A DNA stretch of 64,000 nt from Hamiltosporidium tvaerminnensis FI-OER-3-3. Taxonomy: Eukaryota; Fungi; Microsporidia. A model generated the notes under the pieces. It was not told where the DNA came from. It searched no databases and saw only the letters and a program-made list of their open reading frames with translations. The position numbers and the translations under genes are program-made. This document shows positions 1-64,000 of this stretch, piece by piece; the stretch's first letter is position 1; each line of letters begins with the position of its first letter. Location: assembly GCA_022605425.2 (NCBI GenBank), contig CM061246.1, positions 1,178,001-1,242,000 of the forward strand, read 5' to 3'.

Positions 1-72
1 AATGATCTCACACCAGTTTCACACTCATTGCCAAGCAGAAAGTTTTTTATGTGGTTATCCTCCCTCCACTGC
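1..72 (-). mobile_element. Terminal fragment of a second copy of the ~745-bp SINE-like element (rest lies outside the window)
   Basis: 1-70 (aatgatctcacac...gtggttatcctccctccact) aligns to 20902-20973 and stops at about the same boundary. Confidence 0.7.
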
Positions 73-82
73 TTTTCATGTA

Positions 83-3000
83 ATTATTTAATAAAATTCT
101 GGGTTAACAAATTTTTCTTTTTAAATAATTTTTTCCACCATTTCAACCACTTCTATCTCTTCCTCCAACTCCAACTCTTCATTTGTATTAGTTGTTGGTT
201 CCTTTGCTGTGGTTATGCCATCCAAAATAAGGGGTAAAATATTTTTTGTATTTTCCGTTTTAACATCATCTTCCTCGTTGTCTACTTGCTTTAAAGGGGG
301 TATTGGTTGTTTATGCATCTCAGCTCCTAAGATAACACTTAATGATGCTCTCTCCCAGCTCTCCTCGGCATTTGGACCAGACTCAAGTCTTCTTCGTCGA
401 TCAAAAGAAATTGTTTCGACTGTCTTCTTGAGTACTATGGATTGTATATATCCCTCTACATTCATAGGTATTTGCAGTCTCTTAACATACGTCTTATGGT
501 ATTTTGTCACAATACCGTCCCAGGTCATCACATAAGGAATTATCTCTACGTTGCATTTATAAATAAGACCTAACTCATTTGCTAATAGGTCATACTTCCT
601 AAGCTTCTCTGTTTCAACTATTTGAAGAGAGTCTTGAGATGTGATTCCTACTTCAATGAGGGTTATCCTATTCTGTTTCTTGTCCAAAATAAATATATCT
701 GGTCTGTTACACCGGATCTTGACATCAGTTTTTATTCAGGTGTCCACTCTTATCTCTGCATATTCGTTATCAAGAATTTCTTGAACTGAGTGGCTTCTAT
801 TCGTTTCGAAGACTTAAACTTATATTTATTCAGCAAGAGTAAATGTATACATCGTACCACTTCATTATGTCGTCTAGTATAGTCATGACCAAGCATTTTT
901 TCACATCTCGTTGCTAAGTGATCAACAGTTTTCCTAGACTGGTTGCAGTGTTGACACATACCTTCTGCACCCCAGAAAACATTTCTATCCTGGATATAAC
1001 AGAACACTGCTTCATCACGTGGTCTTACACTTCCTTTCTTTAACCATCTTGAGGATTCATTTACACTTACCAGCTCGTTATTTCTAGCGCTATATAACTT
1101 TGAATGTAGTTTTCGGTTTTTGATTTCGTTATATAGGTTAGCTAGTTGAGCTTCTTCCAATTTCTTTTTTGTGACATCCTCTTCCAACCCGTATTTTATT
1201 TTTAAAAGTTTTTAATTAGTGAAAGGTGGGTTTTATTATTATTCTCAACCTTTAGGATTGCTGCTCTTCTGGTCGATGTATCTTTATGTTTTTCCAGACA
1301 ATCCAAGAGTTGCAAAAGCCTATGTTCGCTTTTGAACTCGACACTATGTAAACTTCTTCCAAGTTCTTTACGTGGAAGGTACAGACGCTCTTTAAATCCT
1401 GGGCGAAGATGTATCTTGTTCTTTACTAAAACTGCACGCACCGCCTCATCTAACTTAGAGAAGTCAGCCGGTTCAAGTCGGAGTACACCTATATGATAGT
1501 TTAGTAAAGAAATTGCATGTTGATTAATGGCTTAAAATAAATTTCTTGCATTTAATCTCGTGCGACAAAGTCTTTCTACTCGTGCTATAAGTTTGGTCTG
1601 TACTTCCTCAAACGACTTACTTGTTGGAATTCTTCTGCTATCTTCTATAATTCCAAGGTATTTATAAACACCTATTCCTTAAAGAAGAGTAGCAGTATCT
1701 TCACAACATGGATCATTAGTGGTTGACTTCTCTTTGTTAATCTCCAATCCTATATTATTCATAAACTTTTTAACCTCCTCTGTCATTTCTTCCAATGTTT
1801 GTCCATCTTCGGCAAGGAGCTTAAGATCATCAATAAACAAGAGATGATTAGTCGCTGTGATTCTGCATCTGTCTTTATTGTCACTTTTGTGTATTTCTCA
1901 TTAAGCTTTCGGCTCAATGGATCCATACACAACACAAACAATAATGGTGACAAACTATCTCCTTGCAGCATCCCTCTATCAATCTTCTTACTCATGATTT
2001 TTTCAGGCCCTACTGATATATCAATTTTCCATTTTGATATAATTACCTTAAAAAATTTCAGGATCCAATCAGGTAAATCAAGGTTTTCAATGCATTGAGT
2101 CAAATAAGCATTATCTATTGAATCATAAGCTTTTTTACATCAATCCACGTTGCCTTAAGATTGTTTCCATACTCTTTATTAATAGCAACATTTAGCAGGG
2201 CCTGCTCCTTCGCTCCTTGCACACCTCTCACTGCACCCAATTGATTATCTGCTAGTAACCCTCGCCTTTCTACCTCAAGCTGAACAACTTTTGTAACACA
2301 CTTTGTCGTCAGCTTGTAAAGGTTTGACATACAAGTTATTGGCCTATAGTCGGAGCCTTTTTGTGGTACGCTTTTTGGAATGAGATACGTTAGCCCATGA
2401 TAAAACCAATTAGCTTGTGTGTTCCTTCAAAACATATGGCTTTCACAATATCATAAAGATACTTGTGAAGAGTCGTAAGTTTCTTGATATAAAAATTGTA
2501 GATCCCATCAATTCCGGCAGCTTTCCAGTTAGGAAGCCAATTGATAATATCTACAAATTCATTAAGTGAAGGAAACGTGGCCTGGTGAGTATCCGGCACG
2601 AAAGGTATCAGATACTCATCATACGTAACTATTTCATTATTTTTGTTCCACATTGTGGACCAAAAACTTACAATTTCGTCACGATTAACCACATGCTCGG
2701 ATTCCACACGCTCAGACAGGCCACGATAATATCTACCTCGGAACAGCTCAAACATACGATTCTCTTTTCGGAATTTCTTCCTACTTTCGTACATCGTAAG
2801 TTTTTTTTCGTAAACAGTTATCAGCTCATTCTTCTTAACTAAAGCCTCCGATAGATCATTTGTTTTGTTTAGGTCTAAATTAAACTCTCGCATAATTTTT
2901 TTAAGACTTTTAGTTTGAGAAGAGGAGAGTTCTTCCCGTCTACGTGCTTTCTCGAGGATATCTTTTTTAAGTTTTAACACTGAAATTTTACTCTCAATGC

Positions 3001-3866
3001 TTTCTTTCCACGCTGATCTTGGCCTCTCTTTACGTGTTTCATCGTCATAACATACCTGTGCTGTCTGGATAATTCGGGCAACGTCTGTTATCGTCATAGG
3101 TACATGAGAGTCAGCATATTCACCGACTATTCGATTAATAAGATCAAGAACTGTAGTGTCAACCAATTCATTTGGAAGCTTTCGAGTTCGGACTACTACT
3201 TTTCCGATTTCCTCCTCAGATATTTTTTTGATATTACTCAAGTATTTTTCTCTCAGGCTTATAAATCAAGTAGTATCAGTCAAAGAACATGGCTCGGCGA
3301 GACAAGTGGCGATTCGACGTCGCTCTCCATTCTCTTCCTGCCTAATTTCCTCTTCCGTCTTATTGTGTGCCATTCTTTTTAGCACATCGATAGTTTCGGT
3401 ACAGGAGAACTTCTCATTATAGTAGCTCTGTATCTCTTTCCATCCATTTCTAGGCATTCGGTCAAACCTTGTTTGTACTGCAAAAAGAACACATCGAATA
3501 AATTCTTGACGCTCGGCCTCTATAGATCTGAGTATGGATCGGAGTACAACGAGCCTTTCGGAAATAGGTATGGTACAAAGGTTTGGCCACTAGCAGCTAT
3601 ATCTGGCCTAGGGGTCACGGTGCTTGAATGCATAGGTTAGATGGCGGTTATGGTGTTAAGCAAGCATACCTTTGTGTTTGTGTTTGCTTCGCTTGGTGGT
3701 ATAGAGATGTTATTTATGATGGTGGATGGTGTGTATGAGCTTGGCTGTGGAATTCCCTGGTCGTTTTTACACTCTCTAATTACCCCATCCACTTCACTTG
3801 CCCTGTTTGCAGCCTTTATTATTTTTTCTTTTTGTTTTCGCTGCCTACATATTTTCTTATACCCAT
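83..3866 (-). mobile_element. Near full-length non-LTR retrotransposon, RLE type (R4/Dong-like); single ORF broken by frameshifts and stops
   Basis: ORF fragments in order: start MGIRKYVGSE (ATG 3866), ...NWLPNWKAAGIDGIY, RT motifs (QLGAVRG, WIDVKK, GMLQGDSLSPLLF), CCHC knuckle CQHCNQSRKTVDHLATRC...RRHNEVV, and PD-(D/E)xK endonuclease (RPDIFILDK...LIEVGIT...EKLRKY). The 3' end gttaacccagaattttattaaataa is shared with other copies. Confidence 0.92.
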
Positions 3867-6800
3867 AATTTATGTTCTTATAAGAATATATGATTTTAAT
3901 TTATCAATATTACAAATCAATTGGAATCAGCAAATTGAATCACTATATTCTATTTATGTTACTATCTAACCCAAGACTGAATATCCTTTTTATAACGTGT
4001 ATAATAAATTAATTACTTATTCCAGTCTACTTTTACTGTATAATTGAATAATTATAGCTTTTACTAAATTCAGCTTTTTTTTAAAAAAAACATTATTTTC
4101 ATATAAAAGGTGTCTTATATATTCAATATGAATATGAAAAATAACTTGAAAATATTTATTGGATCCAAATCAATATTTTCAAATTGACTACGTATTTATT
4201 TACGATTAGATTACGCTTAGATTTGATGCTCGTTATTACTCGAAATATCGTAAAATAAATCGAATTCAAAAAAGTTAATTTGTGGTTCTATACTCTATTT
4301 ATTATTAACTAAAATCTTTATGTTGATCGAAAAAATGAAAGTTTATTAAAAAATAATACTCTTTAAACCAACGGTCTCTAAACCACAACATGCAGACATA
4401 TTTAATAGGTTCGCCATAATTTTTTTTAATGACTAGGCGTCTTTTAAATGAGAAATTAAAGTACCAAAATATAAATATATTATGCAAAAATCATTCTAAC
4501 TATAGATATTTTTTTTATTTGAATTTGTAGTAAAAAGAAAAATTAACTGATTTTCAACATATCTTTGAGACCAATCACATGATTTATTATTTTATTCTAA
4601 AATTTCAAAATAAATAACAAAAAAGGCATAGCATAATTTATTATCAATCTAATGGATGTAGATGTAATTTTTCACCAATGCTTTCTTGGAATTTGGAGCT
4701 TAATCTAAAACTAGAAATTATGAATAATGACTTTAAATGCTTATCTGTTAATTCTGAGCTAAAATATTTATGTACCTCTTATTTTAGAGAATGTTTTTTC
4801 ACGCAGATAGGTAGTGCTGAAATCGGAAATAAACTCACGAGCAAATATATTGAGATTATTGAATTTGTTAGCCGGAAGAATCTTATAAATTCTAGTAATT
4901 AATTTAATGTTTTTCTTTAAAAATATTTTTAAGATAAATTTTTATTTTTTCAAATATCTGTATGAAACTTAATATTTTATCGAAAAATATTTATAATATA
5001 CAAAGAAGAAATTCTTTTGGTAAATTGATATAAGAGCTATGATTTCTTGGTTCTATAGAACTTTTTTATAAGTCAATGTGACCAGTGTGTTTAAAACTTG
5101 ACAACTCTTTGCTTTAAAAAATAAAAAAAATATATTCGAAGATTGTATTAGAAAGTTATAATAAAGGTTTTTCGTTAATTCTGAAAGCGAATGATTTAGT
5201 AAAAAATCGACACACCTTTAACTACAAGTCTTATTCCTATATTTTTATTAAATATCTGAAATCAATACCATATGTGTTCTTTTAAGGCGTATTTAACCAA
5301 AAATGATATTTTGTCCATAATATTTAAATAATAGTAGATATCTCGTTTATTAAAAACTTGATATACGAACAAATAGTAAATTTTACATTTAAAATCAATT
5401 CATTGCTTTCGTTGTCTACTTTGCTAGAATTATTTCTTTGTGATACTTATTTATTAATATTATGCATGTAATCTATTTCTTGAGTTTTTCAGAAAAATCC
5501 GATTCTCAGAGATTTTGACTTGGTTAATATAAATTTTCGATTGGACAAACGTGTCTTTTTCAACTTAAAATTATGTTATTTCAAATCTTTTAATAAAGAA
5601 TATTTGTCCAAAAAATTAAAATGAGAATCACATCTTTTCCTATATTCATTTGTTCCAGCAATGAATCGTCAAACTAAAAGATTTTGAATTTGTTTCACGT
5701 AAATTATTCAATATTTCTTAATATATTTTCAGTGTTTTTTATTCGTGAGCCCTCCTCTATTTAATTTAATTTCTAATGTAATGTATTTGTGTCTTTTTGT
5801 AACAAAATCGAACTTATGTTATATTTTTGTTATTTGTTTTCGAAGTTCTCTCATTTTTTTATTATTTTTAAATTCGTAAACATCATTGCATTTTCCAAAA
5901 TTTTAGAAATTTCGACAAAGCCCTTTTAAGTATTATGACGACCGATTTGAAATTTTGAATATAGATTCTCAGGTTTATTTGTTGTAAAATACTGAAGCGT
6001 AGGGTCTTTTAAGTTTATTTTTTTTCTCAACTTATGTGCTTAGACTATATTTCTATAAAGAAAATTTACATTAAAATCGGTTCTAATTATTATTTTAGAA
6101 TTTTAGACTTTTTATTCCGTCGATAGGATTTCTTTTTTTAATTAAAATTATCTATAAATATCAATGTATTCTTCGCTTTATTCTTATTCACTTTTAGTCA
6201 ATTTAGTTTTGAAATGAAAAACACATGTGATCTATGCACAAAGACCAAATATAGGCTTTTCCGAATCCTTAATACACGTAAAACATTAAATAATTGGATA
6301 AATCTGCATAAATAATTCAAAATATTTTTATATAGAATGCATCAATGTTTTACGGAATATGACTTACGATTAATTTTCTTAAGGGATTTGATACAACGGG
6401 GTTTTTATGAATCGCAGTAAAGGTCATTGTTAGATATTTCAAAAATTTTCGGATGAATTTGTTTCGCCATGTTCTATAATTTTTACGTACACATTTGCAA
6501 TTAAAAAATTTTCATACAATGCAATATAATTTCAAACGAATTATTAGTTGCTAGGTTATCAATTGTATTTCGAGATATATTCTTTAATGAAGTATTATAA
6601 CTAATCTTACATCAATGCTGAGTTCAGATATATTTGTATTTACACCAAAACTTTAGTATTAAAATGTATCCTTAGTGCATAGACAAGTGTTAAGTGCGTA
6701 TTAGAAATTTAATGTATATTTTGCTACGATCAATTTCATCAGATTCATATAATTCATAGAAAAAGACAACAACATATCAAACTCTGAAAATGTATTTTAC

Positions 6801-6888
6801 TTTGTATTCAGATTGTTTTTAGAAGGTTTTTTAATATATAAAATTTCTGAGTGAATACAATTGCATTTTATAAAAATAGACGAATAAT

Positions 6889-6945
6889 CAAGTAGAGCGA
6901 ACCAGCGCCACAGGAGCCAAGCCAACACAAAGCAACAACACCTCT
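6889..6945. mobile_element. 57-bp GC-rich insertion flanked by an 18-bp target-site duplication
   Basis: TAAAAATAGACGAATAAT at 6871-6888 and 6946-6963 brackets caagtagagcgaaccagcgcc...acacctct. Confidence 0.65.
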
Positions 6946-8517
6946 TAAAAATAGACGAATAATAAAAAAATATTCTTTTTAAACTACATTTATCAAATTT
7001 GTCTTATTATGGGTGAGAATGGCTTTTAAAATATCATATTTTTTCTTTTCAGGTTTTCGTATAACTTTTTTTTCAGCACTATTTAATAAAGGCTGTCTAT
7101 CTTTCTTAGCTTCGATATTTTCTACAATTCTTTTTTAGCGAATCTCTTTCACTTTTCTTTTTCAAACAAAAATAATTTTTGAGTCATTTAAAGTCGTCGA
7201 ATTCAAGATTTGCTATAAGATTCTTGATATTTAGAAATGATCTTATGTAGTATTGCTTCTTTATATAATAGTAATATGTTAAAATACATAACTTATTACT
7301 CATATTCTATGTATACCGGCTTAACTATATTTTAAATATATTTATTAAAAGATGTTAGTTTAGCTATAAGAAAGATTAGATACCGCAAATTCAAGAGAGT
7401 TTTCAATTTTAAAGTAAATTAAAGTTTTTGCTAATCCTTTAATTTATGCGGATACAATTTGGTATGCATATTATATTTCCTGTATTGGTTCTTTTTTAGG
7501 CGTAATTTATATGTTCTACTTATAACGTAAAAAAAATATAATGTAATCGAATGTATGAGTTTGATTATTAAAATAAAATTTAAAGAAAATTTTGTGTATT
7601 TTCTTGCCTTATGTTTAAGTTAGATTTCGCATAAAATAAAAATTATGACTTTATTACCAATTTGTAATTAAATAGTAAATCCTGAAAGAAAATTCATCGT
7701 TTTTTCTTAAAAAATTAAGTCCCGCAAAGAATTTTTTTGCTCGAATAGGGAATAAAAAATTATCATTTATCAGTTATTCGAAAATGTGTAGAATAGCAAT
7801 GGATTATCTAAAAATAATTAGATTTCGATAAAATATTAATCATTTAATTAAAATAATGAAGCAAGAAATTAAAATTAGAGAAAAATATTTTGTATACATT
7901 TGACTTTTTGAAATAAAATTTATTCGAGAATTAAACATTATTCGATTTACAAAACCTTAATCAAGAAAAAATAGTGTGGATAAGTACTTGATGATTTACA
8001 AACGAAAAAAGAGATTCTCTAAAATATGGCATTTCTAAACTAGAGTTTTAAGTATATTATTCTATTGATATAAGCAAATTATCCCAAAGAAATAAAACTT
8101 TAAAATAATTTTAAGTCATTTATAATGTGAAATATAAGATTGTAAACCTATCAGAGTACAAAGAAATTGAGAAACAGTGCTAGATATTATACATTATACA
8201 AATATAAATATAATTTATAACTTTTACTTCTATATATAAAGACTATATGAACATATTTCTCATGAAAAACGAAAAAAAAATATTTAATATATTTCAAATG
8301 AACTATGATTTTATTTGTAATAATTTCATTAATATATTTTATTAAATTGTTATTTAATTTTTAATTTTTAAATAACACTTTAAAAGCTTTTTTATATTTC
8401 CTATAAATCACAATCAATATTAAATTAAAAATTAATTAATTGTGGAACAAAACTCACAAATTAATTAATTTAATTTATTAAAACAGATATATAAATGAAA
8501 CTGAAACAGAGAAAACC

Positions 8518-9150
8518 ATGAATATCGGTAATTATAATCGAAAGTTATTATATGTGATAACAATAATAGGTACTTTTGATTATGTTTTTGGAGCAAGTAA
8601 TTCTCAATGCTGGGCTAAAAAGAAATATTATGGACGTAAATCATCTTCTTCTAGTTCTGATGATTCGAAATGCTGTAAAAGTAGAAGCTGTTCAGGTCAT
8701 AAAATACAAGAAAAAAGGATTCCGTGTCACAGCCGACATCTTTCATTCGATGAAGCATGCCGCAATCATTTGAAGAAATCTTTTCTTTTAGATGAAAGAG
8801 AACATGTCCATTCCGAGTTTTCTTGCGGATTTAAGGAACCTGGTGTAAGTGTATGTAGATCCAAAGGCGATACGGGTAAAAGATTGAAAAATCTGAACGA
8901 AAGAGTAAAACTTGAAAATATCCGACTTGATAATTGTAGAGATCGAATCACAAATATAAGAAACATAAAAATCAAATCAAAATGTGTGAAAAATATCCAA
9001 AAGATTGGAAATAGTATTCGAGCTCTAAGCCACTCAATAAGAGCAGATGGTTTGAATAGTTCAGATATTTTCGACTTGGAATTAGAAGCAGATTCTATCG
9101 AATCCTCTATTTTAGGGTTAGAAAATTATCTAACTATTCACGATGTTTAG
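8518..9150 (+). CDS. Hypothetical 210-aa protein, likely secreted; Ser/Cys/Lys-rich N-half, coiled-coil-like C-half
   Basis: Long ORF in AT-rich DNA, hydrophobic N-terminus (LLYVITIIGTFDYVFG), and aaccATG with upstream atataaa. Family not recognised. Confidence 0.8.
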   Translation: MNIGNYNRKLLYVITIIGTFDYVFGASNSQCWAKKKYYGRKSSSSSSDDSKCCKSRSCSGHKIQEKRIPCHSRHLSFDEACRNHLKKSFLLDEREHVHSEFSCGFKEPGVSVCRSKGDTGKRLKNLNERVKLENIRLDNCRDRITNIRNIKIKSKCVKNIQKIGNSIRALSHSIRADGLNSSDIFDLELEADSIESSILGLENYLTIHDV

Positions 9151-10702
9151 TAAATCCCTTATTATTTTATATCTTTTATTCGATTTTTTTGGACTTAATT
9201 TTTTATTTTTAATCCTCTTGTACCTTTCGGCGTAGAATTTTTAATTTAACAAAATTTATTATGAATTAAGTTATTACTTCATTCAATAAATATTTCGAAT
9301 CTAAAATTTTTCTAAACGTACTAATATTTAATTTCTTATTTTTATAGAATTAAACTAAAAAAAACTTTGAATAAAAGTTATTTTTTATTTTAATTAACAA
9401 GCTCTTCAAATTATTTGCTTTATGTAAAACTTAAGAATGATATAATTGCTTAGTATGGTAAAGAATAGGAAGTTGCTAAATATTTTAATAAAATGGATTG
9501 TCAGCCGTTAAATACTGGTAAAGTAATTCTGATATTTTTTCCATGTCTTATACAACACATATGCAGTAATTATGTCTTTACAAATCATTTTAATTATTTT
9601 AGTATCCGAAGTAAAGTCTTATTAATATGATTAATTTTAACACATCATTTCATCAATAATTATTATTTTATTTGTAATAATAGTGTTCTTACCTTCTATT
9701 TGTATTTCCACACCTATTTTTTAGATTCAAATTCTTTTTTTAAAAAAATATTATAATATCATAGACTATTAAAAAAATCATTTGATCATTTTTAAAAAGA
9801 CCATAAAATTTTGCATTTATTAAACCTAAAAGTTTGGTGTTAAAAGTTTAAAATCCTGAAATATATATATGCTAAGCTAACTAATAGCCTCTAAATAACA
9901 TATATAATGGCTACTAAATTATTTATCCAGTTTCACCGGGCTATATTTTCTTAACTTTAGATTTAATAAATATATTTGCGTTCGAATAAGAATACATAAT
10001 TGAAATAACGTTGTATTTCACAGAAAATATATGTACAAAGATTTTCTATCTTCTACCTCGAATCAAAGAGCACCAGAGTATTCAACAAAAGGTTATTTCT
10101 ATCTCTTTATTCTTTTGCTTTATTTTATCTAATAACTCATTTTATTCACCGTCTTTTAATTAAATTTATTTTTTTTATATATTTTGAGCAATAGTTTAAT
10201 TCAATTTTGTTATTCGCTCGTTAATGTTCAACAATATTTGAGTTAATTTAGTCCTTAACTCTTTCCTGATTGCAAGTATGTGTAATCAAGGTTTTAGTAT
10301 AAGCTTATTTCTATATAATGGCTATATTTTAGGCATATGATTTGCTAATCAATAGCTTTAGAATTGACTCCGGTTCTCTTATCGATAAGGAAATAGGCTA
10401 AATGGTTCATTGAATGTTTATATAAGATATTATTCTAAATTAAATTTGTTTTTAAGCATAATGTAGAATAATATTACATTAGCCAAATAAAACATTCTAC
10501 CGTTTAATTTCTTTATTTCGCCTTGATTACATCTATCAAGCTTTTAGTAATATCTGTTTCTTATAATTTTACTTATTGCAATAATGATATTTAGTTTCAG
10601 TAAAGATAAAAAAAGTATTATAATCAATAAAAGAACATAAAATTTACTTTCTTAACAAAAATTTTACAGTTAAAGTTTTTTTTAATCATTCGAATTTTAA
10701 CA

Positions 10703-10973
10703 TTAATGTCTGAAAGGAGGCATAAAGAAAATATTTCGATCCTGATTTACAGGTCTTTCATTTCGTCTGCAATCATCATCTTTGCCAGTTCCACCACTAT
10801 TTTTAGACGGCTTCTCATTTTTTTTCATTTGAAGGCTTTTTAGTCGAACAACTTTTATTAACACTCATTGTATTCGGAGACAAGCCTGCCTCATTTTCCC
10901 CAGTACAAACAACTTTCAATATTAAAGAAATAAAGCAAATAAAAGCATAACAACCGGTGACAGAGAAATACAT
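10703..10973 (-). CDS. Small putative secreted protein (~89 aa) interrupted by a 1-nt frameshift in an A8 run (homopolymer error or recent pseudogene)
   Basis: gaccATG at 10973 gives MYFSVTGCYAFICFISLILKVVCTGENEAG...KKPSNEK. Removing one T from the T8 run at 10818-10825 continues NEKPSKNSGGTGKDDDCRRNERPVNQDRNIFFMPPFRH* to the stop at 10703. Confidence 0.6.
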
Positions 10974-12504
10974 GGTCTATAAAATTTTAGTTTATTTAAA
11001 TAACTAAATTTTAAAATAAATTATACGTTAAATTAAAAAAAAGTTATATAAAAATCAATCACTTATGTCTCTCTATATAGACAAAAGAGGGGATCATTTA
11101 CGCGTCAAAAAATTGCAAATCAGAAGGTTTTTATTTTTTTAAAAAAGATTTGTTGAAAATACAATCATTTATTTTTAGAAAATATGAGAAGTTATAGATA
11201 AATAATTAAAATTTAAAATATTTAGATATTAGTTTTAATAAATATCGATTTTTTTATTATGTTTAAGAATTGAAGGCTAGGAATATTTAAAAATGTTAAC
11301 ATCGCAATTTTATTTAGTCTTCGAACTGGAACTTAAAGAATTATTTTTACCAAAAAGTATTGATAGACCAAAATTTTATTGTTTAGGAATCTATTAATTC
11401 AAATCTATGCCTCGGAATTAAAAATATTTAAAGATATTAAATTTGTTAGCAAATTTTTGGTTTTAAATTCATTAATTTGGTTTTTTAATGTAAAACTTAC
11501 TGTAAATAACTATAGAATTTATAAAACTTAAGACTTTTTGAAAAACCGAAAGCAAAAAGATATTATATTAGAAAATAAAGTAAAATTATTTGAGAAACGA
11601 AAAAAATTATTTCACAAAAGTTTGTACTTTCAGACACAAATATTTTTATTATTTACGAAATCTGCCATCTTTTATTTGATGCCAAATTTTTGTTAAGGCA
11701 TTAGCAGAGTTATAATTTTACATCGATAACTGCACCTCAGCATACTTTCAATATACACTAAGATACCCACATCCCATTTCTTTTAATCCATAAGAAGAAA
11801 ATAACCTATTTAATGAACGTGTAAGTTGTCCGAAGTTCCTTAATGTTATTGCTTAAAGTGTGATCACAGGCCTAAATTCACTTTTGGCTCATCGAGCTTA
11901 AAAGCGTTTCCCCTTAAGATACTCATCCCTAGCCGAATCGACTTCCAATAAAGATATATAGGCGACTTAGATTTAATTCACTTAGACCTCTAAATGCCAT
12001 ATCGACAAGATTAGCTGGCTTCTTGGGCTTCCTGGCTTTATAAGATTTTTTTATCTTACATGTAAAAATTATTCGAACCTGAGTGAAGAAAGCCAGATTT
12101 AAATGCTTTCGAATCGCAATTCTTACAAAACCAGCTTCAAAATTAATCTCATTATATACAAACCTATAAAAAAAGTTTGTAGAAAGTTTTTCATCATTCT
12201 GTAGATCATTTTCTACTTAAAATAATTCTAATACCCTTTCAAAAATTTATTGTGGTTTTTATTAGACTGAAAGTTCAAACGAAGAAATTTAAAAGAATTT
12301 AAACCTAAACTTTGCAAAAGACATAGTTCTTAAGGTTGTAATCATCCCTCATCCTACATGAAAAAAAAAATTTTAAGTCTACTAAAAAATTATTAAATCA
12401 TATTGCGCAACTCATAGTATCATTATTATTTTGGATATGAGTTAGAATATATACCAAAACTTTTTCGTAAACATTTGATGAGCATTATTGATAAAATATG
12501 ATAT

Positions 12505-13090
12505 TTATTTCAAAAAATTCAGAGTTAACAAATATTTTCTCTTAAATAATTATTTCCATCGTTTTAACATTTCTATCTCTTCCTATAACACCGACTCTTC
12601 ATTTACATTGATTAAATCATCTAAAATAAGAAGTAAAACATTTTTTGTATTTTCTGTGTTAACACCATCTTCCTCATTGTTTATGTGTATCAACTCCTTC
12701 AATAACACTTAATGACGCTCTTTCCCAGCTCTCTTCGGCATTTGGTCGAGACGCAAGTCCTCTTCGTCAATCAAAAGTGTTGTTTCGACTGTCATTTTGA
12801 GAACTATCAACTAAATTTATGCTTCTATATTGCCGAGTATTTGTTATTTGACATAATTCTTATGGTGTTTTGCTACAATATCGCCCCAGTCATCACATAA
12901 GAAATCAGTTCTACACTATATTTTTAAACAAGACCTACTCAATTGCTTATAAGTCTATTTTCTAAGCTCCAATTTTTTGACCATTTGAAATGAATCTTGG
13001 GAATTAATCCCTACATCAAAGAGGGTTATCTTATTCTGCCTCTTGTCTAAAATATATATATCGAGGCTATATTCCCAATTTTGACATCAG
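12505..13090 (-). mobile_element. Degenerate 5'-truncated copy of the RLE-type retrotransposon (endonuclease region plus 3' end)
   Basis: Collinear nucleotide similarity to ~90-730 (e.g. gagggttatcttattctg, tttcccagctctcttcggcatttgg, ttgacatcag). Confidence 0.85.
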
Positions 13091-13448
13091 AAAATATGAT
13101 ATTTTTATTTATTAGAATTAAGTTAGCAATTATTAATTAGTTGACTATTTATTTCTTCACATGTTTATATTCAATTTTTTGCTTTTTCAAATTGAATAAT
13201 TCAAAATCTAAGTTTACAAACATAAAACAAAAAAGTATTTCAAAATTATTTAACTTAAATTTTTTAAAGTAAAACTTTGTAAAAAACGCGAATTTCGCAT
13301 ATTAAAAATTCTTTTTAAACTATTATTTGTTTAATTATTTCATAGCTAGTTTTATTTTATTCTTTTAGTCTCAACTAATTTTTACATATTTCTTTCATAA
13401 ATAGTTTTTCGTGGTTTATTGGTTTTTAAAAAATTAAATTCTTTATTT

Positions 13449-13452
13449 CCCC
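13449..13452 (+). promoter_or_regulatory. Microsporidian CCC motif immediately before the RPB11 ATG
   Basis: tttccccATG. CCC/GGG-like motifs just upstream of start codons are an established microsporidian feature. Similar contexts: aaaccctcagATG (eIF6) and cgcccATG (34306). Confidence 0.6.
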
Positions 13453-13758
13453 ATGACTGAAGAAATAAAAAAACTTACAATTGAATATGACAAAAAAACA
13501 CCAAATACAGTTGAATTCATAATTCACGATGAATCACATACACTTGCAAATATGATAACTGAAAGATTTCTTAAAGATCAAAGATGTACATTTAGCGCCT
13601 ATAAGATTGTACATCCGTTAGATAACAACGTTCATATTCGTGTAACCGCTATTAGATCCATAAATGTCAAATCACTAATTATAGAAGTTTTGAAGTCTTT
13701 TGAAACTGAAATAAATGAACTTTGTGAACAATTTGTAAATTTAGAAAAAAATATTTAA
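13453..13758 (+). CDS. RPB11: DNA-directed RNA polymerase II subunit RPB11
   Basis: KKLTIEYDKKTPN...DESHTLAN...LKD...FSAYKIVHPL...IRV matches the RPB11 pattern (EDHTLGN...LLKDP...AGYKVPHPL) better than paralog RPC19. Confidence 0.88.
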   Translation: MTEEIKKLTIEYDKKTPNTVEFIIHDESHTLANMITERFLKDQRCTFSAYKIVHPLDNNVHIRVTAIRSINVKSLIIEVLKSFETEINELCEQFVNLEKNI

Positions 13759-14131
13759 AATAAGAGAAACAATCTAAATCAAAAATTTTGTATGTTAAAC
13801 ATATAATAGTTGCTTTTTGACAAAGGGTAGAAAATAGTTCCTTCGTAAAATGTAATCTCTTCCTGAATATTCTGAGGAGATATAAAGTGTGAAAATAAAA
13901 TTTTTTTAAAAGAAAGCCTTTGATTGGTTGCTAATTTTCATCTTCAAATTCTATGAATTTGTATTCTAAAAAAGTAATAAAAAAATATTTTCAATTTAAA
14001 TTGTATAATTAGCAATTGTAATTTTTAAGAAGCTTTCATATATTCTACACAATTTCGTTCCATTTTTAAAAAATATTCTTGATAAAACATAAAAAAAAGT
14101 TGAAAAAATATTTAAAATTATTAGAAATGTT

Positions 14132-14857
14132 TTATTTTACGATTCCATCTATGAAAAATTCTTTCTTCGAATCAAACAAATCAGAATCGCTTAGTTTAAA
14201 CACTGTTTCGATGACTAAAAATTCTGTGTTTGTCGTTTGAATACCGCAAAAACTGATCCAATCATTAACGATCATTCCACCTCCGATACATCCACTACCT
14301 TTGTTAACAGTTCCAGCAATCACTTGAACTTCAAGCATATTAGCCAACTCCTCCATTTCTTCATCCGTAACATGTGGGTGAACCAACATTCCGACATTAT
14401 TTAATGCTGCGAAAGTTCCTACAAGCGGTTCAAAACCGATATTATGCCTAAATACATCTATCTTTAGTACATCATTGATCATTTCTTCTGTTTCTTTATC
14501 TACATCAGGATGAAGTAAAGCAATATGATCGTTACAAATCAAAGTATTTCCAAGCGCATTTAGACGTTCTTCAACACGCATTACTTTAACAGTATCTGGT
14601 AAATTATTTCGTAAAAAATATAATTCTTGGTCAGTTGTTGTTATTGGTACAAGAAGTCCATTTTTATTTCCTTGACACTGGCTTCCAACAGTCTTAATTC
14701 CATTTATTGTCGTTTCAATTACTGGGATATTTACTTTATCGAATATTTCATTATAAAAATTCTTATTTGAACTTCTTCCTGTAATACAATATGTATTTGT
14801 CAATCGTGCAAAAGCCCCTACCTCGTTACTTCCTTCAAAATCAATTCTAGAAGACAT
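14132..14857 (-). CDS. TIF6: Translation initiation factor 6 (eIF6)
   Basis: MSSRIDFEGSNEVGAFARLTNTYC...GNKNGLLVP...EERLNALGN..CNDHIALLHPD...AGTVNKGS; 241 aa. Confidence 0.97.
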   Translation of the reverse strand: MSSRIDFEGSNEVGAFARLTNTYCITGRSSNKNFYNEIFDKVNIPVIETTINGIKTVGSQCQGNKNGLLVPITTTDQELYFLRNNLPDTVKVMRVEERLNALGNTLICNDHIALLHPDVDKETEEMINDVLKIDVFRHNIGFEPLVGTFAALNNVGMLVHPHVTDEEMEELANMLEVQVIAGTVNKGSGCIGGGMIVNDWISFCGIQTTNTEFLVIETVFKLSDSDLFDSKKEFFIDGIVK

Positions 14858-17800
14858 CTGAGGGTTTGAAGATTATTTAAAAATAACACAAATTTTTTTT
14901 AATAAAACTAAAATATTTGAATTTTTATATTTGTGAATGGAAGAACAAATAAATAGTCAAATATATTTTATTAGAAAATTATTAAAATATTTTTGTGAAG
15001 GCTTTTATTCTTTTGGTTTAAAATCTTAAATTTTTTTTCATAAGTTAGTTACTTTGATAACAGAAATGATCGGATATTCCGCTGAAAATTTGATATTCGA
15101 ATTTTTGTTTAAATTTTAATTTGTTTGCTTTTGTTTATATGTGATTTAATTTATTTTGCTCAAAACAATTAGTTAATAAAAATTTGCGTAACTTTACCAA
15201 TATAATCATAAAATATATTCTTTTGATTTCCAAATATTAGAAAAGGCTGTGTGATTAGTGAGTTCAAATTATAAATTTATAAGAAAAAACAATATTGAAA
15301 CATCTTTTAATATTTTCAAAATGCTTATAAATATTTTTTTTAATTCTTCCTGTTGAGTATAAAAATATGTTTTAATATTTGGATTGATTTTAAATTAAAA
15401 GTATATAATTATAGTTTTTTGGAAATATTGTAATTTGAACCTGCTTATAATTTCAAAGATTCTGTTTTCTATATTTTAATCCTATTACTATGAGTTTAGT
15501 TTTGAAAGAACTTTTCGTTTCTGGCTAAATATAAATTCGTGAAATTCTAGATAATTTAGGTATTAAACGACAGTCAAAAGACTTCTATAGATTTATAATG
15601 ACTACTAATATATTAAATTTTGTAATTTAGATGATACTATAGACGAGGTTATAATAGGGCTTATATTTAAAATTTTCGAATACACATGTAGAAACAAAAT
15701 TATTTAATTTTCTTAGTCAGATTTAATGTAAAACAGATTTCTTTTTGTTTTATAGCTTGCAGTAATCGGTAATTTTTTTTTGAAAATTTCGAAAATACAA
15801 AAAAAATATTTGAGAATCACAAAAACCGAAAACTTGGTTAAAGAATTTTATATTATTCGTAAAAATGTTTGAGTATTATACTTAATATCTTAAGTTCTGG
15901 AACTCAAAACTATTATATAAATAATTTATAAATATAATTGACTTTTATAAGTTGTTATTGCCTTAGCAAGCCTAAAATAATACCTGTAAATTCCTCTAAA
16001 ATAGCTAAATAATGTTCTATTCGTACTATTTAATACACTACTAAATAAAATTGTGCATTAAAAACCCGAATTTAAACAATATGATAAATCATTTTGATTG
16101 AAAATATTTAATAAGGAAATAGTTAGCACTTTAGTCTTTTTTTTAATAGTAATTTTAAAATAATATGTCCAATTTTTAATTCATTATACACAAATTGATT
16201 GATATATAGTTAATATTTCTGAATAGAAAATTTTAAAAGTGTAAAATGCGATTTCCTTTGATATTAAATTCAATATATCTATATATGACTATTTTTATTA
16301 TAATGATTATTTAAAAATAGAAGGAAAGCCACATAAAGAAAAACTACTTTTAAAATTATAATTAAATAAAAACTAGGATACTCTTTTTCACAATTCAATC
16401 ATTCGAATCAATTATCATTTAAATCTTACAATATCTTAAATCGAAATTTATAAGATACTAGCTAGAAAACATATAAAAAAATCTCAATATTTCTATTTAT
16501 AAATATTCAAACTGGGCGTTTTTTCAATTAATATAAATGATACATTTATTAGGGATAGATGTCTAATTATTAAGGCATTTAATCGTCAAAATAATAACAA
16601 AAAGAATACATACAGATACAAAGTTGATAAAAAGAAAAAAAACTTTATTTTAAGCCTAATCTCAAATAAAAAACTAAAGACGAGAATCGAAATGATTTTA
16701 AGACGGAATATCTATTTTTTTAATATTTTAATTATACAAATATACAAAAATTATTTTTTTTAGATTTAAGTATAATGTACAAATTATTAGATCATTAAAT
16801 TAGTTGATTGAAATAAAAATATGTTTTGAATTGATTATATTTCCGTTTTTTAGAAAAATTGAATCAATCAAATTATTTCAAAAAATAATTGAATTCCACG
16901 AAATATAACATTTATTAATTGGTTAATTTCTGTTATGGTTCGAAAAATAAAAGTTGAAATAAAAATATTCTCTTTTTCTTAGTTAAAGAAAGTATAACGT
17001 GAAATTTCTAGAAGTGTATTTATTGTAAAAATTTAACTCCAAAATTTATATTATAATTTTAGATTTAAATTTATGGAAGAAAATAAATGTGTGAATATTT
17101 TAAAATTGGTAATAATATTAGAGAGAAATTTTTTTGATCTGGAAGTTAATTACTGTAAATTTATTTTTTCTTTATGTATTTATTCTTATTTTGGTAATTA
17201 CATTATTATATAGGGCCTTTCTTGGTATATTTTTGATGTGTTTGGGACTTTTTTTTGGTAAGTTTCTATTTATTATACAAGCTTTTTTTAATAAATTTCC
17301 ATTTTGGTCCGTTTGCATTTAAGAACCATAAAGTGTTTTCAAAAAAGAATTTTATTTATTTAATAGCTCGCTCCTTCCCCACGGATAAAACACAATACAA
17401 CGATGAATCATAGCTTCACCAAGTTCAAGGCGTTACAAAGACGATTTTCTTTGATTGGTTAAATTGTCAACTTCACATAAACTTTCAGAACGAAAGATAA
17501 AGAGTGCGAAAACCGGAGGATCGAAGGCGGCTCTTCCGAAGTAATTTCCGATTCCTCTAGCTCTAGACCGTTAGTGACTTATAAAAAGAATATTTCTTAA
17601 ATTTTTTTTAAAGTCTTCCTTTTCTTTTCAATAGGCAAGTATGAAAACATTGCTAAACAATGTGGCAATTCACTAAATATTTATTATTTCTAAAAAAAAC
17701 TAAAAAAATTAAATACATACATTTATTCTCTAAAAATGATTCTATTGCAATATAATTTCAGGAAAATATAATTATTTCTATTTTTGTATTCTTTACAATG

Positions 17801-19309
17801 AAGGGCAAATCTATTTGCATGCGAAAAAGTGACATAATATCGTAAAATTTGGAAATTATCTACAAAATGAAAACTATCAAACATAAAATTTAATGTATTT
17901 TCGAATCGGAAAATGGCTTTTCTACTCTTTTTTTTATATCATATTCTACATATTAAACCTTTCACATTCTTCTTTTATATCCTACTATTAGTTGGTTTTT
18001 AGTTTCGGTTGCTTAAGATGTGGTTGGACTATCTAAATTACGGTGAGTTTGCTATATTTTATTTTTAATTGTTTTGCATTATTTTTCTTGTTTGGCCTGT
18101 CTTCAGAGGGTGCATGAATTTATAAAATATTTTTCAATAAGAAAAATTCAAACTTATAGTTTTTTTGTGGAATGTTCATAACACTAAAAAAATACCATAA
18201 AACAGAATACAAAAATAATCCAGATTTCTGCAACTAATTAGTTCATTATTTAGTTAAATGAACGTAGAAATTGATATTCTAGGAAAAACAAAAAGGTATC
18301 TTATTTTAAATATAATTTTCTGCAATACTACTAAATATTAATTAAAACATTAAATCTAAATATGTTGAAAGGCTTATATTTTCTGGTTTTGATATGAATT
18401 AAATCATGTCGCCTTCCTTGTGGTTAAAAACATGTTTAGTGTTTTATTACAAGATTTTTCAAACAAAACTATTATTTTAAGTGTCAAACCAATCCGATTA
18501 TATTATTGTGATGAAAAATTAAACTTCATACTTACAAACAGTTTTAGTCCTACAAAAAATCATATTGCAAAATTCGGAATAATATCGATATAATTTATGA
18601 TTAAATGTAATCAAAACACAAGCATATTAAATATCATTTTATGATGGATTCATATCGACATTGCTTAAAACATTTAGCCCAAAACAATTTAAAAATAACC
18701 CAAATATTATCAAATGTTTTCAATTAAAATATACCTGACAATATTTTGTGCTATATTAATCCTCGGTATTTTACAGGGATTTTAGTGAACCCTACATACT
18801 ATTTATTATCAAAGTGAATTCAAGCAGATGGTAATGAAAATGACATTCGAATCATGTTTTAGAAGCTAAAAATATTCAGGTTAAGATTAAATTAAAAGAG
18901 AAAATACGGACACTTCATGACTTTGAAAATTATGAGTAACACATATAATAACGGAAAGGAAGAAACAGAAAGCAATTAAATCCATTTACGATTTAACCAT
19001 TCAATGTATTTAAGACATAATATAAAAAGAGAAAAAAATCCAAAGAGAAATTCGATATAAAAAATACACGATTTTTTGAACCTTATACAAAAAAATACAA
19101 GAGACAGAAAAGAATATGATAATAGATGAGAACCTTTTAAAATTAGTTTGATTAAGGTAAAAGATTTCGAAATCCAATAATGAAAATTTAACCTTTTCTC
19201 GAGGCAAGTAGGTAACTAATGCGATTCTATCTTGAAATATGAAAAACAAAAGACCTGTAATTTAAAAATGGAATTTCAAATATAAATATGTAAGTTTTCA
19301 ATTTTTATT

Positions 19310-20195
19310 AATTGAGGGGCAGAAAGCAATGTGTCAAACACCGTATAAGTCAGGTAAACCAGTAAATAATTTAATGACACAATCTACAAAATTTCTTGGA
19401 CAAGACCAGCACAGTTTGCCTAAATAAGTGGTACGATGCATTATTTACACCTTGTAAAATATATATAAATAAGTCCTCAAAACGAATTAGAAGTCACTTA
19501 TATAGAAATTCTTAAAAATGAGTATGCAGAAATAATATTGGACAGATGAATAAAAACCGATGTCATAATGTGTAACAAAGGTCTCGATATATATTTTAGA
19601 TAAGATAAAAAATTTTGAGGTAACGCTTACGGAGTAAGAATTATTTCCCAAGATTCACCTCAAATAGTTTATAAAGAGGACTTAAGAAGTATTTCTTATT
19701 GACAAACGAGTTAGGTCTTATTTTAAAATAAAGGGTAGAAATAATTCCTTAGATGATAAATTTGGATATTATCGTTAAGGAATATCATAAGATGTATATT
19801 ACAGGACTTCTAATATCTATTATATAAAGGCATATGTTCAGTCGATAATAATCACAAATAGAGTTGAAAATTTCTTTTGAATGGCAAGAGAACTTGAGAC
19901 GAACCAAAATTCCAAAGAGAGTCTGGAATAGCGTCATTATGATTATTGAAAGAGCTGATAGGAATATACAAACAGCACCTCTTTTTAAGGGAGTGAAAAA
20001 TGAGAAGGATAGTGTTAAACAAGTAAATACAAAAAATATATTTCCCTTTCTTTCAGATAGCGTAACCACAGTGAAACCACTAAAAATACATGAAGAAAGA
20101 GTCTGATTCAGAATAAGGTTATGAATATGTTAAAATGGAGGAATAAAATATTTTAAATATAGGGTATTTGTTAAACCCAAAATTTATTGAATAAA
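19310..20195 (+). mobile_element. Highly degenerate 3' part of the RLE-type retrotransposon
   Basis: Similar to the reverse complement of ~90-980: knuckle region, gtggtacgatgcatt, tatgcagaaataatattggac, aaacgagttaggtcttatt, and 3' end ttgttaaacccaaaatttattgaataaa. Confidence 0.8.
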
Positions 20196-20230
20196 ATATA
20201 GAAGATCGGTTTGAAATGAAGCATTAAATA

Positions 20231-20975
20231 GAGTAAGCCGAGACTTTATTTAAAAGTATCACATCCTTTTTAAAACAGTGGCAAGTTTTATAGTTGTTTC
20301 CATGACATTTATGCAGTTCTAGGTTTAACATAGATGACTTCTATCCCAACACTCCATCAGTACCCCCTGTGATACCTAAATCTCAAAGCCTTTCATCTAA
20401 CAGGTGTGTAAAACCTAATTACTAGGCGAGGCAGTTGCCTGGAGTTCGTTTATGTCCGTTGCATGGAGTGTTATCGAAGGCAGAAGCCCCCCCTGGGCTC
20501 CCCCAAGACTATGCAGCATTCCCACTTACTCTACACTTTTTGAACCCAATAAACTTCTAGCTAAGATATATTTCAGAGATTTACATGGGGTCCACCTAGA
20601 CAGTGCAATGTCATACCAACAGGTATAACCTGCTACTTAGCTCTCCTGGTTTTAAATGGTTTTTATTTTTGTATCTCCCAGGCGCTAAGTCTTCTAACTC
20701 GAGTGAGCAAGGCTAGGTTTCCATGCTTTTAAATGGCAATTACCTACATGTTCAGCTGCGGTCTGCAATCTGGTTACATAAAAAACTACAAATAAATTTG
20801 TAGAAAAAATTTCTCCATTTCTTAGACCTCTTCTCCTCATAACAACTCTCATGGAACAACCGAAGATGTAGTGTGGTTTTATTCCCACCAAAAATCCAAA
20901 CAATGATCTCACACAAGTTTCACACACTCATTGCTAAGCAGAAAGTTTTTTATGTGGTTATCCTCCTTCCACTCA
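20231..20975 (-). mobile_element. ~745-bp non-coding SINE-like element with 12-bp TSD (strand inferred)
   Basis: AAGCATTAAATA at 20219-20230 and 20976-20987; raised GC; no TIRs; second copy at 1-72; aataaa near the putative 3' end on the minus strand. Confidence 0.7.
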
Positions 20976-21164
20976 AAGCATTAAATATAAAAATAAATGC
21001 TAATAATTTCTAAAAATTTGCATTCTGAAATAAAAAAATAAGTTATGTAATGTTTTATTTTTTTTAAAAAGTATTTTTCAGAGAAGCTAGTGTAGACAAG
21101 ATGTGCTAAACTTTATTATGTTATTCTATAATTCCTTCATATGTATATTTATTTTTTAATTTAC

Positions 21165-21452
21165 GAGCTGGGAGAGAGCGTCAATGGGTGTTATTATGAG
21201 ATCAGAGATGCATGAGGAACCAATACCCCCTTTAAAAGAAGCGAAAACAGAGGAAGATGGTGCAAAAAATTTTAAACCAAAATATAAAGCACCCTTTATT
21301 TTACAAGGAGGAACCACTTTAGAGGAACCGACCAATAACATAAATGAAGAGTCGGATTTGGAAGAAGAGACAAAAGTGGGTAAAGAGGTAGAAGAAAACA
21401 TATAAAAAATGGTAAAAATATTTTAACCCAGAATTTTATTAAATAAAAATTG
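21165..21452 (+). mobile_element. 288-bp 5'-truncated RLE-type retrotransposon copy with 14-bp TSD
   Basis: Encodes the element C-terminus (SWERASMGVIMRSEMHEEPIPPLK...). ATTTTTTAATTTAC at 21151-21164 and 21453-21466. Confidence 0.88.
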
Positions 21453-23283
21453 ATTTTTTAATTTACAATTTCGTTTTTATGGCTTTAAATTTTTAAGATC
21501 ATGTAGAAAGAATTCGAGGTGATAAATCCAGAATAAAAAAATTTTAGAAAAATTTAACAGTATTTTTTCTGAAAATAGAGAAGTTATTTAATTGCAAACA
21601 ATAATTTCTGATAAATTATTTGATGCAAACATTTTAATTTAATTTTTGATTATTTTCTTACATAAATTTGTATTATTCAAATGATAGATGTAAATGAAGA
21701 GGATATGATATATGAAGAATAAGTGTTTAGAAAATTAGTAAGAAGTTTTTAATTTAATGTATTCAAAAAAATAGAAAGAAATATATGTAGTAAATAAAAA
21801 AAACAAGAAAATGAAAGGGAAACCAATTACTGGTTGAAAATATACGAATTAAAATAGAAAATGAATTTTACACAGTAATATGAAATACTTCGATCTTTTA
21901 AATATTTTTAAAGCAAATAATTTTATAAATGGTTTTAAAATATAAAAACTGCTTTAATCTACGATGAGGGTTTTAAATAATTGTATATTGAAAAACAATT
22001 ATAATATTTATGTATTATTCAAAACAACCAAACTTTGAATAGAAATTTTATAATTTGATAGTATGTTTTAAAATATACATGTAAAAATATAAATAAAGTT
22101 ATTTAACGGATGAAAATGTTGATTTACCAAAGACACCAATAATTTGTAACAGAAACTACAGAATTAAAAATTTGTTTTTATGAAAGTCAATTTAAAAATC
22201 CCATAGTTTAGAAATACATTAGATGCTTAAGAGTATGAATAAATGCAAACCATTAATTTGCATCTTTAAGATAATTTTTATGTATTAACATTTTATCTAT
22301 TATATAATCGATACTATTTACGATTTCATCATGTATACAGTCGACAAAGGTTCCGGCGAAGACGAATTTCCTTGAAATTTTTAATAACTTCGGAATAGTA
22401 AGAAACCATTAATAATGTTTGGATTACTAATATGACACTTTTAATTTTTCATAAATTTTACACAATAATATTAGTGATTAGAATTGAACATGAAACATTT
22501 AGAAGGATTCTATTGATTCAAAAAATATTTGAAATAAATATAGAAAATTATTTCTAAATTTTTGTATTTAGCAAAGATAACATAATAAATTTGTTTTTTT
22601 ATTTTTCTAAAGTTTACATTTTTTTAAAAAAAAGTAAATTTTTTCAAGCAGTTAGATTTTCTTTCTAAGAATTTCAATAAATGAATATAATTTTATATAA
22701 TATTGAAGTATTTTTATTTCATCTCTGTGCCATTTTATATATATTGTCAAAATTTGCACATAATAACTATTTTCTAAATGTTTAATGTAATTTTATACCT
22801 GATTAAATCAAAAGATTTCAAAAAAGATAGCTAAGAACTTATATAATCAATAAATTAATCAATACAGCACAACGCGAAAAAAAACTGTTTTTTTGGACAA
22901 AGAAAACGCTTCACAAGAAAAATTTTAAACTTGAAAGAAGCCCGATTAGAAAAATGTTAAACCTATTAGAATAAACATATAATGCCAGCTAAAGGTCTTC
23001 AAAACTAAAAGTAAATAAAATGGAAGGTCAGAAATATGTTAAATAAAAAAGATCCTAAATATTTATTGTGTAATGTCTAAAGAAGCCTAAAACCGTAGAA
23101 ATCAAAAAATAGAAAAATATACGCGATATGTATGCGAAGAAGGCAAAAAAACCAAAAGAAGTGATTAAAATGTATTATAGCCCAGAAATGAATTTAAGAT
23201 GATAAGTTTACTTTGGTTGTTTATGAATTCAAAAAAAGTCCTTTCAACGAGCTTGACAGGTAGTTTAAAATAAACGATTGCCG

Positions 23284-23518
23284 ACTTATAGCTTTCCTTA
23301 ACAATATTTTTAAAAAATAATATATAGCTTTTTATTCAATAAATCGAATAGAACTTATAGCTTTCCTTAAGGTTGAAATGGTGGAAAGAATTATTTAGAA
23401 AAGAGAAAAATTTGTTAACCCAGAATTTTATTTAATAAATAACTTTCCTTAATAACATTTTTAATAAAATAACATATAGCTTTTTATTCAATAAATCGAA
23501 TAGCACTTATAGCTTTCT
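23284..23518 (+). repeat. ~69-bp tandem repeats (~2.3 units) in the rDNA upstream spacer
   Basis: acttatagctttc at 23284, 23353 and 23505; atatagctttttattcaataaatcgaatag twice; mirrored at 61096-61329. Confidence 0.85.
23371..23442 (+). mobile_element. 72-bp 3' tip of the RLE-type retrotransposon with 10-bp TSD
   Basis: ggttgaaatggtggaa...gttaacccagaattttatttaataaataa equals the element 3' end. CTTTCCTTAA at 23361-23370 and 23443-23452. Mirrored at 61171-61242. Confidence 0.85.
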
Positions 23519-24432
23519 TTTTATAAATTTTTTAAACAGCCTTTAATTAAAATTTGATTTTTCGTTCTAGATATGAAATTTCATTTTTCTAATATTTATG
23601 ATATATCAATATTTTTCTAAATAAATTTGATTAAAAAAAGATCTTTTGATAGATTTGACATGATAAAATACTATTTTAATTTATAAAAAAATTCTTAACC
23701 GTTGTATGTTCGAAGGAAAAACCTGGAAATAGAAAAACAATTTTTTTAAATAGAACATCTTCTTGGAGTTAAATATTAACGAATGTGATATTTATATACA
23801 CAAAGAAAAATTTGATGTTTAGTTTTTTTCTTCTTTAGATATATGATTTGTTAGTAGAGAATGGGTAAGAAAAGAAATTTGAAATAATTTAACATATTTA
23901 GAATTCTTTATATTAGAAATAAGTTGATTGATTGATTTTATTTTTTATTGGTGTTATATTCTCTAAATATTTTTAAAAAAATTGATTTGGTGTTAAAATT
24001 ACTGTGAAAATTATTTTTTTCGTATATAAAGGATGTTATTTATAGAACTGTTTACCCCAAATCATATGAGAATTAAAATGTCAATAGAAAACACTAAGAA
24101 TGAGACAAATCAACCAGAAATTACAATTGCATGTAACCGTAGAAATCAAGTTGATCTAATCAAATTGATCTACAAACGTACTTTCGAATCATTAACTTAG
24201 TTGTTAATTCACGTGATTTAGATCAATGATCAAATCGATATGGTGTTCTAGTTACTTTGACATGTTCAAGTAACAAATTGGTGTTACATATGGTTACTGC
24301 TCTGATGCAGATTTTGGAGGTTTTCCGTTGTTACTTTGGTTTCTTGTGCTGCTTTATTCATCGGGATTAAGTTATGGACTCAACGAGTCAATTGTGTGTG
24401 ATTTGGATGTGACGTGTAATGGTATATTTGTG

Positions 24433-25735
24433 CAACAGGTTGATTCTGCCTGACGAGGATGCTTGTCTCTGGGATTAAGCCATGCAAGTCTGGTGAAGCG
24501 AAAGTGGAACTGCGAACGGCTCAGTAGAACGGTGATTATTTAATCGTGTAGGAAGGATAACCGCGGGAAACTGTGGCTAATAACACGAGTAAGACGCCGA
24601 CCCATCAGTTTTATCGTACGGTAAGGGCGTACGATGGCTTTAACGGGTACGGGGGATCAGGGTTTGATTCCGGAGAGGGAGCCTGAGAAACGGCTACCAG
24701 GTCTAAGGACAGCAGCAGGCGCGAAACTTGCCCAATTGGAGAGAGGCAGTTATGAGACGTATATTTTGTAACCGGGGTAGAATACCGGTGATTGACTGGA
24801 GGGCAAGTCTGGTGCCAGCAGCCGCGGTAATTCCAGCTCCAGGAGTGTCATAGTGCATTGCTGCATTTAAAAGGTCCGTAGTCAGTGTTGACAGGGATGC
24901 TAGAAGACACTTTCTTCATGGAGTGTATTGGCATTCTAGGTTAGCATGTAGGAGCGGAAGAGGGCGACTGTATTGCGTAGCGAGAGGTGAAAGTTGACGA
25001 CCTACGTAGGACAAACCGAAGCGAAAGCTGTCGTCCAGTACGTTTCCGGTGATCAAGGACGTAAGCCGGAGGAGCAAAGGTGATTAGAGACCCCTGTAGT
25101 TCCGGCCGTAAACTATGCCAACTGGGTGTTACGTAGTGGTACCCACGAGAAATCAAGTATATGGGCTATGGGGATAGTACGATCGCAAGATTGAAACTTG
25201 AAGAAATTGACGGAAGGACACCACCAGGAGTGGAGTGTGCGGCTTAATTTGACTCAACGCGGGACAACTTACCAGGGCCAGTTGTATGACGAATCTTTGA
25301 TGAGTACGACTAAGTGGTGCATGGCCGTTCACAACATGTGAGGTGACTTTTAGGTTTATTGCTGTAATGTGTGAGACCCTCAGCTACGGCGACTGGGGAC
25401 TATAAGTTTCAGGAAGGAGGGGGCTATAACAGGTCTGTGATGCCCTTAGATGTTCTGGGCTGCACGCGCACTACAATGTTATTTCTAGGTATATTGTAAA
25501 GATAAAGGATAACTCGGTTGGGATTGCGTTCTGTAATGGACGCATGAACCAGGAATTCCTAGTAGTCGCGTGTCACTAACGGGCGACGACTGCGTCCCTG
25601 TTCTTTGTACACACCGCCCGTCGTTATCTAAGATGGTGCTATGTTCGAAGAGGGTTTTCCTTCTGAGGACGTAGGATTAGATTGGATACAAGTCGTAACA
25701 AGGTTGCTGTAGGAGAACCTGCAGCAGGATCAGTG
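24433..25735 (+). rRNA. Microsporidian small-subunit rRNA (~1.3 kb)
   Basis: caggttgattctgcctgac at the 5' end, gtgccagcagccgcggtaa, gtacacaccgcccgtc, and aagtcgtaacaagg...ggatca at the 3' end. Confidence 0.98.
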
Positions 25736-25767
25736 ATAGTACTTTTATTGTGTAGTTTTTTCATTTT
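25736..25767 (+). other. Short AT-rich ITS between SSU and 5.8S-fused LSU
   Basis: ~32 nt between SSU ggatca and aaactcatacaagggatcacttggctc. Confidence 0.8.
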
Positions 25768-27442
25768 AAACTCATACAAGGGATCACTTGGCTCCGTATC
25801 CGAGGAAGGCCGGAATAGTTTCCGAGAACTAAGGCCGAACGGCATTTGTAAATGCCTGACTACCCCCTGGACTTAAGCATATTATTAAGGGGAGGAACAA
25901 AAACTAACTAGGATTTCTGTAGTAGCGGCGAGCGAACAAGAAATAGCCCCGAATGTAAGCCTCCGGGCATTGTTAAGATCGTCGTAACGAATTACCGGGA
26001 CAGGTAAGCCATAGAGGGTGATAGCCCCGTAGTGACGAGTAATGGGCAGAGTAGGGTTGCTTGGTAATGCAGCCTGAAGAGGTGGTGGGTTCCATCTAAG
26101 GCTAAATATGAGCGGAGACCGATAGCGTAATAGTACAGCGATGGAAAGGTGAAAAGCTAAAAAGTGCAAAGACGTGAAATTGTATTGAGTATCCTGATAA
26201 CAGGACCCGTCTTGAAACACGGACCAAGGAGTGCATCTGCATAGCAAGTTAAAGGGGGGTTTCCTTTAAGCGTAGCGAAAGCAGATATAGCTGTTCGGAT
26301 GCGACCCGAAGGGCTGTGAACTACACCTGGCCAGGTTGAAGCCATTCGAAAGGATGGTGGAGGACCTAAACTTGTTCTGACGCGCAAATCGATGGTTTGA
26401 GCTGGGTGTAGGGGCGAAAGACCAATCGAACAGCCGGGTAGCTGGTTCCCATCGAAATGTCTCTCAGGACAGCAGACACAAGTTACTTAGTATTATGCGG
26501 TAGAGGAACGGCGGGATGAAAGGGGAGCAATCTCCACATACCGACGAACTGCGAACGTGTACGTGTTATTCTTGTACTAAAGAATAGCGATTATATATGT
26601 GTCTAGTGGGCGCGTTCTGGTAAGCAGGACGTGCGAAGAGGGATCAACCTGACGTACTGATAAGGGGCCTAATCTGGTTTTTCTTAAGGCCGTAGATGAA
26701 TTGTGACAGTAGGGCGGTGGCCATGGAGGTTGGCATCCGGTAAGAAACGTGTTGCAACGTACCTACCGAATTCATGTGCGCCGAAAATGGACGGTACAAG
26801 GCCAGACCCGATGCAGTACTTATAGGTAGATGGGCGTGGTGTATGTGCAGAAGGTTTACCGTGAGGTAAAGTGGAGCATACACTAGTGCTGATCTTGGTG
26901 GTAGTAGTTACAATTCGTGTGTGAATCGCGAAGGCTTCAGGAGAAGGGTTCTTCTAAGACTTCATAAGGAGAAGGTTAGCCGGTCCTGAGATCTCGACAG
27001 GGAATCGGGTTGATATTCCCGAGCCATCTAGGTATTTGGCAACAGTAAATATGGTGTTTACGTCTTAGGCACGACAACAAGGAGGTACCCATTCCTTGTA
27101 GCAGTACTGTATGTAGCGTGTTGTACAGAGCAATACAGACATATGCAATTGTCTTAGCTGGGATCCGTGAAAAAATACCTTTATGACCTAGATGACCGTA
27201 CCGACCGCAGCAGGGCTCCGTACGGTGTATACCGGAAGCGATAGGACAAACGTTAGTTAGGGAATTCGGCAAATTAGATCCGTAACCTCGGGAAAAGGAT
27301 TAGCTCTAAGGAATTAGAACTTTTAGTTACGGGGAATCCGACTGTTTAATAAAAACATAGCTTTGTGGTGGTGTAGTACGTGGACACAAAGTGAATTCTG
27401 CCCAGTGCCCAGCTGTTAAGACAGGTCGGGCTGTATACGCAG

Positions 27443-27496
<54 letters not shown>

Positions 27497-27593
27497 CCTA
27501 ATTAGTGACGCGCACGAAAGGAGCAACGAGATTCCCACTGTCCCGACTAACAACCTGCGAACCCACGAGCCAAGGGAACGGTCTTGGCTATGC

Positions 27594-27630
<37 letters not shown>

Positions 27631-27906
27631 GTGACGCCGGGGTCTTGTGCAGCTGTAGCAAGGTGGGGCAACTGAAAGACCACTAGCTGTGCAAGCGACC
27701 CGTATTTGTCAGATGGGGAGTTTGACTGGGGCGGTACATCTGCTAGACTACAACGCAGATGGCCTAAGGGTGGCTAACTTCGGAGAGAAACCGAGGGTGT
27801 AGTCCAAGGGCAAAAGCCACCCTGACGTATTACTACACGGTAATACGAGGGGAAACCCAGGCCTAGCGATCCCATTGCTTACAGAGCATCTAGCAATGGG
27901 TGACGT

Positions 27907-27938
<32 letters not shown>

Positions 27939-28042
27939 AGCCGAGCGACCCTAGCGACGCTGCTTTTTGATTCTTCGATGTCGGCTCTTCCTATCATGGT
28001 GCAGCAGAAGGCACCTAGTGTTGGATTGTTCACCCACTAACA

Positions 28043-28080
<38 letters not shown>

Positions 28081-28326
28081 TAGTTTTACACTACTGCTAC
28101 GGTACTAAGGGAGCAGATGCTAGTACGAAAGGAACGAATCTGCAGGACCTCTTGTCGTGCTTATATCTGGTAAGGTACGGGCTAAGCAACGTCCTGGCAC
28201 GGAAGAGCTGAAGGCCTCTAAGCTTCAACGTGGCCCTACTGTACTATCTGGCATGAAGACGACGTGCTTGGGTGCTGCAGCTGTAATCCACAAGATCGCG
28301 AGTGGATGAGGCTAGCAAGCACTCAT
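25768..28326 (+). rRNA. Microsporidian large-subunit rRNA with fused 5.8S
   Basis: 5.8S-like start ggatcacttggctc with no ITS2; acccgtcttgaaacacggacc; ttaaggtagccaaatgcctcg; PTC gatgtcggctcttcc; sarcin-ricin loop agtacgaaaggaac; terminal helix gggtgct...agcactc closes at ~28324. Confidence 0.97.
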
Positions 28327-28384
28327 GACGAGAGATGATCACCACCTCCACGTGGTTCTCGTTGGGTAACGCCAAGAGTGATCA
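28327..28384 (+). ncRNA. Minimal HDV-like self-cleaving ribozyme directly 3' of the LSU rRNA
   Basis: P1 GACGAGA/TCTCGTT (G1-U wobble); P2 TGATCAC(C)/(GA)GTGATCA; P3 ACC/GGT; L3 TCCACGT; P1.1 CC/GG; vestigial P4 GTAAC; J4/2 G-C(28372)-CAA. Confidence 0.85.
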
Positions 28385-28963
28385 ACAACAAAAGCATGTA
28401 AAATTAAAAAGAATAAAACTCAAAAAAAAGTAAATAAAAAAATGATTTTAAATAAAATAATAAAATTGGATAAATACAACGAAAGAAACATTTTAGCACC
28501 TTACAAAAAGGATCTAAGCAAAAAAACGCAAATGCTTTTTTTACATAATCTATTTGTGTGACATTTAAATAATTTCCACTAATTCTACTTATAAGAAGGC
28601 ACATACCAGATATGTTTTAAAATATCACTTTTTAAAGATTAGAGTCTTTATGTATGCTTGGATCTCATTACCAATTTGATTTTTAAATACATTTCTTCCT
28701 TTATATAAGCAAAAACTATTTTTCAAAAGACAGCATCGAGATTTCTAATTGAGAAAAATTTAGTATCATACCTATTATTTTTTTCATATACTTCAAAGTT
28801 TTCAAAATTTTTTAAATATAAGACTTGTACTGTAATATTCTGCTTACCTGCATATATTATTTTAAAGAAACGCCAACTTTTTAATATTCACAAATTGTTT
28901 TTCATTAATAAATTAAAGGAATGTTCAAATAACCATAATTTTTTACTTTAACGAATTATATAT

Positions 28964-29195
28964 CAGTAATGCCTCAAAGAAGACAGATCCTTACTTAATG
29001 GTTTGCAATAAAACCAGGTTGTGTTAACTTAAAATGTGTATGTGTGGGATAAAGGGAGACGTGTGACCTTCTAGAACCGAAGTCGGATTGCGGATATGGT
29101 GGCTATACATAGCCGGGTCGGTTTATAAGGAATTTTGTGTGTTGTAGATTTGGCTGATCTTAAGGAAAATAAACCGAATTTTATTTATTTATTTA
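28964..29195 (+). mobile_element. ~230-bp 3' end of an APE-type LINE with (TATT)n tail and ~16-bp TSD
   Basis: TTAACGAATTATATAT at 28948-28963 and 29196-29211; ends aataaaccgaattt(tatt)n; matches 54192-54421, whose extension aligns to LINE ORF2. Confidence 0.85.
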
Positions 29196-32100
29196 TTAAC
29201 GAATTATATATATTTCCATTAATTTCTAGGTTCTAGAAAGATTGAAAAAGATAACGGCCTAATACATTACATATTTAAATATCCAAACCTATTAAAATAC
29301 CATATATGACATCAAAATGTAATTTTATAAAAATATAAACAATCATAGAATTACTGTATTCATGTTTAGAATATAAAAATGGCCGAAGATCTTAACCTTT
29401 TAATCATTTGAATCATAAATTCAAAAAAAAAGAATATATTTGTCAATCTTAGATAACATATAAATAAAAAGCAAAGAATTTAATGACATAAATGGGTTAT
29501 AAAAACCATGTATGCACATTATAGAAAAAATTTCTTAACTAGCGTCTCTTTGTTCATAAAATGATAGATCTTGCGCAAAAATACTTTAAAGGATATATAA
29601 ATAATTTTTAAAAAAAAACTTTATGAGATGAATAAACAAAATACTTCGTGGCTTTATTTATTTGACATTAAATAAAAATTGAAATTTTTATATAGCGTTA
29701 TAATTTATATTTGCTAAGTTTTGAATTATGAATCTAATTACATAGAAATGAAAAAGCAAAATATAGAGGCATATTTGCCAATAATAATTTACTCAAAAAA
29801 AATAATGGTAGATTTAATGATTCGAATGTTTAAAATAGATAGACAAAGCTCATTTATAAAATTCTAAAATTTAAATTTTTAGATCATAAATCAGTATCAA
29901 GCATAAATTTCTGTTTGGTAATGATTAAAAAAATTTTTTGTTAACCATTGCAAAATTGGATTTTCAAGTTATAACTTAACGGATCTAGTATTAAGAAAAT
30001 TTAGAACAACAAATATAATTTTCTCGGTCAACCAAATAAATATATTAAAATAAAAGAATGAATTAAGTGAAATTTTTGTAGTATAAAAAATAATAGTTTT
30101 TTGGTACTACAGAGTTAACAAATTACACTAAAAGAAAGATATACTAGAAATATGGAAACAATTCAATAGATTGAAAAAGAAAATAAAACTATAAAATAGT
30201 ATAATAAGCGAAATGATAAACTTCTAATGATTGAAATTTAAGTTATAATGGTTCATGACTTCTATTTTTATTAAAAAAATTAAATTTAAATATGAATTTT
30301 AGGTTAGTACAATATTAAAAATTCTGAAAATATACAATAATTGGATGGTTATACCCTTTTGGCAATAGAAAAAAACCTATTAGAATATCTTTAGAGAACT
30401 ATAGCAAACTGCCAACATGATTTGTCACAAGGAATGCATATTTTTCTAAAATATAATGGCTTTTAAATTAATTTTAGAATAATATATTTTATAATGTTAT
30501 ATTATATCATTTAAAACTCTTAAAAATCATTATATTTATATGAATGTTATAATAATTAATGCCAAAATGATAAAATAATATTAAGAGATATTAACATTTG
30601 TTTTAAAATAATTATCATATAGTAATATGACTATAAATTAATCGAAAAATATTTTTTTTGTGTAATTAACGGAAAAATTCATAAATATAAACGAAATAAA
30701 AAAGACTTTACAACATATATATTTATTAAATCGCGTCACGGTATATGAAAAGCAATTGTTTTAATCGTTTCACAACAGCTAACAACTTATTAAGTAAACC
30801 ATAATCTCATATTCCACTACAATGGGATTTAAGTCGTTTTGTGAATGTTTCAAAACAAAGAAGGTTTTCCAATCAAAATAGTTGTTAAACCATATCCAAC
30901 CTTCCTCTTTTTTTAACCTCGATGTGATTTATTAATGTTAATTCTGAAAAATTCTGCACGAATAAAATAATACACACAATTTTTAATCTATATCTTTAAT
31001 TTTTATTTGATATTTATACTAAAACTTGAATAAAACTAGTTATAATTACAATTTTTAAAAAAAATAAAAATCCACATGCATAGGGAATATGAAGTACAAG
31101 CTAAATAAACCGTAAATATATACAAACCAGAATTATATAAAATATTTCAATTTAAATATATTAGAAATAAACGTCTTTAACTATAAAATGAATGTTTCTT
31201 TTCTTAAATTTATCATTAGCTGAAGTATTTAAATAATAGGTTTTTGAAATCATAATGGAATCGTTTATTCTATAGAAAACTGCAATATTTAATTAAAACT
31301 GATAAGTAAAATTACGTTTTTGTAATTTATATTAGTTTTCTATTTACTTCCATTGAAGCTTACAATTAAATGACTATGATGTGTAGAACCCTATTAAAAA
31401 AAACCTACAGAGATTGTAAGTATATTATAAAACTAAATTTCTTGTTTCGGTTTGAATAAAAATAATTATAAATAATTTAAGAAGAGGTTAGTTAATGTCT
31501 ATTATATTATATCCAAGAGAAAAAAAAATTTTGTTTCATCAAAATAATAAATACGGAAACAATTTTTTCAGAATAAAATAAAGGTATAAAAAATTTAAAA
31601 CAATAAAGAATTAGAAGAACATTAACAATTTATTAAAATTTATCAAAATATTACATGGTCTAAAACAAAAAAATTTTATTTCGTTAATATATAATAATTT
31701 TTAACTTCAACTAGCAGTAAAGAAGTAAATCACTGACTGAGATTTTATAAATTAGAATCGAGTTTTCTTCTTTAAAAAGTAAAAATAATATATATTTTAT
31801 CTTTAATTTAAAAAGTTTTTGTGATCTAAATTTCCTTTAGAATACCATTTTACGAATATTTAATACATATTTCAAACATAGCATAAATAAAAAATAACAA
31901 AAAATCATACAGATGACTTCTATGCGCCTTGTATTAATCAGATATCAGATCGAAAAAGACGGATATTCCGAGATATTAAGAACAAAAAACAATTCAAAAT
32001 ATACAACTTTAAAATTAATAATTTTATAAACAAGAAAAAATATTTTAAATTGATTTTCGTATATTAAGACTTCTAAGGCTGTTAATAAATAATCAAATAT

Positions 32101-34305
32101 TGTAAAATTCATCATGGTGTAATTTATGTTGTTCTAACGTAATGGTATACATAAATATCACAATTTATAAGCTTTAAAGCCGTATTTCAGGATGAGAATA
32201 TTACTTTACCCTTCTCAAATATTTAAAAATGAACATTTTAATCAAAGCAAAACAACTGTCTAGCCTATGATTAAGCCATAAGATGGAATATTTTTAGTTT
32301 AATATAACTACATTCAAACTTTATTTATGTTACATTCATTATATTCACTATATATTCGAAATTTTTTTATAAAATTAAAATATAAGAGTAATAAAAAGAT
32401 AGCGTTATTTTATCTATAAATTACATAGATATCATCAAAATATATAAAAACAAAATATCTTATAAAAAAAAGCTTCAAGTAGAAATTGAAGATGCTGAAT
32501 AGTCAGATAGAAAAATTCTTGTAGATAATAATCCTACTTTTACTTATATACGAAATATACAATCGTGTATATATTATACTACATTTTAATAAAATGTCTG
32601 AACACATTTATAATTTAATACATTTGGTAATTGATTATATAAAAGTTATTTGATCTTATTAAAATTTCTTTTTAAAAAAATTAATAATTTTGTGAGATTA
32701 TAATGTAATTTTTGGTTTTTTACATGTTAGGTTCTATGTGCATTTAAAAATAACAAGTCGACCGAGTTTCTTTATATAGTACTTGTCATCGGAACGAGCA
32801 GATCTGATTTGTAAAAATGGCTTTAAACCAGATATATTCTCATGAGTGTAAGTTGCACAAGTAATTAAATCTAACATTGTTAAATTAAAAAAGAAGACGT
32901 GTGATACCTACTCTATTATGCTATTATCTCAAAATTTAATCCCTTCATGTTCGATATAATTCTTTCATAGAACAAGATCAAAATATTTAATTTATATTGT
33001 GAGCAGTCTCGCATTTATTAACCAATATCATGTGTTATATCATATTTAAGCATTATAGTTTATAATCTAACCAAAGGGCTTTATAATTTTCTTACATTAC
33101 ATGGATTTTTAGTTAATTTATTGCTTGGCTTTTCTTAAGTTCCAAAAAAGAAATATACTATTAATACGTTAAAGTAAAAAAGATTTTTCTGCTCCATTCA
33201 TTTTTTGGTCTTTTATGTGATATTTTAAGCGAGACTTATGATAGAATAATCATTTTGAAACAGCGTCCAGGAATATTCTTTAACTGAATGCTTGTTCTTA
33301 AAAAGCCGCAAATATAAGTTTATAGTAAACGTGAGAATGGTGTAAAACAACGTATCATAAACGCCTTTTTATTGTATTATTTTTCTCTGCATAAATTTTT
33401 TCTGTAATACCAGAATTTTTTTGATTTTCAACTTCAAAGAAATTCAGATTATTTTAAAGATATATGATTACTAAGATAATGTAGGTCAGTGTTATTAACT
33501 ATTATCTCATGCATATAATATGTATATTATTGAGATATACTATAAATCAATTCCATCGTTTTGTAATTTTTAAAATGAAACTCTCTTATATCCTTAATGA
33601 GATTCAGAAAACTATAAGGATTTTCTTTAAAAAATTTAGTTTTCTTTAGATATTTGTTAATCCTAAAACCAGTTTAAATAACCCAGATAATTTAAAAATT
33701 TGTTTTTTTAATGGTGTATAAGAAAGATTTATATCTTACAGTCCTAAATGTTTTTTATAATTTTGACTAGTTCTAATCTTTTCGAAACGCAGTAATTGTT
33801 AAAACAGATTTGAAAAACATTTTTACGACTAACATTTTTCTTTAAATACGTTTTTTACTACAAAAATATAATAGATTTATATTTTAAATTCTTGCATTTT
33901 ATACAATCATCTTTAGGGTTATATATCTGTTAAATGTTTATTATATTTGTAAGTAATATATTTATTAGATGGAATATAAATACAAGAATAGAAAGAAAAG
34001 CACCAAGCACTTAATAAAGTGAGCAAAGAAATGTACAAAAAAATTTAAGCAAAATTTAGATGGGAAATATAGATAGGCATACTTGATATTTTTCTCCATA
34101 TATTCTGTATTTAGATATAATAAACTAAAAATATTTTTAGTATAATAAGAATAAAAAAGAAAAATGCAAGTATACGATCAGAAGAAATAATAAAATAAGA
34201 AAATTTTAAAATTTTCTTTTGAAAATAAATCCGGGAGTAAAAATATATTTATAAATCGAGAAATAGAAACCAAATGTATGACGACTATTGTGTTGTAAGG
34301 CGCCC

Positions 34306-35957
34306 ATGGGCAAAAGAAAAATATCGGGAGCAGTTGAAAATCGCAAAAAATCAAGATGTGAGAATACGGGTGTGAAGAGTAGGAATTTCGACGACTTTGT
34401 TTCCAGCTCATCGAGGACTAGCCACCCTCGAGTTGTGAGCCCAATCGACTGTTTTTTTTCGGCATCTTCGAAACAGAAGGAGTGTGCGGCAGCCACGCAC
34501 AAGGAGAGTAAAAAGTGTACAGATAATAGGGATGTAAGGAGTTTTTTTGGGACAAGCATGCCAAAGCACACACGGGATGTGCCGCTGACCAGCCAGCGAA
34601 GTTTCCCGGAGGAGAAAGAGACACAGACTTTGTCTGTTCTTCATGCATTGCTTCTAAGAAAATAACACTCCTTGAAAAAAGAGTGGAAAAATTAGAAGAA
34701 GAGGAAAAGAGATATAAAAAAACTCTTATGTTGGCAAAAACCAACTCGATTGCTTTAGAGGTACACTTTAAAGAAATTGAGAAGCTACGTAAAGTACCTA
34801 AAAGTTCGCGTAGGTGCCGTACTCACAAGTGCGTGATAACGGCAGTAGCACCTGTTTCCTCGGTTAGGCTAAAGGCAGGAGCCAGAGACCCTCAGGCTGA
34901 TCCAGCAGTCAGTGAGTTAGTCTGCAACGCTGCAGAACTAACAGAGAAACCACTCGAGCAGAATTTGGTGGTAAATGAGGCGAAATCTCAGTCTTTCGGG
35001 CCAACTTTGTCCGCACGATATGCAATGGCTAAAGCTCGGTCTTTGGATAAACAGATAGTGTTACGGACTGACAGTTCTACTGATCTGACTGCAAATGCTG
35101 TTGACTCTCTTGCTGTTGGAGTCTGCCCAGCGGAAGTGCTGATCTGCATAGCAGCAGAATCTCAAAACTTACAAATCGAACGTGCAATGAATGTAAGTCA
35201 TCAAGGGGCGAGGCTCGTTGAATGTGGTACGGGCAATACCACACTGCCTCCGATAGCAACTCCTCGTTCTATCGAAAAAAAGTTACCTGAAAAGACATCC
35301 GTAAGTGCTTCAGGAAAAGGTCTTAAGGATAATAAAAAGGAATTATCCAAGAGCAAAGCAACTGGTAACCCAGCCAGTAAACCGAGAGCCGTCAAATTGC
35401 AGACTGCTAAAAAGCCTTCCTTCGATCGTACTAAGGCACCTTCGAAGCAGAGTAGAGGGAAACTTAACTTAAACAGAGCACAGTGTGAGGATGTTGTGCA
35501 AGGCAAATCACCATTTGTCTTGAATAGGTTTGTGCTTCTTTACTTAGATGGAGTTAAAGTGAACAAACCCGCTTATTTAAGAGCAGTCTTAGAGAACGGG
35601 GGCGTTAAATCTTACTACGTAAAGCATGTAGGCTTCACTAAGGAAGGCCTGTTAGAGTTGCTTGTTAATGCTAACAGTATGGACAAGGTTAAAGCCATTT
35701 TTACAGAATTTAAAAATGTTAAGACGTTTGATAACTATCTTAACAGAGGCAGTCTCGAAGAGATTGGTGAGCGGTTATCTGACCTTAAGCGCAGACTCTC
35801 ATGGGTCGAGCGATTTATAGATAACCCGCCGGTTAGGAGGTTCCTTAGCATTCTGAAGCATATTTCAGCTCAGAATGCCTCTCAAGAAGCCTCGAAAATC
35901 TTCTATGGACTAGAAGATGTGGTACTTGAGGAGCCAAAGAGCTTCTCTAGCCTATAG
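34306..35957 (+). pseudogene. LINE ORF1 (gag-like; coiled coil, low-complexity middle, RRM-like C-terminus) with an apparent frameshift near 34650-34680
   Basis: cgcccATG MGKRKISG... followed by the 424-aa ORF 34683-35957, upstream of the APE domain. Confidence 0.7.
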
Positions 35958-38900
35958 TCAGGACTGTCTGAACTGTTGACACCTGCCAACAGATAAAGCC
36001 GTGCAAAGCAAGCCCTGCGGTATACTTTGTGTGGGGTGTACCGCATAGGCATCGTAGTGTTTTTGCTGAAACACTACAGGCGAAAGGTTCCAAAGGTACG
36101 TCTGTCAAGCGAGTTATCAAGCGAGATGGACGTAGACGACTTGATGGGACTGTTGAGAGTGGGATAGACCCGGAAACAGTGTAAGCTGTGAGTAGGAAAC
36201 ATCTTGGGTACTGCAAAACCCATACACTAGGGAGAAAAAAGTCTGTCGGAATTTGCACGGAATCGTATGGTAATCTTAGATTACTTACGCTAAATGTAAA
36301 TTCCTTTGGATCAAAACGAGAGGAGGTTCTAATGCTAACCGGTAAACTCCACCCAGACATTTTATGTCTCCAAGAGACATTACGCTACACAGAGAGTTCT
36401 CGGCACGTTATTCCGGGATACGAGGTGATTGAAAGCTTTGCAAACAAGGAGGAAAAAGATGGTAGAGGACTGGTTTTAGCTGTGCGTTGTGTTAGATCTT
36501 ACGCTATCGTCAGTTGAAGTACATCCTAACTTATTGGCTGGCAGTGTTTGTGGCAAAAAAGCGTCTGGTGGCTGGTTTAAATTGCTTGTTGTTAACCTGT
36601 ACATTCCTCCGAAATGTTCACTATACGGCAACAGAGCGGAAACGCTCGAAGCTCTAGGATCTTTTCTTGTTAGCGAAAACAAGAAAAACGGTTTAGATGA
36701 TATTCTAGTCATAGGCGAGCGGAATATGACTCAAGAAGAGGCTGCTAGGTTCCTGGCTGTCAAAAACCCTATAGCCCTAATAAATGGTTATTCGAAGCAC
36801 TGCGAGCTACACGTGCAGCAGCACACAGTGCGAATAGATGCATTGACCACTGCCTGTTTCTGAAAAGAGAGTGGACGGAGGTAGTTAAAGTGCACAGGAA
36901 ATGGGATATATCGGATCACCTTTCTGTAACTGTTGACGTTAGGGTGGATACGCTCATCCGAGCCGTACACAAGAAAAAGCTCTTCTTACGCTTGTTTGTT
37001 GAGCAGTTACTTGCCGAAAAGCTTATAAGCTGTCCGACCAAGAACAGTTTCGGTCACACCCCTAATCATAGGATTATGTGGCAAAAACTGTTAAAGAAGA
37101 GAAAAAAGCTAGGTCTTTATAGGTACTTTTTCAGATGAAATAGTTTTTTTTGCCTCGGAAGCTTAAAAAAACTATTGACGATAGACGGAGAGTTGCTTTC
37201 GAAATGAAAACTGGCCGAGCTTTCCGAATGCCTAAGCTGACCTCAAACGAAAGTGTGAGGAAATGAAGCGTCTATATAAGCGGCAGCTGAGAATAAAGTG
37301 GGCACGAAAAGGTATTGCGGATGCAACAAACCGTTGCATGAGAGACGTGTGACAGTAGACCAGAAGGTCTGCTGGAATACCCGAAATCTCGGCTGCCAAT
37401 CGCACGGTTTGGATGAAAAAGGCCAAATTGCTTCGGATGAGCAGACAGTGTTGCAGGTCTGGTACACATCCATCGTTCCTTAGCAACAATGAATCATGAG
37501 TTACAGAGCAAAGACACTCAATCCGAGTGTCTTATTGAGGATAACAACGCTCATTATAATGATTTGATTGCTTGGCAAGAGGTTATTTCAGCGCTGCACG
37601 AGTCAGCAAAAAAAAGCATGTGGTTTAGATGAGGTACCAGTAGAAGCGTACAAAGCTCTACTAATGGATTCTCATGGCGTAAGTCTGATGGCACAGCACA
37701 TTTTACATGTGCTGAATGAGGCCTGGACAAATAGAATACCTGACAGCTGGAGAGTGTCAGTCATAGTACCGGTACCGAATAAAGGTGATTTATGAAAGCC
37801 TGGAAACTACCGTGGAATTTGTCTGATAAACACTCTTCTTAAACTGCTGTGTAAGGTTGTGGAACGCCGAATGCGTTTGTATGTGAGAATAATAACCTCT
37901 TGTGCCGGGAACAAGCTGGTTTTCGTACTCGAGAGGAATGTGTTGCTCAGGTGGCAACTCTTTTAGAAATTCAAAGGAGAAGTTTATTCGAGGTAGAGAG
38001 ACTGTTTGCCTATTTATCGATTTCGAAAAGGCTTACGATAGAGTTCCTCATGATCAATCCTTTTGAAACCAAAAGAGCAAGGCTTTTCTGGAAAACTCCT
38101 AAGATTCCTTAAAGATCTGTACACTGATCTACAGGTTGGTGTCAAAGTAGGCGATAAAACAACAAGCCTATTCCCATATAATATCGGTCTTCGCCAAGGC
38201 TGTCCGCTATCACCTCTGTTATTCGATCTCTATATCGATGACATCTTTAGAGGTGTTAATGGTATAGTATGCGAGGGTCTTAATTATAGGGTTCCGGGTC
38301 TGTTGTTTGCCGATGACATGTCCTGTTCGTTGAATTTGTGACTGCCGTACAACTCAGTACGGATAAAGTGATGAGTTGGTGTGAGACCTGAGAGATGCGT
38401 ATTAATATAGATAAGTGTGGGTTGTTACTTCCCCCGGTTCTTACAGTTAACGTAATGATAGGTAAATCAGCAGTCCTGTTTGTCAAACCTAAAAATACTC
38501 AGGCATTGTGTTGGCCCGCACGTTTTCTCTAAAAGAATTGATTCTTGGGAGAAAAAAGGCTGTGTTTCCGGTCCGGAAAAATGCCATGCCATTCCTCGGC
38601 AGGTCAGAGTTCCGCTTTACTTTAAAGTTCTGATCATAAAGCATGCATTATACCAATCGTAATGCATGGGAGCGAATTGTGTGGAATGAGCAAGGTCAGA
38701 ATAGTAATTGTAGTTTGCGGCGTTACACGTTCTTTGGCAGCAGCTTTTGGATGTCGAGAGAATTTTGCCCAGCTGGCAGCTTTCAGAGAGTGTGACATCC
38801 AGCCTTTATATGAAAAGGCAGCTATGTCACGTGTAAGAGGCTTCTTGAAATGACAAGAAAGCAGAACGATCATACGGGACTTGCTAAATGGTAAGTTTAC

Positions 38901-39420
38901 AGCGAGAAAGAGAACGTGGGTTACTCAAACCCGAATCTGGATGAAAGCTTATACTGGAAGTCTTTTACCGGGTTTGAGTAACAAAAGTAGTGGCCTTCTA
39001 ATCAAAGAGGCTATTGTTAAAAGGCAAGGCCGAGCTGATAAGTCAGTTATAAGTGGCTTACGTAGGCTTTTTGGTCTTAATAGTGGGTATAAGTGGATCT
39101 ACGCAGAACTAAATAACAGGGTGTTAGCTAGCAGTATTAAGATGCTGCGTAATTTAGAATAGGACTGGTGAAATTTAGTCCGCAACTGGCAGCTTTAGGA
39201 AGATTACCGAATAGGTATAGGGAACGCTGTCCATGTTGCGAAAAACCAGTCCGAGAAACTTTGTGCCATCTAGTGTTCATGTGTAAGAAGTGGAAAGTAG
39301 AGCGATAGATGTTTACAGCTCAGGTTACGCGAAAAGTTGTAAAATGTTTGAAAACTTCTGATGCTGTAGGGAATTCAAGGCATCAAGATACTCTTGGAAG
39401 GGAAATGGCAAGCTGCCGCT
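34306..39420 (+). mobile_element. APE-type LINE (ORF1 plus frameshifted ORF2 with APE, RT and CCHC); 3' end truncated
   Basis: APE motifs LLTLNVNS..DILCLQET..NLYIPP..SDH; RT motifs KACGLDEVP, PVPNKGD, QAGFR, GLRQGCPLSPLLF, LFADD; knuckle CPCCEKPVRETLCHLVFMC (~39228-39284). Confidence 0.93.

Positions 39421-64000: not shown

What the first reader, a model, noticed from the sequence alone, without database searches (positions are those of the whole stretch)
28327..28384. Minimal HDV-like ribozyme positioned to cut the 3' end of the LSU rRNA
Seen in sequence: the last LSU helix (gggtgct...agcactc) closes at ~28324, and the next 58 nt fold into the full nested double pseudoknot of HDV-class ribozymes. 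P1 is GACGAGA(28327-33)/UCUCGUU(28357-63) with a G1-U wobble, and J1/2 is GA. P2 is UGAUCAC-C/G-A-GUGAUCA and P3 is ACC/GGU. L3 UCCACGU fits the UCCNCGY consensus and P1.1 is CC/GG. P4 is reduced to GUAAC, and J4/2 is G-C28372-CAA. Established: HDV-like ribozymes cleave 5' of G1, leaving a 2',3'-cyclic phosphate upstream. They occur at 5' ends of R2/RTE retrotransposons, and minimal 'theta' versions sit 3' of phage tRNAs. In yeast the pre-rRNA 3' ETS is cut by the protein RNase III Rnt1. Inference: cleavage at 28326|28327 would release the pre-rRNA co-transcriptionally within ~2 nt of the last LSU helix, i.e. RNA-catalysed rRNA 3'-end formation (and possibly a Pol I termination entry site) in a reduced parasite. 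I am not aware of this having been described, but cannot search.
Basis: partly seen in the sequence, partly recalled or inferred. Interest (0 to 1): 0.95.

Follow-up and report, generated by a model that had tools for sequence, protein, structure and literature searches.

The report
Self-cleaving ribozyme ends microsporidian LSU rRNA
Every ribosomal RNA gene unit of this microsporidian parasite is followed, two bases after the large-subunit rRNA, by a textbook minimal HDV-like self-cleaving ribozyme, so the rRNA's 3' end is probably cut by RNA rather than by a protein; this role has not been described for this ribozyme class.

Summary
Window 28327-28385 (+) forms every element of a P4-less HDV-like ribozyme: P1 7 bp with a G1-U wobble, P2 7 bp, P3 3 bp, P1.1 2 bp, catalytic C28372.

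- **Model scores.** Rfam HDV models match end to end but below threshold, because P4 is missing. A model built from 30 independent metagenomic minimal ribozymes scores it 62.5 bits (E about 2e-14).
- **Distribution.** The 21.6-Mb genome has 15 copies and nothing else comparable. Ten sit directly after all ten LSU 3' ends. Five head a roughly 700-nt SINE-like retroposon inserted 0.5-1.7 kb downstream.
- **In vivo cleavage.** Two independent retroposon insertions have perfect target-site duplications abutting G1. The template RNA therefore began at the predicted cleavage site.
- **Conservation.** Among the ten rDNA units, identity is LSU-like through the ribozyme and collapses immediately after 28385.
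- **Protein alternative.** No Rnt1-type RNase III was found, only a Dicer-like gene.

Best reading (about 0.6): ribozyme-catalysed release of the LSU 3' end. The retroposon probably borrowed the same module, or donated it.

I obtained no RNA-read or cross-species evidence. Other first-stage readers flagged the same motif at other rDNA loci of this genome. I found no paper describing it.

The parts
25840..28326 (+). LSU rRNA gene of the left rDNA unit. The 5.8S-like part starts somewhat upstream, at about 25770. The terminal helix 28270-28276/28318-28324 is followed by AU.
   Evidence: Rfam LSU_rRNA_eukarya 25840-28328, 1737.8 bits, model 1-3401; sequence read.
28327..28385 (+). Minimal (P4-less) HDV-like ribozyme, LSU-adjacent copy 1. 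Predicted cleavage between U28326 and G28327; catalytic C28372.
   Evidence: All helices verified. Rfam HDV models match full length. Custom model R1 62.5 bits, E about 2e-14.
55949..56007 (-). Identical ribozyme directly after the second, convergent LSU gene (LSU at 56006-58773 by Rfam).
   Evidence: R1 62.5 bits.
55475..55533 (-). Third ribozyme copy, differing by 2 substitutions (C to T in the P4 closing pair, giving G-U, and GCCAA to GCUAA). It forms the exact 5' end of a retroposon.
   Evidence: Rfam RF02682 27.3 bits; R1 65 bits.
54818..55533 (-). Non-autonomous, SINE-like retroposon of about 700 nt: ribozyme head, unique GC-richer body, LINE-type 3' tail ending in a (TTTA)n repeat. Sister copies on contigs C10 and C17 carry 14-15 bp target-site duplications abutting G1.
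   Evidence: The empty site of the C17 insertion is at window 29328.
54230..54815 (-). 5'-truncated 3' end of the LINE family that supplies the retroposon tail.
   Evidence: Shared tail sequence and shared ORF fragments with the LINE at 34000-39400.
28965..29197 (+). 5'-truncated LINE tail in the spacer of the left unit, flanked by a 14-bp target-site duplication (28951-28964 and 29198-29211).
   Evidence: Sequence read.
34000..39400 (+). Degenerate LINE between the two convergent rDNA units, with an AP-endonuclease fragment and a reverse transcriptase. No ribozyme at its 5' end.
   Evidence: GC island; ORF fragments; Pfam Exo_endo_phos E=1.7e-4 and RVT_1 E=4.2e-8; no R1 hit there.
28386..28800 (+). 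A-rich 3' spacer shared by all ten units but divergent between them. Conservation falls immediately after the ribozyme.
   Evidence: Variable columns: 8/300 in the last 300 nt of LSU, 1/59 in the ribozyme (a single substitution), 27/61 in the next 59 nt.

Best explanation
The 59-nt element is a functional minimal HDV-like self-cleaving ribozyme that belongs to every rDNA transcription unit of this microsporidian. The genome matches published Hamiltosporidium tvaerminnensis in size, contig number and rDNA layout.

Proposed mechanism:
1. Pol I transcribes past the LSU.
2. The nested double pseudoknot folds as soon as about 60 nt have emerged.
3. C28372 catalyses attack of the 2'-OH of U28326 on the U28326/G28327 phosphate.
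4. The LSU is released ending in ...CUCAU with a 2',3'-cyclic phosphate, 2 nt beyond its last helix.
5. The polymerase-bound spacer RNA is left with a 5'-OH. It could be phosphorylated by the Clp1-family kinase and degraded by the single XRN-type exonuclease, which would help termination between the two convergent units.

The ribozyme thus does the job that RNase III (Rnt1) does in yeast. The same module, as a discrete RNA bounded by G1 and the end of P2, became the 5' head of a LINE-dependent retroposon in the spacer. There it frees the element from read-through transcripts.

Shown: fold, class membership by model, copy distribution, conservation boundary, retroposon 5' ends at G1.
Inferred: catalysis at the LSU copy, the mature LSU end, the termination step, and the direction of module transfer.
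For: - **Fold and class.** All helices and the catalytic C are present. Rfam HDV models match full length. R1, built from 30 metagenomic minimal ribozymes, scores 62.5 bits.
- **The class is real.** The core pattern retrieved at least 120 metagenomic loci. Of 124 matches, 108 have a perfect 7-bp P1 with 89 different P1 sequences, against 5% in decoys. 81 unique ones also have P2 of at least 6 bp. 31 sit right after tRNAs, which is the theta ribozyme arrangement (PMC10879173).
- **Distribution.** 10 of 10 LSU 3' ends carry it. There are no other copies in 21.6 Mb except the 5 retroposon heads.
- **Selection.** Variable columns are 1/59 in the ribozyme (a single substitution) against 27/61 in the next 59 nt, and the break falls exactly after 28385. 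The four kinds of substitution seen among the 15 copies all fall in P4, J4/2 position 3 or the spacer. They reproduce variants common in the natural class: GUAAC in 27 sequences, GUAAU in 26, AUAAC in 6; GCUAA in 65, GCCAA in 16.
- **In vivo cleavage at G1.** The C10 and C17 retroposon insertions have perfect 14-15 bp target-site duplications directly abutting G1, and an empty site is preserved in the window.
- **LSU end.** The eukaryotic LSU model ends at 28328.
- **Protein alternative.** The only RNase III domains lie in one 1245-aa two-domain, Dicer-like ORF. A CLP1_P kinase and an XRN_N gene are present.
- **Downstream RNA.** The spacer after the ribozyme is poorly conserved, so the selected product is more likely the upstream LSU than a downstream RNA.
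Against: - There are no RNA-level data.
- rDNA units are homogenised by gene conversion, so identity among the ten copies is not purely selection.
- The same module heads a retroelement, so it may have arrived as, or mainly serve, selfish DNA.
- The Rfam gathering scores are not reached.
- R1's training set was picked with a core pattern taken from this very sequence, so its score is partly circular for the core. It is not circular for spacing, P1 or P3.
- The absence of Rnt1 rests on a six-frame Pfam scan of one assembly.
Confidence: 0.6

Rival explanations
1. Retroelement-serving ribozyme. The LSU-adjacent copy is a captured or ancestral 5' head of the spacer retroposon/LINE system. Its selected role is to free downstream retroelement RNA from Pol I read-through transcripts, as in R2 and its SIDE derivatives. 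The LSU 3' end is made independently by protein nucleases, and cleavage next to the LSU is incidental.
For: - Five near-identical copies head a LINE-tailed retroposon with target-site duplications.
- The region between the convergent rDNA units is packed with this LINE family (PMC12449221).
- All full-length retroposon copies lie within 2 kb downstream of an LSU and in sense orientation.
- HDV-like ribozymes at the 5' ends of promoter-less non-LTR elements are the established eukaryotic use (PMC3774820, PMC3414825).
Against: - The LSU-adjacent copies are not followed by retroposon body sequence; homology stops at the end of P2.
- No duplication of the LSU-end sequence exists downstream.
- Target-primed reverse transcription yields 5'-truncated copies, not copies consisting of the 5' end only.
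- The spacer downstream is poorly conserved, while the ribozyme is conserved like rRNA in 10 of 10 units.
- Wherever it came from, a cut 2 nt after the LSU necessarily detaches the LSU.
Confidence: 0.2
2. Neutral passenger. The ribozyme is, or was, active but has no selected role. It sits inside the rDNA gene-conversion tract and is kept identical by homogenisation alone.
For: LSU and ribozyme are almost identical in all ten units while the spacers fall into several haplotypes not matched by locus, which shows concerted evolution at work.
Against: - A conversion-tract boundary coinciding to the base with the end of P2 in all haplotypes is unlikely without constraint.
- The substitutions that do occur avoid all paired and catalytic positions.
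Confidence: 0.1
3. Not a working ribozyme. Either the motif is a chance look-alike, or the stretch is part of the mature LSU. An archaeal or bacterial type 3' tail (H99/H1 strands) would run about 17 nt into it.
For: - The Rfam archaeal LSU model extends its alignment to 28345.
- Rfam HDV scores are below gathering.
Against: - That extension has non-canonical pairs and no 5' partner.
- The eukaryotic model ends at 28328.
- R1 scores 62.5 bits, and only these 15 sites in 21.6 Mb score comparably.
- The retroposed copies begin at G1.
Confidence: 0.05

Closest known systems
Theta ribozymes and other minimal (P4-less) HDV-like ribozymes (Riccitelli 2014; Kienbeck et al. 2024, PMC10879173)
   Same: - Same architecture and almost the same core: 7-bp P1 starting with G, short A-rich J1/2, 7-8 bp P2, P3 ACC/GGU, L3 UCCNCGU, GG, GUAAY mini-P4, GCYAA, total length 54-62 nt.
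- Same logic of use: the ribozyme is placed directly 3' of a stable structured RNA so that cleavage makes that RNA's 3' end. 31 of 124 metagenomic matches sit right after a tRNA.
   Different: - The host is a eukaryote (a microsporidian), not a gut phage.
- The upstream RNA is the LSU rRNA in a Pol I unit, not a tRNA.
- The theta paper reports about 99% of hits in phages and almost none in the eukaryotic genomes it searched.
R2 retrotransposon 5' HDV-like ribozyme and its non-autonomous SIDE derivatives (PMC3774820, PMC3414825)
   Same: - A ribozyme embedded in the rDNA transcription unit and processed out of a Pol I co-transcript.
- The downstream copies here head a non-autonomous element that starts at the cleavage site and ends in the partner LINE's 3' tail.
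   Different: - R2 inserts inside the 28S gene and disrupts it. R2 ribozymes have a P4 and define the element's 5' end only.
- Here the LSU-adjacent copy lies after an intact LSU, is present in all units, and is followed by spacer rather than element sequence.
- The partner LINE is AP-endonuclease type, not R2 type.
Rnt1 (RNase III) cleavage of the 3' ETS with Rat1 torpedo termination in yeast (established knowledge, from memory)
   Same: A co-transcriptional cut just downstream of the LSU that releases pre-rRNA and creates an entry point for a 5'-3' exonuclease.
   Different: - RNA catalyst instead of a protein.
- The cut is at +3 rather than about +14 to +49.
- The products are a 2',3'-cyclic phosphate and a 5'-OH instead of a 3'-OH and a 5'-phosphate, so a kinase step would be needed before a torpedo.
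- No Rnt1-type gene was found here.

Membership tests
HDV-like (delta-like) self-cleaving ribozymes | Nested double pseudoknot: P1, P1.1, P2, P3 (P4 optional) | tested here: met
   P1 7 bp, P2 7 bp, P3 3 bp, P1.1 2 bp; all pairs are standard.
HDV-like (delta-like) self-cleaving ribozymes | Catalytic cytosine at the first position of J4/2, and a G1-U wobble closing P1 at the cleavage site | tested here: met
   C28372 sits in G-C-C-A-A. G28327 pairs with U28363. The C is invariant in all 15 genomic copies and in all 81 metagenomic relatives, though the search pattern required it.
HDV-like (delta-like) self-cleaving ribozymes | Score at or above the Rfam gathering threshold (RF00094, RF02682, RF01787) | tested here: not met
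   26.4 bits against 50, 24.9 against 44, 13.6 against 37. The alignments are end to end, and the deficit comes from the deleted P4. A P4-less model, R1, gives 62.5 bits.
HDV-like (delta-like) self-cleaving ribozymes | Site-specific self-cleavage 5' of G1, abolished by mutating the catalytic C to U | not testable with these tools
   Indirect support only: retroposed copies with target-site duplications begin exactly at G1.
Theta ribozymes (minimal drz 3' of phage tRNAs) | Minimal P4-less motif with the conserved core | tested here: met
   Gapless match to a model built from 30 such sequences.
Theta ribozymes (minimal drz 3' of phage tRNAs) | Located immediately 3' of a tRNA in a bacteriophage genome | tested here: not met
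   The upstream gene is a microsporidian LSU rRNA. The genome is a 21.6-Mb eukaryote.
5' processing ribozymes of non-LTR retrotransposons (R2, RTE, L1Tc type) | The ribozyme forms the 5' terminus of an element that is bounded by target-site duplications and ends in a LINE 3' tail | tested here: met
   Met for the downstream copies: window 55533-54818 (-) and the C10 and C17 copies.
5' processing ribozymes of non-LTR retrotransposons (R2, RTE, L1Tc type) | The same criterion applied to the LSU-adjacent copy at 28327-28385 | tested here: not met
   No element body follows it, and homology to the retroposon stops at the end of P2. There is no duplication of the LSU-end sequence downstream.

The most novel reading that the evidence does not exclude
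In this microsporidian lineage, RNA catalysis has replaced RNase III in forming the 3' end of the large-subunit rRNA, and probably in starting Pol I termination between convergent rDNA units. The excised 59-nt ribozyme RNA was then picked up by a LINE reverse transcriptase through template switching, creating a SINE-like retroposon whose 'promoter substitute' is a host rRNA-processing ribozyme. That would be host-to-transposon flow of a catalytic RNA.
Probability: 0.35. Interest if true: 0.88.

Novelty: new variant of a known kind. Interest (0 to 1): 0.78.

Why it matters
In the eukaryotes studied so far, the 3' end of pre-rRNA is made by protein nucleases. A natural case where a small self-cleaving ribozyme does it, in every rDNA unit, would:

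- give HDV-like ribozymes a new core housekeeping role;
- extend the theta ribozyme principle (3'-end formation of a stable RNA) from phage tRNAs to eukaryotic rRNA;
- be the first such ribozyme reported in Microsporidia;
- show a further way reduced parasites simplify ribosome biogenesis.

It also gives a tidy natural example of a ribozyme module shared between a host gene and a retroposon. The experiment is simple: in vitro cleavage, plus mapping of a cyclic-phosphate 3' end.

Tried and rejected
- **Relatives through spurious ORFs.** Homology searches with the 50-aa ORF inside the LSU 3' region and with the 79-aa ORF that starts inside the retroposon ribozyme found no candidates.
- **Metagenome scan.** It returned many minimal ribozymes but none next to rDNA, judged by blastn against the window's rDNA.
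- **Retroposon-insert idea for the LSU copy.** No target-site duplication of the LSU-end sequence was found.
- **Retroposon body.** There is no Rfam family for it and no Pfam domain in its ORF.
- **The 424-aa ORF at 34683-35957.** No Pfam domain.
- **An H99/H1-type extension of the LSU into the ribozyme.** The archaeal-model alignment there is non-canonical, and I found no complementary 5' strand at the LSU 5' end.
- **MAFFT alignment of all 81 metagenomic ribozymes (A1).** It was too ragged in P1/P2 for column-wise covariation, so I used a length-matched subset (A2) and script-based pairing counts instead.
- **Las1 search.** Uninformative, because the controls also gave no hits.

Full report
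**Setting**

The window holds two convergent (tail-to-tail) microsporidian rDNA units. On the + strand, SSU is at 24433-25735 and LSU at 25840-28328. On the - strand, SSU is at 58878-60180 and LSU at 56006-58773.

The window is G000:C1:1178001-1242000 of a 21.64-Mb, 17-contig assembly. The assembly has ten LSU 3' ends in five convergent pairs. [quoted passage not shown] Neither paper mentions a ribozyme.

| Element | Coordinates | Note |
|---|---|---|
| P1 | 28327-33 / 28357-63 | 7 bp, G1-U wobble |
| J1/2 | 28334-35 | GA |
| P2 | 28336-42 / 28378-84 | 7 bp |
| P3 | 28344-46 / 28354-56 | 3 bp |
| L3 | 28347-53 | UCCACGU |
| P1.1 | 28348-49 / 28364-65 | CC with GG |
| P4 | 28366-70 | reduced to GUAAC |
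| J4/2 | 28371-75 | GCCAA, catalytic C28372 |

The last LSU helix closes at 28324, and only A-U separates it from G1.

Three Rfam HDV-type models align end to end on exactly this stretch (RF02682 E=0.012; RF00094 E=0.072). They score below gathering because the P4 positions are deleted.

**It belongs to a populous natural class**

- A core pattern with P1 left free retrieved at least 120 metagenomic loci.
- Of 124 matches, 108 have a perfect 7-bp P1 just upstream, with 89 different P1 sequences, against 5% for decoy pairings.
- 81 unique sequences also have a P2 of at least 6 bp and lengths of 54-62 nt.
- 31 sit 15-19 nt after the 3' end of a tRNA, including amber-suppressor-type tRNAs. These are the theta ribozymes of gut phages (PMC10879173).
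- A covariance model built from 30 of these sequences, with none from this genome (A2, R1), scores the window copies 62.5, 62.5 and 65 bits (E about 1e-14). The alignments are gapless and the next hit is 9.6 bits.
- Caveat: the training set was selected with a core pattern taken from the query. The core match is therefore partly circular; the spacing and the P1/P3 pairing are not.

**Distribution in the genome**

Both the Rfam model and R1 find exactly 15 copies in 21.6 Mb and nothing else comparable.

- Ten copies follow all ten LSU 3' ends. They are identical except for one G-to-A change at the first P4 base in one unit.
- Five copies lie 0.47-1.65 kb further downstream, in the same orientation. 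Each has two substitutions.

**Conservation boundary**

In an alignment of the ten 3' flanks, the numbers of variable columns are:

| Region | Variable columns |
|---|---|
| Last 300 nt of LSU | 8 / 300 |
| Ribozyme | 1 / 59 (single substitution) |
| Next 59 nt | 27 / 61 |

The spacer splits into several haplotypes starting at the base after 28385. All four kinds of substitution among the 15 copies fall in P4, the third base of J4/2, or the J4/2-P2 spacer. The variants produced (GUAAU, AUAAC, GCUAA) are all common in the metagenomic class. This is the pattern expected for a constrained, working ribozyme, although rDNA homogenisation also contributes.

**The downstream copies are retroposon heads, which shows cleavage in vivo**

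The copy at 55533-55475 (-) is followed by a unique GC-richer body and a 3' tail ending in a (TTTA)n repeat. That tail is shared with a LINE family. A degenerate member of the family, with AP-endonuclease and RT fragments, lies at about 34000-39400. 5'-truncated tails lie at 54815-54230 (-) and at 28965-29197 (+), the latter with its own 14-bp target-site duplication.

The sister copies on C10 and C17 are flanked by perfect 14-bp and 15-bp target-site duplications. In each, the upstream repeat abuts G1 directly. The uninterrupted C17 target site is still present in the window.

Independent insertions that all begin at G1 mean that the RNA template began at G1. So a ribozyme differing by 2 nt from the LSU copy cuts at the predicted bond in the cell. 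All full-length copies lie within 2 kb downstream of an LSU and in sense orientation. That fits dependence on Pol I read-through.

**Relation between the two kinds of copy**

Homology between the LSU-adjacent copies and the retroposon copies is confined to the ribozyme itself, from G1 to one base past P2.

- The LSU copies are followed by A-rich spacer, not by retroposon body.
- No duplication of the LSU-end sequence occurs downstream.
- Target-primed reverse transcription produces 5'-truncated fragments, not fragments consisting of the 5' end only.

I therefore think it more likely that the module moved from the rDNA to the retroposon. One route is template switching onto an excised, exonuclease-resistant ribozyme RNA, as in the U6-L1 chimeras. 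This mechanism is inference from memory and is untested. The reverse direction cannot be excluded.

**Protein alternatives and follow-on steps**

- The only RNase III domains in the assembly are two in one 1245-aa ORF, which is Dicer-like. No single-domain Rnt1-type gene was found.
- One clear Clp1-family P-loop kinase and one XRN-type exonuclease are present. A kinase-plus-torpedo route for the 5'-OH spacer RNA is therefore possible but unproven.
- The Las1 search was uninformative.

**What is missing**

Two attempts through spurious ORFs found nothing. None of the metagenomic ribozymes lies next to rDNA.
- Literature searches found no report of an HDV-like or other self-cleaving ribozyme in microsporidia or at an rRNA 3' end.
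- Other first-stage readers of this scan flagged the same motif at other rDNA loci of this genome, the third copy, and the conservation boundary. I had found the third copy before seeing those notes.

**Verdict**

| Claim | Probability |
|---|---|
| Real minimal HDV-like ribozyme | about 0.9 |
| It cuts pre-rRNA at 28326/28327 and thereby forms or initiates the LSU 3' end | about 0.6 |
| Main rival: it chiefly serves the spacer retroelements | about 0.2 |

This is a new variant of a known kind: a known ribozyme class in a new host group and a new housekeeping role.

Noticed in passing
window 56300-57290 (- strand LSU copy): The second LSU copy is 279 nt longer than the first. It carries a block of about 1 kb that is only 52-84% identical to the first copy, with large insertions, while the rest of the gene is 98-100% identical. 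Another reader called this block 'animal-type 28S'. Possible explanations are host-read contamination during polishing, a chimera, or a true variant. I did not examine its origin.
   Followed up: partly
window 54818-55475 (-); C10:347408-348058; C17:608734-609375: The retroposon body (about 400 nt, GC-richer, hairpin-dense) has no Rfam or Pfam match. It occurs only in rDNA-flanking regions. An older copy on C14 (88% identical) is 5'-truncated and lacks the ribozyme.
   Followed up: partly
five loci: C1 586090/625644, C1 1206300/1233939, C10 345705/373286, C14 888643/915109, C17 607873/637545: All rDNA units are in convergent pairs 26-40 kb apart, enclosing AT-rich DNA filled with one LINE family. 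The spacer haplotypes of the two arms of a pair can differ: the window's left arm matches the C17 arms, and its right arm matches one C14 arm. Read-through from both sides would make complementary RNA in a genome that keeps a Dicer-like gene.
   Followed up: no
metagenomic loci L022, L057, L120: Several metagenomic contigs carry two or three minimal HDV-like ribozymes spaced about 0.9-1.3 kb apart and not next to tRNAs. About 75% of the 124 matches have no adjacent tRNA, and their contexts remain unexamined.
   Followed up: no
window 34683-35957 (+): A 424-aa open frame at the 5' side of the degenerate LINE has no Pfam domain. It may be an ORF1-like protein of this LINE family.
   Followed up: partly
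window 25771-25776 and 28321-28326: The hexamer ACTCAT occurs both near the likely 5' end of the 5.8S-like start of the LSU and as the last six bases before the ribozyme cleavage site. This may be coincidence.
   Followed up: no
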